Source: a virus (lineage: Duplodnaviria > Caudoviricetes). Taken from it: a stretch of 64,000 nt of DNA. Below the pieces are notes generated by a model that was not told the DNA's origin, made no database searches, and saw nothing but the letters and a program-made list of their open reading frames with translations. Numbering within the stretch: position 1 is the first letter of the stretch; each line of letters starts with the position of its first letter. Of the stretch, positions 1 to 64,000 are shown in pieces. The translations under genes were made by a program, and so were the position numbers. The stretch lies in IMG/VR virus record IMGVR_UViG_3300045413_000192, positions 1,077-65,076 of that record. One strand, given 5' to 3'.

Positions 1-599
1 ACACAAAAGTCGTTAGCAAATTTGGACAAGACGTAAGGGCTGATGTTTTCTTCCAGTTCTCGAATGGCTTTGACTTCGCGTGGGGCAGCGGTATAGTTCC
101 TAAACGCCATCAGGAGAACCTCTGTAGACGCCCAAGGGTTGGCATCGATCTCTTGTAGGAATAGGCTGACCTCTTCTCTGCGCCGATCCAAGAGGCCTCC
201 AATGACTTTGTGCTCGGCGTCAAAAATCCAGCTGGACATTTCCCTGGTCGCCGTGCAAAAATCTTCCGTTTCCATCGCGTCAATGATGGAGCTGTAGAGG
301 AAGGGCTGCCAACCAATCGAATGAATGAACGAAATCAAAGCCTGACGCATGTAATCGTCTAAGCCTAGGTTCAGCTTGGCAAGTTGGGTATCAATAATCT
401 GAACCTCGTAAAACAAGTATTGCAACGCTTTTTCTTTGCTGCAGCGTTGTCCTTGTTTTACCGGAGAACCATCTGGGTAAAACTGAGTGCCATAACCAAT
501 GGTGTAGGGTTCGCCGCCAGTGGTTAAGTCTGGGTACGCCTTTTCGCTAAAACCTTCATACTTGCGAATTAAGTTAATCGCATGCGAAAAGTCGGACAT
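1..599 (-). CDS. GH24 phage lysozyme/endolysin (3' end runs off window)
   Basis: Own translation from ATG at 599: MSDFSHAINLIRKYEGFSEKAYPDLTTGGEPYTIGYGTQFY...ALISF...GLLDRRREE. It has the E-x8-D..TIGYG catalytic pattern and GL..RR..E tail of GH24 lysozymes. Absent from the ORF track because the stop lies outside the window. Confidence 0.9.
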   Translation of the reverse strand, partial: MSDFSHAINLIRKYEGFSEKAYPDLTTGGEPYTIGYGTQFYPDGSPVKQGQRCSKEKALQYLFYEVQIIDTQLAKLNLGLDDYMRQALISFIHSIGWQPFLYSSIIDAMETEDFCTATREMSSWIFDAEHKVIGGLLDRRREEVSLFLQEIDANPWASTEVLLMAFRNYTAAPREVKAIRELEENISPYVLSKFANDFC

Positions 600-634
600 G
601 GGGGTAACTATTATTACCACCAATCATACACAAT

Positions 635-763
635 TTATTTATTACCTTGACCACGGAGTTTTTTACGTCCGTGATTAGGTGAAGAGTTCCTTCCCTGTCC
701 TTGTTTTGTGCGTTTGGGCTTGGACTCAAGTTTAACGAATGCAGTGGCTTTGGGTCGTGCCAT
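635..763 (-). CDS. Small basic protein (42 aa)
   Basis: MARPKATAFVKLESKPKRTKQGQGRNSSPNHGRKKLRGQGNK. The K/R-rich ...RGQG ending is a type often seen in cyanophages. Confidence 0.6.
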   Translation of the reverse strand: MARPKATAFVKLESKPKRTKQGQGRNSSPNHGRKKLRGQGNK

Positions 764-781
764 TGAAATAGAGTTGCGGCC

Positions 782-1081
782 CTACCACTTTACACGGTGC
801 GACCAGAAGCGTGCAGAAAAAATGTCTGGGTTCGGGTCTTGGGCATTATGGCGGGCGTAATATGATTTCTTGCGCGCCTTGTCTTTGGCTGTTTTAGGGT
901 TCTTACCAGCGCCCTCTACACCCTGTTGACCAAAGCGTACGATTTTTTCTTCGCCTCTTTTGCAAGCTTTAACGACGTGAGACTTGGTGGGATGACTCGG
1001 TGTGCGCCGTGGTTTATTACAAGCCATTTTATCTTTCGCCAGCTTGGCCGCAGACGCTGCTTTTTTATGCTTGTCAGCCAT
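782..1081 (-). CDS. Small basic phage protein
   Basis: K-rich, with KIVRFGQQG...RKKSYYARH...SARFWS motifs. Start overlaps the upstream stop. Confidence 0.75.
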   Translation of the reverse strand: MADKHKKAASAAKLAKDKMACNKPRRTPSHPTKSHVVKACKRGEEKIVRFGQQGVEGAGKNPKTAKDKARKKSYYARHNAQDPNPDIFSARFWSHRVKW

Positions 1082-3873
1082 CAGAGTCCTTTAAACATTG
1101 ATGTGAATTCACCAAGAATTTGAGTACCTGTTTTTGTTTTGTATTCAGGTTTTTCTTCATCTTCCCCTAATCCTAAACGGAAGAAACTTGAAGATTTCTT
1201 AGTCTTGTCTTCTGTTTTTGTGTCTTGCTCATCAAAGAAACTTTCAATGGTCCCTAGGGAAGCAAAGGGATCGCTAAGGTCAAGACCGTAGGTTTTAAGT
1301 GCTTCATTGCTACCTGCTTTGGTTAATATTGTTTGCTCAGAACGATCTAGATCGGGGAAGAAGTTTTGATAAAACTCATCCTCTGTACCCTGGTATCCAA
1401 CGCCTTGAAAGACTTTGTATAGCTCCGTCTGAGGTTTTGCCATTTCATCTTTATAGTCCTCGGGTCGTTCAATGTAAGTTAAGCCGAGTACTTGCTGAGT
1501 TGGTTTTTGACGCTTCTCATTTAGGTACTTAATTTGTTCACGAATTTCCTGTGCAGATCCAGTGCGCAAAGCTTCAGTTACGTATTGTTTTAACTCATCA
1601 ACTGTTCCCTTAAAATCAGTCAAACCATAGCGCTGAAGAACTTCTTGCCAAGTTGTTTTGTCATTGGGGTCCAAGCCACGCAACATTTCGTCTGCAAATT
1701 CTTCTGGGGTAACAAACTGACCAAAAATCGAACCTTGTTTTAAGGCCTCTTCTTTTAAAGCAGGCAGAATGTTGTTATAAATTTCATCTTGCACTCCGCC
1801 TGCCGTAAGAATATCTTTGGCTGCATCAAAGCCTTGACCCTGTCCCTTTACTTGGAAGTGGATGCGTGCAAATGCATCTTTATCATTTAAGTCAATGCCA
1901 AAGCGATAAGCCTGCTGGGCCCAGTACGGATCACCCTTCTTGGCAGCTTCCCAATCTCTTGCCACTGTTGCCGCTTGTGTTGCGTAGCCCGCTTCTCGAG
2001 CCTTATTTCCTACTGGATTGAAATAAAATTCAGAATCAAAGTACTGATCACCAATTGTTTTAATTTGATCTAAGTATTGTTTTGCACGCAGATCAGCAAC
2101 TAGGTTAACTGCATTAACCATGTCTTGCGTCTGGAACGGGTTTTGTTCTTCTTGTCGAATATCAATGTATTCAACAAATTCATCCATAGAACGTGCAGTG
2201 TTAAAACGTGGGATTAAATAATCATCGATAAATTTTCTGGCAAACTCTCCTTGAATTTTGACTTGTTCTTGCGCTTCTTTTGTTGTGTAGCCAAGTTCTA
2301 AATCTTTTTGATAGCGGGTTTTCAGCTCGTTATCAAACCATTGCTGCCAGTTATATGTCGTGTTATTCCTGACACCGGTAATATTTTGTAGGCTTTTTTC
2401 CAGGGATTCTTCTGCTTTACCGCCAGAAGTAAATGAAAGTAAGCCGCCAATTCCGCTATCGCCCAATATTGCATTGCTTAGTTCATTATTAATGTTCATG
2501 ATTTCACCAAAGCCACTAAAGCCTCCAAGTAGGCCAAGCATTTCTTCTTTTGCTTTGGCTTGTTTCATCTCACTGATTGTTTCTTTTAAAACATCTTGGG
2601 CCAATGCACCAAAACGTTTTACATCTACAGAAGCCTTTTCGCCTACCGCTTGGTTAATGGCGTCTTCTAGTTCTGTAATTCCATAGCCAGCATTGATGTT
2701 GTAATTAAGGCTGACTTGTTTGTCTTCAGGTCTTTTAGATAAACGAAACAATGCAACAAACTCATCTGGTTTGTCAACGTTTAAATATTTTTCTTTTGCC
2801 AGTTGACGCCAATAGGGATCATCACGTTTTGCTTTTTGCCATTCAGCAGCAATTTCCGGAATGTTTAAAAGACGTTGCGTTTGTGTATTTGCATCAACGC
2901 CTAACTGCAATTCTCTTACTGCTTGAATGTCTTGGTCTGTCGGTTTTTTTTCAACATACGCGCGACTTTGTTCTGCGACTTCGGGTGCATTACCGCGATA
3001 ACCAGCGGGTTTGCCTTGGTTCGTATAGTGTTGAAGATAGTAACCATTTTCTCCGTAACGTTCTGTAATATCTAAATCATCATTTGCAACTGCAGATTTC
3101 CATTGTTCGGCTACTTCTGGATAAGTTTGTTTGTAATATTTGGGATCAAAAGCACCGTACAAAGGTTTAGCCCCAAGGCTGGTACTCCAAGTTTGAAGTT
3201 TTTCTGTACGATAAAAAGCTTTAAAATAATTTTCTAGAGCGGCTTTTGCGTCTTTACTTAATTTTGCGCTGTTTCTAAGAGCATCTCTAACTTGTGTATA
3301 GTCCCCTCCTTTTGTTCCTGAAATAACATTAATAGCCCTTTGATAGTCGTCATTATTTTGAGATAATTGTTGATTGCTGGGGATAATGATTTCTTTGTTA
3401 ATTTTTTCATTATTTTGGGCGGTTGTGTACTGATTGTATAAGTTTTGGCCACCATAAACAATGTTATCGCGATAGTTGCGCATGGCTGTAGCAACCAGTG
3501 GGTAGCCATTGGCTCCGACTCCAAGTGCATTCTGAACATCTCCTCCAAGCCGGTCCATCAAATCCAGACCCCCCCTTAAAACGCTATCAATTGTGGCCAC
3601 TGGACCGCTTTTATAAGTAACTCCATTGGGCCTCTTTCCCGGAGTTTCCCGATAAGTATCAATGCTTACGCTTACCATACGTTCGCCAGAACCACCTTTC
3701 GAATTAAAGAAAGGTTCATATTTTGCATTTATGTAATATTGTGTATTTGGGTAATTTACAGCTAATAATGCGGCGGGATTAGTTTTTTTAATTGTCCACG
3801 CTTTTTGGGTTGGGTCATAGGATAGTCCGGCGATATACGCCCCTCCCTGCTCCTCGTTTATTTTTAAAGTCAC
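1081..3873 (-). CDS. Large putative virion protein (930 aa) with internal repeats
   Basis: Long ORF in the late arm with repeats FDPKYY/FDSEFY and W.KAK..DPYW.Q.A. Confidence 0.7.
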   Translation of the reverse strand: MTLKINEEQGGAYIAGLSYDPTQKAWTIKKTNPAALLAVNYPNTQYYINAKYEPFFNSKGGSGERMVSVSIDTYRETPGKRPNGVTYKSGPVATIDSVLRGGLDLMDRLGGDVQNALGVGANGYPLVATAMRNYRDNIVYGGQNLYNQYTTAQNNEKINKEIIIPSNQQLSQNNDDYQRAINVISGTKGGDYTQVRDALRNSAKLSKDAKAALENYFKAFYRTEKLQTWSTSLGAKPLYGAFDPKYYKQTYPEVAEQWKSAVANDDLDITERYGENGYYLQHYTNQGKPAGYRGNAPEVAEQSRAYVEKKPTDQDIQAVRELQLGVDANTQTQRLLNIPEIAAEWQKAKRDDPYWRQLAKEKYLNVDKPDEFVALFRLSKRPEDKQVSLNYNINAGYGITELEDAINQAVGEKASVDVKRFGALAQDVLKETISEMKQAKAKEEMLGLLGGFSGFGEIMNINNELSNAILGDSGIGGLLSFTSGGKAEESLEKSLQNITGVRNNTTYNWQQWFDNELKTRYQKDLELGYTTKEAQEQVKIQGEFARKFIDDYLIPRFNTARSMDEFVEYIDIRQEEQNPFQTQDMVNAVNLVADLRAKQYLDQIKTIGDQYFDSEFYFNPVGNKAREAGYATQAATVARDWEAAKKGDPYWAQQAYRFGIDLNDKDAFARIHFQVKGQGQGFDAAKDILTAGGVQDEIYNNILPALKEEALKQGSIFGQFVTPEEFADEMLRGLDPNDKTTWQEVLQRYGLTDFKGTVDELKQYVTEALRTGSAQEIREQIKYLNEKRQKPTQQVLGLTYIERPEDYKDEMAKPQTELYKVFQGVGYQGTEDEFYQNFFPDLDRSEQTILTKAGSNEALKTYGLDLSDPFASLGTIESFFDEQDTKTEDKTKKSSSFFRLGLGEDEEKPEYKTKTGTQILGEFTSMFKGL

Positions 3874-3874
3874 C

Positions 3875-4237
3875 TTAACTAACCACGTCGTAAAAAGTTG
3901 ATTGTAAGCACGGTTGACAATGATATTCTGAATTCATCCAATCTTTAATTTTTTTTATTTTAGCAAAGCTAAAAAAACTTTGTTGCTCGTACCATTCTTC
4001 CATTTGATTGCTTGCTTTGTTTGTATTACAGCGTCTACAGGCTGGGATTAGGTTATTTCGATTACTCGATCCAGAGCGAAACTTTGGAACGATGTGATCA
4101 AGCGATGTAGCCTCCTCTCCGCAATAGCCACACTTGCAATCCCAGGCTTCGTAGATTGATTGTCGATAACGCTTCTTTGCCAACTTTGGAGTTAATTCAA
4201 TGAGCAGGGCGAGGGGATCCTGTTCACAGTTGAACAT
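3875..4237 (-). CDS. HNH endonuclease
   Basis: CGYCG...SLDHIVP...GSSNRNNLIPACRRCN..K, a Zn-binding HNH signature. Confidence 0.92.
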   Translation of the reverse strand: MFNCEQDPLALLIELTPKLAKKRYRQSIYEAWDCKCGYCGEEATSLDHIVPKFRSGSSNRNNLIPACRRCNTNKASNQMEEWYEQQSFFSFAKIKKIKDWMNSEYHCQPCLQSTFYDVVS

Positions 4238-4321
4238 ACTCTTTAGTTGCCGTTAATATATTTTAATTTCTCCACACTTGTATCCAGATACAACAAAAAG
4301 TTGAAGTTTAAATTAAGAAAC

Positions 4322-4349
4322 TTGACAAAATTCTGGAGGTCGATACCTT
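4322..4349 (+). promoter_or_regulatory. Putative sigma70 promoter for the excisionase-like gene
   Basis: TTGACA-16 nt-TACCTT, 25 nt upstream of ATG 4375. Confidence 0.4.
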
Positions 4350-4374
4350 GTAAAGGCACGCGTTTTCTCGCGCC

Positions 4375-4593
4375 ATGACCAAAGTCAGGGGTTGGGTCCC
4401 CATCCAACGTGCCGAAGAACTCCTCGGCGTCGACCGTCAAACTCTCTTCAAGTACCGCGATGACGGCACCCTTAAACTGGGTCCGCACTTCGCAGCGTTT
4501 CCCGAAACTCGTTCTCGAGACGGCTATCGCTGGAACACTGAAGCGGTCAGGAAACAGCTACTAAAGAGCGGGAAGATGCCTGCAGCTGCTTGA
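4375..4593 (+). CDS. Excisionase/MerR-like winged HTH protein
   Basis: WVPIQRAEELLGVDRQTLFKYRDDGTLK.G.HF...YRWN, an Xis-like HTH. It is the only clear plus-strand gene in the late arm. Confidence 0.75.
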   Translation: MTKVRGWVPIQRAEELLGVDRQTLFKYRDDGTLKLGPHFAAFPETRSRDGYRWNTEAVRKQLLKSGKMPAAA

Positions 4594-4969
4594 AACGTTG
4601 ATAATGACTCTTGCGTAAGCGATGAGCCAGGAGAAGATCGGTGACATTCAGGCAAATGTCCTGGTACGCCATTGATCGATAAAGGGACGAGCAAAGGGAC
4701 TTCCAAGAGTCTTGCTGCCTGCAAGGCTCTTTTTCTTTGAGTTTAAAAAGTAAAACCCATTGTGGATGCAACGGGGATACAGAACGCTTGCGGTTGGAAA
4801 CACGAATCGTTCCACTTGGTCCCCAGGAGAAGTCTTTAAGTTCCTCTGGCTTCAAGCCAAAGGTTGCGATCATGGCATAAAGCCAACCAACGTCTTTTGT
4901 TTTTCGGTTTGAGATCAGCTGAAAGTACTCATCCACAATCCGCTGATCAACAGGCGGTTGCTGTGTCAT
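4547..4969 (-). CDS. Degenerate tyrosine-recombinase (integrase) catalytic-domain derivative
   Basis: WLYAMIATFGLKPEEL resembles W.YGMLATYGLRP.E, PLHPQWV.LFKL resembles PL.P.WV..F.L, and DLLLAHRLR resembles DLRHAYA.R. Catalytic residues are altered and the ORF ends soon after. Confidence 0.65.
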   Translation of the reverse strand: MTQQPPVDQRIVDEYFQLISNRKTKDVGWLYAMIATFGLKPEELKDFSWGPSGTIRVSNRKRSVSPLHPQWVLLFKLKEKEPCRQQDSWKSLCSSLYRSMAYQDICLNVTDLLLAHRLRKSHYQRFKQLQASSRSLVAVS

Positions 4970-5043
4970 GGTTGAGATGGTCTGAAGTGACCCGACCATA
5001 ACAATCGGGGTGTCCAGAGCGCTAAGGGTAAAAAAATCCTTAA

Positions 5044-5061
5044 TAAGTCTCGCAAGACTTA
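5044..5061. promoter_or_regulatory. Inverted repeat (possible operator or core recombination site)
   Basis: TAAGTCT-cgca-AGACTTA upstream of the integrase-like ORF, next to a minus-strand TATACT -10. Confidence 0.4.
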
Positions 5062-5092
5062 ATTAAAGTATACAATATTAATATTTTTTATA

Positions 5093-5314
5093 CTATTCGG
5101 GCACTATGCCACTAGCAAAAGCGCCCCATGCCAGGCCAATAGCCTCTATCGTAGAAATCTCCCCAGATGCATAAGGAAGATTGATCACATCGCCAACATG
5201 GTATACGGTCGGAATACCGCTGGCCTGGATCGGGCTAAAGCCATATTGCCGAACATCAATTTGTTCAGGTGACAGAAAGAAGGTTCCGTCAACAATGTCA
5301 CCAAATTCAGGCAT
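5093..5314 (-). CDS. Hypothetical protein
   Basis: Start overlaps the upstream stop at 5314. Confidence 0.65.
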   Translation of the reverse strand: MPEFGDIVDGTFFLSPEQIDVRQYGFSPIQASGIPTVYHVGDVINLPYASGEISTIEAIGLAWGAFASGIVPE

Positions 5315-6885
5315 TATGTTTCAGGGAATCCCCCTTGCGACGGGATATATGCCTTGCCGTTTTTATCATACATTGTGAAACCACTCATTAAAACAAATGT
5401 CGATGGCACATTAAATAGTTTCTGCATCATTGGCATCATCATCGGAGCTTGACAGTTGTATGGCGGCACATCCATATGGGATAAACCCTGCACGGCGACA
5501 TCATACACAGCTTTTCTCGTTTCTCTAGAAGCATCTTTAACAAGCTTTTGTTCCCATTCCACAATGCTTCCCATTTCTACTGGGAGATCGGAGGGTTCTG
5601 GCGGAAAAACTTTTTCACTAAATTTTAAACAATAAATGTGCTTGCAATAACGCATTTCGTCTAATAACGGAGTCCAATTGTCTGTTAAAGATGTAATGGT
5701 ATGCGAACCATCAGGATTTCGTGTTGTTTTATAATCTTCAAACAAAACCGGACCTTCTGCCTTTGCTCCCTCCAGGGAGGGTAGCGGAGTATTGCGAAGA
5801 TATGTGCGACCAAAATCTTTAAACACACCTGGGTTGTCGCGAAGTGTCCCGGAAACTGTTGATGAATTAGGGGTAATAGTCGGAGGAATGTTGTATTCAG
5901 GTGACGGAGAAACAACGCGCATACTTCTGTTAACCTTTGCAGAGGTCATTGCACTGTTGTTAACAACACCACTGAGGGTCATGACTTCATAGCGTCCCGG
6001 CTTAATGGTTGACACTTTAGTGCGAGGAAAAAGTTTTTGGTTTCCATTGCCAAGGTTATACATGTAAGCATAATCACGACGAGTAAAGTCTTGGCAAGAA
6101 CAACAGTAACGCGTACCTGTCATCAAGAAACGCCCTGCGTTAGGTGAACGCGTTGCTGGAGTAATAAGAACACCATCAGGCGTTGATTCAACCGATCCCT
6201 GCTTTTGTAGTTTTAAAATCCCATTGATTTCATCAGTAGATACCAGGACGGCTTGAACGTATCCATATCTTGTTTGTGTGGCGGGATTAATAGTTTCCGA
6301 AGTAATTGGAGTACCGCCAACAGAAACAATGCGATCTTCTAAAGTCTCACCATTGATTGGATATTGTTTTGGAATTGGTCCCACTGGTTTAATAAATAGC
6401 GGTGCAGGTAACGGATTGGCAGAGCTCCAGCTACCGGTTAATTGAACGTACCAATAATCAGCGTCTTCTGTGACAGAAGCAATGGATGCCGCAGTGCCTG
6501 TACTATCGCGAACATTATCAAATCGAAGGCCCCCAGCCACGCGTGTCCCTGCCCAATGCATTCCCAGCTCTTTATTGCTTGTTGGGAAGCCCTGGAAAAT
6601 ACCGGGGATTTTGGGTGCATTAGAGCCGGGGGAAATTACGATTCCAGGGGGCAGCGGAATTGTATAATCAAAAGGATACGTATATGTTTCAACAATACCA
6701 ATAGTGTTGCAATACAGCTCAAAACCGCGTCGCCAACGTGACCAGGCGGATTCACGATTGGCTGCATAAATAGAATCAGGAACAGAGCCTTTTGAAAATT
6801 CTGTTTTAATTGGCGTTACATTTTTCGGTTCAAAAAAATCCGTACGGGCAAAGCTGCCGAAAGAGTTTCCACTCGTTTTTGCCAT
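5314..6885 (-). CDS. Putative tail-associated protein with split SWIM-type Zn motif
   Basis: YCCSCQDF and, far downstream, RYCKHIY. Beta/Pro-rich. Confidence 0.7.
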   Translation of the reverse strand: MAKTSGNSFGSFARTDFFEPKNVTPIKTEFSKGSVPDSIYAANRESAWSRWRRGFELYCNTIGIVETYTYPFDYTIPLPPGIVISPGSNAPKIPGIFQGFPTSNKELGMHWAGTRVAGGLRFDNVRDSTGTAASIASVTEDADYWYVQLTGSWSSANPLPAPLFIKPVGPIPKQYPINGETLEDRIVSVGGTPITSETINPATQTRYGYVQAVLVSTDEINGILKLQKQGSVESTPDGVLITPATRSPNAGRFLMTGTRYCCSCQDFTRRDYAYMYNLGNGNQKLFPRTKVSTIKPGRYEVMTLSGVVNNSAMTSAKVNRSMRVVSPSPEYNIPPTITPNSSTVSGTLRDNPGVFKDFGRTYLRNTPLPSLEGAKAEGPVLFEDYKTTRNPDGSHTITSLTDNWTPLLDEMRYCKHIYCLKFSEKVFPPEPSDLPVEMGSIVEWEQKLVKDASRETRKAVYDVAVQGLSHMDVPPYNCQAPMMMPMMQKLFNVPSTFVLMSGFTMYDKNGKAYIPSQGGFPET

Positions 6886-6887
6886 CT

Positions 6888-7667
6888 TTAGAAGAAACCG
6901 CCTTCTGCAATAATATGGGCCCCTGGAGTGTATCCAGAAATGTTCGGGCCATCAGGAAATACACCAACGTAAATGCGGTCGCCGCGCTCCAGGTAGATGC
7001 CTTTGTTGCGGAGAGGGGCCGTTGCACCTAGACCATTGGTGTTACCAGCCTGTGCAACGGGTGCCGCAAGCTGAGGCATGAGATCACTGCAGTCCACAAC
7101 ACCACTGTCTGCAGGAACAGTCTTGGCAAATAACAGGCGATAGTCACCGGAGGCTGGGATGGGAGCCGTTGTATTCCGCGTCTGATAAAAAGCAAATGTA
7201 ACGGCAGGGCGATAACCATATGCCACACCGTTATAGGAAAAACCTGTTGCAGTGCCGCCAGAATAAAGAAGGGAAGTATTTACTCCCGTCAGGGTTGTTG
7301 CTCCTGTATAAGTGTAATAACCAACACCACTTGCGGCGGCAGTAGAAGTTAAGCCCGTGGCTGTAACGTGGACAATCTGACCACTGACCAACGAGATAAC
7401 CGTGCCAGAAGTAGAAGCGTTAACTGTGTAGTCTGCGCCGCGATAAAAATCGTTTCGTGTAATCGTGATGGAATCAACCACACCACCGTTATTATTGTCT
7501 TCACTTAAAGCTGCATCCATATCCACAAGAATGGATGGTGCTTGACCACCTTGGACAAACAAGGTATTAGCTGATGCACTGCCCACTGTCTGCGTAGTTA
7601 CACGCACCGAATCAAACAGTGGCCGATCAACAAGGAGGGGCTGTTTATTTGTAGAGGTGGATGCCAC
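6888..7667 (-). CDS. Putative structural (tail) protein
   Basis: T/G/S/A-rich beta-type sequence in the late operon. Confidence 0.7.
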   Translation of the reverse strand: MASTSTNKQPLLVDRPLFDSVRVTTQTVGSASANTLFVQGGQAPSILVDMDAALSEDNNNGGVVDSITITRNDFYRGADYTVNASTSGTVISLVSGQIVHVTATGLTSTAAASGVGYYTYTGATTLTGVNTSLLYSGGTATGFSYNGVAYGYRPAVTFAFYQTRNTTAPIPASGDYRLLFAKTVPADSGVVDCSDLMPQLAAPVAQAGNTNGLGATAPLRNKGIYLERGDRIYVGVFPDGPNISGYTPGAHIIAEGGFF

Positions 7668-7699
7668 TTCTTTTCTACCGCTTTTTGTTAATTATAGCG

Positions 7700-7963
7700 T
7701 TAAGTTCCAAGGCTGGACATAGTCATAAATTCTTGAAAACGTTGAGGCAATTTTACCTTTCCTTGAATCAATGCTTCAGGATTGTTTTGTAATGCAAGAA
7801 AGCGTTGAAAATAATTGCCATCATCTTCCGGATTAAATTTAAATTTTTTCTCCGCAAGATAATCAATGACCTCTTGGGGCCGCGAGCGATACTCGCTAAG
7901 CCCCGCCGTATACACTTCACCCGGAAGATAATCAGCATTTCAATACTCAGAAAAACGTGCCAT
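7700..7963 (-). pseudogene. Small gene with in-frame TGA at codon 8 (or starting at GTG 7915)
   Basis: The ATG at 7963 overlaps the upstream stop (TGATG) and reads MARFSEY*NADYLPGEVYTAG..., in frame with the 7700..7915 ORF. Confidence 0.5.
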
Positions 7964-8664
7964 CAAAGCGCTCCTAAAGGATTAATGATGGGTTTAAGTA
8001 AAGACTCAAGCAAGGAACTTTTGATTGTGTCTACTAAAGAAGTTGCTTTCGCATTGGCCTCTTCTAACCCAGGTTTAGGAGCACCTACCAATACGGAAGA
8101 TAAAATATCTTCTACAGAGCGTTGCGATCCCGGTGCAGTTGTAACAGGTGCCTGAACGCCACGTCGACGGCCTTGTTCAAAAAAACGCTGAATTTCTTGC
8201 GCTTTTTTAACGGGCTGGCCGTAGTGGCTACTACCTGTTGCAGTGGGAAAAGAAGCCCACTCTGGGGACAAAGCGGCTTGAATTTCAGGTGTCAGTGTGT
8301 TTGCTTTAGAAATTGCTGACAAACCTCCAAGAGACATCAAACGATCTCTAACCTTTTTTAACATACCAATGTCTTGTGACTGGGGACCAAAGTCCGACAA
8401 GCCAAGACTTTTTTGAACGCTTTGCCAAGTGCCCGGCATGAACTGGTAAGCACCCGCAGCAGCACTCGCGTAACCGCCAGAGCGTACAACACGATTTGGA
8501 TGACGTGAGAAGTCTTGAAATCGACCGCCACCAAACATGACGTTGTATCCCGGTTTGCCGCCCAGGATTGTCCCTTCGGCACCGGCGATGGCTTGTTTTA
8601 AACCCTCGTATAAACCAGGGTTTTGCCTGGCCCATTGTTCAAGAACTTGGCGTTCCGTAGACAT
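7963..8664 (-). CDS. Lambda R-like (GH104) lytic transglycosylase/muramidase with C-terminal extension
   Basis: AIAGAEGT...GYNVMFGG..F.DFSRHP...SAAAGAYQFMPGTW......LGL.DFGPQSQD...LSPEWASFP...YGQP. AGGAG SD upstream. Confidence 0.9.
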   Translation of the reverse strand: MSTERQVLEQWARQNPGLYEGLKQAIAGAEGTILGGKPGYNVMFGGGRFQDFSRHPNRVVRSGGYASAAAGAYQFMPGTWQSVQKSLGLSDFGPQSQDIGMLKKVRDRLMSLGGLSAISKANTLTPEIQAALSPEWASFPTATGSSHYGQPVKKAQEIQRFFEQGRRRGVQAPVTTAPGSQRSVEDILSSVLVGAPKPGLEEANAKATSLVDTIKSSLLESLLKPIINPLGAL

Positions 8665-8677
8665 TGGAATTTTCTCC

Positions 8678-8794
8678 TTATTCTCCTACCCAATTTGACT
8701 CTGCCTTGAGACCTGGGGCAAATACTGTTTGTGCCAAGGTAACTAAACTAATTGTGGCCGCAAGACGTTTGACGAAATTGGGACAAAGAATCAT
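8678..8794 (-). CDS. 38-aa peptide resembling a free-standing Sec signal peptide
   Basis: MILCPNFVKRLAATISLVTLAQTVFAPGLKAESNWVGE*, immediately upstream of the lytic enzyme. Confidence 0.55.
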   Translation of the reverse strand: MILCPNFVKRLAATISLVTLAQTVFAPGLKAESNWVGE

Positions 8795-8888
8795 TGAATT
8801 AAAGCAACAACACTGGCCCCCGTAGATCAAAAAAATCTGTCGTCCAGCTGGTTGGTCTTACATGCAACGCAATGCCAATGTTTTACTT

Positions 8889-9665
8889 TTATTTAAGACG
8901 CCTATTAAAATCTTCTTTTAAAAGAGCTAACTTTAAATTAATTAAGTTGTCTTGGGAAGGCCCAAAGGCTTTAGAGGTGTATGCATCTGTAATTGACATT
9001 CCACCCAATACGTTTTTAGGATCTACCGGATTAAACGTAACACCACTTTTTTCAAGGCTGGGGATTGCTCCTAGGCTAGCTTGAATGGCATTTCCAGTCG
9101 GTTCTCCAAACGCAGTTTGAACAATATCACCTGGAGGCGTCGTGAAAGCCTTTTGGTAAACGGAAGAGCTTGCAGGGGGGATCGCACTTAAAGCGCCTGC
9201 AAAGGGCATGTTGGCCCGTCTGGTTTCCTGTATTGTTTCATACCCAGCTTGTCCAGGTTTCACGTTTCGGGCGAGCGTTGGATTCGTTAGAGCAAAGATT
9301 TCCATCCCTAGTTTTTCTCTTTCTTCCCCCTTGGCCGCGTTATAGGCTTTTGCTAAGTCTGCAACGCGGTATTTTTTTATTAATTGATCTTGCTCTACAA
9401 GCTGTGCTACACGTGCTTTTTCCGCCTCATAGTTACGTTGTGCTGCAGGTGAATCAATGCCACCGCCTACATAAGGAATAAAACTAGCCGCATTGCCGCC
9501 ACCAATTCCACCGCCTGCGCTGGGGCCCCCCGCTGCTCGTGCTGCTGCGATTAAGCGCAATTCAGCATCACGATACAATTCACCAGTACTACCAACGGGC
9601 GGTATTCGTGCAATAGGAGAATATCCAATAGGATTGTAATATCGTGTCCTTGGAATTAACGCCAT
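8889..9665 (-). CDS. Hypothetical virion-associated protein
   Basis: 258-aa A/G-rich ORF in the late operon. Confidence 0.65.
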   Translation of the reverse strand: MALIPRTRYYNPIGYSPIARIPPVGSTGELYRDAELRLIAAARAAGGPSAGGGIGGGNAASFIPYVGGGIDSPAAQRNYEAEKARVAQLVEQDQLIKKYRVADLAKAYNAAKGEEREKLGMEIFALTNPTLARNVKPGQAGYETIQETRRANMPFAGALSAIPPASSSVYQKAFTTPPGDIVQTAFGEPTGNAIQASLGAIPSLEKSGVTFNPVDPKNVLGGMSITDAYTSKAFGPSQDNLINLKLALLKEDFNRRLK

Positions 9666-10117
9666 AGTTCGTGAAGGTAGATCCTTGTTCCTACTGAGAC
9701 ATCAGCAGGACCAGGTAGGGCTTGGATAAATTCAGCACCAGAACGTTCGTAACGGTATCTAGCCTGAAAGGGATCCTTGTAATTGGGTACGTAAAGAATC
9801 CCGGCAAGACGATTGGTTTCGTAAAGATAAATCTCATCCCAAACCTTAAGCGCCTCTTTCGCATTGCTAGAACGAATCGTGCGATCTACGTCACCAGCAA
9901 TGCTTTCTAAACGAGTGGAAGGAGAAGTGGCAACCTCTGTTTTCTTTTCGGCAGTATCGCAACGTCCAATTTGGATTGCAATTTTGTCATAAAAGTATGA
10001 ATCCGGGATTGTATTCATTGCCTCTTCCAAGCGGGCATAATCGCCTGCAGGAACAGAAACCGTGAAATATCCCAGGTGATACCTGACTCTGCTTTTGTCG
10101 AAGTCAGAGAGCTGCAC
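9656..10117 (-). CDS. Putative head-completion/adaptor protein
   Basis: Downstream of the capsid genes, with an N-terminal 'DKSRVRYHLGY' helix reminiscent of adaptor proteins. Positional inference. Confidence 0.5.
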   Translation of the reverse strand: MQLSDFDKSRVRYHLGYFTVSVPAGDYARLEEAMNTIPDSYFYDKIAIQIGRCDTAEKKTEVATSPSTRLESIAGDVDRTIRSSNAKEALKVWDEIYLYETNRLAGILYVPNYKDPFQARYRYERSGAEFIQALPGPADVSVGTRIYLHELWR

Positions 10118-10156
10118 TTCTGTTACTCGTTATCAGTTAATTATAAAAGCAAGTAA

Positions 10157-10876
10157 TCAACCAAAAAGCCCGTCTAAATAATCAGAGGTGGCTGCTGATT
10201 GACCCATTAAAAACGGATTACTGTTTTGATAAGAAGAGAGGAAACTGACTGGATTTAATGCTTGTGAAAGTAAACTTCCAACGAGTTGACTTTTAATTTT
10301 TTCAATCAGGTTGGGCTCTTCTTTCTGTTGTTTACCTCTTGATTGCACGCCATACATAAAGGCTTTTAAAATATCTTCCGTGCGAGAGTCCGTGGTACCA
10401 GGTGCTTCTGCCATTGCTTCCGATGGTCTTGTTGTTGCTGCGTTGGGAAGCTCGCTGAGATGAAAAACTCCCAACTCATAAGGCCCCGTACGCAAAGAAG
10501 ATACATTACCCGCTGAACCAAGACCTGCGTGAGTGGCGACACTACCGGATCCACGAAAACGAAGTTTAGTGCCAGGCGCAAGAGCAATATCCATTCCACC
10601 GTGTTCTGTAGAAGTTCCAGCGGTAGGTGCTTTGCGCGGACCCATCTCGCTGGTGACAGTGGCTGCAGGATTTAACGCAAAACCTTGTTGTTCTCCTCCG
10701 TATAACTGCGACCAGTTTTTGGTTCCGGGGGTAAGAACTTCTAGATACTGTCCAATATCTTTGCGCGCAATTTTAAGCGGAATTCTTTTCCCGTCTTTCT
10801 TTAATTCAAAGTGAAAATGAGGACCCGTTGCAACACCCGTTGCTCCTTGAGTTCCTAAACTTAAATACGAATCCAT
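10157..10876 (-). CDS. M23 family metallopeptidase, circularly permuted
   Basis: TGPHFHFE (HxH) lies at the N-terminus, ahead of TSEMGPR...HGGMDIA (HxxxD) and GN...FHLS. Confidence 0.8.
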   Translation of the reverse strand: MDSYLSLGTQGATGVATGPHFHFELKKDGKRIPLKIARKDIGQYLEVLTPGTKNWSQLYGGEQQGFALNPAATVTSEMGPRKAPTAGTSTEHGGMDIALAPGTKLRFRGSGSVATHAGLGSAGNVSSLRTGPYELGVFHLSELPNAATTRPSEAMAEAPGTTDSRTEDILKAFMYGVQSRGKQQKEEPNLIEKIKSQLVGSLLSQALNPVSFLSSYQNSNPFLMGQSAATSDYLDGLFG

Positions 10877-10901
10877 ATTCTTTTCTTTTTATTCTAAAAC
10901 T

Positions 10902-10927
10902 AAAAAACCCCTGGTTTCCCAGGGGCT
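10902..10927 (-). terminator. Rho-independent terminator
   Basis: Minus strand: CCCCTGG-GAAA-CCAGGGG followed by TTTTTT, after the capsid operon. Confidence 0.85.
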
Positions 10928-10942
10928 TAGTGGAGATGAGAG

Positions 10943-11353
10943 TTAGACGCGAATTAAATCAGCAGCCAAAACGGCATCCCAATCAACCCGCTTAATTTGC
11001 TTCAGTTGTTCGAGATTGTTAAATCTTTCACCCGACAGGGACATCTGGAGATCTTTAATCTCACGGGCTGTCTTGAGGCCGATGCCCTTGATATGATCTG
11101 CGATCATCTGGGCAGTCGCTGAATTAACATTCAGGCGATTATCAGGCGGGAAGGCTCGGGGTTCTTCTTTAGCTGCTTTATCTTTGACCTGAAGAGTTTT
11201 GACTGTTTTAGTCGCAGCTTCATCGGGTTCAATTTCATTTTTGTAAGCGGTGAAAAGACGGCCATCTTGGTCCTCAAGCATGAACCAATCACCGTTATCC
11301 CACTCACTTACAACTTTGACTCGAGCGCCAGTCTTTTTGTGCTGGTAAAGCAT
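10943..11353 (-). CDS. Helix-hairpin-helix (ComEA-like) DNA-binding protein
   Basis: RLNVNSATAQMI...IKGIGLKTAREI...RFNNLEQLKQIKRV. Confidence 0.8.
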   Translation of the reverse strand: MLYQHKKTGARVKVVSEWDNGDWFMLEDQDGRLFTAYKNEIEPDEAATKTVKTLQVKDKAAKEEPRAFPPDNRLNVNSATAQMIADHIKGIGLKTAREIKDLQMSLSGERFNNLEQLKQIKRVDWDAVLAADLIRV

Positions 11354-11393
11354 GGGGACCAGAAGATTACATTCTGGTCCCAGTTTAGCTTAA

Positions 11394-12185
11394 TCAGCTG
11401 ACAGTGCGACCAAGAAGATAACCATCGATATCTTCGTAACCAGCGGCTTCATCCGGCTGGAGGTAACAAACTTCAACCACGAAGTAACCAGTTTTACCAG
11501 CGGACGAATCGCCACTGGAAATATACCAGCCACCGGAAGTGGAAGTGGCGGTTTGCGAAGCACGAGCTTGCACCGTGTAGGTGGCAGTGCTGGTGATCTG
11601 TTTGTACACGTTGCTTACCGTCACACCAGCGGCGCCAGTGGCAGTAAGGAACGGCTGGGTGCTATAAGCGGCGGCGCCAGCAGCAAAGAAGATCTCACCA
11701 GCCTGAGCACCAGAGGTGGTAGAAGTTAAGTTAGCCTGGGCCACAGCTTCGCCCACGGTACCAGTGGAGGTCAGGCCGATGGCGAAGGTAAGCACGTTGC
11801 CAGTGGCAGCATAAATACCAGAAGCCACGCGACCGTCACCCCAGCCAGAAGCCACGGAAAGAGTGGCACGGTAAACGTAAGCGGGCAGTGTGCTATCACC
11901 AGAGATCACCATGCCGGTGATGTCGGGACGGGTGTCGTCTTGACGATAGGGGGAAGGAACAATTACGTTGCCAGAAGCAACGGCACCTGCGCCCGAGGTA
12001 GCAGTAACGGCCACGTAACCGCGTTGTTGGAAATAACGGTAGCCGGGGACGGCCAGCACCGAAGTGGGGCCGCCCTTGGAAGCGTTATTGGTACTATCAG
12101 CGTCGGTATCAATATTTTTGTACCAACCGTTGAGGGGTTCTGCCCAGTTACCCGGGTAGATTTTCTTGGCAGACAAATAAGTCAT
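11394..12185 (-). CDS. Putative capsid decoration/minor capsid protein
   Basis: Directly follows the MCP, has a strong SD (CAGGAG), highly expressed codon bias and A/G/T/S-rich composition. Confidence 0.65.
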   Translation of the reverse strand: MTYLSAKKIYPGNWAEPLNGWYKNIDTDADSTNNASKGGPTSVLAVPGYRYFQQRGYVAVTATSGAGAVASGNVIVPSPYRQDDTRPDITGMVISGDSTLPAYVYRATLSVASGWGDGRVASGIYAATGNVLTFAIGLTSTGTVGEAVAQANLTSTTSGAQAGEIFFAAGAAAYSTQPFLTATGAAGVTVSNVYKQITSTATYTVQARASQTATSTSGGWYISSGDSSAGKTGYFVVEVCYLQPDEAAGYEDIDGYLLGRTVS

Positions 12186-12216
12186 TTATTTCTCCTGTTG
12201 TTTTTATTGTTGTTTA

Positions 12217-13374
12217 TCAAGAATCAGCAACAAAGCTAAACGCAGTGGTCACAAAGTCCTTATTCAGGATTTCGAAGCCAGCGTACAGTTGCCAAATCAG
12301 AATAATAAAGCGGCTGAAGTCATCGTTGTTGTTGATGAGCACCTGGGCATTAGGGCCGCCGATGCCAACACCAATAGACTGAGGACCAAAGAAATAACCT
12401 TGGGCCACTTCACGGCTGCTATAGGTGCCGCCGGTACCAGCAAAGGAAGAAGTAATATTCTTGGTCGGGAAGTTGGTCGACTCGAAGAACTTCACGCCTT
12501 CAAACTGAACACCAGTCGGCATCACAGGTTCACCAGCCAGGAAGTAAGCCTGACCAGCTTGGGGACCCATGTAGAAGCTGGCGTTGTTAGGCATCATGGG
12601 GTTACCCATGTACATGCCTTGACCAGGATTGCCAGCGTAGCGAGCGATCTCACGGAAGTCAGCGTCACGACGCAGGTGCATCATGAAGGTGGGATCACAC
12701 ACGCAACGATACAAACCATCAGCAAAGGTCGGTACGTTACGCTTGCGCAGCTCTTTAACAACAGTTAAAAGGTCAGTAGACACAGAAAACTGTTGATCTT
12801 TGGCGGTTACTTCAGCTGCGGTGTATGTAATACGACCGGACGAATCCTTGAGTTTATCACCAGAGAAATAATAACCACCTTGGGTATCAGAAGCCTGGCC
12901 GTTTGCCTCTGCTTTGGACAGTTCGTCAATGAAGACGCGGTCGCGCCAGCGGCGATAGTCATCGAGCAGGGTCAGAGAACCAATGCTCTGGTGGAACATA
13001 TTCAGGTTGCCGGTATCCAGCAGCAGGCGCTGGGCGGTAACCAAAGTTTCACGAGCAATTTTGAAAGTGCTCGGCTGGGTCGGATCGCCCGGGTCAGCAG
13101 GACCGGTGTATTCCTTCAGTACAACAAGCACCTTCTCTTTGGTGATGTTGCGGCTGTTGGCGGTACCGATGGTCTGGTCAGCAATGCGCTCACGGCTGTC
13201 CTTGGTACCAGGGGTACCCCAGAACTTGTAGCGATCTAACTGAACAGTTTGACCGGGCTGACGGGTGAAGTCGTGGACGACCACGGGTTCAACCGCCATT
13301 TCCGCAATGTAAGCAGGGTGGGGACGATAGAGTTCCGCACCAAGAATCTTTGGGAAGTCTGTATCAATGAACAC
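12217..13374 (-). CDS. Major capsid protein
   Basis: 385 aa in portal-scaffold-MCP order. Motifs PGQTVQLDRY, EY, DDFSRFIILIWQLYAGFEILN fit an HK97-fold, N4 gp56-like type. GGAGG SD and strong codon bias. Confidence 0.85.
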   Translation of the reverse strand: MFIDTDFPKILGAELYRPHPAYIAEMAVEPVVVHDFTRQPGQTVQLDRYKFWGTPGTKDSRERIADQTIGTANSRNITKEKVLVVLKEYTGPADPGDPTQPSTFKIARETLVTAQRLLLDTGNLNMFHQSIGSLTLLDDYRRWRDRVFIDELSKAEANGQASDTQGGYYFSGDKLKDSSGRITYTAAEVTAKDQQFSVSTDLLTVVKELRKRNVPTFADGLYRCVCDPTFMMHLRRDADFREIARYAGNPGQGMYMGNPMMPNNASFYMGPQAGQAYFLAGEPVMPTGVQFEGVKFFESTNFPTKNITSSFAGTGGTYSSREVAQGYFFGPQSIGVGIGGPNAQVLINNNDDFSRFIILIWQLYAGFEILNKDFVTTAFSFVADS

Positions 13375-13480
13375 TTTGTTTTATCCTCCAGTGTCGCAGG
13401 AAATGTGTTTATCGGGTGAAAGATTCAGACATTTTTATGTCTTATCTAACATAAATTTTAGCAGTTGGTAATTTATTTAA

Positions 13481-14095
13481 TTATATATACTGCATGGTGG
13501 GGGCTTTATAACGAGCCCCAGGAGAGTTGCTAGAGCCGTACGACTCGGGATCAACCACGTCTTGTTGGAAACCAGGGACGCCAAGTCCAGCAGCAACATT
13601 AGAAATGCCGCCGCCGACCATGCCACCAAGTCCACCTGCAACTGTCAGAGCAAGCGGAATGCCAGCAGTATTAATAACTGCTTGGCCCCGGCGTGCAGCA
13701 GTTTTAAGATCACTCCTCAACTTGGCGGGAGTTTCACCCGAACGAACAGCGGCATTCAAAAGATCACGAGAAAACTCGGCACTTTGAATTTCAGCAGGCG
13801 ACATTTGCGCACGTCTGGCAACTGCGCCAGGATTTTGAAGGCTAACCGCCCCGATGTTTCTCATTGCAGAAGCGGCTCTTCCGCGTAATCCGGGGATCTG
13901 AGTTCCAAGTGCGGCGCCAAGTGCTCCTGCACCTAAAGCCTCCAAGCCAAGTCTTCCAGGAGCTTTTTCTTCGGTCTGACCAGAAACAAGGCTACCTAAA
14001 GTGGCAAGGCCAGCGGCGCCAAGGCCGCCAGCCACTGCAGAAGCTACTGGATTCCTGCTGATTACGTTTGCATATTTGCCAGCAAGATTTAACAT
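13481..14095 (-). CDS. Glycine/alanine-rich hydrophobic protein
   Basis: Several GxxxG hydrophobic stretches. Lies between scaffold and MCP. Confidence 0.65.
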   Translation of the reverse strand: MLNLAGKYANVISRNPVASAVAGGLGAAGLATLGSLVSGQTEEKAPGRLGLEALGAGALGAALGTQIPGLRGRAASAMRNIGAVSLQNPGAVARRAQMSPAEIQSAEFSRDLLNAAVRSGETPAKLRSDLKTAARRGQAVINTAGIPLALTVAGGLGGMVGGGISNVAAGLGVPGFQQDVVDPESYGSSNSPGARYKAPTMQYI

Positions 14096-14098
14096 TCC

Positions 14099-15064
14099 TC
14101 ACTCCATTACAAACAGCTTGTTTGCAACAGTTTGAGGCTGAGCTTGATTCAGAACACGCCAGGCGTTCTGGGGGTCGCGGGCCATAATCTCATTGAAATT
14201 ACCCCAGAAGTTTTCGGGAGCCTGGGGAGCAGCGGCAGCCGGAGGAGCGGGCAGCTGACCCAGTTGAGGCTGAGCCACAGCTTGGGTAGGATAGCCGCGA
14301 GTCTCAAGTTGAGTTTCGTTTTCATACACAGGATAGGGCCCTTCGGGACCGAAGAACTTCAACGTGTAATCGCTGAGTACATCGGGGTTGGTCAGAATCT
14401 CGTTGTATGCCAGGTTTTCCTGGTGCTCATTGACAGCGAAATTGGCGTAGCCGGTAATAGTATTAGCGGCGCGATTTCCCCACGCGACGGCGCTGTCCAG
14501 CATTTGCTCCAGGTTTAGAGCGTAGTTGTTCAGCAGAGCCGGCGCTTCGATCCCGAACGCGTCCATCACTTGGCGGGACTCCTGGCCCATTCCCACCAGA
14601 TCCGCGATTTGCTCCAAGGATGGAGTCGAGAAGGTTTGGGAATAGTTGGGCGAGGATTCCTGGCTGGGAGACCAGGTCAGCGGAGCCGATTGTTGCGTAA
14701 CTTGGCTGCTGGGTTGGCCGTAGTTGGCCGGGGTATACGCTGTCGGCGCTTGAGATTGTTGACCCTGGAACGGGGATTGGACTGGTGCGCTCAGCAGGTT
14801 CACTACCTTGTTGAACGCCGATTCCCACGGATTGTTCACCTGGGAGTCCGCCACCGGTTGGGATTGGGGGGCGTACTGAATAGGGGCTGATTGGTAGCTG
14901 GGGACTGCCTGAGGTACCGCTTGGGGGTAGCTGGTACCCACCTGATAAGCCACCGGTGCTTGAGCCGGAGCTGCCTGCGGTGCTGCCACCACGTAGCTGC
15001 TCGGAGCGACGGCCACTGGTGCTTGGCTCATCTGTGGGGTCGATTGGACGGTAGCGTCCTGCAT
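14099..15064 (-). CDS. Putative capsid scaffolding protein
   Basis: Q/P/A-rich N-terminus and helical C-terminus. AAGGAG SD. Lies between portal and MCP. Confidence 0.7.
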   Translation of the reverse strand: MQDATVQSTPQMSQAPVAVAPSSYVVAAPQAAPAQAPVAYQVGTSYPQAVPQAVPSYQSAPIQYAPQSQPVADSQVNNPWESAFNKVVNLLSAPVQSPFQGQQSQAPTAYTPANYGQPSSQVTQQSAPLTWSPSQESSPNYSQTFSTPSLEQIADLVGMGQESRQVMDAFGIEAPALLNNYALNLEQMLDSAVAWGNRAANTITGYANFAVNEHQENLAYNEILTNPDVLSDYTLKFFGPEGPYPVYENETQLETRGYPTQAVAQPQLGQLPAPPAAAAPQAPENFWGNFNEIMARDPQNAWRVLNQAQPQTVANKLFVME

Positions 15065-16817
15065 AACTCATCTCCTTTTGTAAGGCTTCTAAAGTGCGAT
15101 ACAGATATGGGGTCAAATCCAATCGCGGGTCCGCAGCCATCGGAAGATCCGGTGATTGCGGGTGGGGGGTCTGCATCATTCCTCCCACTAGGCGAGCGAA
15201 AGAAGAGTATGCACCCTGCAATTCGTTCACCATTCTGAACGGGAACCCAGATAGCATCTCGGCCCGTTCCTCATCCGTTTTTGACGGGAAGAGGTATTTC
15301 AGTGACTCAATGCTATCAACACCTAATTCTTGCAGATTTCGAACAACAATGGAGTTGTTCAGAATATCTTGCGTCGTATCTTCGTAAACAGGACCAAACC
15401 AACGCCATTGGATAGTAACGTCGCCATCCGGAATAAGACCTAAAACACCTGGCGGAATTTGTTGAGTCTTCAAGCAAGCCATCATGAGTTGCTTGACTTG
15501 ATCTTCAAACATACCCATGGCATCTTCGTAGGCCATTAAATCCTCAGGAGATGCAGTTTCTGAAAGTTCCAGGGGCTTTTCTAAACCTGCTGCTGCGGCA
15601 AGAGTATCGCGGAAAAGACGTTCTTCCTGAAAAATAATTAATTCCAAGCAACGGCAAACACCATACGTGTAAATAGAAAGTGCTTTTTTCTTGGATGTAG
15701 CAGAAACACGTCCAAAGAGAGATTTGTATTCCGTTGCTGTGACACCAGCGGAAATAGACAGTTCGTCAACACCACCCAACGCCGTACGAATTTCTTCGCG
15801 ATACTGACGAGCAAAGGAATTTTGGTCCCCGGTAATAGCGTCAGGAACAATGTAACCAACTCGGTCGTTTGGCTCCAGGTTTGCAATAACCCGTGGAACA
15901 CGCAGTTGACCATCAACTCCGCGATAAATGGGATCTGCTTTGAATCGTGATTGGCTTAACGCGCCTGCCCCAGTAAAGCCGGAGCTGGCTGCAATAGATG
16001 GACGTTGAACAACAGTTTCACCACCCGATTCCATCAAGTCCGTCTTGGGACGAGACGAAAGAAGTGTGGGGTTGCCAAAGAACTGTACGTTTTTACGCAT
16101 GGTGCGAACCATGTCGTCATGCGTGCAAATATGATTGGCTAAAGAGTCAAATTCACCAACTCCTTCCGTAGAAAAGCCCTTAGCATTATTGAAAATTTCA
16201 ACGCAAGGAATAAAACCAAGAGTATTTTTAAATGTTTTAGTGCGCCCTGGAACCGATTGATAATTTGTATCGAAAGAAATTTCACCTTCTGAGTGTGTTT
16301 CCTCGATTGTTTTACGTTTAATTGATAAGCGAATATAACGCTTAACGCCGCCACGTCCCATGCCAATCGGACCAGAGACATTGCTCATTTCAATGTCTTG
16401 CTGGAAGCCCATACCTTGACGAACCTTGTAGCTATAGATGATGACAACTTCGTCTAACTCACCGTCAATGTTGTAAAAACTTCTGTACTCATGCTTCCGG
16501 AAAAAGTACATCCGGTAATTATTTTGCGTTGGGCGCAAATAAAAAAGTCCTTGACCGTCGCACAGAAAATAATCCCAGATAGAATCCAGGCGCGTATCAA
16601 GCTGGTTGTATTTAATCACACGGTCGATAAAGTCTTTGCGCTGGTTGCCAAAGTTGTCTTGCGCAGGAAAAAATTCGACACCTTGACGGATGCCAAATAG
16701 CTTCATTTGTGCAAGATGTGCTGCAACAATGCCAGTATCAATCGCTGCTCCACCGTCTTTTTCAAGGTAGGAGTCAATAATTTCTTTGAGCCTGGCCTTT
16801 GCGTCCCCAGCCATCAA
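14463..16817 (-). CDS. Portal protein (C-terminal ~200 codons overlap the scaffold gene)
   Basis: Lies between terminase and MCP. Motifs NTLGFIPCVEIFN...GVGEFD and FFGNP, typical of SPP1-like portals. Confidence 0.8.
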   Translation of the reverse strand: MMAGDAKARLKEIIDSYLEKDGGAAIDTGIVAAHLAQMKLFGIRQGVEFFPAQDNFGNQRKDFIDRVIKYNQLDTRLDSIWDYFLCDGQGLFYLRPTQNNYRMYFFRKHEYRSFYNIDGELDEVVIIYSYKVRQGMGFQQDIEMSNVSGPIGMGRGGVKRYIRLSIKRKTIEETHSEGEISFDTNYQSVPGRTKTFKNTLGFIPCVEIFNNAKGFSTEGVGEFDSLANHICTHDDMVRTMRKNVQFFGNPTLLSSRPKTDLMESGGETVVQRPSIAASSGFTGAGALSQSRFKADPIYRGVDGQLRVPRVIANLEPNDRVGYIVPDAITGDQNSFARQYREEIRTALGGVDELSISAGVTATEYKSLFGRVSATSKKKALSIYTYGVCRCLELIIFQEERLFRDTLAAAAGLEKPLELSETASPEDLMAYEDAMGMFEDQVKQLMMACLKTQQIPPGVLGLIPDGDVTIQWRWFGPVYEDTTQDILNNSIVVRNLQELGVDSIESLKYLFPSKTDEERAEMLSGFPFRMVNELQGAYSSFARLVGGMMQTPHPQSPDLPMAADPRLDLTPYLYRTLEALQKEMSYAGRYRPIDPTDEPSTSGRRSEQLRGGSTAGSSGSSTGGLSGGYQLPPSGTSGSPQLPISPYSVRPPIPTGGGLPGEQSVGIGVQQGSEPAERTSPIPVPGSTISSADSVYPGQLRPTQQPSYATIGSADLVSQPGILAQLFPNLLDSILGANRGSGGNGPGVPPSDGRVRDRSAGSAEQLRSKPGANAGQRRRVGKSRR

Positions 16818-16960
16818 CTATTTGCCTTTTTATCTTTATTGATCTTAGCAGTCTTCGCTTGCTTCTTCAGGCGAAGCCACTTGTTAAAGAAAAGAAGTTC
16901 AGCTGGCAAATACAGTTCAGGATGACGGAGCGCTCGTTTGACAAGTTTTTTAGTTTTCAT
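16814..16960 (-). CDS. Small basic protein (48 aa)
   Basis: MKTKKLVKRALRHPELYLPAELLFFNKWLRLKKQAK..., coupled to both neighbours. Confidence 0.6.
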   Translation of the reverse strand: MKTKKLVKRALRHPELYLPAELLFFNKWLRLKKQAKTAKINKDKKANS

Positions 16961-17166
16961 TTTGTCTCCTTGTAACGTTTAGCTGCACGTGCAGCCTTAC
17001 CTGCTCTTTTTGCCGAGGGTGTATTCGAAATAAACTGTTTGCCCTTTTTGCTTCCCTCTCGTTTTTTGCGATCAGTTTCTTCTCTTTCTTCTTTCGACAA
17101 AGAAGCCCAGGCGCTCTCTGGTAGGTACCGCTTTGTGTATCCTTTTTGAATTGCTTTGTCTGTCAT
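16957..17166 (-). CDS. Small basic protein, C-terminal half of a DUF5872-like family
   Basis: KRYLPESAWASLS.EER..TDRKKR.GSKKGKQF..NT. Confidence 0.65.
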   Translation of the reverse strand: MTDKAIQKGYTKRYLPESAWASLSKEEREETDRKKREGSKKGKQFISNTPSAKRAGKAARAAKRYKETK

Positions 17167-17168
17167 GA

Positions 17169-18275
17169 TTAATAACCAATTGTCAAACGTTTGTTTGGAT
17201 TTGTTATGTAATCGTATAAAGCTTGTTCTGCTTGATTGCGAGATTTTAATTGGATTTCATCTCCTTTCATTGACAAAACATGTTGTTTTGGATCATATCC
17301 ATACTTAGAAAGAGACTGTTCCATTGGGGTTAACTGTGTTCCTTTAAAAGCTCTCATCGCTGTTCCTAACAAACCACTAAATGCTTCTGTACCGCGAGAG
17401 GCAAGTTCTGCCACAACACCTTGAGCAAAACCAGGATATAAAGCGTCGGCTAAATAACTTCCTTTTGCAATTAAATTTTTCCGGTGGTCCCAGGGGACGC
17501 CAGCTTTTTGGGCTAAGGGCATGCCATAGCGATCGGCTCGTGCTTCCATTCGTAATCTACTTTGGTTTGCACCTAAACCGCCAAGCGCTCCTTCAATACC
17601 AGCACCAAGTAAAGAATTTGATTCATCATCTTTTAATCCGCCAACACCAACAACTAGAGCACCAGGGCTAAGTCGATTCATTTGCTCTTTCTTTAGAAAT
17701 TTTGTTAAACCTTCTGGCGTTTGTATTTCTTTTAAATAAGAATATGAACTAGGGTTTTTGTAAAAATCAATAGCATGACCAAGTTCATGGGCAAGAATCC
17801 AGGCGGGAGTTTTTGGTCCAACCCGTATAGCTTTATCTTCAAATTCAAAATGAGGACCCATTAAAGAATAAAATCCTCCCTTTTGAAGGTCTACTTGAAC
17901 ACCTTCTGGAAGATCACCTGTACCTAAAGATTGTGGTTTTGTTGAAGGAAAAGTTGTACTCCAAATACCTGGTTGCCCCAATCGACGCATTTCAAGAGTT
18001 GCTTCAGCCATTAAAGCTGGAAATTTTTTTATATTTGTCCCCCATTTTCCGGATTCCATGTATTCACTTAAAGATTGACGTAAGGCTTGCTGAACAGGAC
18101 GAGCTGTAGTTGTTACTGCGTAGCCAAGAGCATCTTCAGGGTTGATAGCCGCAACAGTTTTACTTAAAGGATTTCCTGTGCCGCCGCCAGGTAAATAGCC
18201 TCCTAAACGTTTATCAGCTTCTTTGTAGCCTTGTCGAGCTTTATTTAAAACCTTTTGAAAGAAGTCGCCCATCAC
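17169..18275 (-). CDS. Zincin-type metallopeptidase domain protein
   Basis: WILAHELGHAID (HExxH), followed by MEARADRYG (putative third ligand). Confidence 0.7.
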   Translation of the reverse strand: MMGDFFQKVLNKARQGYKEADKRLGGYLPGGGTGNPLSKTVAAINPEDALGYAVTTTARPVQQALRQSLSEYMESGKWGTNIKKFPALMAEATLEMRRLGQPGIWSTTFPSTKPQSLGTGDLPEGVQVDLQKGGFYSLMGPHFEFEDKAIRVGPKTPAWILAHELGHAIDFYKNPSSYSYLKEIQTPEGLTKFLKKEQMNRLSPGALVVGVGGLKDDESNSLLGAGIEGALGGLGANQSRLRMEARADRYGMPLAQKAGVPWDHRKNLIAKGSYLADALYPGFAQGVVAELASRGTEAFSGLLGTAMRAFKGTQLTPMEQSLSKYGYDPKQHVLSMKGDEIQLKSRNQAEQALYDYITNPNKRLTIGY

Positions 18276-18559
18276 TTACTATCCTTGTACTTCTTGGCTG
18301 CAGCTTTAGCTTTACTGCGCTTTTCGTATTCGTCTTTAGTCATCCACTTTTCTTTTCCCCATTTTTCTAAGTCTTTTTGTTTCTCGCCCTTGCCACCTTT
18401 ATATCCACCGCCCGCTTCTTTATATTCTTGTGCTACAAGTTGAGCTTTACGTGCGCTCCACTGACCGGGTTTTCCGCCCTTGCTACTAGCCATAACGCGA
18501 TCTTTAATGCGTTCGCGTAGCTCAGGTTTTGTATATTTTGAATCTTCTTGGGCCATCAA
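18272..18559 (-). CDS. Small basic protein, N-terminal half of a DUF5872-like family
   Basis: YTKPELRERIK...KGGKPGQWSARKAQL...YK..GGGY.G.K...QK.L.KW.KE.W.T. Confidence 0.7.
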   Translation of the reverse strand: MMAQEDSKYTKPELRERIKDRVMASSKGGKPGQWSARKAQLVAQEYKEAGGGYKGGKGEKQKDLEKWGKEKWMTKDEYEKRSKAKAAAKKYKDSK

Positions 18560-19110
18560 TAAACCATTTTATTTTGGAATCCTTGTGGTGTAACTCTCGG
18601 GTCTATTGGAGCAGAGCGCATGCGCTTAAGTCCTTCGTATTCGGCCTTGTTTGCATCCAGGGGGGTTTGCAAACCTGGAAGCAAGATAGGTTTTCCGTAC
18701 ATGGGGTGTCCTGGAGGATAGGTAAGGTCCACTGCACCCTCCATGCCCCTGGGATAACGACCTTGAGCAACTAACTGACCAAGTTGAGGGCCCTCAAAAA
18801 ATTGAGCATTGGCAAGACCACCCATATTTCCTACGGCACCAGGGAAATTGCTGGAACCGAAGGGATTATTGACCACGCCCCCAGGAGTTGTGCCATAGCG
18901 TATGCCACCATCTTCACCACCATAACCACCTGGCACGGCAGGAAAAATATCTTTTAATTTTTGTTTGGTTTCCGGACGAAGCAAGCCGGGTTCCTTGGGA
19001 AAAAATGGAATATCGGAAGGAGCGCCTGGAAATAACTGACGTAAAGGAATGCCACCAGCAAAAAGATTACCGGGAGCGCCAGGGACGTTGCTTTCTCCGC
19101 CGTAAAACAT
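18556..19110 (-). CDS. G/P-rich hypothetical protein
   Basis: ORF preceded by a TAGAAT -10. Contains a repeated SN.PGA.GN. Confidence 0.6.
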   Translation of the reverse strand: MFYGGESNVPGAPGNLFAGGIPLRQLFPGAPSDIPFFPKEPGLLRPETKQKLKDIFPAVPGGYGGEDGGIRYGTTPGGVVNNPFGSSNFPGAVGNMGGLANAQFFEGPQLGQLVAQGRYPRGMEGAVDLTYPPGHPMYGKPILLPGLQTPLDANKAEYEGLKRMRSAPIDPRVTPQGFQNKMVY

Positions 19111-19132
19111 GTCTTTACTCTTTTTTTGTATT

Positions 19133-19315
19133 CTACTCTTCTATAACTTCGTAACCAGCAGAATCACTAACTTTGCTCAAAACAATGCCATTACCGCGAA
19201 CATCCCAATCAAGAACATCGCCTTCTTGCCAGCCCAATTCTTCAATTAATTCGTCGGGAAGAGTAATGAATTGTTCCCCGTTTTCGTCTTCTTCAACTTC
19301 AAGAATGTAACTCAT
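19133..19315 (-). CDS. AbrB/MazE/SpoVT-type DNA-binding protein
   Basis: FITLPDELIEELGWQEGDVLDW..GIVLSK, a swapped-hairpin signature. Confidence 0.8.
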   Translation of the reverse strand: MSYILEVEEDENGEQFITLPDELIEELGWQEGDVLDWDVRGNGIVLSKVSDSAGYEVIEE

Positions 19316-19605
19316 TTTGACAAAAGCTTTTCCATAAGCTTATCAAGCTTATCGTTGATCTGTCTAAAATTATTATGCATCTCCTGGATCTCACGCAGAA
19401 AGTCAACCTTTAAAACGTAGTCCAGGGGCATGCGGTTAATTTGATCTTCCAAAACATCAATCCTACATTTTTGTGAACCAGTGTAATCAAGCGCCTGTTG
19501 AACACGCTCCCTTTGTCTATCCAACAGTTTATTCGCAACCCAGGAACCTCCTGTAATTGCGGACACAACTGCCGTAATTGCTATAGCAAAATACTCTGGG
19601 CCCAC
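19312..19605 (-). CDS. Membrane-anchored coiled-coil protein (holin-like candidate)
   Basis: N-terminal hydrophobic helix, then a coiled coil ending ...YVLKVDF.R.......KLDKL. Confidence 0.6.
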   Translation of the reverse strand: MGPEYFAIAITAVVSAITGGSWVANKLLDRQRERVQQALDYTGSQKCRIDVLEDQINRMPLDYVLKVDFLREIQEMHNNFRQINDKLDKLMEKLLSK

Positions 19606-19632
19606 AACAAAAGCTTTTTCTTTATTCTAAAT

Positions 19633-21159
19633 TTAGTAATCAATATGCAGTTGACCTTTTCTTGCAAGTCCTGTAACAAGCCAGACCAAGGCGTCGACAC
19701 AATCGTCGTGACCACTGACACCAAAATTAGTAAGCTCCTCAAACATTGTTGTGAAGTTTCGAAAACGATTAAAAATTATTTTGCGGTCTTCAAACATCCC
19801 CATAATGCCACGAAAACGTGCCAGTTTATCTGCACGGAATCCTTTGACTGGATGCCAAATTAAATTGTAAAGACCTTCGTTGTTAAGGCAAACGCGTTTG
19901 AAGTCGGCCTCAAGAGAGGCCTGGTATTGAACAGCTTCTGACCAAATGTCGCACGTTGAATAAGTAGGAAAATAATTGCCGTTATCATCACGTCCAATTA
20001 CAGACCAATCATTAAGCAATTCTTTAAGAGCATCCAGTTTTTCCAGGTTGCCCATAACACGAATGCGCCTGTAATCAATAATATGAATGCGATCTCCAAT
20101 GCGACCGCCCAGAATCATAACTGTGTAGTCATTCTTTTCTCTAGTGCCAGCGGAAAGATCCACACCAATACCAAGGGTGTCAAACTCCGTTGAAATCTCA
20201 GCTTTAACAATCAATTCAGGCGCCAAAGATAGTTCATTTTGACGAACAATTTGGTTCATGTACTGGAACGAAAAGGCAATTGGTGCCTGACGTTTTTTCT
20301 CTTTAAGATATTCCAATGACCACATCTCGGGCCAATATGACTGTTCTTCACCTGTTCTGGAATCATTGTTGATAGCAGAAAGAACAATCTGCATCCAATT
20401 ATTTTGCTCATTAAATGTTGTGGCATGAATATCGTCATGTCTAAAGCGCGTACCAAGGCAAATGGCACGAGCACCTTCAAACATAGTGGGGGCAATCACC
20501 GCGTTCCAGTTTTCCTGCATCTGTTTTCGGATGTCAGGATTAGAAATATCTGCCGCAGATTTAATTGCGTCATCAATCATGACCAGGTGAGAACGCTTGG
20601 AAGTCACTGAACCTTTAAGGCCTGCAGCGCAAAGCGTAAACTGCTCGTCACCAGTAGTGTCAATGCCTGCAAATTTATGATCAATAGACCAGTATTCATT
20701 GCTGGTCACGTTTTTCATTAGGCGAACAGTAGGAAAAACTTCTTGATACCGTTTGCTTTCAATGATGCGTTTAATGGTTGCCGATTTGGACCGTGCAATA
20801 TCAACCGTATAAGACAAGTAAAGAACTTGTAGTGGAAGTTTTGCTTGGGTGTGGATGCCAATAGCCCAGGCAGTCAGCAAACCAAGGACCGTTGATTTAG
20901 CAGAACCCCGTGGAGCAAGAAGATCAATGTTGGGGCCAGCAATTCTAATAAGGCAAGCGCTATCTTCATTTGTAATGAAATGGCGATGCCATTCTTTATG
21001 GTGTTCCGCCGGTGGTTTATCTGCAACGTACTCACAAAAATATGCAAAATCTTCCCGCGCTAGCGCCAAAGCATCTGCATTGCGTGGCGCACGGATTTGT
21101 TGGCGACGTGCCGCTGCCTTTGCATTACGACGATAGGCAAGATGCGTATAGCTAGGCAC
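19633..21159 (-). CDS. terL: Terminase large subunit
   Basis: Walker A-like LAPRGSAKST, Walker B LVMIDD, coupling motif GTR, RNase H-type GVDL..DYT and HDDCVDAL. Confidence 0.93.
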   Translation of the reverse strand: MPSYTHLAYRRNAKAAARRQQIRAPRNADALALAREDFAYFCEYVADKPPAEHHKEWHRHFITNEDSACLIRIAGPNIDLLAPRGSAKSTVLGLLTAWAIGIHTQAKLPLQVLYLSYTVDIARSKSATIKRIIESKRYQEVFPTVRLMKNVTSNEYWSIDHKFAGIDTTGDEQFTLCAAGLKGSVTSKRSHLVMIDDAIKSAADISNPDIRKQMQENWNAVIAPTMFEGARAICLGTRFRHDDIHATTFNEQNNWMQIVLSAINNDSRTGEEQSYWPEMWSLEYLKEKKRQAPIAFSFQYMNQIVRQNELSLAPELIVKAEISTEFDTLGIGVDLSAGTREKNDYTVMILGGRIGDRIHIIDYRRIRVMGNLEKLDALKELLNDWSVIGRDDNGNYFPTYSTCDIWSEAVQYQASLEADFKRVCLNNEGLYNLIWHPVKGFRADKLARFRGIMGMFEDRKIIFNRFRNFTTMFEELTNFGVSGHDDCVDALVWLVTGLARKGQLHIDY

Positions 21160-21191
21160 GATAACAATTCAGATAGCAACTGAATGCTATC

Positions 21192-21356
21192 TTATTTTTG
21201 CTCTTGTTTGTTCTTTTTTTGTTCTTGATATTTACGCGCTTTATCTAAAGCGGCTTTACGTTTTTCTTTATCTGACATTTCAGAGCCATCTTCTTTCTTG
21301 GCTTCTTTCTTCTTGAAATGCTCCAGGAGTTCTGGAGGCATTTTACCCTTAGCCAT
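21192..21356 (-). CDS. Small K/E-rich protein (54 aa)
   Basis: MAKGKMPPELLEHFKKKEAKKEDG..., coupled to the upstream stop. Confidence 0.6.
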   Translation of the reverse strand: MAKGKMPPELLEHFKKKEAKKEDGSEMSDKEKRKAALDKARKYQEQKKNKQEQK

Positions 21357-21631
21357 CAGCGTCGACCACGCATACGAGCGATAGCCATTTGATATTCGGG
21401 AGAGCCGGGCTCGGGGAACCGGTTGGCGCGGCCAGGGCCAAATTCGATACCGCCGCGAGAAGGCATTGCCTCTACTTGCGTAACACTTGGCCCAACACCC
21501 GGGAACATAGATGCTTCACCGGTTTGTGGCGCAGTTTCTCTTTGACGGATACTTTCTTGACGCATCCGCATTCCTTCACGAGCCATTTGGCGTTGGCGAG
21601 GATCCACCATGTTTCCTTGTTTGGCGCCCAT
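21356..21631 (-). CDS. Hypothetical protein
   Basis: Likely starts at MGAKQGN (21631). R/M-rich. Confidence 0.55.
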   Translation of the reverse strand: MGAKQGNMVDPRQRQMAREGMRMRQESIRQRETAPQTGEASMFPGVGPSVTQVEAMPSRGGIEFGPGRANRFPEPGSPEYQMAIARMRGRR

Positions 21632-21668
21632 TGATATAAATGTTTTATTTATAACTATCTTAACTGAA

Positions 21669-22286
21669 TTATTCTTCGAGTTGCATGCGCGCCCATACAC
21701 TCATTGTTGCCTCTTCCAAGGGTATTTCAATTGGATCATCTTTAAAAATAAACATCAACTCACGAATGGCACGATCAGCCCCCGCCATTAATAAACCCTT
21801 GCGATCTTTGGTGTTGGTAAACTTTTCAATTTGATCAATATGGCCTCTAATTTCTTTCTGCATAGAAGCAATACGTGCAACTCCGGCATCACGTTTAACG
21901 ACGCCATTTTCTACGTCTTCGCGCAGCTTACGAACATCCTCCTGCATCTCATCAATTTCATACAGAAGTTTCTTGCGGTGATCAGGTTTTTTATAATTGT
22001 CTTTGACCCAAAGCTCGCACGCAGTAATTGTCCCCTTGTAACCAAGGAAACGCGAGTAAAGATAAATTTCAATCAAAGAGTAATTATCTGCAGAAAAAGC
22101 ACAGAATGATTCTTGGGTTGATGCGTCTAAATTATCAACCCACGAATCAAATAACTCAATATCGATAAGCTCGTTGGGCCTGGCCGTAGTCCCTGGCTTC
22201 GTCCCGTTCTTTAAATTGCTGCGATTGCTCTGCGGAAGTGCGCTGCTCTTTTGCACCTTTGCCGATGGTTTCTCGTTCTTGTTCAC
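21669..22286 (-). CDS. Helical protein, terminase small subunit candidate (start uncertain)
   Basis: Helical/coiled-coil ORF upstream of terL. Its 5' part overlaps the preceding gene. Confidence 0.5.
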   Translation of the reverse strand: MNKNEKPSAKVQKSSALPQSNRSNLKNGTKPGTTARPNELIDIELFDSWVDNLDASTQESFCAFSADNYSLIEIYLYSRFLGYKGTITACELWVKDNYKKPDHRKKLLYEIDEMQEDVRKLREDVENGVVKRDAGVARIASMQKEIRGHIDQIEKFTNTKDRKGLLMAGADRAIRELMFIFKDDPIEIPLEEATMSVWARMQLEE

Positions 22287-22404
22287 CAGCAGTCTCCATT
22301 TTCTTCTTGGAAAATTCGTAGGCCACGCCAGCAGCCTGACGGTATTTGCCTAGGTCGAACCAATCATCGACATCGACTTGTCCGGCGGGAACACTGCTGG
22401 TCAT
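22156..22404 (-). CDS. Small protein, distant paralogue of the two upstream copies
   Basis: MTSSVPAGQVDVDDWFDLGKY versus MTYTAPAGQSAGDDYFDINKF. Confidence 0.7.
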   Translation of the reverse strand: MTSSVPAGQVDVDDWFDLGKYRQAAGVAYEFSKKKMETAGEQERETIGKGAKEQRTSAEQSQQFKERDEARDYGQAQRAYRY

Positions 22405-22428
22405 GGCGTCATGAAAATAACCTATAAA

Positions 22429-22608
22429 TCAGAAGTTGCTCATCATGGAAGCAAGGCCTTGGGCGAAAATATCGCGACGACCTTCGGTTGACTTTTGACG
22501 TTGTTGACGACCCTTGGAGGCCTCCAGGCGCTCAAGCAACTGTTCAAACTTATTGATGTCAAAGTAGTCATCACCGGCGCTTTGGCCAGCAGGAGCAGTG
22601 TAAGTCAT
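22429..22608 (-). CDS. 59-aa protein, tandem copy 2
   Basis: MTYTAPAGQSAGDDYFDINKFEQLLERLEASKGRQQRQKSTEGRRDIFAQGLASMMSNF. Confidence 0.75.
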   Translation of the reverse strand: MTYTAPAGQSAGDDYFDINKFEQLLERLEASKGRQQRQKSTEGRRDIFAQGLASMMSNF

Positions 22609-22624
22609 GAAAATAACCTATAAA

Positions 22625-22804
22625 TCAGAAGTTGCTCATCATGGAAGCAAGGCCTTGGGCGAAAATATCGCGACGACCTTCGGTTGACTTTTGACGTTGT
22701 TGACGACCCTTGGAGGCCTCCAGGCGCGACAATAGTTGTTCAAACTTATTGATGTCAAAGTAGTCATCACCGGCGCTTTGGCCAGCAGGTGCGGTGTAGG
22801 TCAT
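22625..22804 (-). CDS. 59-aa protein, tandem copy 1
   Basis: Same protein with one substitution (LLSRL). TATAAT -10 at 22827-22832. Confidence 0.75.
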   Translation of the reverse strand: MTYTAPAGQSAGDDYFDINKFEQLLSRLEASKGRQQRQKSTEGRRDIFAQGLASMMSNF

Positions 22805-22846
22805 TTACGGTTTAAGCACTAACGTAATTATATCAAGCACATTCTT

Positions 22847-23734
22847 TTAGAAACTGAATGCGCCAACAAGTTCCTTATACAAATTACCCTGAGCAGAAAT
22901 TTTAGCAATTTCTTTTCCACCTTCATTTTTTAATTTTTGAACTTCTTTATCAATCTCACCTTGAAGATTAGTCAAGCCAGCACCGTATAAATACTTACGC
23001 GTTTCACGAGCATTTTGAAGTTGTTCTTCAATTTCGGCTGGAGTACCCTGGAACTTGTCAGCAAAAATCGGAAGCTGAACACCTGCACGCGTCTTGGTTG
23101 TTTCCGCATAAGTCGGAAGCAAGTTTTTGTCAAACGTAAAGGTGCGTTTGCCTGTTTTTTTACCAGCCACATCAACACCTTGTTTACCAAACATGGTGTC
23201 GTAATAATTGTCCAGATAGCTTTGGTTAAATTTATCTTGATACTCTTGGCTCTTGGCAAGTGAGTCGCGAAGATCTTGAACAGAACTGTAGTAGCCCTGT
23301 TGGAATCGCTCCATAGCTTTACCTTTCTCTTCCTCCGTTGCTTGACGCCCTAAAAGTTCTTCGTAAGCAGCACTAACACCTGTAGTGCGGCGCCCGGGAA
23401 GAAGCTCTTCTGTATAAACTTTAGTTAAATTAGCAACATCCTGTTCAGGCGGAGCGAGTTCGTACTTAGAAGCAAAGTCACGCAGTTGACCCGTAGCGTC
23501 CGAATATGTAATTAAACCTTGGCGCAGCTGTGATTCAAGCCCTGTACGAAGACCTGAGTAACCTGCGGCACCAGCTGCTTTACGCGCTTCTTCTTTCGCT
23601 GTTGCTTCTTTCTTCTCTTGCGCAGCGCGTTCCTCTGCAGCAGTTTCTTTCCGTTGTTGATATTCAAGATATTTCGCAAACGTATTATCCGGCGGCGGTG
23701 GGTTATATGTAACTCGAGTTCCTCCTCCTCCCAT
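22847..23734 (-). CDS. Putative internal virion/ejection protein
   Basis: MGGGG..PPPP N-terminus. Helical and A/Q/E-rich. Confidence 0.6.
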   Translation of the reverse strand: MGGGGTRVTYNPPPPDNTFAKYLEYQQRKETAAEERAAQEKKEATAKEEARKAAGAAGYSGLRTGLESQLRQGLITYSDATGQLRDFASKYELAPPEQDVANLTKVYTEELLPGRRTTGVSAAYEELLGRQATEEEKGKAMERFQQGYYSSVQDLRDSLAKSQEYQDKFNQSYLDNYYDTMFGKQGVDVAGKKTGKRTFTFDKNLLPTYAETTKTRAGVQLPIFADKFQGTPAEIEEQLQNARETRKYLYGAGLTNLQGEIDKEVQKLKNEGGKEIAKISAQGNLYKELVGAFSF

Positions 23735-23745
23735 GGCTTACCTCC

Positions 23746-24321
23746 TTATACAAAATAAGTGCCCACTTCCCGTGGAGCAATACGACCAAACATACCAGCC
23801 ATAGTGGCTTCTTTTTCAGCCAAAGAACGTTTTAAGGCTTCACGGTTTTCCCGTTGGCGTAATTCACGTGCTTCAGCGGAGTCTTCAAAACCAGTTAATG
23901 CTCGACGAAAATCTATTTCTTGAGCACGTTTACGTTCTGCAAGAGGACCGGTTTCAAACATGGCCGCTTCTTTTTCACGGCCAAAAGCAATGTCCCCACC
24001 TGCGCCAGCGGCAAAGAGGGGGCCAAACATGCTAGAAGCCAGTGCCCCTTTTGCTTGCTCACGCCCTTCCATAATTGCTGCATTTTGGGCAGCAAGTTGA
24101 GCCTGTGCAATATTGGCGGAAGTAGCAGCTTGATTAAGGCCGCCTAAAAAGTTAAACCCAGAACTAAGGGCGCCAAGGCCAAGAAGAGTGGGATCAAACA
24201 TACTTTTGCCTGCTACGTTGCTGCTCGCTCGGCCGCCAAAAAAATTAGTGTTTTTAAATTTTGGATCAAAGCCACTAACAAAACTTGAACCAAAGCCAAT
24301 ATTAGTATCAAATACTGACAT
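23746..24321 (-). CDS. Putative internal virion/ejection protein
   Basis: Hydrophobic G-rich segment followed by A/Q helices, similar in composition to podovirus gp14-like proteins. Confidence 0.55.
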   Translation of the reverse strand: MSVFDTNIGFGSSFVSGFDPKFKNTNFFGGRASSNVAGKSMFDPTLLGLGALSSGFNFLGGLNQAATSANIAQAQLAAQNAAIMEGREQAKGALASSMFGPLFAAGAGGDIAFGREKEAAMFETGPLAERKRAQEIDFRRALTGFEDSAEARELRQRENREALKRSLAEKEATMAGMFGRIAPREVGTYFV

Positions 24322-24330
24322 AAATTCATT

Positions 24331-24720
24331 CTAACTAAGGTAGCTCCGGGGCTGGAACTGATAAGAAGCAAATGCAGGTCGTGGATAGGCCTGCAAAGTG
24401 GCGTTATAAGCATCAGTAATACTACGTGCGCCCAAAACATTCATTGCAGCTTGATTGCCAAACGCTTGTGAAATTGTTTCGGGAATACTAAATAACATTT
24501 TATATTTACCTGCTTCTTTCATGCGTTCTTTGTCAAACTCAGAAGCAAGTTCTAGTCTCTCTTTTATAACTTTTGGATCACTAAAGCGGTCAATTAAACC
24601 AGTCAACGTCTCAAGGTCAGTTGAACCCATGCGACGGTTTAGCAGCACTTCAAACGCTTTGCCTCGTGCTGCATCTGGAAGTCCTTGCGTTGATTGCCAT
24701 ATAGCGCGAACGTCAAACAT
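24331..24720 (-). CDS. Hypothetical virion protein
   Basis: Likely starts at MFDVRAIWQ (24720), after the upstream stop. Confidence 0.55.
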   Translation of the reverse strand: MFDVRAIWQSTQGLPDAARGKAFEVLLNRRMGSTDLETLTGLIDRFSDPKVIKERLELASEFDKERMKEAGKYKMLFSIPETISQAFGNQAAMNVLGARSITDAYNATLQAYPRPAFASYQFQPRSYLS

Positions 24721-24733
24721 GTCGTCCACCAGA

Positions 24734-25864
24734 TTAACCCCTGTATTGGAATGCAGAAGCAGCGTAAGGATTAGAAGAGGCAAGTATATCGCGCACAGTT
24801 TGACCAGCTTGTTGTTGGGCACCACCAGCAAGCTGAGCAGTATACATTTGACGATTTAAAGCACCAGTAAGCTGACCAAGTTGTTGGTTAAGTTGCATTT
24901 GATTTTGCAAGTCAACTCCACGATATTGTTGATACACGGGAAGCATTTCTTCAGCGGTTTTAACATTACCACGGCGAAGAAGCTCTGCAACTTCCATATC
25001 TTTTGCAGAAAGATTGGAAACACCGCCGCCTAATAAACCTGATTGACCTTCTTCTCTTTTTTGACCGGTAACCGCTTCAACAGCTTTAGCTGCGCCACCA
25101 GCGAGACCCTTAACAACATTTCCACCAATTATAGAACCGCCAATAGCGCCAAGAGGACCAAAAGCACTGCCGATGACGCCGCCAGCAACGTTACCTATTG
25201 CGCCAAGGGGATCGCCTTGCATTAAGGCAATACCGCCACCAATAAGAGGTGAATAGCGGCCAGCGAGGGCAAGAGCACCTCCTCGCAAAGTTGTTCGACC
25301 TGTTTGTTGTAAAATATTTCGTCCCAAGTTACTTGCCCTTGCTTGGGTGCGCATACCAGCAAGATTGATCCCGGGACCACCACTACCGGGACCCGGGCCT
25401 GGAGAAGGGGCCGCTGAGCCGGTAGCAGGGGGGCGGCCGCCGCCACCACCACCAGCGCCAGAACCACCCCCAGCACCAGTAATGGGCACACCCCCACGCG
25501 TAGCAGCGCCACCACCAACATCTCCTGTAAGGGTGCCTCTACCAGGACCGGCTGGAGAATTGGCAACAGAACCTGTAAGGCGAACCCCGCCAGTGCCAGC
25601 TGGAGCATTTGCACCAGCAGAGCCTGTCGTCATCGGGTTCATTCCAACGTCACCCGTAACAGGAGTGCCTTGAGCAGGAGTACCGCCACCTAAACCCAAA
25701 AAGTTAAAGACCGAGTTTAAGAGCTGTTCGAACAGGGTGGGATCATTTTGTGCTTGCTGCACAACTCGTTTTACTTCCTCGGGGTCCATGGAAGCGCCAC
25801 GGAAAGTTGCAGGATCATCCAGGGGATTTAACCTGGAGCTAGGCCCTTGATCTGCCATATCCAT
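24734..25864 (-). CDS. Glycine-rich putative ejection protein
   Basis: G/P low-complexity linker, glycine-zipper hydrophobic stretch and Q-rich C-terminal helix. Confidence 0.65.
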   Translation of the reverse strand: MDMADQGPSSRLNPLDDPATFRGASMDPEEVKRVVQQAQNDPTLFEQLLNSVFNFLGLGGGTPAQGTPVTGDVGMNPMTTGSAGANAPAGTGGVRLTGSVANSPAGPGRGTLTGDVGGGAATRGGVPITGAGGGSGAGGGGGGRPPATGSAAPSPGPGPGSGGPGINLAGMRTQARASNLGRNILQQTGRTTLRGGALALAGRYSPLIGGGIALMQGDPLGAIGNVAGGVIGSAFGPLGAIGGSIIGGNVVKGLAGGAAKAVEAVTGQKREEGQSGLLGGGVSNLSAKDMEVAELLRRGNVKTAEEMLPVYQQYRGVDLQNQMQLNQQLGQLTGALNRQMYTAQLAGGAQQQAGQTVRDILASSNPYAASAFQYRG

Positions 25865-25986
25865 TCATATTTGTATAGTTAAATTTTATCAGCAGTTGTT
25901 TTGAAACGTTTTAAATTAAACGCTTTGTTGGTACTTAGCTGTACTACTATTAATACCTCTATTTGTAAATTCTATCAGTGTAAAAC

Positions 25987-27024
25987 TTAATTCATTGGTA
26001 ATTGAGTTTCTGTCTGTTTTGCCGCCAAGGCTTGATTAGCAAGAAGACCAATCATTGCACCAGCGGCCGAGCCAACTGCACCTCCAGCTAATCCACGACG
26101 CAGTGCAGGACCTGTTCTGGGAGCTGTTCCAGAACTTGCCTCTTTCGCAAGTTGCGGTGTAATGCGAGTAGTAGTAACTTCTTTAACGTCTTGCGGTAAT
26201 AAAGAACGTTGTTTGATTTTAGTCACTGTTGGTGCACTTGTCACTCCAAAACGAGCACCTGCGATCCCCCCAGCCAGTGCTGTAACAGAAGGAATGCTGA
26301 CTGGATACCCAAGGATGCGCGCCTCCGGGTCTCCCTGTAAGTTTTCCCCTGTGAACTTAACTAAACCAATTGTTGCCTGGCCTACGGGATCTGGATTGTT
26401 ATACAAAAAATTCATATAATTTGCATAACGTGCTTTAGTTAGATCTGGAATTTCTTGTTTTGCTTTTTCGAATGCCAATGGTCTTCCAATACGTCCTTGG
26501 AAAAAACGGTGAAACAGTTCAGCGCCAGGCTGCGTTGTTTTTGTTGGATCTTCTTCAGAAGGAATATTCTGTTTGTAACCGGTCGGACGCCCTAGCTCTG
26601 TAATGTTTAAGGGATTGTAAGCACCAGTTAAAGCAATTGCTGGTTGCACAGCCGCAAGACCAAGCAGTCCTCGTCCATAGGGTCCCAGTTGATCTTGTGG
26701 ATCGACTACACGCTGCATTGCTTCATCAGCAATAGCGAGCGGATTATTGATGCGCCAGTAAAATCGACGTGTTTCATCAGCACTGATATCGCCAAGTAAA
26801 CGAGTAGCATATGCCCCTGCAAAAGCAAGTGGTGCCTTACCTGCTGTAATACCTGCTTGCGTTAAGCCTGCCTTGAATTCTGGGTCATAAAAAACATTGC
26901 GACCATAATTTAAACGCTCTGTTCCTAACTGACCCATCAACTGACTGGCTACTTGATAGCCGCCAGCAAGACCTTGGAAAAAACGCTGAAACAGTTCAGT
27001 GCCAGGCACTTGTGGTTTAGCCAT
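25987..27024 (-). CDS. Putative virion protein with glycine-zipper segments
   Basis: 345 aa with GxxxG hydrophobic segments. Confidence 0.65.
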   Translation of the reverse strand: MAKPQVPGTELFQRFFQGLAGGYQVASQLMGQLGTERLNYGRNVFYDPEFKAGLTQAGITAGKAPLAFAGAYATRLLGDISADETRRFYWRINNPLAIADEAMQRVVDPQDQLGPYGRGLLGLAAVQPAIALTGAYNPLNITELGRPTGYKQNIPSEEDPTKTTQPGAELFHRFFQGRIGRPLAFEKAKQEIPDLTKARYANYMNFLYNNPDPVGQATIGLVKFTGENLQGDPEARILGYPVSIPSVTALAGGIAGARFGVTSAPTVTKIKQRSLLPQDVKEVTTTRITPQLAKEASSGTAPRTGPALRRGLAGGAVGSAAGAMIGLLANQALAAKQTETQLPMN

Positions 27025-27578
27025 CAGACCAATCCCTGTTGCATTTGACGCACCACATCAGGAGGCAATGTTATTCCGGGATAATGAAAAGTTTGTTCAA
27101 TGCCTTGCATTTGGAATTGTGTGCCAGGAGCCAAAGCTTGTTGTTGAAGATTATTTACGACTTGTCGCTGTAAAGATTGTTGATAGATTTGTTGTTCTTG
27201 TGAAACATTGGACGGCTCAACAGTTGCAGCTTGTTTTATTAGTTGACCTTGCGTTAACAAGTCAACCAAAGGCATGGATGCAAACGAACCGGCAACATTG
27301 ACAACATTTTCAACAGCTGACGGTTGTGTGATTTGTTTGGTAATCATCTCACCGGCACGACTTTTGTAAGTCATGGTGGCAGGTGTACCAGGAAAATATT
27401 TTTTTGCAGCACGTAAAAGTGGATAATTTAAAAGAAAATCACCCGCACCATATGCTGCCCCAGCTACTGGACCCATGGATATAGTTCCGATGGCGGCATT
27501 AAGCGCAGCCCCGGGTAATGCCGCTTTTGCAGCAGCACGAGAAGCTTGTCCCAACAATAACTTCTCTAGTCCCTTCAA
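27024..27578 (-). CDS. Putative virion protein
   Basis: A-rich hydrophobic N-terminus and Q-rich C-terminus. Confidence 0.6.
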   Translation of the reverse strand: MKGLEKLLLGQASRAAAKAALPGAALNAAIGTISMGPVAGAAYGAGDFLLNYPLLRAAKKYFPGTPATMTYKSRAGEMITKQITQPSAVENVVNVAGSFASMPLVDLLTQGQLIKQAATVEPSNVSQEQQIYQQSLQRQVVNNLQQQALAPGTQFQMQGIEQTFHYPGITLPPDVVRQMQQGLV

Positions 27579-27611
27579 CGTCTATGCTTTAATTCTCTTT
27601 TTATTCTACGT

Positions 27612-28268
27612 TTATTTATCAACAGTTTTACCGGGAGACACATTTGTCTCCACTTCATTGTCATCAGCAGTTTCTTCTCCTTGAGAAACCTCTGCTTGTA
27701 CTTGTTCTTTTTTAATTAAACCTTGACGATCTAACAACTGCGCAATCGAAGGCTTATCTTCAAACTCATTTTCAGCTCGTTTTTCAGCCATTGCCATTAA
27801 ATAACCGTTGGGGTCAGGGTTGCGAAGACGTGGCATTGGATTTTTAGCGGCCTTGCCAGGATTCATGGTAGGGCTAATCTTATACGCTTCAATCCATTCA
27901 GGATTAAAATCAGGTTGGTTTTGTGGGCGTTGAGTTGTACGTGCGCGCCCTTCATTAAAATCGTAATCTTCTGGACGATTAAAACGACCAAGTCCCTCAA
28001 AAACTTGAAAGTTGGTTCCCGAATCTTCGTCGTCAAAAAAGGGAGTATTACCTACAAAATTAAGATCTGGATTAAGTGTAACCTTGCGGGTCATTGAGCG
28101 CTTTAAAAGATCGCGTTCATTAAACCGGGATGGATTCCAGGGATATTCACCGGTCTCGGGTTTAGCACGAAACAAATCATCAAAATCTAACCGTTTGCCA
28201 ATTTCACCACGGCGATTAAACGGATTTTGAATATAGCGGCCGAGATCAAGCCTGGCGTCTTTAGCCAT
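27612..28268 (-). CDS. Hypothetical protein
   Basis: Coupled ORF, P/R/D/F-rich. Confidence 0.65.
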   Translation of the reverse strand: MAKDARLDLGRYIQNPFNRRGEIGKRLDFDDLFRAKPETGEYPWNPSRFNERDLLKRSMTRKVTLNPDLNFVGNTPFFDDEDSGTNFQVFEGLGRFNRPEDYDFNEGRARTTQRPQNQPDFNPEWIEAYKISPTMNPGKAAKNPMPRLRNPDPNGYLMAMAEKRAENEFEDKPSIAQLLDRQGLIKKEQVQAEVSQGEETADDNEVETNVSPGKTVDK

Positions 28269-28489
28269 TAACCCTCAGACTTTTCTTTCTTTTTCTTTTT
28301 TAATCCTACCAGTGTTTGACGAAGCCGCGCTTGCTTCACCGTTTTCTCGTCATACTTATCTGGATTGGCCAGGACATTTTCTTGAAGTTGAGCAGTAGTA
28401 ATGCCTTTCTTCTTAGCTTTAGCAGTAAAGGCGCCCTCTTTCATATCCATGCCCTGGATCCACTTCTTATCTTTCTTTTTTTCAGCCAT
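28268..28489 (-). CDS. Small basic protein
   Basis: KKWIQGMDMKEGAFTAKAKK...KQARLRQTL, a phage basic-protein type. Confidence 0.7.
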   Translation of the reverse strand: MAEKKKDKKWIQGMDMKEGAFTAKAKKKGITTAQLQENVLANPDKYDEKTVKQARLRQTLVGLKKKKKEKSEG

Positions 28490-28491
28490 GA

Positions 28492-31400
28492 TTAACGACG
28501 GCGACGTTTAGCTGCACGACGACCGGCTTGTGCCATCAATCGATTCATTTGATTGGAAAGCATTTGATCGTCAATTGTAAATTTCTCTGTTGTTCCGGGT
28601 GGCTCTACTCTAGCACGTTGGGCTTGACGAGCTGTTAATTCCATGTCAACATCAAGAGGTACCTGGGGACCTTGCAATACACTTTCAATATCACTGCCAA
28701 TGGTTTCATTAAAGTCATATTCAGCAATAGTTTGTGCAATTTCTTCCGCAGGAGAAGGACGATCCATCGCCTGAAGAGCGCGTCTACCCTGAGACATAAC
28801 GGGACCAACGCGCGCTTGCTCTCTAGAACCACGGAGAAAAGTTGCTGCCTGCCTACTTAACTCTGCTGGATCAGCTCCAAGTTGATTAGAAAGGTCCAAA
28901 ACAGCTTGATTAAAAGCTGCAATACGCATTGGTTTTCCTGATGTCTGCGTGTAATCAAGAACAAATGCAGCAAGACGTTTGCCGCCAATAACTTCTGGGG
29001 TCAAGGCAAGCGTCATGGTTCGTCCAGTATCCTTGAGCTGCGTTACAGAACGCATCTCAACACTAGACGGATCTTGCATCTCGGTAAATACAACCTTCTG
29101 AACAGGTAAATTAGTTAGCTGAATACCACTAGGAACATTCCGACGTGGACGTTCAGACTGCCTTGCGCCAAGTCCGTAACGTTCTCCTAGACCAAAATCT
29201 TTTTCTGGTTCCTGCATCCGTATACGTGACTTTTCAGAGGTTTGCGTCAGGGTGTTTGCAACTGTTAAGGCTTCACGCAGCACAGGATTTTTACTTGGGC
29301 CACCCATGAACTCAAAGCCTTTTTCTCGACCCAAATAAATAGCGTCATCAATAACTTTGATGCGTTGCCCCGTAATTTCCTCTAAAGCGTTATTAACACC
29401 TTGCAGGAAAAGATAATTATTCTTTGCCGTCAAACGAGTATCAGACGGATTAAGAGTAGTAGGTGCTACAGCTAATTCTGTATCGCCAAAACCAAGAATT
29501 TGAGCACGTATCTCTCCTGTTTCTTTGTCGACATACGTTTTGTTTTCGGGAACCAAATAACGAGTTTGTTTAAAATACTTGGCACCCTCTTGTCCCTGCT
29601 CGTCAATTAAAGTATGTTCTTGAAGGAGGGGTTGCCCGCGCATTGGCATACCTTTGGAATCACGTACAATTGGAAATAAGAGTTGATTGCGAATTGCTTG
29701 AGAAAGAGTTACATTAGAAACAATAGTCTCTCCCCTGGAATTACGGCGAACAACCTGATCAACCACAAAGTTTGGGTTTAATGCAGTCTTAACAAGTTTG
29801 TTACCACGAACAGTAACTTGTACTTCAAGATTTTCACCTTTTTCCAAGGCGGCAATTCGAGATTCTGCTCCTGTAATTAATTTTGCATTGACGTTATTTG
29901 CAAGTCGATTATAAGTATTTGTTGCTTCGTATACAGATGTAAAGTTTTGCCCTGTTGCAGGATTGGCAAACAAAAAATTACTATAGTTTGGATCAGCACT
30001 TAAATACGTTTCTAAACCGGGATTTGCCTTCAGCATTAGTGCATCCACGACAAGATAAGGAGTGTTGTTGCGAGAAAGCTTTACGTTACCTTTTTCCAAG
30101 GCATCGTAAGGATCACGGAACAAAGGCCGTGGTTGCACACTTAAATCAACATCGTCTCTTCCACGGGCACGCTCAAGCATGCCTTCGATTTCCGCGTTTG
30201 TTTCTGTTGGTTTTAAACCAAGTTCTTTTCTGCGTTGTCTAATTGCTTTCCAGTCTTTAGAAGAAATTTGCCCACTTCCAATAGAACCAAGTTCTTTAAG
30301 GCCACCAATGGCATATCCAACTCCTTGAGATTTATTAACATTTTCAGGGCCAGAGGCGTTAACACCAGGTAAGTTAACAAAACCAGCCACATCTTCACGT
30401 GGCACAAAAGCAACTGCTTGACCAATCTCAGCACCAATGCCTGTACCAGCAACAGCTTCACTAGATTGCGTCGCACCGATATCCGATTTTCTAATTAAAG
30501 TTTTAGTATCAGGATCAAAGAAAAGAGGTTCCAAATCGCTACGTGTTCTACGACTAGAAGTTCTGGGTCCCGAAACCAAAACAAGTTCTTCTCCTCCCTT
30601 TTTAGAAATTGAAACAAGTTGTGTGGGCATTGATTCAGTGCCCGTATAACCAAAGCCTTTGGTGCTTGGCGGTTGATACTCGCCAGCTATGCCACCACTA
30701 ATAAGATAACGTTTAATTGAATCAGCGTCATCAAATTTGAGTAAGTTTTCTTTAACGTGTTGAGTAGCAACACGATGAATGTCTGGATCAATTTCAATAT
30801 CGTTAAAATTACCTGTACTTAACGCACGTACAGTAGAAGAGGAAGACATGCCTTCTATTAGCATATTGGCAAGTTGCCCAGGAAAAACTTTTTCATCTCC
30901 CAGGTTTTTAGCAAGTATTTCTTTATTTAAAAGGCCAGACTCATCAAATAAAATTTCTTTCCATTCTTGAGTGATAGGTGAAGGCGATTGCTTTTGTTTA
31001 CGTTGTTTTGCTTCTCTAAGTTTTTGCGCGGCAAGTTCGCCCGCAGCGGCACTAACTTCCCCCTCTGGAACCATGCTGAAACCTTCTGGTAGCGGCGCAT
31101 CAGTTTCCGCTAGGCCCAGGGTGGCTCTTGCTTGGTTTAAAGCAAGTTGACGACGGGTCTTATTCCGGTTTAATTTGGCAACCATTGAGTCGCCAACAGG
31201 AAGCACGGAGCCAGCCGCATCTGTTAGGGGAGAAGCTTCTCTTTCAAAAACAATCGGCAAACTAACAGGCGATGTTTTACCAGTACGCGTAGTGTCAGTA
31301 TCACGCTGCATTTCGCGCAGTTGACGACCAGTAAATTGATCTTCTCCTGATTCAACCGCGTTAATCTGTTGGTTTGCAACAACAGGTGTATTATTTATTT

Positions 31401-32109
31401 GAATTGTAGTTAAATCTTCAGATGGTGCAACAGCGCCAGTTGATTCAACGTACGACCTAGGCGAAAAGCCCTCCGCTTCTTTTTCACGGCGCGACTGAGC
31501 AAGAAAATTTTTAGCGCCTGCTTTTTCTTTGCCTTCAATACCTTGAACAACCCTGGTTTGAAATTTATTTTCTTTATCAATTTCCCGCTGTTCTTCTAAA
31601 ATCTCATTTAATAACTCACCTGCTTTTACTTCAGCGATAATTTCTTGCTCAATACCGGTTAATTCAGCAAAAGAACCAGGCTGACGGCGCGGCAGTGGCG
31701 AAGTTTGTCCTGTAAGCGGTTGACGCAAAACTGCCGGCTCCTGTGGAGTCGGTAAATCACGTACCAAACTGCCAACCGCACCAAAATCTTGAGTTTGCGC
31801 GGCAGTTTGAGCCCTTGCTACCGTTTCGGGAAGAATTGTTTCTACCTTAGGTGCGGCAACTGAAGGTTTGGCACGTAAACCACGACGTGCCGCAAGAGTT
31901 GCTAAACCTGCACCAACGAGTGTGGCTCCTACTGCCAGTGCACTGCCAAAGTCAAACCCCTCATTTTCTTTTGGCGCAGCGTTTCGAAGTTGACCACGGC
32001 GAAATGCCACGACTTCTGGAGCAAGTTTTGCACGTTCTTCCGGATCATCAGGAAGCTGCGTTCCAGTGGCACGGCTATAAGCGTAGAAATCAGCCGGAGA
32101 AATCGCCAT
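28492..32109 (-). CDS. Large hypothetical protein (1205 aa), probably virion internal
   Basis: First gene of the late arm, with a single hydrophobic segment near the N-terminus. Confidence 0.7.
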   Translation of the reverse strand: MAISPADFYAYSRATGTQLPDDPEERAKLAPEVVAFRRGQLRNAAPKENEGFDFGSALAVGATLVGAGLATLAARRGLRAKPSVAAPKVETILPETVARAQTAAQTQDFGAVGSLVRDLPTPQEPAVLRQPLTGQTSPLPRRQPGSFAELTGIEQEIIAEVKAGELLNEILEEQREIDKENKFQTRVVQGIEGKEKAGAKNFLAQSRREKEAEGFSPRSYVESTGAVAPSEDLTTIQINNTPVVANQQINAVESGEDQFTGRQLREMQRDTDTTRTGKTSPVSLPIVFEREASPLTDAAGSVLPVGDSMVAKLNRNKTRRQLALNQARATLGLAETDAPLPEGFSMVPEGEVSAAAGELAAQKLREAKQRKQKQSPSPITQEWKEILFDESGLLNKEILAKNLGDEKVFPGQLANMLIEGMSSSSTVRALSTGNFNDIEIDPDIHRVATQHVKENLLKFDDADSIKRYLISGGIAGEYQPPSTKGFGYTGTESMPTQLVSISKKGGEELVLVSGPRTSSRRTRSDLEPLFFDPDTKTLIRKSDIGATQSSEAVAGTGIGAEIGQAVAFVPREDVAGFVNLPGVNASGPENVNKSQGVGYAIGGLKELGSIGSGQISSKDWKAIRQRRKELGLKPTETNAEIEGMLERARGRDDVDLSVQPRPLFRDPYDALEKGNVKLSRNNTPYLVVDALMLKANPGLETYLSADPNYSNFLFANPATGQNFTSVYEATNTYNRLANNVNAKLITGAESRIAALEKGENLEVQVTVRGNKLVKTALNPNFVVDQVVRRNSRGETIVSNVTLSQAIRNQLLFPIVRDSKGMPMRGQPLLQEHTLIDEQGQEGAKYFKQTRYLVPENKTYVDKETGEIRAQILGFGDTELAVAPTTLNPSDTRLTAKNNYLFLQGVNNALEEITGQRIKVIDDAIYLGREKGFEFMGGPSKNPVLREALTVANTLTQTSEKSRIRMQEPEKDFGLGERYGLGARQSERPRRNVPSGIQLTNLPVQKVVFTEMQDPSSVEMRSVTQLKDTGRTMTLALTPEVIGGKRLAAFVLDYTQTSGKPMRIAAFNQAVLDLSNQLGADPAELSRQAATFLRGSREQARVGPVMSQGRRALQAMDRPSPAEEIAQTIAEYDFNETIGSDIESVLQGPQVPLDVDMELTARQAQRARVEPPGTTEKFTIDDQMLSNQMNRLMAQAGRRAAKRRRR

Positions 32110-32210
32110 TTGAGGTTATTGACATTATTTTTATCTGTCAACATTCTATTGTTGAAAAATCTTAGAAGTAAAGGCGTTATAGTTGAGAAATAAATCAATT
32201 TGAACCAGGG

Positions 32211-32423
32211 ATGGATGCCGGTACGCGCCAAAAACGGGTCGAAGCACTTGAGGCAATTAAAAATAAAGCCGTTGACATGGCTAAAGAAGGGCGGGATTCT
32301 TTAGAAGTACGCGATTTTGTAACTTCAGCTAAAAAAGAATTGGCTTATGAGTTGCCTGATCAAGAAGCTTTTAACAAAGCAATGAATGCAACGCTCGCAT
32401 ACAAGGCAAAGAAAGGAAAATAA
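32211..32423 (+). CDS. Hypothetical helical protein
   Basis: 70-aa ORF followed by a terminator. Confidence 0.65.
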   Translation: MDAGTRQKRVEALEAIKNKAVDMAKEGRDSLEVRDFVTSAKKELAYELPDQEAFNKAMNATLAYKAKKGK

Positions 32424-32448
32424 TAAATTTTTCTAATCACAGATGACA

Positions 32449-32474
32449 CCGGGGAGAAAGACCCCGGCTTTTTT
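32449..32474 (+). terminator. Rho-independent terminator
   Basis: CCGGGG-agaaaga-CCCCGG followed by CTTTTTT. Confidence 0.8.
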
Positions 32475-32649
32475 GTGTAAAAACTTGGGGAAAGTATTTG
32501 AATTTACTACATTATTGCACTTTTACTTTAACAAAAGCGCCTTTATAAGGCCAAATAGGGTACAAAATTACCTGACGCTTCCACTATTACCCGTCTGATT
32601 GCGATTATGGGGAGAAAAAAAATAATAGGGGTGTAGGTACGTGAAGTAT

Positions 32650-32690
32650 CGGGGGCTGCGCATCCGTACCACGCAGAGTTCCATTGCATT
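32650..32690 (+). ncRNA. Leader pseudoknot family P-I, copy 1 (copy 2 at 33244-33285)
   Basis: GGGGGCTGCGCATCC-N-ACGCAGAGTTCCATTGCATT repeated at an identical distance from the ATG. Confidence 0.55.
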
Positions 32691-32697
32691 CAGTTCA

Positions 32698-32904
32698 ATG
32701 TTTACTGTGACTTTCCTTGATTATGGTTGTCCTGACTTTGGAGGGCAAGAGTATTACGAAGACGAGAAGTTGTTTTCTAACTGGCAACAAGCCCAGGAGT
32801 TTATCAACAGCCTTGAAGATTATGAATTCATAGCAGCTGCATATCACTTCAGCTGTAATGCCTGTTACGGTTTGTTTTGCTTTGAAGACGAGATTCCATT
32901 CTGA
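32698..32904 (+). CDS. Small acidic early protein ending EDEIPF
   Basis: ATG 32698 follows the leader element. Its TGA stop lies inside the following tRNA-like element. Confidence 0.65.
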   Translation: MFTVTFLDYGCPDFGGQEYYEDEKLFSNWQQAQEFINSLEDYEFIAAAYHFSCNACYGLFCFEDEIPF

Positions 32905-32944
32905 GTAACAGGCGTGATGCCGGGGGATCGAATCCCCCACTCAG
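32901..32944 (+). ncRNA. tRNA-mimic element type A, copy 1
   Basis: CTGAGT/ACTCAG stem stacked on GGGGG-ATCGAAT-CCCCC, plus a GGC-GTGAT-GCC side hairpin. Confidence 0.7.
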
Positions 32945-32947
32945 TAT

Positions 32948-32974
32948 TGCCCACTGTGGAGATGGGCACCACAC
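32948..32974 (+). ncRNA. TGCC pseudoknot family P-II (other copies 34055-34080, 34441-34467, 34725-34751)
   Basis: TGCCY/RGGCA stem whose loop GYGG pairs with downstream CCRC. Covaries across copies. Confidence 0.65.
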
Positions 32975-32992
32975 TACGTTCAATTCAATTCA

Positions 32993-33154
32993 ATGGAAGA
33001 ATTACTTCGTCAAATTGAAGTTGCTGAGCGTGAAGCCGATGAAGCAGTCGGTGATCTTGATCGACACAATGCTGAACGTAAAGTTCAATGGCTTCACTTC
33101 TGTCTCGAGACATATAAGCAACGTCACTACTTTGGTGATTTATTTGCTGAGTAA
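32993..33154 (+). CDS. Small early protein (53 aa)
   Basis: MEELLRQIEVAEREADEAVGDLDRHNAERKVQWLHFCLETYKQRHYFGDLFAE*. Its TAA stop lies inside the tRNA-like element. Confidence 0.65.
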   Translation: MEELLRQIEVAEREADEAVGDLDRHNAERKVQWLHFCLETYKQRHYFGDLFAE

Positions 33155-33190
33155 CAGGCGTGATGCCGGGGGATCGAATCCCCCACTCAG
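33147..33190 (+). ncRNA. tRNA-mimic element type A, copy 2
   Basis: Identical 44-nt copy of 32901-32944. Confidence 0.7.
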
Positions 33191-33292
33191 TGCCAGGTGC
33201 AATGCCTGGCTATTGTGGTTGCAATTATAGATTAGTTGTGATATAGGGGGCTGCGCATCCTAACAACGCAGAGTTCCATTGCATTTTGTACC

Positions 33293-33529
33293 ATGACTGA
33301 CCGCATCGAGCGTTTTGAGCAAGCAGCGAACATGCTGGTTGCAGGCAAGAAGGTATCTGTTGCCGTTAAGGAGTTACCGCAAGGTAACGTGCAAGCTTGG
33401 CTTGCCGAGTTGAAAGGTTACGTCATTTTTGGACACACAGATCCAGGTGATGAAGTTACCTATCGAGTGTACGTTACTGTCAAGGAAGGCAAAGCAGTTG
33501 CTTCGGCAAAGCTTGTCTACGTTGATTGA
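33293..33529 (+). CDS. Small early protein
   Basis: ATG follows P-I copy 2. Confidence 0.65.
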   Translation: MTDRIERFEQAANMLVAGKKVSVAVKELPQGNVQAWLAELKGYVIFGHTDPGDEVTYRVYVTVKEGKAVASAKLVYVD

Positions 33530-33662
33530 CGATTGTACTTTCCCCTGGGCAACCAGGGGTTCCTACAGCCCTCAAATAGTTTGATGCTCCGTATCGCGCC
33601 TTAAATTGGGTCAAGCTCCCCGCTACAACAGCGGTCAAGAGAAGACTGTGTCCTGTGATACT

Positions 33663-33687
33663 CGTCAAGCTGGACGTTAAACGCAGC
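33663..33687 (+). ncRNA. CGTC pseudoknot family P-III (other copies 37110-37136, 39874-39900, 48076-48102, 48989-49015, 52247-52275)
   Basis: YGTC-NN-S2-(T)-GACR-YTAAAC-S2'. Both stems covary across copies. Confidence 0.7.
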
Positions 33688-33764
33688 AGGCAACTTAGGT
33701 GATAGGTCACCAGGTGTTCTTGGCATCCACACTTCAGTAGCGTTTGTTTTCTGACAACTGACTC

Positions 33765-33811
33765 TTGCACTGAGGGGCTTCGGCCCTTCTCTGCAGGACT
33801 CAACATCCTGC
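33765..33811 (+). ncRNA. Bistable TGCA switch element (other copies 34000-34052, 34988-35040, 35315-35387, 35877-35949)
   Basis: The TGCAGNN strand can pair with either an upstream or a downstream complementary strand. All three strands covary. Confidence 0.65.
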
Positions 33812-33830
33812 TCACATTTTATTTGACACC

Positions 33831-33998
33831 ATGACTGCACTAAACATTCGGAAGAACATGGGTGAACTTGTCCAGTTAGTTGGACAAATCATACCATCCA
33901 ACATGAAAGATAAGCTGCACGACAAAGTATTTGAATACCGTATTCGTGCAGCTGCTTTACTAATGCCTAAAGGATCAAGCATTCATATCGAAGGCTGA
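33831..33998 (+). CDS. Small early protein (55 aa)
   Basis: MTALNIRKNMGELVQ...KGSSIHIEG*, flanked by two switch elements. Confidence 0.6.
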   Translation: MTALNIRKNMGELVQLVGQIIPSNMKDKLHDKVFEYRIRAAALLMPKGSSIHIEG

Positions 33999-34054
33999 TT
34001 CCTGCATCAAGCCCTGTCATTGCACAGGGTTTCTTGCAGGATTTATTCCTGCGC
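33991..34054 (+). repeat. 64-nt exact direct repeat (second copy 34979-35042)
   Basis: AAGGCTGATTCCTGCATCAAGCCCTGTCATTGCACAGGGTTTCTTGCAGGATTTATTCCTGCGC occurs twice. Confidence 0.9.
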
Positions 34055-34094
34055 GCCTCCAGCGGAGATAGGCACCGCACACATGGAGGGATCC

Positions 34095-34397
34095 ATGCAA
34101 GTCCACGTTCTCAGGCAGTATCACCCTGATTACTGCATTGATGACAAAGCTATTGCTTACTACGCCTCTAGGCGTAAAGCAGAAGCTAAGGCTGTAGAGT
34201 TATCAACTCGGCAAGCCAAGGAAGAAGAACTGGATTGGATTGCCAATCCTTGCGAATGCGGCGAACGCGATTGTTATCTCCGTGACAAGTTCTTTTACAA
34301 ATGGTCGGTGGAAAATCTTGATCTTGTTGAGCTTTCTATGCGGGAGCTTATGAAGATTGAGTTGGCTGATGCCGACGAAAATGAGTTCAGCAGCTGA
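34095..34397 (+). CDS. Early hypothetical protein
   Basis: GGAGG SD before ATG 34095. Contains a CECGERDC cysteine cluster. Confidence 0.65.
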   Translation: MQVHVLRQYHPDYCIDDKAIAYYASRRKAEAKAVELSTRQAKEEELDWIANPCECGERDCYLRDKFFYKWSVENLDLVELSMRELMKIELADADENEFSS

Positions 34398-34438
34398 TCC
34401 GTCAAAGCGGGTCCGGAGGTGCAAACCCTCCGGCAGTT
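34392..34438 (+). ncRNA. tRNA-mimic element type B, copy 1 (copy 2 at 34676-34722)
   Basis: ARCTG/CAGTT stem, CCGT-CAAA-GCGG hairpin and a 7-bp stem with TGCAAAC loop. The stem covaries between copies. Confidence 0.65.
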
Positions 34439-34483
34439 ATTGCCTCCAGCGGAGATAGGCACCGCACTGCCGTTGTTAGAAAC

Positions 34484-34681
34484 ATGGATTGCAATTATGC
34501 AATACCTGCAACCTATTGCGGAGATCGTTTAGTTCCGATTGAAACAGTGCAAGCTGTTATTGCGGAGCTTTATCAAATGGCACTGTCTTTTACTTCTGAT
34601 GAAGGGCCTCCAGGGCCAGAAGAACTTGGTCAAGCTGTTGTGTGGCTTGATGAGCATTGCGCTCTTCGCATGAAAAACTGA
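34484..34681 (+). CDS. Small early protein
   Basis: Flanked by RNA modules. Confidence 0.6.
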   Translation: MDCNYAIPATYCGDRLVPIETVQAVIAELYQMALSFTSDEGPPGPEELGQAVVWLDEHCALRMKN

Positions 34682-34765
34682 TCCGTCAAAGCGGGTGGAC
34701 AGATGCAAACCCTGTCCCAGTTATTGCCTCCAGCGGAGATGGGCACCGCACAACAGGAGATTCCT

Positions 34766-34942
34766 ATGAAAATCCAAATTGAACAAGACATCACTGGAAC
34801 TGGAACTTATATCTGGGGACTGGAGGATGGCCCAGAACATATTGATAAGTTCTCTGGATTTGCCGATACTCTTGGTGAATGTTTTGAAAAGATCATCCGT
34901 CATCAAACTATAAATGCTATGGGATATGTGACAAGCACATGA
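34766..34942 (+). CDS. Small early protein
   Basis: CAGGAG SD before ATG 34766. Confidence 0.6.
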   Translation: MKIQIEQDITGTGTYIWGLEDGPEHIDKFSGFADTLGECFEKIIRHQTINAMGYVTST

Positions 34943-35070
34943 ACTTGCACTTGATTGGAAAAGGCAAGTTGATTATCAAAGGCTGATTCCTGCATCAAGC
35001 CCTGTCATTGCACAGGGTTTCTTGCAGGATTTATTCCTGCGCTACACCACACGACACCAACTGGATTCCC

Positions 35071-35313
35071 ATGACTCCTAAAGTTGTTGAACGTTTATTG
35101 ACACAGGACGCTCGCTTGCTTGCCAGGAGAGATTCCCCTGTCATTGACCAAGACATTGAGTGCGACCGTCAGGCTGCACTTGATTTGTTCTTTGCTTGGC
35201 AAGATGGACTGGCTGAGTTCCAAGAACTTATGCCGTTCGTCGCCATTCTTCAACGCAAAGTTGATCTCAACCGTGCGTTGTTGAAGTATGAGCAAGAACA
35301 ACTCTTGGCCTGA
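35071..35313 (+). CDS. Small early protein
   Basis: MTPKVVERLL..., after a switch element. Confidence 0.6.
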   Translation: MTPKVVERLLTQDARLLARRDSPVIDQDIECDRQAALDLFFAWQDGLAEFQELMPFVAILQRKVDLNRALLKYEQEQLLA

Positions 35314-35410
35314 CTTCTGCACTCAACCCTTCCGTCATGGTACGTATGTACTACGACGGTGGGTTTTCTGCAGGACTCACCTCCTGCTAGTCCCTTACTT
35401 CTCATTTATC

Positions 35411-35806
35411 ATGACCAACGCTAACGCTAAAAAGCTGGCTGATTTCCAGCAAATTACTGTCCATGGCCGCATTACATACATGGAGGTGGTTGATTACCAG
35501 CAACAGCAGTTTCTATCTGTTGTCTTGGCACACACCGTATCTGAAAATACAGATGTACGTGTGAAGTTTACCAACTCCAATGGTTTGCTTACGGCTTATG
35601 GCAACGGTAATCTTGTTGTTGGTCAGGAGCTTACGGTCAGCGGCAGTATCAAGGGCATCCGTAGCTTCTACATGAAGGAGGATGAGCTTGTGCCGCTAAA
35701 GTATCCTGAGCTACAGCTTCGTTGCACTGGCTACATCTTTGGTTCAAAACCTCAGGTTAAATCTGAGGTTGCCGTTGAACCCACACTGGAAGAGATTCCG
35801 TTCTGA
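35411..35806 (+). CDS. OB-fold SSB-like protein
   Basis: FQQITVHGRI...LVVGQELTVSGSI, with acidic tail LEEIPF. Confidence 0.65.
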   Translation: MTNANAKKLADFQQITVHGRITYMEVVDYQQQQFLSVVLAHTVSENTDVRVKFTNSNGLLTAYGNGNLVVGQELTVSGSIKGIRSFYMKEDELVPLKYPELQLRCTGYIFGSKPQVKSEVAVEPTLEEIPF

Positions 35807-35974
35807 CGTTACTTGCACGTCAGTGTATTTACGAGCATGCTCGTAAGTTTACTGGCGTGCTTGTAAATCAGCAGACGACTGCACTTAACCCTTCCGTTGA
35901 TACGAATTCGTATCGGCGGTGGGTTTTCTGCAGTCCTCACCAGGACTGCTGCTGTCTACACAACTACAACCCAC

Positions 35975-36172
35975 ATGAAACGCATTGCTCGACTAGGCAA
36001 GAATCAATTCATTCAACTTGATTCTTATGGGTCTCAACATGAGACGCCTGTTGCCAACTTCTTTGTCGGCTTTTTCGTTACTGCCATTGCAGTCATAACG
36101 ATGTGCGCCGCAGTTGGCATCGACATCACTAATCTCAACCAAGGACAAACCAATGAGCACATTAAGCGCTGA
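35975..36172 (+). CDS. Small membrane protein
   Basis: One hydrophobic helix, FFVGFFVTAIAVITMCAAVGI. Confidence 0.55.
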   Translation: MKRIARLGKNQFIQLDSYGSQHETPVANFFVGFFVTAIAVITMCAAVGIDITNLNQGQTNEHIKR

Positions 36173-36503
36173 CACTGCTCTCATCCAAGACCGGATGAAT
36201 GGCTTGATCAAAGCAATGATTCGTAAGTTTGAAAAGCAACATCCAACGATGTACGGCTACCTCGACTTTGAGATTGAACGTGGTACAAAATATTACAAGA
36301 TTATTGAGATAACCAATGCAAATGAGACGAGACCATCAAGGTCTATCCATGCATTTGTATCACGGCAAACAGGTGCCGTTTACAAACCGGCCAGCTGGAA
36401 AGCTCCGGCTGCTCACGTCCGCTACCAACTGCTGGATGACGAGTCCTATGAGGCATGTCTACACAATGCCGACTCCGCAGGCAGTTACCTCTATATGAGG
36501 TGA
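36153..36503 (+). CDS. Conserved early phage protein
   Basis: GTKYYKI...SIHAFV..TGAVYKPASWKAPA.HVRY, a motif common in phage early genes. Confidence 0.75.
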   Translation: MSTLSADTALIQDRMNGLIKAMIRKFEKQHPTMYGYLDFEIERGTKYYKIIEITNANETRPSRSIHAFVSRQTGAVYKPASWKAPAAHVRYQLLDDESYEACLHNADSAGSYLYMR

Positions 36504-36628
36504 CAGAGGTTGGACCCCACTCCCCCCACGACCACTACCGGTAGTGTGGGAAGGGGTGCTGGGGACTAAACCTAGTACTTGCATCCAGTAGATTTACAGC
36601 TATTCTCGTATCGAACTCCATTCAACTC

Positions 36629-37051
36629 ATGGACACCCTCAGCCAACTCGACATCCAAAACCCTGATCACGTCTCGGTGATTACTAGGGAAGGCAGAGTC
36701 ACGATCTCTGTCTTGAAAGACGGAACATCGGTGACCCTCGGACTGCCGATCCGTCAGGTAATCAACACAACTCCTCGGCCTGCACTCCAGCAGGACGGTG
36801 AGATGGCACTGGTCAAGAAGATTGTTTCCGGTGAATCTCCACGGAGAATTAAACCACAAGCTTTCTGTAACGCCAAACTCTCCGAAGGAGATGTCCGCGA
36901 AATCAAGGGTGTTCTTGCAACGCCTTCAATCATGAAGGAATTCAAGAGCCTTAATCGCGCTTACATCGACATCGGTAAGGCGTACGGCGTTAGCCAACAC
37001 ACCATCTCCAACATCCACAAGGGAAAGGCCTGGTCTCACATCCAAGCCTGA
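36629..37051 (+). CDS. Protein with C-terminal HTH
   Basis: NAKLSEGDVREIK...IGKAYGVSQHTISNIHKGKAWSHI, an HNH-associated HTH type. Confidence 0.7.
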   Translation: MDTLSQLDIQNPDHVSVITREGRVTISVLKDGTSVTLGLPIRQVINTTPRPALQQDGEMALVKKIVSGESPRRIKPQAFCNAKLSEGDVREIKGVLATPSIMKEFKSLNRAYIDIGKAYGVSQHTISNIHKGKAWSHIQA

Positions 37052-37164
37052 CCTACGGGATTAGTACACACGTACTTGGTATCACCTCGGATTGGGGTGG
37101 TATCACCTTCGTCCTGAGTATGACGTTAAACTGCTCAACACCTTGTACTACACCAATTCAAACT

Positions 37165-37359
37165 ATGACTCAACTCGACAACAACTACAACGCTGACTTG
37201 CTTGACGCCATGGCTGACATGGCCTATCAACAAGAGCAAGCCATGCGTGAATCTCAACAGACCGAATGGTCACTCATTGAAGACAACGGTACTTTCGTTG
37301 GCTTCCAAACAACAAATGAATGGGAGGGCATCATCTATGACGATGAAGATGCATCGTGA
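37165..37359 (+). CDS. Small acidic protein
   Basis: MTQLDNNY..., after a P-III pseudoknot. Confidence 0.55.
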   Translation: MTQLDNNYNADLLDAMADMAYQQEQAMRESQQTEWSLIEDNGTFVGFQTTNEWEGIIYDDEDAS

Positions 37360-37425
37360 TAATAATTATCATTTCATTGAAGTAATCATTGCCCTTACGT
37401 CAATCCTCATTACAACACTCCTGTC

Positions 37426-37782
37426 ATGCTTCACCCCATCACTGCACAAATCGCTGAACAAATCACTGGCTACATCCCCTTCTCCGAAGAAGAAGGACAA
37501 GAACAGTTCCAAACAGACATCACCTACGATCCAAGCAAGTTCGACGTCGAAGACGAAGACACGCACCCGGTCAACGGCAGTGTCTACATCAACAAGCAAG
37601 GCGTCTACCGTTGTTACTGGAAACCCCAGTGCAGCGAAGAAGAACTTGAAGGATGGTACAATGTCCCAACCAACGAGGAAATCGAAGAGTGGTGCCTTGA
37701 CTCAGTCTGCTTCACTCCAGGGGACGACGAAGTCGAACCCGATCATCCCGACAGTTGGCTCTCCATCCTTGGCTTGATCTAA
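37426..37782 (+). CDS. Acidic early protein
   Basis: Ends ...PT.EEIEEW..DSVC.TP.DD.VEPDHPDSWLSILGLI. Confidence 0.7.
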   Translation: MLHPITAQIAEQITGYIPFSEEEGQEQFQTDITYDPSKFDVEDEDTHPVNGSVYINKQGVYRCYWKPQCSEEELEGWYNVPTNEEIEEWCLDSVCFTPGDDEVEPDHPDSWLSILGLI

Positions 37783-37796
37783 TCAGTTACAACACT

Positions 37797-38045
37797 ATGA
37801 GCACTCAGGTTCAAAACGAAGTTCCTGCATTGTCTATCAATCAAAGGAATCTTTATCTTTACTACTTAAATCACAAGCGTAAACACCCGCGTGCTCCATG
37901 TTTTGTACCAAAAGTTTCAGTCCAAGAAAATTGTATGGCTGACTACTTAAAAATACTTGAACATCTTGAGAAGATGAATTTAATACGTGTAGATCGCACC
38001 AGTGATAACTACACGGGTTGGATCATCTTTGATCCACAGAGGTAA
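37797..38045 (+). CDS. Small winged-helix-like protein
   Basis: LSINQRNLY...YLKILEHLEKMNLIRVDR. Confidence 0.55.
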   Translation: MSTQVQNEVPALSINQRNLYLYYLNHKRKHPRAPCFVPKVSVQENCMADYLKILEHLEKMNLIRVDRTSDNYTGWIIFDPQR

Positions 38046-38055
38046 CTACTACCAA

Positions 38056-38106
38056 CCTGGGCCTCTGCAATTGAGAACTTTTCTCAATAGCGGTGTAAGT
38101 CCCAGG
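38056..38106 (+). ncRNA. Internal-loop hairpin element (second copy 39319-39376)
   Basis: YCTGGG-CMT-CTGY...GCRG-TGTAAGT-CCCAGG with unrelated apical hairpins. Confidence 0.55.
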
Positions 38107-38135
38107 CTTTTCATTCCATTGCACACCAACTAACC

Positions 38136-38435
38136 ATGGAACAAACCAAGAGGTATCCCGAGTTTTCCACCAATGAATACGCGCATTTGCAGCGGATCAT
38201 CAAGGAACTTAAAGAAGTCCTCGAGCGTGATGGTAAACGTCATGAAATGGATCAAGACTTGACTCCATCTATGCGTGCACTGCTAGAGGACGAGATCATT
38301 CCAGTGCTTGAAAATGAACTGGATTATGATCCAACTCCTCAATACCTTTACGATAATACAGATGGTGAACCACCAGTCACTGCAGCGGAAACGCACCATG
38401 CAGCCTGGGTTCAACACCAGGAACTTCATCGGTAA
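38136..38435 (+). CDS. Hypothetical protein
   Basis: ORF after an A/C-rich leader. Confidence 0.65.
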   Translation: MEQTKRYPEFSTNEYAHLQRIIKELKEVLERDGKRHEMDQDLTPSMRALLEDEIIPVLENELDYDPTPQYLYDNTDGEPPVTAAETHHAAWVQHQELHR

Positions 38436-38571
38436 CTGACCTACCGCAAAGTTAAGAAGTTGTTAAGACATGGGTGTACCCCTACAACCCCGCAGGGGAG
38501 TACCAGGAAGAAACCTTATCTTCTATTAGAGTAACCCATGTCTTATCCACCATTCATTCCATTTAATCACC

Positions 38572-38778
38572 ATGCCTAACAACACTCCCCGCATACCAGA
38601 CTCCATTGATAAGCAACGACTTTGTGCTATGCAATTCGTAGCAAAGCTGAAAGAATCAGCCGACAAGTACGGTGTTGGATTCGTTGGTGGATTCATTGCA
38701 CCCAACGGTGAGAAATTCATGATGTCCAACATGTCTGAAGAAGACACCCAATTCCTTTTGCCAGATGACCTCAAATGA
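38572..38778 (+). CDS. Hypothetical protein
   Basis: ORF coupled to the next gene. Confidence 0.65.
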   Translation: MPNNTPRIPDSIDKQRLCAMQFVAKLKESADKYGVGFVGGFIAPNGEKFMMSNMSEEDTQFLLPDDLK

Positions 38779-39125
38779 AACCTAAACGCATTGGTTCAAA
38801 AACCAACGTAAGTTCAATGTCTGACTACGATGATCGCAACGTCATCATTGATGATGTAATCGAAAAGTTTAACTTTGAAAAGGTTCACGTCGTAATGGTT
38901 GCTCTGGACTGGGTTTGGCAAACCACAGAAGGTGATGGACTTGCTGTGCCTTCTGTTGCCAGGCTCAAGGCCAGGGCTCGTCACTTGTTGCGTGAAGCCA
39001 TCAACCATAAACATGTTGCAACCGGAGGGTTTGTAGCACGTTATTTTCCCAAGGTTGATGACGAACCGGAGCAATTTACTTTGCAGTTCATTCTTGAATC
39101 CGTTGATTCTGACTGTTATGACTAA
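38775..39125 (+). CDS. Hypothetical protein
   Basis: FNFEKVH.VM.ALDW.W...TGGF, a phage-type motif. Confidence 0.65.
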   Translation: MKPKRIGSKTNVSSMSDYDDRNVIIDDVIEKFNFEKVHVVMVALDWVWQTTEGDGLAVPSVARLKARARHLLREAINHKHVATGGFVARYFPKVDDEPEQFTLQFILESVDSDCYD

Positions 39126-39315
39126 ACGCTCAGCCTTTAACTTCGACAAAACTATTGCCGGAGTCAACATCACAGAACGTGGGATCAGGTCGTTTACCAA
39201 ATCGATACGGCTTGGTCCCATACAATTCACTCTTAATGCCAGACCATCAGGTATGCTTGGGTCAATCTCGATCCCAGGCACTGGCTTGAGCAAACGAAAC
39301 ATTAAATTATTCTAA
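39118..39315 (+). CDS. DUF4236-like small protein
   Basis: FTKSIRLGP...N...SISIPGTGLS. Confidence 0.55.
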   Translation: MTKRSAFNFDKTIAGVNITERGIRSFTKSIRLGPIQFTLNARPSGMLGSISIPGTGLSKRNIKLF

Positions 39316-39401
39316 AGATCTGGGCATCTGTAGTCGTTGTGCACACAGCACAGAAAGACGCAGTGTAAGTCCCAGGTTTTACTGTATTTTCACACAACAC
39401 C

Positions 39402-39608
39402 ATGACATACGAAGAGTTTTATCAACTCACTGAAAACATGATGAAAGGTGGATCGTTTGTGTCCACGCTTGCTCAAGCAATGCGGTATGCAGATCCCAAT
39501 AACCGTGAGCGGTTGCTTAATGCATTTCCCGATTTGGTCCAGCGTTATGGTCCAAATGGAATGTTTGAAACCGCACGTGTTATGGCCCAGTCCCTTATCA
39601 AGAACTGA
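39402..39608 (+). CDS. Small phage protein
   Basis: GGSFV..LA.A...AD..NR.RL..AFPDL..RY motif. Confidence 0.7.
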   Translation: MTYEEFYQLTENMMKGGSFVSTLAQAMRYADPNNRERLLNAFPDLVQRYGPNGMFETARVMAQSLIKN

Positions 39609-39610
39609 CC

Positions 39611-39868
39611 ATGTCAATCCTTGCAATTGAAGACACTTTTATTAATGGATCTGATGTCACAGTTACAGCAGTGGTTGAGGACATGCGTTTGCTTTATCGG
39701 GCAACGTATTACGAACCTGAAGAATGGGCTCCTGCTCTTTGCTCAGCAACTTTCCAGTTGGATGAGGGAGAACAAATCCCTCTTGATGAAGATAGCTTCT
39801 GCAGTTATCTTGATCAGCTCGATCTTTACTGGCAACTCGTCGACACCACTGACTGCGACGTAGACTGA
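39611..39868 (+). CDS. Small acidic protein
   Basis: In-operon ORF. Confidence 0.65.
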   Translation: MSILAIEDTFINGSDVTVTAVVEDMRLLYRATYYEPEEWAPALCSATFQLDEGEQIPLDEDSFCSYLDQLDLYWQLVDTTDCDVD

Positions 39869-39931
39869 TTCATCGTCCTGGGCATGACGTTAAACTGCCT
39901 ACCACACCACATCAACACCACACATCACACC

Positions 39932-41725
39932 ATGCAATTCCAACTTCCCCAACACTTGCAAACAGAACTGCTTGCCTACGATCCCAAACTTAAAGCCTTG
40001 ACTCGTCAAGCTTCATCTAAAACCACCACCAAGAAAGCTAAATATCCGCACGGTAACGTCAATGATTTGATTCCTGTTGAAGTCGTACGTGTATCACTGC
40101 AACAAGATGCGGTCGACAACATTAACGCTAATCCAGCATCAAGTCGTTATCATTTGTTTACCAAGCTTGTGGATGTGGCAACTCCGCAAGCACGCACCAA
40201 AGCTACTGCTATTCTCTATCATTACGAACAATGCTGGTACGCAGCCTGGCTTCCGCCTAAAGGCAAGGAGCAAGACTACGTTTACGGTTATGCTATTGCT
40301 TTTAAGGACACAGCGGCAGCACAAAAGACGGTGTCATCAAACTACTGGCGCAACCGCAGCGACTATCCAATCAAGCAATATGGTCGTACACAGTTTTATG
40401 TGTACACAAAATATGTAACAACACAAGACATTATCAATGGTGATGACACGCGTAACTGGCGTGGCTCTCGTGTTGCCAGCTACTATCAGAAGTCTAAGGA
40501 CTTGGCAAAAGCGGTTAATAAATTTGAAGAATCATTGAAAGAATCTATTCCTTGCTGGTCAGATTCACATGACATGTTTGGTCGTATCAAGGCAACTACA
40601 ATTTTTCATGCATTGGAGATTCCTTGTTTATCAAAAATAACTATTGATTCAAGTTTGCAATTTACATCACAAAACTTAATGGATGTTTTGCAAAAGATTA
40701 GTGACGCTGACGATAGCTTTGGACATCTTTATGCTTTATCTCATAGCAAAAAGATTCTTGAGGTCAAAGACGTATTAAATACTCCATTCTTTCGTCGTTG
40801 GATGCAAGAACACTGTGATCAAGCAGTGCAAGCATACAACAATCCTGAAACACAACTGCGTACTGATATCACCAAACACTACAAAATTATCGTAGCTTTT
40901 GCTGAAGCTGTTAGTTACGTTCGTAAGTTTTGGCCTGATTGTCCTGTTGATTTCTTTCAATCACACATAGATCAATTACTTGGTACACGCTTGCGTGATT
41001 ACTCATCCGACTGTACTGAACAATGGTTGCGTCAGCACATGCCTGTTGCATCATTCTTTCAGATGCTACGTAAGTTCCATGACCAAGCCAAGGTTGACTA
41101 CGAACGCAACCATCATTCTTATGCCAAGACTGAATATGGTATTGCTGTCTTTGGGTTTGGTGATTGGGACGATACAGTCTCCATGCTCTCTCGCATTTTA
41201 AATAAATGCAAAGAAACAGATCAAACCTTTGCACCACCAAAGCGTTGGCGTATTGAAGAGTTCCATGATTATGTTCAAGCTGAATCTTGGAAACTAACAA
41301 ATCCAAATGAGATGTTGCCCCAGGATTTATTTCCTGAACCAACCAAGATTGAACTTAACAATCAAACATGGACATTCTTCCAGCCCCATGACACACATCA
41401 ACTAGCTATGTGGGGTCAGGCCGTACGCAACTGCGTTGGCTCTGCATCACACTACGCTGATGATTGCAAGAAGAAGAAGCACTTTATTGTGCTTTGTATG
41501 ATTGACGGCAAACCTCAGTTCACCATTCAACTCACCGTTGATATGGGCATGATGTCCGTCAAGCAGATTGCTGGCATTGCTAACAAGCGTCTTGACGACA
41601 TCCAAAAGGATCAATACACCAAGGCATTTGGCTTGGCCTTGCAATCCCGTGAGGCTGCGCTAAAATCCCGACAACACAAACTGACCAGCCTTGGTCTCAG
41701 TATTTGGGGCTGGTCTTATTTATGA
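39932..41725 (+). CDS. PcfJ-like domain protein
   Basis: C-terminal EFHD...P....QL..WGQAVRNCVG...Y...FTI.L......KQI.G..N. Start taken at MQFQLP, after the C/A-rich leader. Confidence 0.75.
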   Translation: MQFQLPQHLQTELLAYDPKLKALTRQASSKTTTKKAKYPHGNVNDLIPVEVVRVSLQQDAVDNINANPASSRYHLFTKLVDVATPQARTKATAILYHYEQCWYAAWLPPKGKEQDYVYGYAIAFKDTAAAQKTVSSNYWRNRSDYPIKQYGRTQFYVYTKYVTTQDIINGDDTRNWRGSRVASYYQKSKDLAKAVNKFEESLKESIPCWSDSHDMFGRIKATTIFHALEIPCLSKITIDSSLQFTSQNLMDVLQKISDADDSFGHLYALSHSKKILEVKDVLNTPFFRRWMQEHCDQAVQAYNNPETQLRTDITKHYKIIVAFAEAVSYVRKFWPDCPVDFFQSHIDQLLGTRLRDYSSDCTEQWLRQHMPVASFFQMLRKFHDQAKVDYERNHHSYAKTEYGIAVFGFGDWDDTVSMLSRILNKCKETDQTFAPPKRWRIEEFHDYVQAESWKLTNPNEMLPQDLFPEPTKIELNNQTWTFFQPHDTHQLAMWGQAVRNCVGSASHYADDCKKKKHFIVLCMIDGKPQFTIQLTVDMGMMSVKQIAGIANKRLDDIQKDQYTKAFGLALQSREAALKSRQHKLTSLGLSIWGWSYL

Positions 41726-41943
41726 CTCACAACTACACTGATGATCAACTGCTTGCCATGGCAATGGCAAACATTGGTGAATTCATTCACGACAATTCTC
41801 CGCATTATGTTTTAATCGAAGAAGATCCACGTAACGAAGAAGACTACGATACTTGGGCTTATGGCACTGAGCCGTTGCCCCAAGATCATACTTGGCGTTC
41901 AACTTCCATTGAAGTTGATGTAAGTCCAAGTGAGCCCGAGTAG
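41722..41943 (+). CDS. Small acidic protein
   Basis: MTHNYTDD.... Its stop lies within the tRNA. Confidence 0.6.
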   Translation: MTHNYTDDQLLAMAMANIGEFIHDNSPHYVLIEEDPRNEEDYDTWAYGTEPLPQDHTWRSTSIEVDVSPSEPE

Positions 41944-42009
41944 CCCAACGGAAGAGGCAAACGACTTAAAATCGTTCCAGCGTGAGTTCAAATCTCACCT
42001 CGGGTACCA
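41934..42009 (+). tRNA. trnL: tRNA-Leu (anticodon UAA), 76 nt, short variable loop, encoded CCA
   Basis: GCCCGAG/CTCGGGT acceptor, AACGA-CTTAAAA-TCGTT anticodon arm, GTGAG-TTCAAAT-CTCAC T arm and ACCA end. Confidence 0.9.
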
Positions 42010-42031
42010 ACACACTTACTTGATTCACACC

Positions 42032-42394
42032 ATGCAAATCTTTGCTGCTTTCAAATCAATCATCCCTGAGTTCCATGCTTTCTCCGACGACGACAATCGT
42101 TACAACCTTGGTGCAACTTGGACTGCACCAGATGGTCTCAAGGACTACCACAATTTGGAACTCCGTTATGTACACAACTCTGAGCGCCTTGCGTTGCAGG
42201 GCGATCCTCAGCCGGATGGCAGTTGGAAGTACACCGAACCTAACGGCTATGTCCACACCATTACTGCTGAACGTGCCAAGCACTTCATGGAGCAAACCCA
42301 TCAGCATGCCACAATCATGTGCGCCATGCTTGATAAGCTTCAAGAAGCAGGCGTTATGCAACCGGTAGTAGACACGCAGGTTCAATCTGCCTAA
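42032..42394 (+). CDS. Hypothetical protein
   Basis: Starts MQIFAAF after the tRNA. Highly expressed codon bias. Confidence 0.7.
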   Translation: MQIFAAFKSIIPEFHAFSDDDNRYNLGATWTAPDGLKDYHNLELRYVHNSERLALQGDPQPDGSWKYTEPNGYVHTITAERAKHFMEQTHQHATIMCAMLDKLQEAGVMQPVVDTQVQSA

Positions 42395-42414
42395 ACTGCA
42401 CGCGGAACCTCTGG

Positions 42415-42440
42415 AGCCCCTGCAAAAGCGGGGGCTTTTC
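42415..42440 (+). terminator. Probable terminator
   Basis: GCCCCTGC-AAAA-GCGGGGGC followed by TTTTC. Confidence 0.65.
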
Positions 42441-42443
42441 TCT

Positions 42444-42806
42444 ATGATTGGCCAATCTCAAAACGATCCCATTGATCTTGATCTAGTCGATAAAGTCATT
42501 GCCATGGTTCCAAAAGAAACATGGTCTGTTGTTATTGATGCCATTGTCTCCAACATTGTTGATGCAATGCCAAGTACAGTACTTGAAAAACTAACAGGAT
42601 CAATAGATGACTTTGATCGTGCAGAGGAAATCCTTTTGGATTATTACCGCATTGATGGTCGCCATGAAGATTTGATTGTTGATGCATTCAAGATTCTTGG
42701 CGCAGAAAATACTTTGTATCTTTTGGATTCATTACAGCTTGATAAATATGTAGAGATCCGTCATGGTTCTACAGATACTGCACCGTGTTCTATTGAACCC
42801 CAATGA
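42444..42806 (+). CDS. Acidic hypothetical protein
   Basis: ORF coupled to the next gene. Confidence 0.6.
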   Translation: MIGQSQNDPIDLDLVDKVIAMVPKETWSVVIDAIVSNIVDAMPSTVLEKLTGSIDDFDRAEEILLDYYRIDGRHEDLIVDAFKILGAENTLYLLDSLQLDKYVEIRHGSTDTAPCSIEPQ

Positions 42807-43147
42807 AATGTCCTGTTTGTTCAAGTAAGTACACACGCGTTACATGCACTAATCATTTCCAAAGATTTACAAAACGTTATTGCCGTTGCCTTTCGTGCAA
42901 TACCAAGTATCGTACTGTTGAAAAGTATGAGGCCGCAAAGCCTGGGCCAGCCAAAGGTCAACCAAGGCCTGGCAAAATTGCCCGTGGCAGTGAACATGGT
43001 TCTGCCGTTCTGACAGAAAAGAATGTTCTCCACATCCGTCGCATGCACACTTGGGGGTCTACCCTCCAGGTTATTGCAGCAAGGTATGGTATGAGTGCTT
43101 CTTACATTTCACGGATCATTAACCGTAAAGTTTGGACTCACATTTAA
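42803..43147 (+). CDS. Zn-ribbon plus HTH putative transcription regulator
   Basis: MKCPVC...TRV...RYCRCLSC..KYRTVE (NrdR/Ogr-like ribbon) fused to an HTH ending WTHI. Confidence 0.7.
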   Translation: MKCPVCSSKYTRVTCTNHFQRFTKRYCRCLSCNTKYRTVEKYEAAKPGPAKGQPRPGKIARGSEHGSAVLTEKNVLHIRRMHTWGSTLQVIAARYGMSASYISRIINRKVWTHI

Positions 43148-43446
43148 TGGCAACTAAAGCACAATTCCGTTATGCCATAGGTGATCGCGTTGCAGAACGC
43201 CCCAAAACCCATGGCATCTTTACCAACAATCCACAAGTTAAACAACGCATTGCACAACATAGAACTCAACGGTATGGTACCGTCATTGACACCAAAGAAA
43301 AGCGTGACTCTCGTGATAATGCCATCAAAGTATTAATTATCCAATGGGATCATTTGGTATCACCCAGTGAACATTTACAAATGCGTATCTGCCCTGTTGA
43401 ATATTTAAATCAACTAACCAAAAAAGTTATTGTTCCAGGAGAATAA
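43147..43446 (+). CDS. Hypothetical protein (SH3-like)
   Basis: RYAIGDRV...GTVI....IQWD. Confidence 0.6.
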   Translation: MATKAQFRYAIGDRVAERPKTHGIFTNNPQVKQRIAQHRTQRYGTVIDTKEKRDSRDNAIKVLIIQWDHLVSPSEHLQMRICPVEYLNQLTKKVIVPGE

Positions 43447-43447
43447 C

Positions 43448-43654
43448 ATGAATCATCGCACAGATATGATCATCCGAGCTGTTGCAAGTTCTATTGCAAT
43501 TCTTGGATTTTTAATACTTACCCATGCAATCCTTGAAAACAACAGTGAACCTATAGAGAAATTTAAAGTTATAGACAAATACAAGAATTGCAATGTGGTC
43601 AGATACACTGATCCCAGCAATCAATGGCACTACCTACTGCACTGCGGTCTATGA
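43448..43654 (+). CDS. Small membrane protein
   Basis: TM helix followed by FKVIDKYKNCNVVRYT...HYLLHC. Confidence 0.65.
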   Translation: MNHRTDMIIRAVASSIAILGFLILTHAILENNSEPIEKFKVIDKYKNCNVVRYTDPSNQWHYLLHCGL

Positions 43655-44298
43655 ACGTTCAACTCATTTGGTTTACACCCAAAGCAGAAGAAATGATTGT
43701 CAAGATGGCACGCGTTTCTGCGCCAAAGAATCAAGACAACATGGATACTGCTCCACACTTATTGCGCTACCTGATTAAACACAAGCACTGGTCACCATTT
43801 GAAATGGCAAACATGTGCGTTGAGATTGAAACAACCCGTGCAATCTCTCCACAAATACTGAGGCATCGTTCATTTAGTTTTCAGGAATTTAGCCAACGTT
43901 ATGCTTCTGCAAATGAGTTAGGATCTGCTGTCATTCCTCATCTCAGGCGGCAAGACAATGCGAATCGTCAAAATAGTATTGATGATTTATCGCCTGAGTT
44001 AATTGCTGGATATTACCGGCGTATCAGCCAATTGTGTGAAGATGCTGAACATCTGTACAAAGAAATGGTAAGCAATGGAATCGCAAAAGAATGTGCGCGT
44101 TCTGTCTTGCCGCTTTCAACACAGACTCGTCTTTATATGAACGGTACAATCAGATCGTGGATTCATTACCTCCAATTGCGCACAGCCAATGGAACCCAAG
44201 CCGAACACCAACAAATCGCACAGTGGATTAAACAAATCTTCTGTCAGCAATTCCCTGTTATCGGGGAAGCTGTCTTCCAAGAAAAAGCCTCTGGTTAG
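43651..44298 (+). CDS. thyX: Flavin-dependent thymidylate synthase
   Basis: HWSPFEM, QILRHRSFSFQEFSQRY, KECAR.VLP, R....Q.EH. Confidence 0.96.
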   Translation: MNVQLIWFTPKAEEMIVKMARVSAPKNQDNMDTAPHLLRYLIKHKHWSPFEMANMCVEIETTRAISPQILRHRSFSFQEFSQRYASANELGSAVIPHLRRQDNANRQNSIDDLSPELIAGYYRRISQLCEDAEHLYKEMVSNGIAKECARSVLPLSTQTRLYMNGTIRSWIHYLQLRTANGTQAEHQQIAQWIKQIFCQQFPVIGEAVFQEKASG

Positions 44299-44418
44299 AC
44301 CAGGGATTGATGAATGGAAATCAGAAGGACATGGTTGTTTGTTCTTTTGATTTGCAACTGGACCTGGGATGTCCTTAAACTCATCCATAGGCTACGCTTA
44401 TCTTTACTACACCACACC

Positions 44419-45180
44419 ATGAAACTCCTCAAATTTTCTACTGGCAACGGCAAGCTTAAGAACCGTCTAATCTTTTCCTTGCCGTCAGGTTACGCCTGTC
44501 CAAACGCTGGTGTTTGCAAGACATTTGCTGACCGTAACACAGGAACTATTATTGATCTGCCTCAGCTCACGGGTACGCAAGCAGACGAGTTTCGCTGCTT
44601 CTCTGCCATGGCGGAGGTGCGACCTAATGTACGGGAAGCACGTTGGTACAATTGGGATCTGTTGCGTGAAATCATGTACGGCGATGGTGATCAGGCTGTT
44701 TTGCTAAGTGATTTGATTGATCTTTCGCTTACTATGTTTCCGCCTAAGGAACTGGTAAGAGTCCATGAGGCCGGTGACTTCTGGACTGAGGTTTACATGA
44801 AGGCTTGGATGATGACTGCAGCCAAACGCCCCAAACAAAAGTTCTACGCTTACACCAAGTCTCTGGGTATGTGGATTAACTTGGCTAATCACATCCCACC
44901 AAACTTCTATCTCACTGCATCTTACGGTGGGACTCTTGATTATCTAATCGCTAAGCACCCCAAGGTGTTCCAGCGGATTGCTTATGTTGTTTACACAGAG
45001 GATGAAGCAGCTGCCCGTGGCTTGGAGATTGATCATGACGACAGTCATTGTTTGGGTGATAAGCCATTTGCATTGCTGGTTCATGGCAGCCAACGCGCTG
45101 GTAGCAATGCATCCAAAGCAATTGCTAAACGCAAAAAGGACGGTGGATTTGTGGGATACGGCAAAACAAATCGAAAGTAA
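44419..45180 (+). CDS. GP88-like protein
   Basis: GNGKL...FSLPSGYACP...C...RCFSA...VRVHEAGDF...FYAYTK. Confidence 0.7.
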   Translation: MKLLKFSTGNGKLKNRLIFSLPSGYACPNAGVCKTFADRNTGTIIDLPQLTGTQADEFRCFSAMAEVRPNVREARWYNWDLLREIMYGDGDQAVLLSDLIDLSLTMFPPKELVRVHEAGDFWTEVYMKAWMMTAAKRPKQKFYAYTKSLGMWINLANHIPPNFYLTASYGGTLDYLIAKHPKVFQRIAYVVYTEDEAAARGLEIDHDDSHCLGDKPFALLVHGSQRAGSNASKAIAKRKKDGGFVGYGKTNRK

Positions 45181-45243
45181 TTCCGTAACCCTTGCGTTGT
45201 CATTTAAATCGGATATTATCTGAGCGTTCTTACAACATCTGCC

Positions 45244-45477
45244 GTGAGTTACGTCATTGCTACTTGGAAACATGGGATTCCACACGCTATTACTGCGTGT
45301 AATAAATCCAATCAATTTCTTCTTGTTCCATTAGACTCTGACGTAGCTTTAAACAAAATTTTTTCCCATCCTTATCAGACTGGTGCACAACAAATCTTGA
45401 CGTGGATTAATGAAAATAATGTCGAACTGTCCCGCGAAGAACTCTCTATTCAAGATGAAGCCCGATTCCGTAAGTGA
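45244..45477 (+). CDS. Hypothetical protein
   Basis: GTG start after a TTGCGT-16-TATTAT promoter-like sequence. Confidence 0.55.
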   Translation: MSYVIATWKHGIPHAITACNKSNQFLLVPLDSDVALNKIFSHPYQTGAQQILTWINENNVELSREELSIQDEARFRK

Positions 45478-48070
45478 AACGTGGCTTATTTTTGATTTGG
45501 AATCCGACAACCTTTACGATTCCGTCACAGTCACCCATTGCATTGTGCTTTATGACATTGGACGCAAACAAACTTTTACTTATGGGCCTGATCACATTGC
45601 TGATGCTCTTGCTCATCTGGCAACCGCTGATGTTCTAATTGGTCACAACATTATCTTTTATGACCTACCAGTCCTACAAAAACTGCATTCATTTGCCACC
45701 AAAACACGCATTATTGACACGCTTATTTGTACACGTTTGATCTGGCCCAAGGAACTTCTTTATGACCGCGACACAGAACAATATACGCAGGTTCCAAAGA
45801 ACCTACGTGGATCCGCATCGCTTAAAGCATGGGGATGGCGCTTGGCCGATCATAAGATCGACTTCAAGGACTTCTCCGTCTATTCCGAAGAGATGCTTAA
45901 GTACTGCGTCCAAGACGTGGAAGTTACTAAGAAACTTTGGGAACACATTTGTAAACAACACTATTCAGAAGCGGCACTCAAACTTGAACACGACTTTGCT
46001 TTGGCGATTAACAAACAAATTCGATCAGGTGTTTCTTTTGATCTTGATGCAGCTCTTGATCTTGTGGATGTATTACGTGCAAGACAAAAAGAACTTGAAG
46101 ATAAGTTAAAACAAATCTTTCCGCCTATTACACACAGTGATTGGTTTACACCCAAGGTTAACAATACAAAACGTGGTTATGTCAAAGGAGTACCGTTTGA
46201 AAAAATCCGAATTGAAGAATTCAATCCTGGATCTCGTCAGCAAATTGCTGATCGACTTGCCCAAAAGTACGGATGGAAACCAGAAAAAACAACTAAAAAA
46301 GGAAATCCAATCCTGGATGATGATGTTTTAGAAACACTGCCCTATCCAGAAGCTAAACCTTTGGCAGAATACATGTTAATTAAAAAACGTCTTGGGCAAA
46401 TTGCTGATGGCAACAATGCTTGGATCAAACTATTTAACAATGAATCTGGTTGTATCCACGGCGACCTTATTACTAACGGTTGCATTACTGGGCGCTGTGC
46501 ACACCGTAATCCAAATATGGGCCAAGTCCCTGCAGCTTACTCCCCATATGGAAAAGAATGTCGCAATTTATTCCATGCTCCTTACTCTTGGGACCTCATT
46601 GGTATTGATGCTAAAGCACTTGAGTTACGTTGCCTCGCTGGATACTTTGCACTATGGGATAACGGAGAATATGCATCTCTTGTTGTAAATCCTAAAGTTG
46701 ATATTCATACGTATAACCAAGAACAGTTTGGTGTTGCAACCCGCGATATTTCAAAACGCTTGTTATACGCTTGTGTGCCATCTGACATCACTACTGTATT
46801 AACAAAAGAAGGTTGGAAAAAATATGATGAACTTAAGGTTGGTCAACTTGTATTAACTTATAACGAAGAAAAAGAAATTAAAGAATGGAAACCTATTCTT
46901 GAAATTATTCCTGAACATGAAGATGGTGTTTGGCAAATGGAACACAATCATTCATTTAAGGTGCAAGCTACAGCTGATCATCGTTGGTATGTAAAACAAC
47001 GTAAAGCAAATAAAGATAGTTCTTGTGGTTGGTTTACTGGCAATAAACAACGCCGTTATATGGAGCCCGAAGTGCGCACTACGGCAACAATTAATACTGA
47101 ATCAAACATTGTTGTTAATGCGCCGTTGGTTGATTTAGATTCTTCTGGTATAACTATTCAGTGGCAATGGCGTAAATACGGCACTAATTGGAGTTCTATT
47201 GTTTTGCAAATGAACTCGAATCAACGAAAAGCTTGGTTGTCAGGTTTTATGCTTGCTGATGGTTTTCAATCTTGTAAATTAAATCAAAAAGAAAAATGGC
47301 ATTGGACTCAAGTACGTAATGAGCATTTTGAAGCTGCTTTACTTGCATCTTATTTGGAATTTCCTGGTGTTATTCATGTTGCAAAACCAAGATTAAATTC
47401 AAGTGGAACAGTGCAGATGCATGTAAGCATTGCAAATAAGGGACATGTAACGGGACAAAAATTGCAAAAAACTTTTGTTGGAAAGAAAAAAGTTTTTTGT
47501 ATTCGAACGGAAAATAAATCTTTTGTAATGCGCCAAGGGGATTGCATTACAATTACGGGTAATTGTTTGTATGGTGCAGGCGCTTTAAAGATGGGTACAA
47601 TTATTAATCCGGATGAAAAAAATGAATTACTTCTGCGTCAACTAGGAAGTAATGCAATTAATTCATTCATGAAAGGTGTACCCGCATTAAAAAAACTTAA
47701 ACAACAGATCGATGAAACTATTGGATCCCGGGGTTATTTACGTGGTCTTGATCGTCGCATTCTCCACTGTCGCTCTGCGTTCAAAGGATTGAATGTGCTC
47801 TTGCAATCAGCAGGTGCCATCCTCATGAAACAAGTTGTGGTCTTTACGCACCGCAACATCGAACAAAATCTTGGCTTGGTCTACGGCCAAGATTGGCAAC
47901 AACTCTTAATGGTCCATGACGAAATACAAATTGCTTGTCACCCTGATTACACTGACAAAATCAGGGAGCAAGCTATGATGGCATTCCCCCAGGCTCAAGA
48001 ATTTTTTGGGTTCAACTGCTTAATCGAAGGCGATTCACGCGTTGGTAAAACCTGGGCAGACACCCATTAA
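45410..48070 (+). CDS. polA: Family A DNA polymerase (T7-like, with 3'-5' exonuclease) containing an intein
   Basis: Exo motifs FDLESD, GHNIIFYD and YCVQDV. Also TGR, motif A IDAKALELR, motif B K..LYA|CLYG and motif C VHDE. The true start is probably slightly downstream. Confidence 0.95.
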   Translation: MKIMSNCPAKNSLFKMKPDSVSETWLIFDLESDNLYDSVTVTHCIVLYDIGRKQTFTYGPDHIADALAHLATADVLIGHNIIFYDLPVLQKLHSFATKTRIIDTLICTRLIWPKELLYDRDTEQYTQVPKNLRGSASLKAWGWRLADHKIDFKDFSVYSEEMLKYCVQDVEVTKKLWEHICKQHYSEAALKLEHDFALAINKQIRSGVSFDLDAALDLVDVLRARQKELEDKLKQIFPPITHSDWFTPKVNNTKRGYVKGVPFEKIRIEEFNPGSRQQIADRLAQKYGWKPEKTTKKGNPILDDDVLETLPYPEAKPLAEYMLIKKRLGQIADGNNAWIKLFNNESGCIHGDLITNGCITGRCAHRNPNMGQVPAAYSPYGKECRNLFHAPYSWDLIGIDAKALELRCLAGYFALWDNGEYASLVVNPKVDIHTYNQEQFGVATRDISKRLLYACVPSDITTVLTKEGWKKYDELKVGQLVLTYNEEKEIKEWKPILEIIPEHEDGVWQMEHNHSFKVQATADHRWYVKQRKANKDSSCGWFTGNKQRRYMEPEVRTTATINTESNIVVNAPLVDLDSSGITIQWQWRKYGTNWSSIVLQMNSNQRKAWLSGFMLADGFQSCKLNQKEKWHWTQVRNEHFEAALLASYLEFPGVIHVAKPRLNSSGTVQMHVSIANKGHVTGQKLQKTFVGKKKVFCIRTENKSFVMRQGDCITITGNCLYGAGALKMGTIINPDEKNELLLRQLGSNAINSFMKGVPALKKLKQQIDETIGSRGYLRGLDRRILHCRSAFKGLNVLLQSAGAILMKQVVVFTHRNIEQNLGLVYGQDWQQLLMVHDEIQIACHPDYTDKIREQAMMAFPQAQEFFGFNCLIEGDSRVGKTWADTH
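46772..47563 (+). mobile_element. Intein (264 aa) in polymerase motif B
   Basis: Starts CVPSDITTVLTKEGWK, block B TADHRW, ends CITITGN with +1 Cys. One LAGLIDADG-like motif (WLSGFMLADG). Visibly more AT-rich than the flanks. Confidence 0.92.
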
Positions 48071-48122
48071 CGCCTTGTCCCAGGCATGACACTAAACTGC
48101 TTTCCACCCTACTTCTGTACCA

Positions 48123-48938
48123 ATGAACTTCTTTGCCGGTTGCGCTCAACTTCTTGAAGATCCTCGGGAAGTTTTTACTGGCGCCAACTCAACTGCTATG
48201 CGTTGCATGATTAGCCTGCCGGCAGTCAGCACCAAGAAAGCAGATACTCCCATCGAACTTAACATTTACGGTAAGACGGCTGAACGTTTTGCTCGTTTGA
48301 AAAAGTACATGGGAATTTATCTGCATGATGCCATGTTGCGCTATGACTTAGATACCAGGCAGCTCTCGCTCCATGGCGGTGTGGTTGGCTTAGTTAATGC
48401 CGAAACATTTCCCATCTTAAACACTGTCATCCTTAGTGGACGCTGTGTTAAAGATGTTAATCATGAAGATGAACGTGCATTTAAAACCACGCCAAGTGGT
48501 TTGATGATTTGTAACCAGACGCTTGCTGTTAATACTGGGCGTAACCAATCGGATCTTTTTAACTTCTACGCCATCAATAGTGTGGAAGATAAACCTAACT
48601 ACGCAGAGCTTCTGTGTAATTTTACTCGCAAGGGAACTGGCCTTACCATTAAAGGACGGTTGGTCACTGACTCTTGGATTGACAAAGATTCAAAAGAAAA
48701 AAAGATTCAAACCAAAATTGAACTTAAGAAGATGACGCTGTCTCCCAAGGGGGCAGACGGTAGTAATACCATTCAAGTTCAAACAACTGTTGCATCAGAA
48801 CAAAGTGTTGGCTCACTGTGGGGTGGTCGCACCATGGATGAACAACCTGATCCCTGGGGTCATGGCAACAGCGGATTACCTGATCTACCTGGTCAATACG
48901 GAGATCCCAGCAAAGAAGACGACGACGCTCCGTTCTGA
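48123..48938 (+). CDS. ssb: Single-stranded DNA-binding protein with tandem OB folds
   Basis: LNTVILSGR...LAVN...F..KGTGLTIKGRL....W.DK plus an N-terminal second OB-like domain. Tail DDDAPF. Confidence 0.85.
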   Translation: MNFFAGCAQLLEDPREVFTGANSTAMRCMISLPAVSTKKADTPIELNIYGKTAERFARLKKYMGIYLHDAMLRYDLDTRQLSLHGGVVGLVNAETFPILNTVILSGRCVKDVNHEDERAFKTTPSGLMICNQTLAVNTGRNQSDLFNFYAINSVEDKPNYAELLCNFTRKGTGLTIKGRLVTDSWIDKDSKEKKIQTKIELKKMTLSPKGADGSNTIQVQTTVASEQSVGSLWGGRTMDEQPDPWGHGNSGLPDLPGQYGDPSKEDDDAPF

Positions 48939-49049
48939 TAACAAACCTTAATGTGCCAAGACGTTTGGTCGGCTCTAGACTAAGCGTCCGTCCTGGGATG
49001 ACGTTAAAAGCACCATGTCAAAATTCACGCTTTAACCACGCATCAAGTC

Positions 49050-50078
49050 ATGCCTACTACCAAAGCAATCACCAAAGCTGCATCCAGTGGCACCATCACT
49101 GAGCGGAGTGCCAACTCTTTTCTTATGTTTAAGGAGCCTGACTTTGTCACCGGAGTCCAGCCCCTTGGCACCCTCCAGCCCCTGATCAACGGTAGTGATG
49201 GTGGGTTCTTTGTCAAGATGGAAACCGTCAATGCTTGCCGTTGGCTGGCACAAAAGGAAGACTTTCATCCTGATGATGTTATCTGGAATCACAACCACCG
49301 CTTCAACAACGGTGCACGTGAGTTAGGGCACTTCTTTACCAGGCCTCGTCTCCAAATCATCCACATTTCAGACATCCTGATCTGCGAGGAAGGCCAAGAT
49401 ACCAAGCAACGCATTGTTGGTGATTTCAGTAAAGATGAATACGGTAACTATCGCTATCCCGATGCTGTTTCTGTCTTTGAATCCGATAAGCAAGAGTTTA
49501 TTGAAGGTCGTCGTAAGTCCCGTCGTTTCAATACTCGTACCAAGTATCTGGTGCGTTTACTGACAAAGGAGAACCGTCCTGCACATGAGGCTCCAATTGT
49601 CCTGACCACCAAGGGTCTGGTTAGTGTTGAGATGAGCAAGCACATCTCTGAGTTCCGTAAGGAAATGGAGAAGTGCTTGAGCACCTATCTCGACATGATG
49701 GCGATGACATTTGAAAACAAGTTCCATGTGACTTGTGTCTTCTGTCCTACGCTCATTGTCGATAACCGTGGTGAACAGAACGTGCCTGTTGTTTGTGTAG
49801 AGGAATTTGTTGGTCCTAGCTGTAGCACCAAAGAAGAAGCCTTTGCTTCTCTAGCTGCTCTTACAATTCCTGATGAAGATCGTGAAAAGGTATGGGAGAT
49901 CATGACCAATCCGTATTTTGCGGATTACATCAACATCCACAGCAAGCAAGATGGCATTAAACTTAATGGCGCTTATGGTCTGGCGGATGGTGTTTCTCTC
50001 AAGCCTGCTGGTGTAATTGATGCACCTGCATTGCCTGCGGTTAGCAACGATACTGGAGAAGATAGTAGCTTAATGTAA
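49050..50078 (+). CDS. Hypothetical replication/recombination-module protein
   Basis: 342 aa after ssb, preceded by a P-III element. Confidence 0.7.
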   Translation: MPTTKAITKAASSGTITERSANSFLMFKEPDFVTGVQPLGTLQPLINGSDGGFFVKMETVNACRWLAQKEDFHPDDVIWNHNHRFNNGARELGHFFTRPRLQIIHISDILICEEGQDTKQRIVGDFSKDEYGNYRYPDAVSVFESDKQEFIEGRRKSRRFNTRTKYLVRLLTKENRPAHEAPIVLTTKGLVSVEMSKHISEFRKEMEKCLSTYLDMMAMTFENKFHVTCVFCPTLIVDNRGEQNVPVVCVEEFVGPSCSTKEEAFASLAALTIPDEDREKVWEIMTNPYFADYINIHSKQDGIKLNGAYGLADGVSLKPAGVIDAPALPAVSNDTGEDSSLM

Positions 50079-50118
50079 CAACTAAACCAAACACCTCGTT
50101 TAAGTTGTTGCAGAGGAT

Positions 50119-50388
50119 TCATCTCTCTGATCCAAGCTTAATCTCTGGGTTGGCCAAATCATCTTGTTCAACAGATTTGTTTTGGAAGATGAATAAATCT
50201 TGGATCAACCCACGAATTACACCTTGACGCATAGTAGCAATCCTTGCTAAAAGGGTTGCTATTTCTTTTAAGTCTCCTATCGAATTACATTCTTTGATGA
50301 GGCGCTTTAACCTTTCTTCCCAAAATTTATCATCAAGTGATGGTTCAATTTGGAATGTAGCCAAAGGCACGTACTTAATTTCTTTCAT
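50119..50388 (-). CDS. Small protein (NblA-like helical hairpin, uncertain)
   Basis: SLDDKFWEERLKR.I..C.SI.DLKEIA..L..I...RQ..IR.L resembles the cyanophage nblA-like pattern. Confidence 0.45.
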   Translation of the reverse strand: MKEIKYVPLATFQIEPSLDDKFWEERLKRLIKECNSIGDLKEIATLLARIATMRQGVIRGLIQDLFIFQNKSVEQDDLANPEIKLGSER

Positions 50389-50469
50389 GAAATGTATTCA
50401 GTTGTTACTTAATTTTACTTCTACAGTAAACCTTCAAATGCATCTTCATGATGTATTAACAATCACACC

Positions 50470-50673
50470 ATGAAACCAGAACACAAGGCGGTTATTAAAA
50501 CGGCAGGTACCTTTGGCGTCATTGGCGCAAGTGCGTTGTTTGTTCTTGGTAATCCAGTTGCTTGGGCGGCGCTTGCTTTCGGTACGTATCGAATTGGTCA
50601 AGCTGTTTACCGCAAGGAACAACAGCGTGCTAAGCTCCAGGCGTCAGGAAGAGATCCCGATCTGTTCATCTGA
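50470..50673 (+). CDS. Small membrane protein
   Basis: Hydrophobic central segment. Confidence 0.55.
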   Translation: MKPEHKAVIKTAGTFGVIGASALFVLGNPVAWAALAFGTYRIGQAVYRKEQQRAKLQASGRDPDLFI

Positions 50674-50699
50674 CACATTCCACACCACACTAATTTGCC

Positions 50700-51680
50700 A
50701 TGCCTGAAACTCTGCTTGAACTCAATGAAGCTCAAACGCTCATCTACACACGGTCGAATATACGCCGTGCGTTCTCGGACTTTGATGACACCGATGTCGC
50801 GGGCATCTACCTTCTTAATGATGTTTGCCGCGTGCTTTACCGTGATGGTAGCCAAGTTGATTTTGCGCGCCAACCAATAAAAGACGCCTTTGTTTCTTTT
50901 ACCCACAGACTCAAAGACTTCTTTTCATACTTAGGTCCCAACTACAGAGGACCAAGTGTCTGGCATCAAAACGCGTACGTCATGTTCAAGGGGTGGAGTT
51001 ACATCCATTCCCTTGGTGCCAATACCGTTAATGCCAGGTTGCAGTCCCAGTGGGCAGACAAGTTCATTCGTATTTCTGATGCCGAACAACTCAAAGCCCT
51101 TATTCAGTCTGACCAAACCGACATTGGCTATTTGGTTGCGCCTGACGGGTTTCGCCTTGACGATAGGCCCGTGGACCTGGACGGTGAACTGGACGATAGC
51201 CAGGAGCAAAGGACCAGCTTTGGCGAGCCTAGTTGCTCATGTGGGTCCTTTCAACGCCAGCTCAATTATCTATCGAGTTTACAGGCGGAAATCTCCGGAT
51301 ACAAACCCTGGTGTATCCACCTGACTTGGTTCAATAAATATCGGGATCTACTGTGCAAACGCACAGAAATTCGTAATGCATGTCCTGCTTATGCACCAGA
51401 TAAATGTGTGGCCTGGTGGTATGCACCACCTGAGGATGCCACCAGTAATGGACGATTTCTTTTGTTGCACACCAAACATGGAGCACAGGCGCCGCTAACC
51501 CATTGGCGTAACTACAAACCCAAGGAGGTCTTTACTCAACACGATGCCTGGACTTTATTTGATAACATGTTAGATTCAGGCTACGTACCATTTCCTGGAG
51601 TAGCATTGCCACAGCTTAAAACCACAAAGAAAACCAATGCTGACAACGTGGGTCAACAAACTTCAGCTAGAAGTCAGTGA
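50700..51680 (+). CDS. SWIM zinc-finger protein
   Basis: CSCGSF...KPWCIH. Confidence 0.7.
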   Translation: MPETLLELNEAQTLIYTRSNIRRAFSDFDDTDVAGIYLLNDVCRVLYRDGSQVDFARQPIKDAFVSFTHRLKDFFSYLGPNYRGPSVWHQNAYVMFKGWSYIHSLGANTVNARLQSQWADKFIRISDAEQLKALIQSDQTDIGYLVAPDGFRLDDRPVDLDGELDDSQEQRTSFGEPSCSCGSFQRQLNYLSSLQAEISGYKPWCIHLTWFNKYRDLLCKRTEIRNACPAYAPDKCVAWWYAPPEDATSNGRFLLLHTKHGAQAPLTHWRNYKPKEVFTQHDAWTLFDNMLDSGYVPFPGVALPQLKTTKKTNADNVGQQTSARSQ

Positions 51681-51870
51681 AGACCATGAAGATGGTGGCT
51701 GCACTATTACAATTGAATGGGATGAAAATGATCCTGACTTGGACGAATGGACAAGCTGGGGTCCTGAAAAGCAAAAAGCTTTTGTAATTGAAACTTTGTC
51801 TAACGCTGTTAGCGATGCTTTAGCTTCTACTATTAACAATGTCTCTGCCACTGAATCTCATGTCGTTTGA
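51637..51870 (+). CDS. Small acidic protein
   Basis: DG..TI.IEWDE.DP....W motif. Confidence 0.6.
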   Translation: MLTTWVNKLQLEVSEDHEDGGCTITIEWDENDPDLDEWTSWGPEKQKAFVIETLSNAVSDALASTINNVSATESHVV

Positions 51871-52228
51871 CACCTACGGTTTGCCTGAAGAAAAGTTTCT
51901 GGAATACGTCAGTATCCAGTCACGATTAATCCTGCGTTCACTTAAAACATTGCACTGTGTTGCAGAAGAAGAGGACGTAAAGCTTGGCGCCTTTGGTTCC
52001 AAATTTATTTGGGATGTACTCCAAGAAGCTGGCTACGGTGCTGATGATGCCTGCCGCGTTCAACAACGAGAGGATGACCCAGAAGAAATCAAGCGGCGCA
52101 GCTATGACCCCATGGTCTTGCCCACCCGTGAAGACATGATGGCAGAAATTCAATCCCTTAATGCCAAGATGGAAGCCATTACAGATTACCTTGCCAGCTT
52201 GGTTAAGCTTAAAGACGAAACTGGTTGA
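51860..52228 (+). CDS. Hypothetical protein
   Basis: In-operon ORF with a C-terminal coiled coil. Confidence 0.6.
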   Translation: MSFDTYGLPEEKFLEYVSIQSRLILRSLKTLHCVAEEEDVKLGAFGSKFIWDVLQEAGYGADDACRVQQREDDPEEIKRRSYDPMVLPTREDMMAEIQSLNAKMEAITDYLASLVKLKDETG

Positions 52229-52294
52229 CAGCCCTGGTAGACTAACCGTCCTGGTCATGACGTTAAACTGACCAGTCCATCAACACACCATTCC

Positions 52295-52408
52295 ATGTTT
52301 GACTTCATCCTTTCTTCCATTGCTTCTGTTCTTCACGATCTTCTTTGGACAGCAGCCGCAGCGCTGCTGGCCTTTACCCTTAACAAAATTCAATCTCATT
52401 TCAATTAA
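52295..52408 (+). CDS. 37-aa membrane peptide
   Basis: MFDFILSSIASVLHDLLWTAAAALLAFTLNKIQSHFN, after a P-III element. Confidence 0.55.
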   Translation: MFDFILSSIASVLHDLLWTAAAALLAFTLNKIQSHFN

Positions 52409-52410
52409 TC

Positions 52411-52653
52411 ATGTATCAAGAACTTTCTGAACATGAAAAAGCTTACAGGCGTGGGCTTGATCAAGGTGTTGCTCTTTTTGCTTATGCAATAGGAATTGAT
52501 AACAATTCTTTGCAGGACACAAGCTTTAAACAAAAAGTAAAACAATTTAGAGCAGGAAAACTTAAAAGTGCAGACAGCCTGTGGGATATGCCTGCCGTTG
52601 AATTGCTAGAGCTTCAACTCCTTGTTAAAAAACTACTAACAACCAAATCATGA
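52411..52653 (+). CDS. Hypothetical protein
   Basis: Coupled ORF. Confidence 0.55.
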   Translation: MYQELSEHEKAYRRGLDQGVALFAYAIGIDNNSLQDTSFKQKVKQFRAGKLKSADSLWDMPAVELLELQLLVKKLLTTKS

Positions 52654-53369
52654 CTCAAATTACCCACACTAAACTCAAGGAACTAAATGTCATTCAGCTT
52701 TACGAGCACTATGGTGCCCTGGAACGCTCTCTTCCTCTCCTCACTCCTGAGTCCCAGGACTTGGCAAAGGCGGAGCTGGAAACTTGTCTTACCCTGCGGT
52801 CTGAAAAGATTGATCGTATTTACTACGCCATGGCTGCCCATGAGGACGCCGTTGAGCGTATCAAAAAAGAAAAGGGTTTGATCCTTAAGTCCCAAAAGCA
52901 TCACGAGTCGCAGGTCGATAATCTTAAGCACTTGCTCAACTATCTTAAGCGGGTGTTGCCAGCTGATACCAATAAGATCACTGGCCGTAACTATCAGTTC
53001 ACCTTGGTCAAGAAAAAAGACTTGACCGTTGAAATTAAATCAGATCCAGAATATTGGTCGTCTGATGAACGTCAACAATTTTGTGTGGAAGAAGAAGTTA
53101 CCACAACGAAAAGAATTGTGTTACGTTCACTGTCAGGGGAAGTCCTTGAAGAAAGGGTAGAACCATCCAGTAAAACAAACATTCTTCCGAACCTTGATGC
53201 AATCCGCAACGCCCACCAATCTGGTCAGTTACTCCCCCAAGGAGTCAAGGTCTTTCAAGAATATTCAATACGCAGCAGCAGAATCTATGGAAAATCCTCA
53301 ATGGACTTGGCGCCATCCGAGTATCCAGGAGACCTTCTTCCAGAAGATCGATCCGCCGACGACTGCTGA
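52650..53369 (+). CDS. Siphovirus Gp157-like protein
   Basis: EKIDRI......E...IKKE...........LK..L.Y, with C-terminal D.I..A...G....G......SIR. Confidence 0.65.
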   Translation: MTQITHTKLKELNVIQLYEHYGALERSLPLLTPESQDLAKAELETCLTLRSEKIDRIYYAMAAHEDAVERIKKEKGLILKSQKHHESQVDNLKHLLNYLKRVLPADTNKITGRNYQFTLVKKKDLTVEIKSDPEYWSSDERQQFCVEEEVTTTKRIVLRSLSGEVLEERVEPSSKTNILPNLDAIRNAHQSGQLLPQGVKVFQEYSIRSSRIYGKSSMDLAPSEYPGDLLPEDRSADDC

Positions 53370-53607
53370 AGATGCATCTGTTCGGATGAACTGTCATCAG
53401 CATGCCATCAAAGACTTTGATCTCCAACTGGAAATGAATGATCTGGAAATGAACATGCTAAAAGATGGTGGTGGTGATGTCCTTCCATACAACGAAAGTC
53501 GGATGGATGATCTTGAGCAAAAGAAACTCAAGCTGCTACTAGGCAAACGGTTTCACCAAAATGCAGCCCATGCATATTGGTATTACTTGGAGAAGGCCAG
53601 TAAGTAA
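53287..53607 (+). CDS. Hypothetical protein
   Basis: Coiled-coil ORF with probable start MENPQW. Confidence 0.55.
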   Translation: MENPQWTWRHPSIQETFFQKIDPPTTAEDASVRMNCHQHAIKDFDLQLEMNDLEMNMLKDGGGDVLPYNESRMDDLEQKKLKLLLGKRFHQNAAHAYWYYLEKASK

Positions 53608-53642
53608 ACCACCGTAAAATAAGTAAATACATCAGGTGTCCT

Positions 53643-53909
53643 ATGGAGAGAGATCTCACTCAGCTTTATCAACTGCTTGCAGGCTTTACTCAAGATGGGA
53701 CGCCTCTTTCAGCTACGGTTGGTTCCAAGTTGGAATGGGGTGTAACCGTTTTAACTGCTAGCATGCTTGCCAATGAAAACCTGGCGGCAAGTATGGAAGC
53801 AGAAGAAATGGTAGATGCTGCCATTAACTACTACCATTTAATTCAAAAGCGGCTTGGTTATTACCAACAGCATCAAACACATTCCCTTGAGCGGTTGCTG
53901 GGTAATTAA
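53643..53909 (+). CDS. Hypothetical protein
   Basis: ORF with a TAAAAT -10 upstream. Confidence 0.65.
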   Translation: MERDLTQLYQLLAGFTQDGTPLSATVGSKLEWGVTVLTASMLANENLAASMEAEEMVDAAINYYHLIQKRLGYYQQHQTHSLERLLGN

Positions 53910-53944
53910 TTTCTGATAAAGTAATTGGGTCTTTATCTAAATCA

Positions 53945-54142
53945 ATGGATCTTATTGTTGTGCCCAGGTTGACTGTGTCTTTTGCGGTTGAGCTTGAAGT
54001 TGAGTATGATTCGTTTGGCGGCAAAACACCTGAACAATTAGCAGAGACCCTCCAGGATGAAATGGATGATCTGCTCTTTGAAATAAGCCCAGGTGTAGTT
54101 GGCGTCTTCACAACTCTTACTTCAGTAGATTCCAATGGCTAA
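53945..54142 (+). CDS. Small acidic protein
   Basis: In-operon ORF. Confidence 0.6.
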   Translation: MDLIVVPRLTVSFAVELEVEYDSFGGKTPEQLAETLQDEMDDLLFEISPGVVGVFTTLTSVDSNG

Positions 54143-54416
54143 GTATTTTGATTATCAAGCAATTCTTAATCGCTGGAGTGTGGCCGCAGAGCAACAAAAG
54201 GCTGATTTCATGGAGCACATGTATAACTGTGCCGGTCGCCAAAACCCAGGGCATCTTATGCACGGTCTTTACACGGGCCTGTGGCAGGACTTCTGTATTA
54301 AAGAAGCTGGTCCTGTGATGCGTGAACGGTACTTTGAGATGATGGAAGCCGTTCGCCTTTATGAAAAAGAAAAACTTCAGGCAGTTGATCCCGAAAAAGT
54401 TATGATTACTGCTTGA
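54135..54416 (+). CDS. Hypothetical cyanophage-type protein
   Basis: DFMEHMY...GR....H..HGLYTGLWQ motif. Confidence 0.65.
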   Translation: MAKYFDYQAILNRWSVAAEQQKADFMEHMYNCAGRQNPGHLMHGLYTGLWQDFCIKEAGPVMRERYFEMMEAVRLYEKEKLQAVDPEKVMITA

Positions 54417-54489
54417 TTACATCGTTTCTTTCACTACACTGATGGGGTACGCCACGCAGTGGTGAACCCTTTTTATTCTGTTTGATTTC

Positions 54490-54904
54490 CATGGAACTTA
54501 ACATGTCGGGCACTGAGTCTCAGGAAGTAATTCAAGCTTGGCAAAACTGGTACAAAAGCCATCGCATTGTTTCAGAAATGGATGATCCTCTTGTGACTAA
54601 AGAATCCCGCGAAAATCTTCATGACACCAGCCACGCTACTGGCACGCTTCCAAACTGGCGTGAGCACTATGCTGAACTCATTGGGGACCATTTACCCTTT
54701 CAAGGTAATGACATGTACAAACAAAAAGCAACAGAGCATTTTGCTGACACTATTGCTGAATTCTCTAATGAAATGAGCGGAGAAGAACTCTTTGCATGTT
54801 TCCAGCAAGCAGCAAAAGAAAATTTCAAATATGCCCAAAAAGAATATGATCGGGCTAAAGATTTAATGGATTTGCTTGAGGGAAAAACTTGTGCCAAAAA
54901 GTAA
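54490..54904 (+). CDS. Hypothetical protein
   Basis: Helical ORF, start approximate. Confidence 0.55.
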
Positions 54905-55121
54905 AGATTACCCTGAGTTTATTTGTCACAATTGCGGCGTTGAGTGGGGTACCTGGTATTCAAGAAGTGAGTACATAGGCCCTCCTTGTCATTGCGCTAC
55001 ACACCATAAGGGGAGCTGTGATTTATGTGGCAAGATTGACGTTATTGTTACGGAGCCCAGGGACTACGGTCACTTGAAAAAGGGTTGGGAGCAAGCCTTT
55101 AGGCGCACGCACCAAGACTGA
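54891..55121 (+). CDS. Small Zn-finger protein
   Basis: ICHNCG...ATHH.G.CDLCG....VTEPRDYGHL. Confidence 0.65.
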   Translation: MPKSKDYPEFICHNCGVEWGTWYSRSEYIGPPCHCATHHKGSCDLCGKIDVIVTEPRDYGHLKKGWEQAFRRTHQD

Positions 55122-55316
55122 AAGAAACAGTAGCCGCAGTACCACCGGCTTCTGAAACAAAGACGGGTTGAACGTATTTAACAGGGTGGTTGGCTACGTT
55201 GAAATGGCTAGTTCCGTTAGCTGTAATTGTTTGATTGGTAATTATCTTGCTGAAATTTGTGCCGTCAATAGAGCCTTATCAACAAAGAAAGTCTCTTCTC
55301 CTCTTTGTATTGTCAT
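55099..55316 (-). pseudogene. Frameshifted, internally deleted structural-protein gene
   Basis: The MTIQRGEETFFVDK start joins out of frame to GSIDGTNFSKIITNQTITANG...FVSEAGGTAATVSFSLGACA*. Length is 218 nt, not a multiple of 3. Confidence 0.5.
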
Positions 55317-55390
55317 TGTTTTATTTGTATTTTGTTCATTTTAATTCATAGAGTTGCTTTGTATTAAACTGGTTTTATTGGTTGAAAATT

Positions 55391-55942
55391 ATGTATACCT
55401 CTGCTCCTCAAGCGCCTCAGGCACCTATAACCCCTGTAGCCCAGGCAACACCTCAACCACAGGAGAAACCTAAAGCACCTGCTAAATCAAAGAATGGTGA
55501 TGTCGGGGCCTTCATTCAGCAGTGCATTTCTCTTGCTTCCTACCTCAAGGAACTTCAGACACAATCCCATCTCATTCACCTGAATTACGAGGGGTCTAAC
55601 TTCCTCGGGGTGCATGCATTCCTTAAAGACCAATACGAAGCTCATCTGGAACAGTTCGATACCTTAAGTGAGTTTATCCGTTCCATGGACTACTTGATGC
55701 CCATGTGTGCCAAGGGATTAGCTGATGTTGGTCCTGGTATCCAACACGTTACCAGCTACAAAGGAACCGATCAGCTCGCTGTGTACTATAAAAACCTTGA
55801 GGAGCTGGGCATGAAGACCAAGAAGTTGGAACCCATTGCTGCCAAGGTGGGTGCCATTGATATTCAGAACTACTTGGCTGAGCTATGCGGCCAGGCCTTT
55901 AAAGCAGCTTGGCAAATTAAGGCTACGTTGAGAAATGGGTAA
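55391..55942 (+). CDS. dps: Dps/ferritin-like protein
   Basis: HLIHLNYEG.NFLGVH.FL..QY......D.L.E..R ferroxidase pattern. P/Q/A/K-rich N-terminal tail. Confidence 0.85.
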   Translation: MYTSAPQAPQAPITPVAQATPQPQEKPKAPAKSKNGDVGAFIQQCISLASYLKELQTQSHLIHLNYEGSNFLGVHAFLKDQYEAHLEQFDTLSEFIRSMDYLMPMCAKGLADVGPGIQHVTSYKGTDQLAVYYKNLEELGMKTKKLEPIAAKVGAIDIQNYLAELCGQAFKAAWQIKATLRNG

Positions 55943-56035
55943 GGAAATGTTGTTGGGCGTAAGGGGATTCCAGCAAATGACAAAGAGTTATTAGACGCTA
56001 TAGCCGGTGGCAGTTACAGCACAAGGGTATGCACT

Positions 56036-56308
56036 TCAACATTCCCACTTAATAAGTATTTTATTTTCTGTTGGTTGCATCTCGAACTTGCTGTGTTCAA
56101 TGCGATGGCAGTTTGCGCAAAGTACTAAGCACTTGTTAATTTCTTCTTGAACCCTACTCCAGGCTGCTTTCCTGCTTACCAAGTTGGATACAGTGGTTTC
56201 TTTATCGCCAAGATGGTGAAATTCTAAAACTCTTGCATCATTGTTTCCACAATGTGTACAGCTTAAGTTACGTTTATATTCCAGAAATTTACGTTTGGTT
56301 GCGTGCAA
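56036..56308 (-). CDS. HNH endonuclease-like protein (start uncertain)
   Basis: CTHCG...VLEFHH...EEINKCLVLCANCHRIEH. Confidence 0.75.
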   Translation of the reverse strand: MHATKRKFLEYKRNLSCTHCGNNDARVLEFHHLGDKETTVSNLVSRKAAWSRVQEEINKCLVLCANCHRIEHSKFEMQPTENKILIKWEC

Positions 56309-56366
56309 AATAATCCGCAAAGCTGTTATTAATATAACGGGTAAATAACAGTTATCGGTATAACAA

Positions 56367-57053
56367 CTAAATAGTAGCTTCCATAGAAGTTTCGTTTGGC
56401 GTCTTCCAGAAGTAGTCATCTGTCTCACCAAGCCTGCCCCACTTGGGTGCATGTTCAACATCGAAATAACGCGTAGACACCTTGAAGTCGGGCGTCTTGA
56501 GGTTGTGATGCGTTAACGACGGGTCGCACATGCGACAACGGTTGTTTGGATAAGCACCAATTTGACCATTATTCAATGCAACGATGTTATGAGACTTATG
56601 CTCGTCAGGGAACTCAGCAAAGTAAAAGTCTGGTTCATTACGATGGGGATGGTAATTGTCAATCGTAAATAGGTAGCTGCCCTTCATGACGCCAGCACTA
56701 CGGGTCATTACCTGAAACTCCATGTTATAGATCAGGTTCTTTTCGATGACCGTAAGCCCGTGATCAAACCCATTCCAAAACTGCAGGTCTGTCAACTCCA
56801 GATCTGGGGTTGGTGCTTGTGGTTTGTCGGGATGATCTGGATCCCACGAAAGAAACGCACTGATGGGTAGCTTGTCATACAGCGCCCCATATTCGGTCAG
56901 GTACGTCTCGAAGTAAAGGGCGCGTCCAGTCAGTGACTTACAAGCCACCCAGTAGCCAGGGGTGTACTCACCATGGCCGTCATGTAAATCACGCAGGTAC
57001 TCACGACGAACCCACACCTTGACGGGCGGTACATTAGCAACGAGCGTGGTCAC
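56367..57053 (-). CDS. Conserved cyanophage hypothetical protein
   Basis: VWVRREYL.D...GHGE.TPG.W...KS...ALYFETYL..YGALYDKLPISAF...EHKS...GQ..AYPNNR. Confidence 0.8.
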   Translation of the reverse strand: MTTLVANVPPVKVWVRREYLRDLHDGHGEYTPGYWVACKSLTGRALYFETYLTEYGALYDKLPISAFLSWDPDHPDKPQAPTPDLELTDLQFWNGFDHGLTVIEKNLIYNMEFQVMTRSAGVMKGSYLFTIDNYHPHRNEPDFYFAEFPDEHKSHNIVALNNGQIGAYPNNRCRMCDPSLTHHNLKTPDFKVSTRYFDVEHAPKWGRLGETDDYFWKTPNETSMEATI

Positions 57054-57196
57054 TGGAACTCCTAATGAACTCCTAATTTACTTCAAATTAGGAGCAAATT
57101 AGAAGTTGGGGTGGGGCAAACAGGCTTTAATGGGTGAGTTTTGTTTAATGCAGCCGCAATCCATGGCATGCACCCCGTGAGCGGGTTAACTATAGT

Positions 57197-57343
57197 TTAT
57201 TTTTTCTTGGTGGCAGCCTCTTTTTTCTTGGCAATCATTTCTTTAAACTTGTCGCGGGCAGCAGCTTGTTTGTCAGTGCCACCACTTCTCCCCTTGGGAG
57301 GTACGGCTTTGCCCTTAGGGGGAACAGCTTTTTTCTTTTCCAT
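57197..57343 (-). CDS. Lysine-rich 48-aa protein
   Basis: MEKKKAVPPKGKAVPPKGRSGG...KKKEAATKKK. Confidence 0.6.
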   Translation of the reverse strand: MEKKKAVPPKGKAVPPKGRSGGTDKQAAARDKFKEMIAKKKEAATKKK

Positions 57344-57369
57344 GATGAATAGGTAATTACCTTTTGTAA

Positions 57370-57558
57370 TTATAGGGTTGATTCTTTTGCTTTACGTTCA
57401 TCCAAAATTTGTTTCCACTTACATGGTTTAGAACTCTTTGCCCAATCCTTTGGCGGATTAGGAATCATGGTTTCCAGCTTCCAGAAAAAATCTTGGAGGC
57501 GTTGTTCTTCTGAATAACGTTCAGCCAAGAGTTGTCGGTAAATCGCGGGGTTTGCCAA
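57370..57558 (-). CDS. Small hypothetical protein
   Basis: In-operon ORF. Confidence 0.45.
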   Translation of the reverse strand: MANPAIYRQLLAERYSEEQRLQDFFWKLETMIPNPPKDWAKSSKPCKWKQILDERKAKESTL

Positions 57559-57727
57559 ACCTATCCATCATTTCTTCCATGTGCTCCAGAGATTCGAGCC
57601 GGACCAAAACATCAGTCAGACTACTAATCACGACGGGATGTTCGGTGCGTGCGGCAAAAGCCAGTGCTTCGCGCAACATACCGGCTGCTTCATTGACTGA
57701 TTGCTTAACCTGGTTCGACAGACTCAT
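57521..57727 (-). CDS. Small helical cyanophage-type protein
   Basis: MSLSNQVKQSVNEA...LREALAFAARTEHP..I. Confidence 0.65.
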   Translation of the reverse strand: MSLSNQVKQSVNEAAGMLREALAFAARTEHPVVISSLTDVLVRLESLEHMEEMMDRFGKPRDLPTTLG

Positions 57728-57896
57728 TTCCGATTCCCGGGGTGTCCTGAGTAAAGGTATTGTTACCAGCATTTTCCTTGGAGAGCGTTAAACTTTGTAG
57801 AAGCTGGTCATGATTGTCGAGAAACTGTTGTCCCTCGCTCACGGCCTGATAATACTCTTGCAGCTTTTCCATTGCACGACAATGAGGTATACCCAA
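57705..57896 (-). CDS. Small hypothetical protein
   Basis: In-operon ORF. Confidence 0.4.
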   Translation of the reverse strand: MGIPHCRAMEKLQEYYQAVSEGQQFLDNHDQLLQSLTLSKENAGNNTFTQDTPGIGNESVEPG

Positions 57897-57898
57897 TA

Positions 57899-58912
57899 CT
57901 AACAGTGAATTAACCGAATATCTGATAAATGACTTTTATCGGGAAAATAACTAAACACAGTTTTACGTAAGCCTTCTTCAAAGCTATATGCAGGTCGCCA
58001 ACCAAGTTCTTGAATTTTGCGCGGATCAATCGCATACCGTAGATCATTGCCAGGGCGATCTTTAACGTGCGTGATCAAATCTGCATACCCCCAATCGGTT
58101 GGTCGCAGTTCTTCCAGGATTTCGCAAATCATTTCTACCACTTCAATATTAGTTTTTTCGCCAAAGCCACCGATGCAATACTGTTGACCAATGACGCCTT
58201 CTTCCATTACCAGGCACAGGGCTTTGACGTGATCACTGACGTGCAGCCAGTCGCGAATGTTCTTACCCTCTCCGTGCACCGTAATGGATAGTCCCGACAA
58301 TGCATTGGTGATTGTCATGGGAATCAACTTTTCAGGATGCTGGCCAGGCCCGTAGTTATTACTGCAGTTTGTAATGACGGCAGGGAACTTATAGGTGTTG
58401 TGCCAGGCCATTACCAGGTGATCGCTTCCTGCTTTGCTGGCTGAATACGGCGAGCGTGGGTTGTAAGGAGATGATTCGACAAAAAACGTATCTGTAGTAT
58501 CCGGGTGCAAACTCCCGAATACCTCATCGGTGCTGACGTGCACAAACTTGAAAGGGTCTTTTAAGTTCAGGCGGCATGCTTCAAGCAAATTGAAGGTGCC
58601 AACTATGTTGCTGTAAATGAACTCTCGCGGCGATTCAATCGAGTTATCAACGTGGCTTTCGGCTGCCAGGTGAAAAATTTTGGTTGGTTGAATCTCGTTG
58701 ACGACTTCGGCAAGAGCTTTTTCTCCCATCAAGTTAAGTGCAAGTAACTCATAGCGTCCTCGACTTTCAGGTAAATGAAAAATTTTGCCTGGGTCACTGG
58801 CGTAACTCAGCTTGTCAATATTAAAGATTGTTGCATCTGTCGTTTTGAGGAGATGCTCAATCAAATGACTGCCAATAAAACCGGCGCCGCCCGTAACCAG
58901 GATGTTTTCCAT
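57899..58912 (-). CDS. rfbB: dTDP-glucose 4,6-dehydratase
   Basis: VTGGAGFIGS, DKLSYA, HLAAESHVD.SI, HVSTDEVFG, PYSASKA, CSNNYGP.QHPEKLIP, RDWLHV.DH, DRPG.D.RYAID. Confidence 0.95.
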   Translation of the reverse strand: MENILVTGGAGFIGSHLIEHLLKTTDATIFNIDKLSYASDPGKIFHLPESRGRYELLALNLMGEKALAEVVNEIQPTKIFHLAAESHVDNSIESPREFIYSNIVGTFNLLEACRLNLKDPFKFVHVSTDEVFGSLHPDTTDTFFVESSPYNPRSPYSASKAGSDHLVMAWHNTYKFPAVITNCSNNYGPGQHPEKLIPMTITNALSGLSITVHGEGKNIRDWLHVSDHVKALCLVMEEGVIGQQYCIGGFGEKTNIEVVEMICEILEELRPTDWGYADLITHVKDRPGNDLRYAIDPRKIQELGWRPAYSFEEGLRKTVFSYFPDKSHLSDIRLIHC

Positions 58913-59457
58913 TATTCAAAAAGTGGTGCTTCCGTGATTGGTTTCCCTTTGGAATCCTTTTCAGAAACTATAACTTCTCTTGGAATGTTCCACAAGATAT
59001 CAATGTACGGATCATTCCACAACAAACTATGTTCGTGACTAGGCGTATAAATTTCAGTGATCTTATACAAGACTGTTGCGCCTTCTGACAGTGAGGCATA
59101 CCCGTGGGCAAATCCAGGTGGTATCCACAATGCTTCATTGTTATGGGCGTAAAGATGTGCGTCAACCCACATGCCAAATGTAGGGGAAGACATTCGGATG
59201 TCTACGGCTACATCCTGGATGCTGCCTGATAAACAACGTACTAATTTCCCCTGTGCGTAGGGTGGCAGTTGATAATGCAAGCCACGCACCACGTGGGGTA
59301 CCGAGGTGACATAACTATCCTGACGGAAGGAATAGCCATCAACTGCATCCTTAAATTCTTCCTCGTGCCAATGCACGGTGAAGGAACCACGATCATCCGG
59401 AAAGGCATCAAGTTTAATTAGCTTAACTTCCGGTATTGCAAGCGGTGTAACTTCCAT
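58912..59457 (-). CDS. rfbC: RmlC-family sugar epimerase
   Basis: DDRG.F, VRGLHYQ, QGKLVRC..G.I.DVAVDIR..SPTFG.W, LWIPPGFAHG. Confidence 0.93.
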   Translation of the reverse strand: MEVTPLAIPEVKLIKLDAFPDDRGSFTVHWHEEEFKDAVDGYSFRQDSYVTSVPHVVRGLHYQLPPYAQGKLVRCLSGSIQDVAVDIRMSSPTFGMWVDAHLYAHNNEALWIPPGFAHGYASLSEGATVLYKITEIYTPSHEHSLLWNDPYIDILWNIPREVIVSEKDSKGKPITEAPLFE

Positions 59458-60674
59458 CAGTATGCCGCCTTAAAGTTGTTGATGATTTCGTCAATATACT
59501 CAAAGTTTTCTTCTGTGAGTATTGGTGCGGTACTCATGAAAAACACACGACTCAATACGTCATACGCGTTGGGATAATCTTTGGCATTGCCCAGGTGTTT
59601 GTAGGCGGGATGCAGCAGCAAGTTACCGGCAAAATAGTTACGTGTCTGGATGCCATTGGCTTCTAAGTATAGTTGTAATTCCCGCTTGAACGTCTTGTCA
59701 TAACAAACGATTGGGACACCGAACCACGAGGTTTCGGCAGTTGGCTCCTCCCCCACAACACGTAATTCCCTGCGGAGGGGCTTCAAGATTTCTTTGGTGC
59801 GTTCGTAGTTCGCACGACGCTTCTCGTGGATCTCGTCAAACTTGGTTAGTTGAACTTGACCGATGGCACCCTGCAGATCAATCGGTTTCAAGTTGTATCC
59901 AATTTGACTAAACACATACTTATGGTCGACCACGCCGTCATATCCCTCCAGCCACATGTCAAAACGCTTGCCGCAACTACCGTTGATCAACTGGTTACAA
60001 GAACCTACGCAATAACAATCACGTCCCCACCAGGCAAACTGCCTCGCCAAATGAACAATCTCAGGGATCTTGGATGACACCATCCCTCCTTCCAAAGTGG
60101 TGATGTGGTGCGCCGGATAGAAAGACGATGACGCAGCAACGGCACACTCCGTCAGATACTCGCCATTCCACTTGGATCCCAAAGAATCACAGTTATCTGC
60201 GATGTACTTCAGGGAATGGTTTTCGCAGAGATCAAGGAGGTGGTTAAGGTCATAAGGATTGCCCAATACAGGACTACTAAAAACGGCCACTGTCTTTTCA
60301 TTAATTGCCTCTTTGACTTGTTGTAGGTTCCAGTTCAGGTCGTGCCAGGTGATGTCAACAAACCTGGGGATAAGATTATTTTGGAGGATGGGGTTAAGCG
60401 TTGTAGGAAACCCGACCACGCTGACGATAATCTCAGCATCATCCGGCCACTCAAAGTATTTCTTCAACGCAGCAATCATCACCAGGTTGGCGGAACTGCC
60501 GCTGTTCACCATCAGGGATGAATGGAAGTTAAATCGTTTGGAGAATTGCTTTTCAAACTTATCAACCTCCTCGCCTGCTGGGTACCAGCCTCCTTCCCTC
60601 AGGGCTTTGACTGCAGCTTCAATTTCTTGTCCGTCAAAGTACGGTCCGGAGTACATAACCTTTGACTTAAACAT
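59457..60674 (-). CDS. rfbH: RfbH/DdhC-like NDP-4-keto-6-deoxyglucose 3-dehydrase (DegT family)
   Basis: VNSGSSANL, DNCDSLGS, SFYPAHHIT (His in place of the Schiff-base Lys), WGRDCYC...C, DHKY, GYNLK. Confidence 0.85.
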   Translation of the reverse strand: MFKSKVMYSGPYFDGQEIEAAVKALREGGWYPAGEEVDKFEKQFSKRFNFHSSLMVNSGSSANLVMIAALKKYFEWPDDAEIIVSVVGFPTTLNPILQNNLIPRFVDITWHDLNWNLQQVKEAINEKTVAVFSSPVLGNPYDLNHLLDLCENHSLKYIADNCDSLGSKWNGEYLTECAVAASSSFYPAHHITTLEGGMVSSKIPEIVHLARQFAWWGRDCYCVGSCNQLINGSCGKRFDMWLEGYDGVVDHKYVFSQIGYNLKPIDLQGAIGQVQLTKFDEIHEKRRANYERTKEILKPLRRELRVVGEEPTAETSWFGVPIVCYDKTFKRELQLYLEANGIQTRNYFAGNLLLHPAYKHLGNAKDYPNAYDVLSRVFFMSTAPILTEENFEYIDEIINNFKAAY

Positions 60675-61465
60675 AGGTCTTGAAGTCCTTCGTCGAGTGA
60701 AATACTAGGCCTAAAGCCTAAGTCGTGAAGCTTGGTGCAGTCTAAACTAAACCGCACGGCTTGCGGATAATCAAGCGGTGTTTCTGTCAAATAAACTTCT
60801 GACTTAGATCCAAGGATTTGCTTGGCTTTATACACGCAATCAAGCAGCCGTGTTTCAACGCCAGTGCCTACGTTGTAAATCGTATTTAATTTGCCGTCCA
60901 TACAGATGCGATGGATAGCGCCGCACACATCAAAGATGTGCATGAAGTCACGGGATACCTCACGGTCTACCATCACTTCTGCTCCGATCCGTAACTTGTT
61001 GATCAGGAAATGCAGTGCATTCCTCTTGTTGGAACCAGAGTCTGGGCCGCCATACACATTACCGATACGGAGAATACGCCACTTGATTCCAAAGGCGGTG
61101 CAGTATTCCATCATCAATTTCTCAGCCGTGCGCTTCGTTACTGAGTAGAAACCGTTGGGTTCGCAGACGGCAGATTCCAGTGGCTTGCGGTGATTGGGGC
61201 CATAGACAAAATGGCTACTGATGAAATTAAACGTGTTAATTCCGTGGGCACGACAGCGATCTAAACGTTCCATCAATGCCACCAGGTTGGTGTTGACATC
61301 GAGTAACGGATCTTCTCTGTAGGAGAAGTTGTCGGTTGTACTGATCAGATACAACACGTCATCACTTTCCGGCGTCAACTGGTTTCGCGGGATTAGCCGG
61401 GTGGGGAAAATATTTCGGTAGTAGCTTCCAAGGATGCCCGTACCGCCGTAAATGCTGAGAGTCAT
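60599..61465 (-). CDS. NAD-dependent sugar reductase/epimerase (extended SDR)
   Basis: GGTGILGS, ISS.FVYG, YSVTK (YxxxK), RIGNVYG, RDFMHI.D. Confidence 0.88.
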   Translation of the reverse strand: MTLSIYGGTGILGSYYRNIFPTRLIPRNQLTPESDDVLYLISTTDNFSYREDPLLDVNTNLVALMERLDRCRAHGINTFNFISSHFVYGPNHRKPLESAVCEPNGFYSVTKRTAEKLMMEYCTAFGIKWRILRIGNVYGGPDSGSNKRNALHFLINKLRIGAEVMVDREVSRDFMHIFDVCGAIHRICMDGKLNTIYNVGTGVETRLLDCVYKAKQILGSKSEVYLTETPLDYPQAVRFSLDCTKLHDLGFRPSISLDEGLQDLCLSQRLCTPDRTLTDKKLKLQSKP

Positions 61466-61468
61466 GGC

Positions 61469-62980
61469 TTACATCCAGGTTTGTTCGTAGATTCGATCCG
61501 GTCGGTACGGCCAGTAGTCCAAAGGTGCGCCTGAGTTAAAAGGGGAGGTAAAGACCTCCATCCCACGGTCGCCACCCCACTTCTCAATGTAGTAAGCAAT
61601 GTTCCTTTGAAACGTAAATTTGTTACGTTCCTCAAATTCGCTGCGGCTATGTAGGGTACTGCTGATGACGTGCTCTGCCTTGAGTGGTAAACGGTCCCAA
61701 GTAAAGCCAGTGAGTTTCATGCGGTAGCGATGATCATTGTCTTCGCAGTATGCGGGGTAGAAATTTTCGTCCATCAACCCCACACGCGACACCATTTCAT
61801 CGTTCATCACAAAGGCTGAGTAGCCATTTAGATCACCGCCTTCGCAAAGCAGTCCGATGAAATCCTGTTGAAGGCGTGCGGCCAGACGTTTCAGTTCACC
61901 AGGGGCAACATGCCAGTCGTCATTGGTAATAAACCAGTAATTGCAATCGACGTTCTGCTTGATGATCTGGTTGATGGCACCGGCAAAACCAGAGTTGAGG
62001 CGATTATTAATAACAATTACTTCATCGACAAATGTGTTGGAACCATTACAAATGTCCTCGAGGACTGCTGTAACTTCCGGGAAACGATGCTCGGAATTGT
62101 TGACAACAACGTAACGTTCAACAGGGTGGTCAATGGAGCTGTAGTGTTTCCAAAGGTTCTCGGCGCCATTCACTACAACAGTTGCCATCAACTCAATGGC
62201 ATTATTCGTTTCTTCCATTGCGTCGGGCTGGGTATTGATCTGACCAAAATGATGGTAGCCATCTTCATCCGTGATGAGCAAATGCGGTGGTGCTAACCCG
62301 GCGAATTCATGAATTTTTCCATTTTCAACCATGATCATGGGCGCTTCCTTGGTCTTCATATCCCCGAAGAAATAAGAAGCATTAATAAGGATTGCACTTT
62401 GAATTCGCTCTGTTAGGTAACCAAGCCAGCGTTGAGGGTATCCTTTAAGGTGTGCATACTCATCCTTGTATGCTTCCCAGATGGGCATCATGCAAGAGAA
62501 AAGTAACCCCGTGAACCGCTTCACCAAGTCACGATGGCCGTAATGCATCAAGATCGGATGCAGCCGATTACCATTCCAGAAGGATTCCAGCATGTCTGCC
62601 GGGATTGGTAGCTTATGTTTCTTGGCTAAAGCCAGTGTCTGATTAGGGATTTGGTACGTGGGTGCATGGCAGCCGTGCCAGTGTTCACTTACTGACGTAT
62701 GCAAGTAAAACCGCTCGGGCATATAGAGCGTGTCATCTTCTGAGTTGGAGAGCGCTTCATCGGTAAAGCAACGACGGTAGTTGGCAACACCCATAAATTC
62801 GTGGGGACACTCAAGTGCCATCCACTCCATACACGTCAGCTCAGACCAATAGGGATTTAGTGCTGGCTTATGGTCCTTATTCGCATCGAACCGATGGATC
62901 GAGGCAACGCTTTGGAAGGTGACTGGTTTATTGTCGTGTGCAACGGCGTAAAGGTGGATGTGCTTGGGATCAACCTTCAT
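61469..62980 (-). CDS. Two-domain glycosyltransferase (DUF4422-like plus GT2-like)
   Basis: N-domain NPYWSELT..W...GVANYRR...GYLTER. C-domain GFAGAINQII...NDD...GLMDENFYPAYCEDND..YR. Confidence 0.8.
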   Translation of the reverse strand: MKVDPKHIHLYAVAHDNKPVTFQSVASIHRFDANKDHKPALNPYWSELTCMEWMALECPHEFMGVANYRRCFTDEALSNSEDDTLYMPERFYLHTSVSEHWHGCHAPTYQIPNQTLALAKKHKLPIPADMLESFWNGNRLHPILMHYGHRDLVKRFTGLLFSCMMPIWEAYKDEYAHLKGYPQRWLGYLTERIQSAILINASYFFGDMKTKEAPMIMVENGKIHEFAGLAPPHLLITDEDGYHHFGQINTQPDAMEETNNAIELMATVVVNGAENLWKHYSSIDHPVERYVVVNNSEHRFPEVTAVLEDICNGSNTFVDEVIVINNRLNSGFAGAINQIIKQNVDCNYWFITNDDWHVAPGELKRLAARLQQDFIGLLCEGGDLNGYSAFVMNDEMVSRVGLMDENFYPAYCEDNDHRYRMKLTGFTWDRLPLKAEHVISSTLHSRSEFEERNKFTFQRNIAYYIEKWGGDRGMEVFTSPFNSGAPLDYWPYRPDRIYEQTWM

Positions 62981-62993
62981 GGTTGATGACCGC

Positions 62994-63155
62994 CTAAAGA
63001 TCGACCCTAATGTAGTTGATGTTCTGTGCCTTTAGGTCTTCTTCCATTTCATCGGCCTCCAGGGTTGTAATATCTTGGAAAGCTAGGTCGCTGACGCAGC
63101 CCGTCCTGCACTCTTCATCAAAATCAAGGTAGAAGCGCGTCAGGTTAATTGCCAT
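62994..63155 (-). CDS. Small acidic protein (53 aa)
   Basis: MAINLTRFYLDFDEEC...NYIRVDL. Confidence 0.5.
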   Translation of the reverse strand: MAINLTRFYLDFDEECRTGCVSDLAFQDITTLEADEMEEDLKAQNINYIRVDL

Positions 63156-63393
63156 ATATCAAGTCCCAGATTGAATGGTGTGAGACTAATTCTAAGATCA
63201 GGATGGTCGTCAGGGTCACCATTGCCAGGCGTCCGTTTACCCGTTCTGCGTACCAGATGTGATCATCAAAGGTGTCATGCTTTTCCCAGAAGCGAATTTC
63301 GGTACAGTGTTCCACCACAAATTCCCAGATGGTGGCCAGTGCCCAGCTCAAACATAAAATATAGCCTTTGATCCAGAGGGAAAGTTTGGTCAT
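63145..63393 (-). CDS. hli: High-light-inducible protein (HLIP)-like
   Basis: AERVNGRLAMV followed by a TM helix and ..ELV...SI, the chlorophyll-binding ExxNxR motif. Confidence 0.75.
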   Translation of the reverse strand: MTKLSLWIKGYILCLSWALATIWEFVVEHCTEIRFWEKHDTFDDHIWYAERVNGRLAMVTLTTILILELVSHHSIWDLIYGN

Positions 63394-63548
63394 CGCTGAG
63401 AAAAAACCTTGGAAAAGAAAATGTGGGCGTCAATGCCTACAACCACAACCATAGCTCCGAGAATAGCGGCGATGGCATACACAAACTGATTTATGACAAA
63501 TGCATTAATTATTGGGTAACATATTTGTAATATACGAAACCTTGCAAG

Positions 63549-64000
63549 GTGGTTACTCAGTGGCGCGACAAGTTGGCCCATTTAAATAAGGGTCCTGCAC
63601 GAATTACACTTGATGGTAAACGCCATTACGTCACTCCGCTACCAACTGGACCAGCGCCGTCTGTAACAACAATCATTTCTGAGACAGCATCAGAAGCCAA
63701 CAAACGAAAGTTGGAGATGTGGTCCAAGGCAAATCCTGGTGTTAAAGAAGCTGCTGCAGAGCGGGGAACCGCCGTTCACTATGGAATGGAACAGTACCTC
63801 AAAGGGAATAAGAATCCGGAAATTCCTGAAGAATATGGGGACTTTTGGGCGGGTGTGCCACCAATATTGGACCAGTTCTCGGAGGTCCTTTGGGCGGAAT
63901 CACCGGTACTTGACAAGTTTGATTTTACTATTGGTGCTGATGACGTTGCTCGTGTCTGGGGTTGCGATGATCAGGGACGTTCCTGGGCTGGCGCTCCTGA
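63549..64000 (+). CDS. PD-(D/E)xK exonuclease (partial)
   Basis: RITLDGKRHYVTP....PSVTTII...LEMW......AAERGTAVH...E.YL...WAESP...WAG.P. Runs off the window. Confidence 0.8.
   Translation, partial: MVTQWRDKLAHLNKGPARITLDGKRHYVTPLPTGPAPSVTTIISETASEANKRKLEMWSKANPGVKEAAAERGTAVHYGMEQYLKGNKNPEIPEEYGDFWAGVPPILDQFSEVLWAESPVLDKFDFTIGADDVARVWGCDDQGRSWAGAP

Follow-up and report, generated by a model that had tools for sequence, protein, structure and literature searches.

The window, a 64,000-nucleotide stretch of a lake cyanophage whose full virus record comprises 65,076 bases, carries four + strand copies of a 27-nt two-stem motif, each followed by a small early gene (Table 1). All four lie where the initial annotation had placed them, between 32948 and 34751, while 100 dinucleotide-preserving shuffles of the window yielded no match. 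Across the full 65,076-base record the pattern matched four times on the forward strand, never in reverse and never as a reversed-pattern control. The copies differ in their stems as had been described. Stem 1 occurs as TGCCC/GGGCA, TGCCT/AGGCA and TGCCT/GGGCA; stem 2 reads GTGG/CCAC in copy 1 as opposed to GCGG/CCGC. In copy 1, stem 1 pairs 32948-32952 with 32964-32968, and stem 2 pairs 32956-32959 (GTGG) with 32969-32972 (CCAC), the AGAT loop occupying 32960-32963. Copy 2 begins with C instead of T (CGCC), leaving pair 1-21 unformed.

Table 1 Copies of the 27-nt motif in the window, with the elements that precede them and the open reading frames that follow.
Feature	Position	Strand	Remarks
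tRNA-like element type A, before copy 1	32901..32945	+	stop TGA 32902-32904 in stem
Pseudoknot copy 1	32948..32974	+	pattern match and family covariation
53-aa ORF after copy 1	32993..33154	+	18-nt C/A/T-rich leader, no SD
Second tRNA-like element type A, identical	33147..33191	+	no pseudoknot after
Bulged hairpin then TTTATT, before copy 2	34000..34047	+	
Pseudoknot copy 2	34054..34080	+	pattern match
ORF after copy 2	34095..34397	+	in-frame alternative ATG 34083; leader 14 (or 2) nt
tRNA-like element type B, before copy 3	34392..34440	+	stop TGA 34395-34397
Pseudoknot copy 3	34441..34467	+	TGCCT/AGGCA; GCGG/CCGC
65-aa ORF after copy 3	34484..34681	+	16-nt leader
tRNA-like element type B, before copy 4	34676..34724	+	stop TGA 34679-34681
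Pseudoknot copy 4	34725..34751	+	TGCCT/GGGCA (U-G wobble); GCGG/CCGC
ORF after copy 4	34766..34942	+	14-nt leader AACAGGAGATTCCT with SD

In IMG/VR, at least 118 stretches of related phage sequence carry the motif. The search used positions 9-27 only and left positions 1-5 unconstrained; of the 138 unique matches, 125 had full complementarity between positions 1-5 and 17-21, as against 2 of 117 among bacterial genome contigs searched with the same pattern, a control in which the number of matches was near the estimated chance level. Over 81 modules, 96.6% of cells were paired compared with 81.0% in shuffles, none of 500 shuffles reaching the observed value, and the covariation score was 0.460 against 0.156 when shuffled and at most 0.115 when the partners were slid. 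The varying pairs of stem 1 read GC in 56 modules and AU in 24, and CG in 43, UA in 23, UG in 14 and otherwise in one; those of stem 2 read CG 61, UA 12, GC 2 and AU 1, and GC 73, AU 5 and CG 1. Changes on both sides affect two of the five pairs in stem 1 and three of the four in stem 2. Nine fully complementary variants of stem 2 occur, some with four base pairs (GCGG/CCGC, GTGG/CCAC, GCAG/CTGC, GAGG/CCTC, GCCG/CGGC, AGGG/CCCT and GCGC/GCGC) and others with five (GCAGG/CCTGC and GCTGG/CCAGC). Cells that depart from Watson-Crick pairing are nearly all U-G when read on the + strand, with C-A in 1 of 138.

Both stems covary, and the mismatches amount to G-U wobbles that can be read on the + strand only; the pattern of sequence variation therefore identifies the motif as an RNA structure of + sense. 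The double covariation of two interleaved stems, originally claimed from the window copies, thus extends to the whole family, in the 81 modules as in the complementarity control on 138 matches. The four copies in the window, three of them near-identical, would by themselves make it a weak case, and the family-wide data make it a strong one. Outside the stems, AGAT, A21 and the 3' AC are unpaired and nearly invariant across the family, as are the lengths of all three connecting segments. Contigs bearing the motif range from 41% to 67% GC, and 27-mers are nearly identical between diverged phages.

With strands in the interleaved order a-b-a'-b' and covariation in both stems, the motif has the pairing scheme of an H-type pseudoknot. 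The linker from the 3' strand of stem 1 to stem 2 is 0 nt, or 1 nt with pair 1-21 open. In an ideal A-form model, built on fibre parameters, crossing the shallow groove of a stem 1 of 4-5 bp takes 18.8-21.8 Å. A linker of 0-1 nt is unable to span ~19-22 Å, which rules out the classical coaxial knot; loop 3 is too short for coaxial stacking, and the description of this linker as atypical of H-type knots in the initial annotation holds by the same estimate. Under an alternative stacking, the 3-nt loop 1 would have to cover ~27 Å. Should the 3' strand of stem 1 continue directly into stem 2, the topology would be ring-like.

Rfam 15 recognised only the tRNA-Leu at 41934 in the whole window and no family on the motif. 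In E-value mode over 32600-35200 and over 34385-34490 (a 106-base query), the best E was 1.2 to 9.9, far under gathering; a Mu-gpT-DE match over copy 4 was weak (15.8 bits, E = 3, where gathering requires 49) and was dropped. Minimum-free-energy folds of copies 2-4 offered an alternative hairpin, CTCC-AGC-GGAG, which is lost in relatives with other loop-1 sequences. We also rejected a pairing of stem 2 with the GCGG in the type B tRNA-like element, as that hairpin is invariant while stem 2 varies. A GGAG within the knot was likewise discarded as a Shine-Dalgarno (SD) sequence, being absent from the GCAGAGAT and GCCGAGAT variants and ~30 nt from the starts in the window.

Most copies of the motif begin 2-3 nt past a tRNA-like element, in which an acceptor stem and a T-arm stack to ~12 bp and which contains the stop codon of the upstream gene. 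The initial annotation was right about the stems, the position and the linker but missed this element, and with it the hairpin swaps at orthologous genes described below. The type A element before copy 1 consists of an acceptor-like stem (32901-32906 with 32939-32944), T 32945 at the discriminator position and a T-arm-like hairpin GGGGG-ATCGAAT-CCCCC (32922-32938); the second type A element is followed by a hairpin at 33192-33210 (loop TGCAATG) instead of a pseudoknot. In the type B element before copy 3, the acceptor-like stem pairs 34392-34396 with 34434-34438, includes the stop codon and encloses a small hairpin (34399-34410) and a T-arm-like hairpin (34413-34433; 7 bp, loop TGCAAAC), after which comes a 2-nt linker (34439-34440). 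Relative to this element, the T-arm-like stem of the one before copy 4 shows compensatory changes. Upstream of copy 2 there is no tRNA-like element but a long bulged hairpin, its outer stem pairing 34000-34006 with 34035-34041 and its inner stem 34012-34017 with 34024-34029.

Across the family, a structure follows 180 of 184 unique type B elements (78 pseudoknots, 102 hairpins), starting mostly 2-3 nt beyond the acceptor-like stem. The T-like stem has 7 bp in 160 of the 184, and acceptor and T stems together total 12 bp in 106 and 11-13 bp in 148; the acceptor/T minihelix of tRNA has 12 bp. T-arm-like loops read TGCAAAC, ATCGAAT or TTCGATT, and acceptor-like and T-like stems both covary. The elements therefore have the form of a tRNA top half as in t-elements, an acceptor-like stem on a T-arm hairpin with a 7-nt loop, ~12 bp in all. 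They are not cloverleaf tRNAs: in the window, ARAGORN and the Rfam tRNA model find only the tRNA-Leu already mentioned, and the tRNA model gave no match at E up to 10 in 32600-35200. Other copies follow an intrinsic terminator (L072, L090), another conserved hairpin element (L007) or a coremin-like knot (L048), contexts in which a new message unit again begins with the motif.

On its other side, the motif keeps a fixed distance from the start codon, with a median of 14 nt (IQR 14-16) over those 146 of the 159 unique copies that have an ORF close by, and 12-16 nt in 114 of these 146. The position just 5' of a start codon, noted at the outset for the window copies, is thus a property of the family. 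In the ORF after copy 2, an SD/start hairpin pairing CATGG (34082-34086) with CCATG (34093-34097) takes in the start codon, and in 72 of 81 SD-type leaders the start codon is folded into such a small hairpin. The downstream genes are diverse, unrelated small ORFs, with several motif copies per genome. When orthologous downstream proteins were grouped into clusters of at least three members (n = 19), 11 clusters were mixed, the gene being preceded by the pseudoknot or by a plain hairpin depending on the phage. The substitute hairpin classes carry conserved loops, for example ACTGA/ACCGA and AATCCC.

We give about even chances to a reading in which the motif is a 5'-proximal structural cap that shields and insulates the individual cistrons once a long early transcript has undergone tRNA-like processing. 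Cleavage, a cutting enzyme and stabilisation are what we infer from the arrangement. Host RNA polymerase would make a long polycistronic RNA of small early genes; no phage polymerase was found among the proteins scanned. Each upstream gene would end within a tRNA-like element recognised by host tRNA-processing enzymes, and the cutter would most plausibly be RNase Z, acting just past the discriminator position. The downstream fragment would start 1-2 nt ahead of stem 1, and the motif would then serve in cis as the RNA structure opening the 5' untranslated region of the following gene. Close to a 5'-monophosphate end, such a structure may impede RNase J and RNase E in decay that depends on the 5' end, and it may keep the ribosome-binding region 12-16 nt downstream from pairing with upstream sequence. 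This effect is expected because 5'-terminal stem-loops counteract such decay in E. coli and B. subtilis; it is expected also from the literature on cyanobacterial RNases. A cut by RNase P on the 5' side of the tRNA-like element would take away the stop codon of the upstream gene, which leaves only some tRNA-processing routes plausible. RNase E is a possible cutter but not a favoured one, since the signature given for the Synechocystis enzyme in PMC8682795 (A at -3, U at +2) misfits the consensus linker CAGTTAT/TGCC.

Several observations argue for the cap. The motif is placed right after a processing-type signal, to judge from the 180 of 184 type B elements that lead into a structure; knot and hairpin exchange in 11 of 19 clusters, which points to a generic structural role; both stems are real RNA helices; and the other upstream contexts too put the motif at the start of a message unit. 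Plant mitochondria provide a precedent, as their t-elements are described in PMC1920247 as directing RNase Z and RNase P cuts that make mRNA 5' and 3' ends, some of them lying in the end of a reading frame (nad6, ccmC). Like these t-elements and tRNA punctuation, the upstream elements in the phages are an acceptor and a T-arm inside mRNAs; unlike t-elements, they have neither D nor anticodon arm, occur in bacteriophage and have a dedicated structure 2-3 nt on, and their cleavage is putative. Against the cap, 9 bp are few for stopping a processive exonuclease unless topology helps, and the coaxial stacking of a classical H-type knot is closed to the two stems, whose simultaneous formation is putative.

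Among 5'-terminal mRNA stabilisers are the ompA 5' UTR hairpin of E. coli and stem-loops that block RNase J1 in B. subtilis. The phage structure resembles these in lying a few nt from an RNA 5' end (here a proposed one), upstream of the ribosome-binding site, and in the interchangeability of its stem-loops. It differs in its interleaved two-stem fold with conserved loops and in a 5' end that would come from putative processing by a tRNA-like element. In the early region of T7, structured intercistronic RNase III processing sites divide the long early transcript, and the signal described here would similarly split an early transcript into separately stable messages; unlike those sites it resembles tRNA and is no long duplex, and the structure giving protection would sit 5' on the downstream message.

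A bolder version of the cap, drawn by analogy and to be regarded as a long shot worth naming, would make the motif a minimal exonuclease-resistant RNA of the bacterial world, a 27-nt ring around the 5' end that would stall RNase J, and perhaps 5' sensing by RNase E, on processed phage messages. The 3' strand of stem 1 would run straight into stem 2, and a stretched 3-nt loop 1 would arch over the exit of the 5' strand. As in the ring-forming xrRNAs of plant and insect-borne RNA viruses presented in PMC10520033, the motif is small and the 3' flank of a stem pairs into its own loop. Unlike viral xrRNAs, it comes without homology in sequence or secondary structure and without an Rfam match, the nuclease would be RNase J and not Xrn1, and resistance is putative. 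If this is true, prokaryotes would have their own equivalent of viral xrRNAs, smaller than any known.

Also against the cap, the tight start-codon spacing exceeds the needs of simple shielding and points to a link with the ribosome, and the nearly invariant unpaired AGAT, A21 and AC are unexplained by a purely steric block. Control of translation is a rather unlikely reading by which the knot would dock a partner, or act as an operator, where the ribosome-binding region begins on its 5' side, setting or timing early-gene translation through the 30S subunit, protein S1, or a host or phage RNA-binding protein. The fixed distance and the near-invariant unpaired bases speak for it, as do the conserved loops of the hairpin classes, as if each had its own reader, and the prevalence of SD/start hairpins suggests regulated initiation. 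However, unrelated hairpins replace the knot at orthologous genes (11 of 19 clusters), and with contigs spanning 41% to 67% GC any protein partner specific to the phage would need to move along with the motif; no candidate binding protein for the knot was found among the larger proteins, the only ones covered.

It is distinctly improbable that the stems are two alternative hairpins that never make a knot, forming at different times as a switch, stem 1 pairing, say, while the message is free, and stem 2 once the 5' strand is removed or a ribosome is near. Ideal A-form geometry favours such an arrangement in so far as it excludes the coaxial classical fold and demands ~27 Å of loop 1 in the alternative stacking, and covariation supports each stem, not their joint formation. 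Yet the stems share no bases and the sequence does not force them to be exclusive, each would be weak alone (stem 1 with 5 bp closing 11 nt, stem 2 with 4 bp closing 9 nt), and near-constant connecting segments are expected of one compact fold.

There is very little to recommend a DNA-level element such as a promoter, a recombination site or a boundary of mobile gene cassettes. The motif is indeed a multi-copy intergenic repeat flanking small cassette-like genes, its 27-mers are near-identical in diverged phages, and some copies come after an intrinsic terminator, a place to expect a promoter; but compensatory changes preserve pairing, the exceptions are wobbles that pair only as + strand RNA, and no conserved sequence lies upstream where the tRNA-like element is absent. 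A scan for sigma-70-type promoters found 10 against 11.0 expected, no excess.

The preQ1-I riboswitch and the T4 gene 32 leader are very small pseudoknots with a loop 3 of several nt, each serving one gene or pathway. The phage knot is likewise very small and sits in a 5' leader near the ribosome-binding site; it differs in its 0-1 nt loop 3, its many unrelated genes and its hairpin substitutes. A compact preQ1-I-like aptamer controlling the ribosome-binding site, the metabolite sensor at which the initial annotation had hinted, is the least credible reading: size, pseudoknot topology, conserved loop bases and ribosome-binding-site proximity are alike, but several copies per genome precede unrelated small genes, plain hairpins are interchangeable with the knot, SD and start codon lie outside it, 12-16 nt downstream, and no Rfam riboswitch family appears even at E up to 10 (106-base query). 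As for preQ1-I itself, in place of its family model, A-rich loop 3 and queuosine genes we find no Rfam match, no loop 3 and diverse small ORFs.

We found no published description of the knot or of the punctuation scheme in phages, and no Rfam model; the text of a 2023 catalogue of 10,006 candidate viral RNAs (PMC10690425) names nothing alike, and its supplementary tables may contain the motif. If the cap reading holds, a widespread freshwater cyanophage lineage would assemble its early messages from standard parts, each gene coming with a short leader, a 5' cap structure before it and, ahead of these, a tRNA-like cut signal. A comparable scheme operates in mitochondria, and synthetic biology has re-invented it as ribozyme-plus-hairpin insulators. 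As an unusually small, sequence-defined fold with loop lengths off those of the textbook pseudoknot, the knot invites structure determination and might serve cyanobacterial engineering as a compact part for stabilisation or insulation.

Among the repeated elements of the window, the bulged hairpin that precedes copy 2 occurs again at 34974-35049, with no pseudoknot after it. One sequencing run (share 0.05; contigs, probably of DNA) contained only scattered pieces of related strains over the repeated elements.

The 27-nt two-stem pseudoknot lies on the + strand at exactly the four sites proposed in the initial annotation (none in 100 shuffles), and the stem differences listed there match the window sequence. 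Because three copies are near-identical and two sit within a 74-nt duplicated block (repeat D5), the window alone provides one independent comparison only. A scan of IMG/VR with positions 9-27 of the motif only (GYGGAGATRGGYRCCRCAC), leaving positions 1-5 unconstrained, returned at least 163 instances in at least 118 stretches (L-numbers below). Across this family the unconstrained positions are complementary to positions 17-21, stem 1 alternates between TGCCY/RGGCA and TACCY/RGGTA, and pair 5-17 is seen as C-G, U-A or U-G. Among the matches listed, 138 unique viral instances have stem 1 paired at 5/5 positions in 125 cases and at 4/5 in 8, with pair 10-24 being C-G in 116, U-A in 19, U-G in 2 and C-A in 1. 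As a control, the same pattern was run across 596 Gb of bacterial genomes, where about 140 chance matches were estimated; stem 1 was fully paired in 2 of the 117 unique matches, one of which carries the entire phage module, and pair 10-24 was scattered (C-G 46, U-G 33, U-A 21, C-A 17).

A second sample, anchored on an upstream tRNA-like element instead of the motif, added seven stem-2 variants out of reach for the first pattern (GCAG/CTGC, GAGG/CCTC, GCCG/CGGC, AGGG/CCCT, GCGC/GCGC, GCAGG/CCTGC and GCTGG/CCAGC), several sharing one contig with canonical copies. When 81 modules are aligned with MAFFT, 96.6% of cells in the named structure pair, a level attained by 0/500 shuffles (81.0%); the covariation score is 0.460, compared with 0.156 after shuffling and no more than 0.115 when partners are slid. 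Given the relatedness of the sequences and the pattern-based ascertainment of many of them, the comparison with shuffles does not yield probabilities. In six rows stem 2 has 5 bp and is misaligned, which counts against the structure at those positions. Both-sided changes in two stem-1 and three stem-2 pairs of this alignment bear out the double covariation first claimed from the window. The stronger arguments for the stems are the bacterial-genome-contig control and the within-contig variants. Furthermore, the wobble pattern, with U-G common and C-A almost absent, assigns the structure to the + sense RNA. No Rfam family matches the motif, and no published description was found in the literature searched on S-EIV1, cyanophage tRNA-like elements and phage polycistronic processing, or in the main text of a large viral-RNA catalogue.

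Within the motif, the 5' strand of stem 1 (1-5) is followed by loop 1 (3 nt, variable), the 5' strand of stem 2 (9-12), loop 2 (AGAT, nearly invariant), the 3' strand of stem 1 (17-21) and, without a linker, the 3' strand of stem 2 (22-25), then AC. Pair 1-21 is dispensable (window copy 2, L011, L115 and others begin with A or C; the pair is C-G in L054), so the linker is at most 1 nt. Modelled as an ideal A-form helix with fibre parameters, shallow-groove crossing of 4-5 bp requires 18.8-21.8 Å, beyond the span of 0-1 nt; the linker is indeed atypical of H-type knots, as initially proposed, and is too short for the classical coaxial fold, which the model thus excludes. In an alternative stacking, the 3' strand of stem 1 runs on into stem 2, loop 2 bridges stem 1's deep groove with ease (10.4 Å for 5 bp) and loop 1 is stretched about 27 Å across nine base pairs. 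On this modelling, either the fold would be non-classical or the two stems would form in turn.

Most family members have, ending 2-3 nt before the motif, a conserved element that folds like the upper half of a tRNA. It consists of an acceptor-like stem, a small hairpin and a T-arm-like hairpin whose loop has 7 nt, and all of its stems covary in the 81-module alignment. Besides types A and B (see table), some members carry types with the canonical TTCGATT loop. The T-like stem has 7 bp in 160 of the 184 unique type B elements; acceptor and T stems together amount to 12 bp in 106 and 11-13 bp in 148. Neither ARAGORN nor the Rfam tRNA model calls the elements as tRNA. Within the 5' strand of the acceptor-like stem lies a TGA or TAA, and this triplet is the genuine stop of the upstream ORF: 40 or more open codons precede it in frame in 145/175 type B elements (58 in the better of the other two frames) and in 36/39 of type A (13). 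Elsewhere the motif follows other structures: a bulged hairpin (window copy 2), intrinsic terminators (L072, L090), another conserved hairpin element (L007), a coremin-like knot (L048) or, in L115 (three copies; GC 0.67) and L054 (GC 0.64), a hairpin with 8 bp and a loop of 7 nt. These high-GC viral contigs extend the motif beyond S-EIV1-like genomes.

Conversely, a plain hairpin replaces the knot behind the tRNA-like element in 102/184 type B modules. Such hairpins also start TTGCC or TTACC, their stem covaries and their loops are class-specific (ACTGA/ACCGA or AATCCC-like). Clustering of downstream proteins from 232 modules (105 knots, 122 hairpins, 5 without structure) gave 66 clusters. Of the 19 that have three or more members, 11 show the knot in front of the gene in some phages and a hairpin there in others; the hairpin sub-classes used are rough, the knot-hairpin split is not.

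Keeping only copies in which the stem-1 core and stem 2 are both intact left 159 unique ones, of which 146 are followed within 45 nt by the start of an ORF with 35 or more codons, in keeping with the placement just 5' of a start codon first noted in the window. The median distance is 14 nt (IQR 14-16; 12-16 nt in 114/146), and the 20 cases at 0-6 nt mostly reflect, on leader inspection, an in-frame ATG picked in the 5' arm of an SD/start hairpin. Start codons are ATG in 73, GTG in 69 and TTG in 4, an unusually high GTG share. An SD is present in 81/146 leaders, the start codon being paired in a small hairpin in 72 of these, and the 5' arm of that hairpin covaries with the start codon (CATGG..CCATG, CACGG..CCGTG). 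The start codon pairs with bases right after the knot, for example at window 34082-34097 (ATG-CAT, GTG-CAC). The other 65 leaders are SD-less, those inspected being C/A-rich.

Common to the knot and its substitute hairpins is a stable structure at the very start of the cistron leader, which directly follows a signal expected to end the preceding message and is as near the ribosome-binding region as possible without covering it. From this shared position we read the knot as a putative structural cap at the 5' end of messages that are either processed or newly begun. Cutting would be signalled by the tRNA-like element, for which plant mitochondrial t-elements are a precedent (PMC1920247). RNase Z would be the most sensible cutter, since its cut would leave the upstream ORF with a structured 3' end and an intact stop codon; an RNase P cut would take that stop codon away. 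Cyanobacteria possess both RNase E and RNase J, and each of these prefers ends with a 5' monophosphate. Given the conserved loops and the fixed spacing of knot to start codon, there is real room for a role in translation control, which we rank second. The data fit poorly with a riboswitch or a DNA element.

The virus record comprises 65,076 bases, 64,000 of them in the window, and is rated 82% complete in IMG/VR; the phage collection contains a single relative, Synechococcus phage S-EIV1, which is 76% identical across 11% of a 4-kb query. Structural and packaging genes occupy the - strand up to 32109; small ORFs run along the + strand from 32211, and replication genes come next. No RNA polymerase matched among the larger window proteins scanned.

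Features of the window
Feature	Position	Strand	Remark
Knot copy 1	32948-32974	+
Knot copy 2	34054-34080	+
Knot copy 3	34441-34467	+
Knot copy 4	34725-34751	+
tRNA-like type A	32901; 33147		GGGGG-ATCGAAT-CCCCC
tRNA-like type B	34392; 34676		7-bp variable stem, loop TGCAAAC
Repeat D3	37109-37141; 39873-39905; 48075-48107; 52246-52278	+
D3-similar sequence	33663-33690	+
54-nt element	32647-32700; 33242-33295	+
Virion protein	14463-16817	-
Terminase large subunit	19633-21159	-
Tandem duplication, 196 nt	22408-22799		copies 95% identical; in - strand structural region
1205-aa ORF	28492-32109	-	no Pfam or PHROG match; ends - strand module, faces early region
Between two small genes, ~300 nt	33530-33830	+	no obvious + strand ORF
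PcfJ-like gene	39884		replication
tRNA-Leu (TAA), phage-encoded	41934-42009	+	directly after PcfJ-like gene
ThyX	43624		replication
GP88	44314		replication
Family A DNA polymerase	45410		replication
SSB	48123		replication

Several hairpins and a single coremin-like element lie in the stretch between two small genes, which may represent a long leader or a non-coding RNA. Repeat D3 is a further pseudoknot family, distinct from the 27-nt knot: it stands at the head of later (replication) genes, the knot at the head of the first early genes. The D3 stem is CGTC/GACG, its loop pairs with sequence past a conserved TTAAAC linker, and by eye the loop partners change together across the four copies (TGAG/CTCA, GGCA/TGCC, GCA/TGC, TGGTCA/TGACCA). 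The D3 core GACGTTAAAC matches the plant-virus coremin xrRNA core (PMC6546385, PMC10520033). The conserved 54-nt element (GGGGGCTGCGCATCC..ACGCAGAG), also present in L001 (~6830), L007 and L052, may be a promoter or a further kind of leader structure; it has a CTGCG/CGCAG hairpin, start codons lie directly downstream, and in L007 it stands immediately 5' of the 27-nt knot.

Follow-up and report, generated by a model that had tools for sequence, protein, structure and literature searches.

The closest described counterparts of the element reported here are the early RNase III sites of phage T7 (R0.3 to R1.3, for example R1.1), hairpins that recur in a phage early operon, both in its leader and between its cistrons, with a lower stem, an internal loop and an upper stem extending over about two helical turns. 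The internal loops of the T7 sites are asymmetric, and we know of no description of these sites in which a third strand recaptures the 3' strand of the lower stem. RNase III substrates typically span two helical turns, according to rules for the E. coli enzyme given in the available part of PMC1540722, and internal loops can restrict the enzyme to a single phosphodiester, so that a protective 3' hairpin remains; in T7, as the same text has it, the loop confines the cut to one strand and the upstream message keeps a 3' hairpin. The present element has no sequence resemblance to the T7 sites, its host is a cyanobacterium, its loop consists of symmetric pyrimidine mismatches, and its cleavage is postulated.

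A single strand with two exclusive partners is shared with hok (plasmid R1) and aapA1 (Helicobacter pylori), and in the hok family the strands covary in a coupled fashion. Trimming of type I toxin mRNAs is described, in the accessible text of PMC5416894, as freeing a strand for its second partner. In hok and aapA1 it is 3' trimming that unmasks the toxin ribosome-binding site, whereas the cut proposed here would fall between cistrons and give rise to a 5' hairpin; moreover, hok and aapA1 come with a toxin and an antisense RNA, neither of which accompanies the present element. Stem-loops at the 5' terminus stabilise bacterial mRNAs, as in the ompA, ermC and aprE leaders, where a hairpin at or a few nt from the 5' end precedes a leader without structure. 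The same role is proposed below for one of the two helices, although the ompA, ermC and aprE hairpins stand at primary 5' ends, whereas processing would create the end in the present case and the hairpin would be masked beforehand. The PeSL of T4-type phages also are conserved repeats bordering small early ORFs in a variable part of the genome, as far as the available portions of PMC2839356 and PMC4122927 describe them; PeSL carry an early promoter, in contrast to the present element, in which no sigma-70-like one was found, and those portions mention no three-strand design.

Copies in the window

The window, the whole stretch of 64,000 nucleotides analysed here, comes from a lake cyanophage, an uncultivated relative of Synechococcus phage S-EIV1. 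The initial annotation had noted five copies of an RNA element built on three strands, here a, a' and a''. All five were confirmed at their positions on the + strand, and the covariance search that had been proposed (model R1) added one more, also on the + strand, which lacks the third strand; the earlier count of five is thereby corrected to six. From its base upward, the long helix consists of the pairs UGA:UCA, the pairing a:a', 1-4 pyrimidine mismatches and a variable apical hairpin. Over the whole window with filters off, R1 scored the five copies at 50.1-62.4 bits and the additional copy at 36.9 bits; the next-best matches were copies 3 and 2 read on the reverse strand (18.3 and 16.5 bits), and the rest reached at most 9.1 bits. 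A degenerate pattern built from copies 4 and 5 had 0.00 matches expected (100 shuffles), and the folding of each copy beat 200 of 200 shuffles (z between -3.8 and -6.1).

Copy 1 (33757..33815, +) has a at 33763-33769, a UUCG-capped apical hairpin, a' at 33792-33798 and a'' at 33806-33811, with the strands TCTTGCA / TGCAGGA / TCCTGC. Its UGA closes no ORF, and an ATG follows at 33831 after a 19-nt leader; it scored 57.5 bits with R1 (MFE -25.3, z -6.1), and fold A, the long hairpin, was ahead by 5.0 kcal/mol. The ORF opened by this ATG (33831-33998) has its stop codon in the helix base of copy 2 (33994..34056, +; a 34000-34006, a' 34035-34041, a'' 34047-34052; 50.1 bits), after which come another small fold (repeat D1/D4) and, behind it, the next gene; the long hairpin is predicted to lead by 4.2 kcal/mol. 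Copy 3, of family D2 (34982..35044, +; a 34988-34994, a' 35023-35029, a'' 35035-35040; 51.4 bits), is 95% identical to copy 2, lies 40 nt after the end of the upstream ORF at 34942 and precedes an ATG at 35071. Copy 4 (35309..35391, +; a 35315-35321, a' 35369-35375, a'' 35382-35387; 62.4 bits) carries in its helix base the stop codon of ORF 35071-35313 and has a long apical hairpin and one G-U wobble in a (TTCTGCA / TGCAGGA / TCCTGC); its long hairpin is ahead by a predicted 3.5 kcal/mol, and the ATG of a 131-aa gene stands at 35411.

In copy 5 (35871..35953, +; a 35877-35883, a' 35929-35935, a'' 35944-35949; 59.0 bits) all three strands are altered, to GACTGCA / TGCAGTC / GACTGC, and with G35943 the pairing a':a'' has seven pairs. 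The upstream gene ends at 35806, 70 nt before this copy, and the next ATG is at 35975; the long hairpin leads by only 1.1 kcal/mol, with a predicted a':a'' share of 0.20. Copy 6 (33525..33588, +; a 33531-33537 GATTGTA, a' 33564-33570 TACAGCC; 36.9 bits, E 4.8e-8) forms the long hairpin only, its best candidate for a'' matching at 4 of 6 positions. Its first bases are those of the stop codon of ORF 33293-33529, and behind it lie some 170 nt of non-coding sequence and no gene.

Covariation and gene context in related phages

A pattern scan of viral contigs returned at least 119 stretches, about one third of which were real elements by eye, the rest being chance matches in unrelated viruses; 41 loci from it were passed to the covariance-model search. 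A structure-only scan for any three-strand 6-mer layout had given dozens of chance matches on both strands, and the covariance model was used instead. In bacterial genomes a pattern gave 12 matches against about 35 estimated by chance, only one of them, taken as chance, scoring 21 bits with R1, and blastn of copy 4 against cultured phages found only two chance fragments. At Rfam gathering scores the whole window yielded one tRNA only, and at E <=1 the region 32000-40500 gave only a 16.5-bit Ocean-VII fragment, located elsewhere than the elements. A look for RNA sequencing runs containing 32200-40000 listed none. No description of the element was found in the literature on S-EIV1, on phage RNase III early-mRNA processing or on cyanophage RNase E processing, which was covered mostly at the abstract level.

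Related viral contigs contained 95 distinct copies with 15 versions of a'. S-EIV1 itself, grown on Synechococcus PCC-A2c, carries a single copy (KJ410740, 42655-42719). In alignments A2 and A3, fitted to the structures later counted on them, a:a' was paired in 95.4% over 94 distinct rows, with both sides altered in 5 of the 7 pairs, and a':a'' in 89.8% over 107 distinct rows, with both sides altered in 5 of the 6 pairs, and for each helix none of 500 shuffles, which as controls ignore the relatedness among copies, was as high. A MAFFT seed alignment made without structure fitting was paired at 97.3% over the 10 base pairs of the long-helix base (UGA:UCA plus a:a'). Without any alignment, a'' matched its own a' at 6/6 positions in 83 of the 95 copies, compared with 855 such matches among 6990 pairings to a foreign a'. 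These comparative data indicate that two mutually exclusive helices are both kept by compensatory change, as had been claimed; the covariation of all three strands, earlier drawn from a single copy, now has many cases among the relatives, and the loss of the third strand in homologues, named as what would count against the claim, was looked for, and 88 of the 95 copies proved to have the strand. The element shares with processing-triggered refolding of the hok/aapA1 type the feature of a strand that covaries with two exclusive partners.

The element is a conserved RNA module on the gene (+) strand. U-G wobbles occur in a:a' in 48 of 88 copies and in a':a'' in 23 of 88, and those in a:a' would be C-A mismatches on the opposite strand, which argues that the element acts as RNA read from the + strand. 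R1 agrees, scoring reverse strands at no more than about 18 bits against 50-62 bits for the forward window copies.

Across the 95 copies the long helix has 15-28 pairs (median 18) plus 1-4 mismatch steps, the shortest having about 15-16 pairs, and three pairs below a, UGA with UCA, extend it. The internal loop described in the initial annotation is present in 95 of 95 copies, as in a T7 R1.1-type site as far as mere presence of a loop goes; it is conserved, however, as 1-4 symmetric pyrimidine-pyrimidine mismatches in 92 of 95 and not as a fixed YYNA/TTYY. The apical part was rightly called variable, ranging from 20 to 48 nt, and the apical hairpins are stable, many of their loops being of the UUCG or GNRA type (TTCG 15, GCAA 9). 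Unpaired positions that are conserved amount to these mismatches and a YUCA that can pair with UGA, a pairing that accounts for the conservation of YUCA in the loop of the second hairpin.

The element sits between small early genes or in a leader, and its neighbour genes differ between phages. In 92 of the 95 copies the pairs UGA:UCA at the helix base carry the upstream stop codon, which closes an ATG-ORF of at least 30 codons in 77, and the GA of the motif persists also in copies whose stop codon has moved or is lacking; strand a begins one nt past the stop. Among the 88 copies with a third strand, an ATG lies 6-38 nt after a'' in 86 (median 24), and the leader between them is poor in G (7%). 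Seven copies are without the third strand, and six of these, of one class, have no ATG after them and are followed by non-coding RNA. The third strand thus seems to accompany a downstream gene, a link that counts as few independent events since the copies without it form one orthologous class.

Proposed processing with refolding and its alternatives

To our knowledge, almost nothing is known about post-transcriptional control of cyanophage early genes. The best reading, offered tentatively and with somewhat less than even confidence, is that of a T7-like intercistronic processing site with a refolding third strand. A polycistronic early transcript of S-EIV1-like cyanophages would carry the element between cistrons or in the leader; we infer this transcript, as we do the cut and its enzyme, the refolding and the stabilisation. 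The nascent RNA would fold into one long quasi-continuous helix of 15-28 pairs, and a host endonuclease, RNase III-type by analogy with the T7 early sites, would nick a single strand on the 3' side of the mismatch loop; among 27 ORFs scanned with Pfam, none was a phage-encoded RNase III. The apical hairpin would be left as the protected 3' end of the upstream cistron. The downstream RNA would start at a', which, released from a, would pair with a'' into a hairpin 0-4 nt from the new 5'-monophosphate end, followed by the G-poor leader, lacking a Shine-Dalgarno motif, and the start codon. With this hairpin the next cistron would be protected against the 5'-end-dependent decay carried out by RNase J and RNase E, the two enzymes that dominate cyanobacterial RNA decay. 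The clearance of RNA pieces that are strongly structured at the 5' end depends on RNase E in cyanobacteria, according to the portion of PMC8682795 available.

The helix and its symmetric mismatch loop have a geometry that would suit RNase III, and of the options raised in the initial annotation an RNase III-type site with a refolding 5' hairpin is the best anatomical fit. The shortest copies (about 15-16 pairs) fall under the two helical turns usual in the accessible part of PMC1540722. RNA starting at a' is predicted to form a hairpin at its end, with energies between -6.7 and -16.8 kcal/mol in the copies listed. Against the reading speak these short helices, the symmetry of the loop, unlike that of T7, and the fact that a 5' hairpin as such needs no third strand; other folded spacers in the same operon use separate folds.

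The element had also been called bistable, which as an equilibrium property appears overstated and is not supported by the predicted energies. The long hairpin is ahead of the a':a'' fold by a predicted 3.8 +/- 2.4 kcal/mol (n=88), instead of the two folds lying within about 1 kcal/mol with both populated. Its advantage, together with the transcription of a before a'', predicts that the long hairpin forms first. The predicted share of a':a'' is 0.0004-0.018 in window copies 1-4, hence below 2% in four of the five, and over all 88 it is at most 5% in 71 and above 5% in 17, exceeding 50% in at least 4 of the copies listed; for copies above 5% a genuine equilibrium switch is conceivable.

Translation might drive the change of fold. 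Termination at the stop codon of the helix base would place a ribosome over a and free a' for a''; the footprint of a terminating ribosome reaches past the stop codon, over the start of strand a, and a, beginning where it does, is within its reach. The frequency of the stop codon and of the ORFs that it closes accords with this, as does a mean gap of only 3.8 kcal/mol. Yet in 18 of the 95 copies, among them window copies 1, 3 and 5, no long ORF ends at the helix and all three strands are kept, which argues that ribosomes are not required, and the persistence of GA where the stop has shifted or gone also weighs against such coupling. We regard it as unlikely. It would further tie the fold of the next gene's leader, and hence that gene's translation or stability, to upstream translation; the start codon is covered by neither fold, so that no output is evident.

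It is also rather unlikely that the hairpins are passive and nothing is cut, the long hairpin being a barrier to a 3' exonuclease or a weak terminator. The stable apical hairpins with their many UUCG or GNRA-type loops would suit such a role, further folded spacers occur in the same operon, and the inner stem of copy 5 with its U-rich tail was the sole pass of a simple terminator scan. The element nevertheless lacks the G+C-rich hairpin with a direct U-tract of an intrinsic terminator: only 16 of 95 copies have a U-run of at least 3 behind the apical stem, and in the window copies a'' has none behind it; the lack of an immediate U-tract, noted before, is borne out for both hairpins. Equally unlikely is the companion idea that a':a'' acts in other transcripts, or arises once a has been trimmed by a 5'-to-3' exonuclease, with the overlap a mere economy of sequence; separate transcripts would call for promoters, but no sigma-70-like promoter was found within the elements (12 promoter-like sites in 32000-40500, 10.9 expected), and a tracks a' through about ten sequence versions, which independent hairpins would not need.

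Quite unlikely is a true two-state switch, in which the balance of the folds responds to a protein of phage or host, to temperature or to a small molecule. The 17 copies with more than 5% of a':a'' would be in keeping with it, and the wobbles, weakening a:a' more often than a':a'', could tune the balance. For most copies, on the other hand, the prediction puts more than 94% of the ensemble into one fold, the conservation of YUCA is already explained by its pairing, and no conserved unpaired core fit for a ligand pocket was found in the 95 copies; the riboswitch-like option is likewise unsupported, conservation outside the helices being limited to the mismatched pyrimidines and loops around a freely varying apical part. 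Very improbable, finally, is a DNA-level cassette of PeSL-like recombination repeats (a precedent in the available portions of PMC2839356 and PMC4122927) that shuffle small early genes, template switching at quasi-palindromes having produced its strands without selection for an RNA function: the element does bound small ORFs and flank different genes in different phages, but its G-U wobbles are strand-specific, within every complete genome searched the copies share a single strand, their distances from stop and start codons are fixed, no promoter lies within, and shuffling, which may be a side effect of repeats, leaves the third strand unexplained.

A possible modular RNA punctuation

Returning to processing with refolding, a bolder version is conceivable, though doubtful. 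The element would be a self-capping processing site, one module of 55-95 nt that marks the cut for a host nuclease and reuses the freed strand as a 5' cap hairpin. It would be an interchangeable part of a modular RNA punctuation of S-EIV1-like cyanophages that includes tRNA-like and pseudoknot spacers, setting the stability of each early message separately. If cutting and refolding occur, they would represent a new design principle for operon punctuation, reusable in synthetic operons to give defined ends to each cistron, and would explain the conserved folds that fill many intergenic gaps in these widespread freshwater phages. The family is compact, defined by sequence and testable, the comparative data by themselves pointing to selection on two exclusive helices, and with 95 distinct sequences and two covariance models it is ready for submission to Rfam.

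In the slot upstream of the 131-aa gene, 3 of 17 related loci (L012-L014) have a two-part D3+D4 spacer in place of the element, a replacement that fits the view of a 3' module joined to a 5' module. The 131-aa gene itself (35411-35806) matched nothing credible in Pfam or PHROGs and gave chance matches only in a PDB profile search, and its AlphaFold model was poor (pLDDT 44). It had been considered as an SSB from its acidic tail ending in IPF; this assignment was withdrawn, and a Pfam-supported SSB is encoded at 48123-48938.

Copies of the element and their genomic setting

The element is a repeated three-strand RNA fold in which strand a is followed by an internal loop, an apical hairpin, strand a', a short loop and strand a''. 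Pairing of a with a' gives the long hairpin, and pairing of a' with a'' gives a second, mutually exclusive fold. The five copies described in the initial annotation (starting at about 33757, 33994, 34982, 35309 and 35871, + strand) were recovered with positions and quoted strand sequences both exact, although the total is six. The minimum-energy RNA structure of all five is the long hairpin, comprising a with a', the internal loop and the apical hairpin, and the fold energy of each copy was unmatched by any of 200 shuffles. R1, a covariance model of the long hairpin built from 33 copies (the five of the window and 28 from relatives), was run along both strands of the whole window, gave these five 50-62 bits and revealed the sixth at 33525-33588 (36.9 bits), where a and a' are present and a matching third strand is absent. 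No further match in the window exceeded 18.3 bits, copies 3 and 2, read on the reverse strand, being the top two of the remainder.

The parent IMG/VR record is 65 kb long, of which the window comprises 64 kb, and has an estimated completeness of 82%. Its sole cultured-phage relative is Synechococcus phage S-EIVl (KJ410740), with 72.5% identity across 14% of the 7.9-kb early region. Left of about 32110 are large - strand genes, a terminase among them, and to the right are small + strand genes, then a replication module (family A DNA polymerase, ThyX and SSB). The elements occupy the first 4 kb of this rightward arm, amid ORFs of 55-131 codons, most of which had no match in a Pfam and PHROG search. 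Between copies 4 and 5 lies a gene (35411-35806, +) encoding a conserved early protein of 131 aa with an acidic tail and an IPF end; in most relatives the element flanks this gene. No family match was found for this protein, and its structure model is all-beta, with low confidence. It is distinct from the Pfam-supported SSB gene (48123-48938). The replication arm also contains a tRNA-Leu gene with anticodon UAA (41934-42009, +).

With the 131-aa protein as query, 17 related viral contigs were identified (44-81% identity), nearly all bearing the element at one or both sides of the gene. Extra contigs came from a pattern scan, and since the viral collection was sampled in part, copy and locus counts are minima: R1 gave at least 155 matches across at least 60 loci, yielding 94 distinct aligned rows. 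Four relatives that are 98-100% complete have 5, 3, 2 and 4 copies, those of each genome sharing one strand and lying within 0.4-2.5 kb. S-EIVl has one copy, and no real copy was found in the other cultured phages and bacterial genomes searched. No Rfam family matches the element, which by its sequence belongs to no catalogued family.

Maintenance of both pairings

Structural statements throughout are predictions or comparative counts. In a MAFFT seed alignment, independent of any structure, the ten basal pairs (UGA:UCA plus a:a') were 97.3% paired, with both-side changes at four of the ten. The a:a' helix was 95.4% paired over 94 distinct rows, with double changes at five of seven pairs. After realignment of the copies to R2, a second covariance model carrying the a':a'' structure, pairing of that helix stood at 89.8% in 107 distinct rows, and five of its six pairs showed double changes. 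For both helices the observed pairing or covariation score was reached by none of 500 column shuffles, a significance inflated by the kinship of the sequences, and offsetting the partner by 1-3 columns lowered pairing to 21-58%.

Since structure-fitted alignments are biased towards their own structure, an alignment-free test was added, in which the best 6-mer 3-13 nt downstream of a' was scored for pairing with a'. Complete (6/6) pairing with the copy's own a' occurred in 83 of 95 copies, against only 855 of 6990 combinations in which a' was matched to the downstream sequence of a copy with a different a'. There are 15 a' heptamers among the copies and, by reading of the sequences, about ten non-reference versions show a compensating change in both partners, examples being TACAGGA, TGCAGAC, TGCAGAG, TGCAGGG, TGCAGTC, TGTAGGC and TGTAGTC. 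In the AACAGGA class (six copies) the change is tracked by a'' only, and a C-A mismatch is left in a. On these comparative grounds both pairings are maintained. The three-strand covariation noted in the initial annotation was borne out, both helices keeping their pairing through double changes in relatives, and the third strand, scored as present at five or more of six pairs, occurs in 88 of the 95 copies recovered.

Of 88 copies, 48 contain a U-G wobble within a:a' and 23 contain one within a':a''; read from the opposite strand, each would be a C-A mismatch. Together with the weak reverse-strand scores, the wobbles indicate that the structure is one of RNA, read in the gene direction.

Predicted folds, anatomy and possible function

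Predicted fold energies were compared with a'' blocked and with a blocked. The long hairpin is preferred by 3.8 +/- 2.4 kcal/mol (n=88; range -11.6 to +0.8), and by 5.0, 4.2, 4.5, 3.5 and 1.1 kcal/mol in window copies 1-5. Mean predicted probability is 0.94 for the central a:a' pair and 0.057 for the a':a'' pair, the predicted a':a'' share exceeding 5% in 17 of 88 copies. The element had been called bistable; given the predicted average lead of the long hairpin, most copies are not so at equilibrium, and the second fold requires strand a to be removed or occupied. RNA starting at a' is predicted to form a hairpin from base 1 or 2, at -6.7 to -16.8 kcal/mol among the copies listed.

The preferred reading, explaining most features and put at slightly less than even confidence, sees the element as a processing site like those of the T7 early region, with a putative cut, enzyme and refolding. 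PMC1540722 describes the T7 site as a helix with an internal loop nicked on one strand, the upstream message keeping a 3' hairpin. By analogy, a two-turn helix with an internal loop would be nicked on one strand, the upstream message would retain the apical hairpin as its 3' end, and the new 5' end would be strand a' itself, with only a'', its downstream complement, able to sequester that end in a hairpin. Three-way covariation, the strand order and the missing a'' where no gene follows would be expected because a'' buries the a' end. The resistance of 5'-structured Synechocystis fragments to the 5'-end-dependent pathway, as described in PMC8682795, fits this processing reading. The element would work most like a T7 RNase III site to which is added the refolding that processing triggers in type I toxin mRNAs (PMC5416894).

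A 5'-hairpin role for a':a'' predicts that the third strand accompanies a following gene, and the association found matches this; it comes from one orthologous class and so amounts to few independent events. An ATG lies within the stretch examined in 86 of the 88 copies with a third strand. The seven copies under the threshold are all of the same class as the sixth copy of the window (apical stem CCCCUGG-tetraloop-CCAGGGG or a near variant), and six of them have no ATG nearby. Two further members, L006:433 and L007:1006 in related viral loci, are counted among the 88 and reach 5/6 only via two wobbles. Downstream of this class are 170-250 nt of conserved non-coding sequence with a small motif around GACGTTAAAC. 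Three related loci, L012-L014, have a two-part spacer in place of the element upstream of the 131-aa gene, which suggests that the element joins a 3' module and a 5' module.

Three further pairs, UGA with UCA, extend the helix below a. In 92 of 95 copies these basal pairs contain a stop codon (TGA 84, TAG or TAA 8), which ends an ATG-ORF of at least 30 codons (median 79) in 77 of 95, making a ribosome-driven toggle at the stop codon an attractive alternative. Eighteen of the 95 copies, including window copies 1, 3 and 5, have no ORF ending there, yet the design is kept; the start codon is touched by neither fold. Copies with a shifted or missing stop codon nonetheless retain the basal GA. The leader after a'' (6-38 nt, median 24, 7% G) runs to the ATG, and just 10 of 86 leaders contain a four-base Shine-Dalgarno core.

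Tracking of a' by a would not be needed for a terminator or for a simple barrier to exonucleases. Only 16 of 95 copies have a run of at least three U after the apical stem, and in the window a'' is never followed by one, in line with the initial remark that a U-tract is lacking; no promoter-like sites were found inside the elements. The whole helix has 15-28 pairs (median 18), with a symmetric internal loop of 1-4 pyrimidine mismatches above a:a' in 92 of 95 copies. The insert between a and a' is 20-48 nt, and the apical hairpin is free in sequence, its loops often UUCG or GNRA-type. A ligand switch, the riboswitch-like option raised earlier, is disfavoured by the absence of a conserved core for a ligand. 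A purely DNA-level cassette would leave the strand-specific wobbles unexplained. A 65-nt nested hairpin (35803-35870, +; -38 kcal/mol, z -5.9) is inserted upstream of copy 5, after the stop codon of the 131-aa gene; in the related loci L031 and L109 that stop codon directly adjoins the element.

Other folded elements of the early arm

Between the sixth copy and copy 1, about 170 nt (33589-33756, +) contain no ORF, and parts around GTCAAGCTGGACGTTAAACG and CTTGGCATCCACACTTCAGT recur in most of eight related loci examined. This stretch may encode a non-coding RNA or act as a control region where a transcription unit begins. GACGTTAAAC occurs four times in the window (33673, 37122, 39886 and 52259, +) against 0.11 expected. 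In the first three, the copies folded, a small hairpin carries it in the loop on a covarying stem (UGAGUA/UGCUCA versus UGGGCA/UGCCUA), and CGUC just upstream can pair with GACG, giving a compact pseudoknot-like fold ahead of genes.

An exact 45-nt repeat (32901-32945 and 33147-33191, +) folds like the top half of a tRNA: an acceptor-like stem of 6-7 bp starts from the upstream stop codon, a small side arm is present, and the seven bases in the loop of a G5/C5 arm resemble a T-loop. The repeat was detected neither by ARAGORN nor by the Rfam tRNA model, and may be a signal for tRNA-processing enzymes. Repeat family D1/D4 (32945-32977, 34055-34080, 34438-34470 and 34722-34754, +) is a small hairpin about 20 nt upstream of start codons. 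Its loop has four or five bases able to pair with the nucleotides right after the stem, and this pairing covaries in the window and in locus L012 (GCGG/CCGC, GUGG/CCAC, GCUGG/CCAGC), suggesting a small pseudoknot. Repeat D3 (34394-34467 and 34678-34751, +) consists of two hairpins within a basal stem of which the stop codon forms part; in L012-L014 this module, not the three-strand element, lies upstream of the 131-aa gene. The entire stem of the second D3 hairpin differs between copies (CCGGAGG/CCUCCGG versus GGACAG/CUGUCC), while the 7-9 nt loop is kept.
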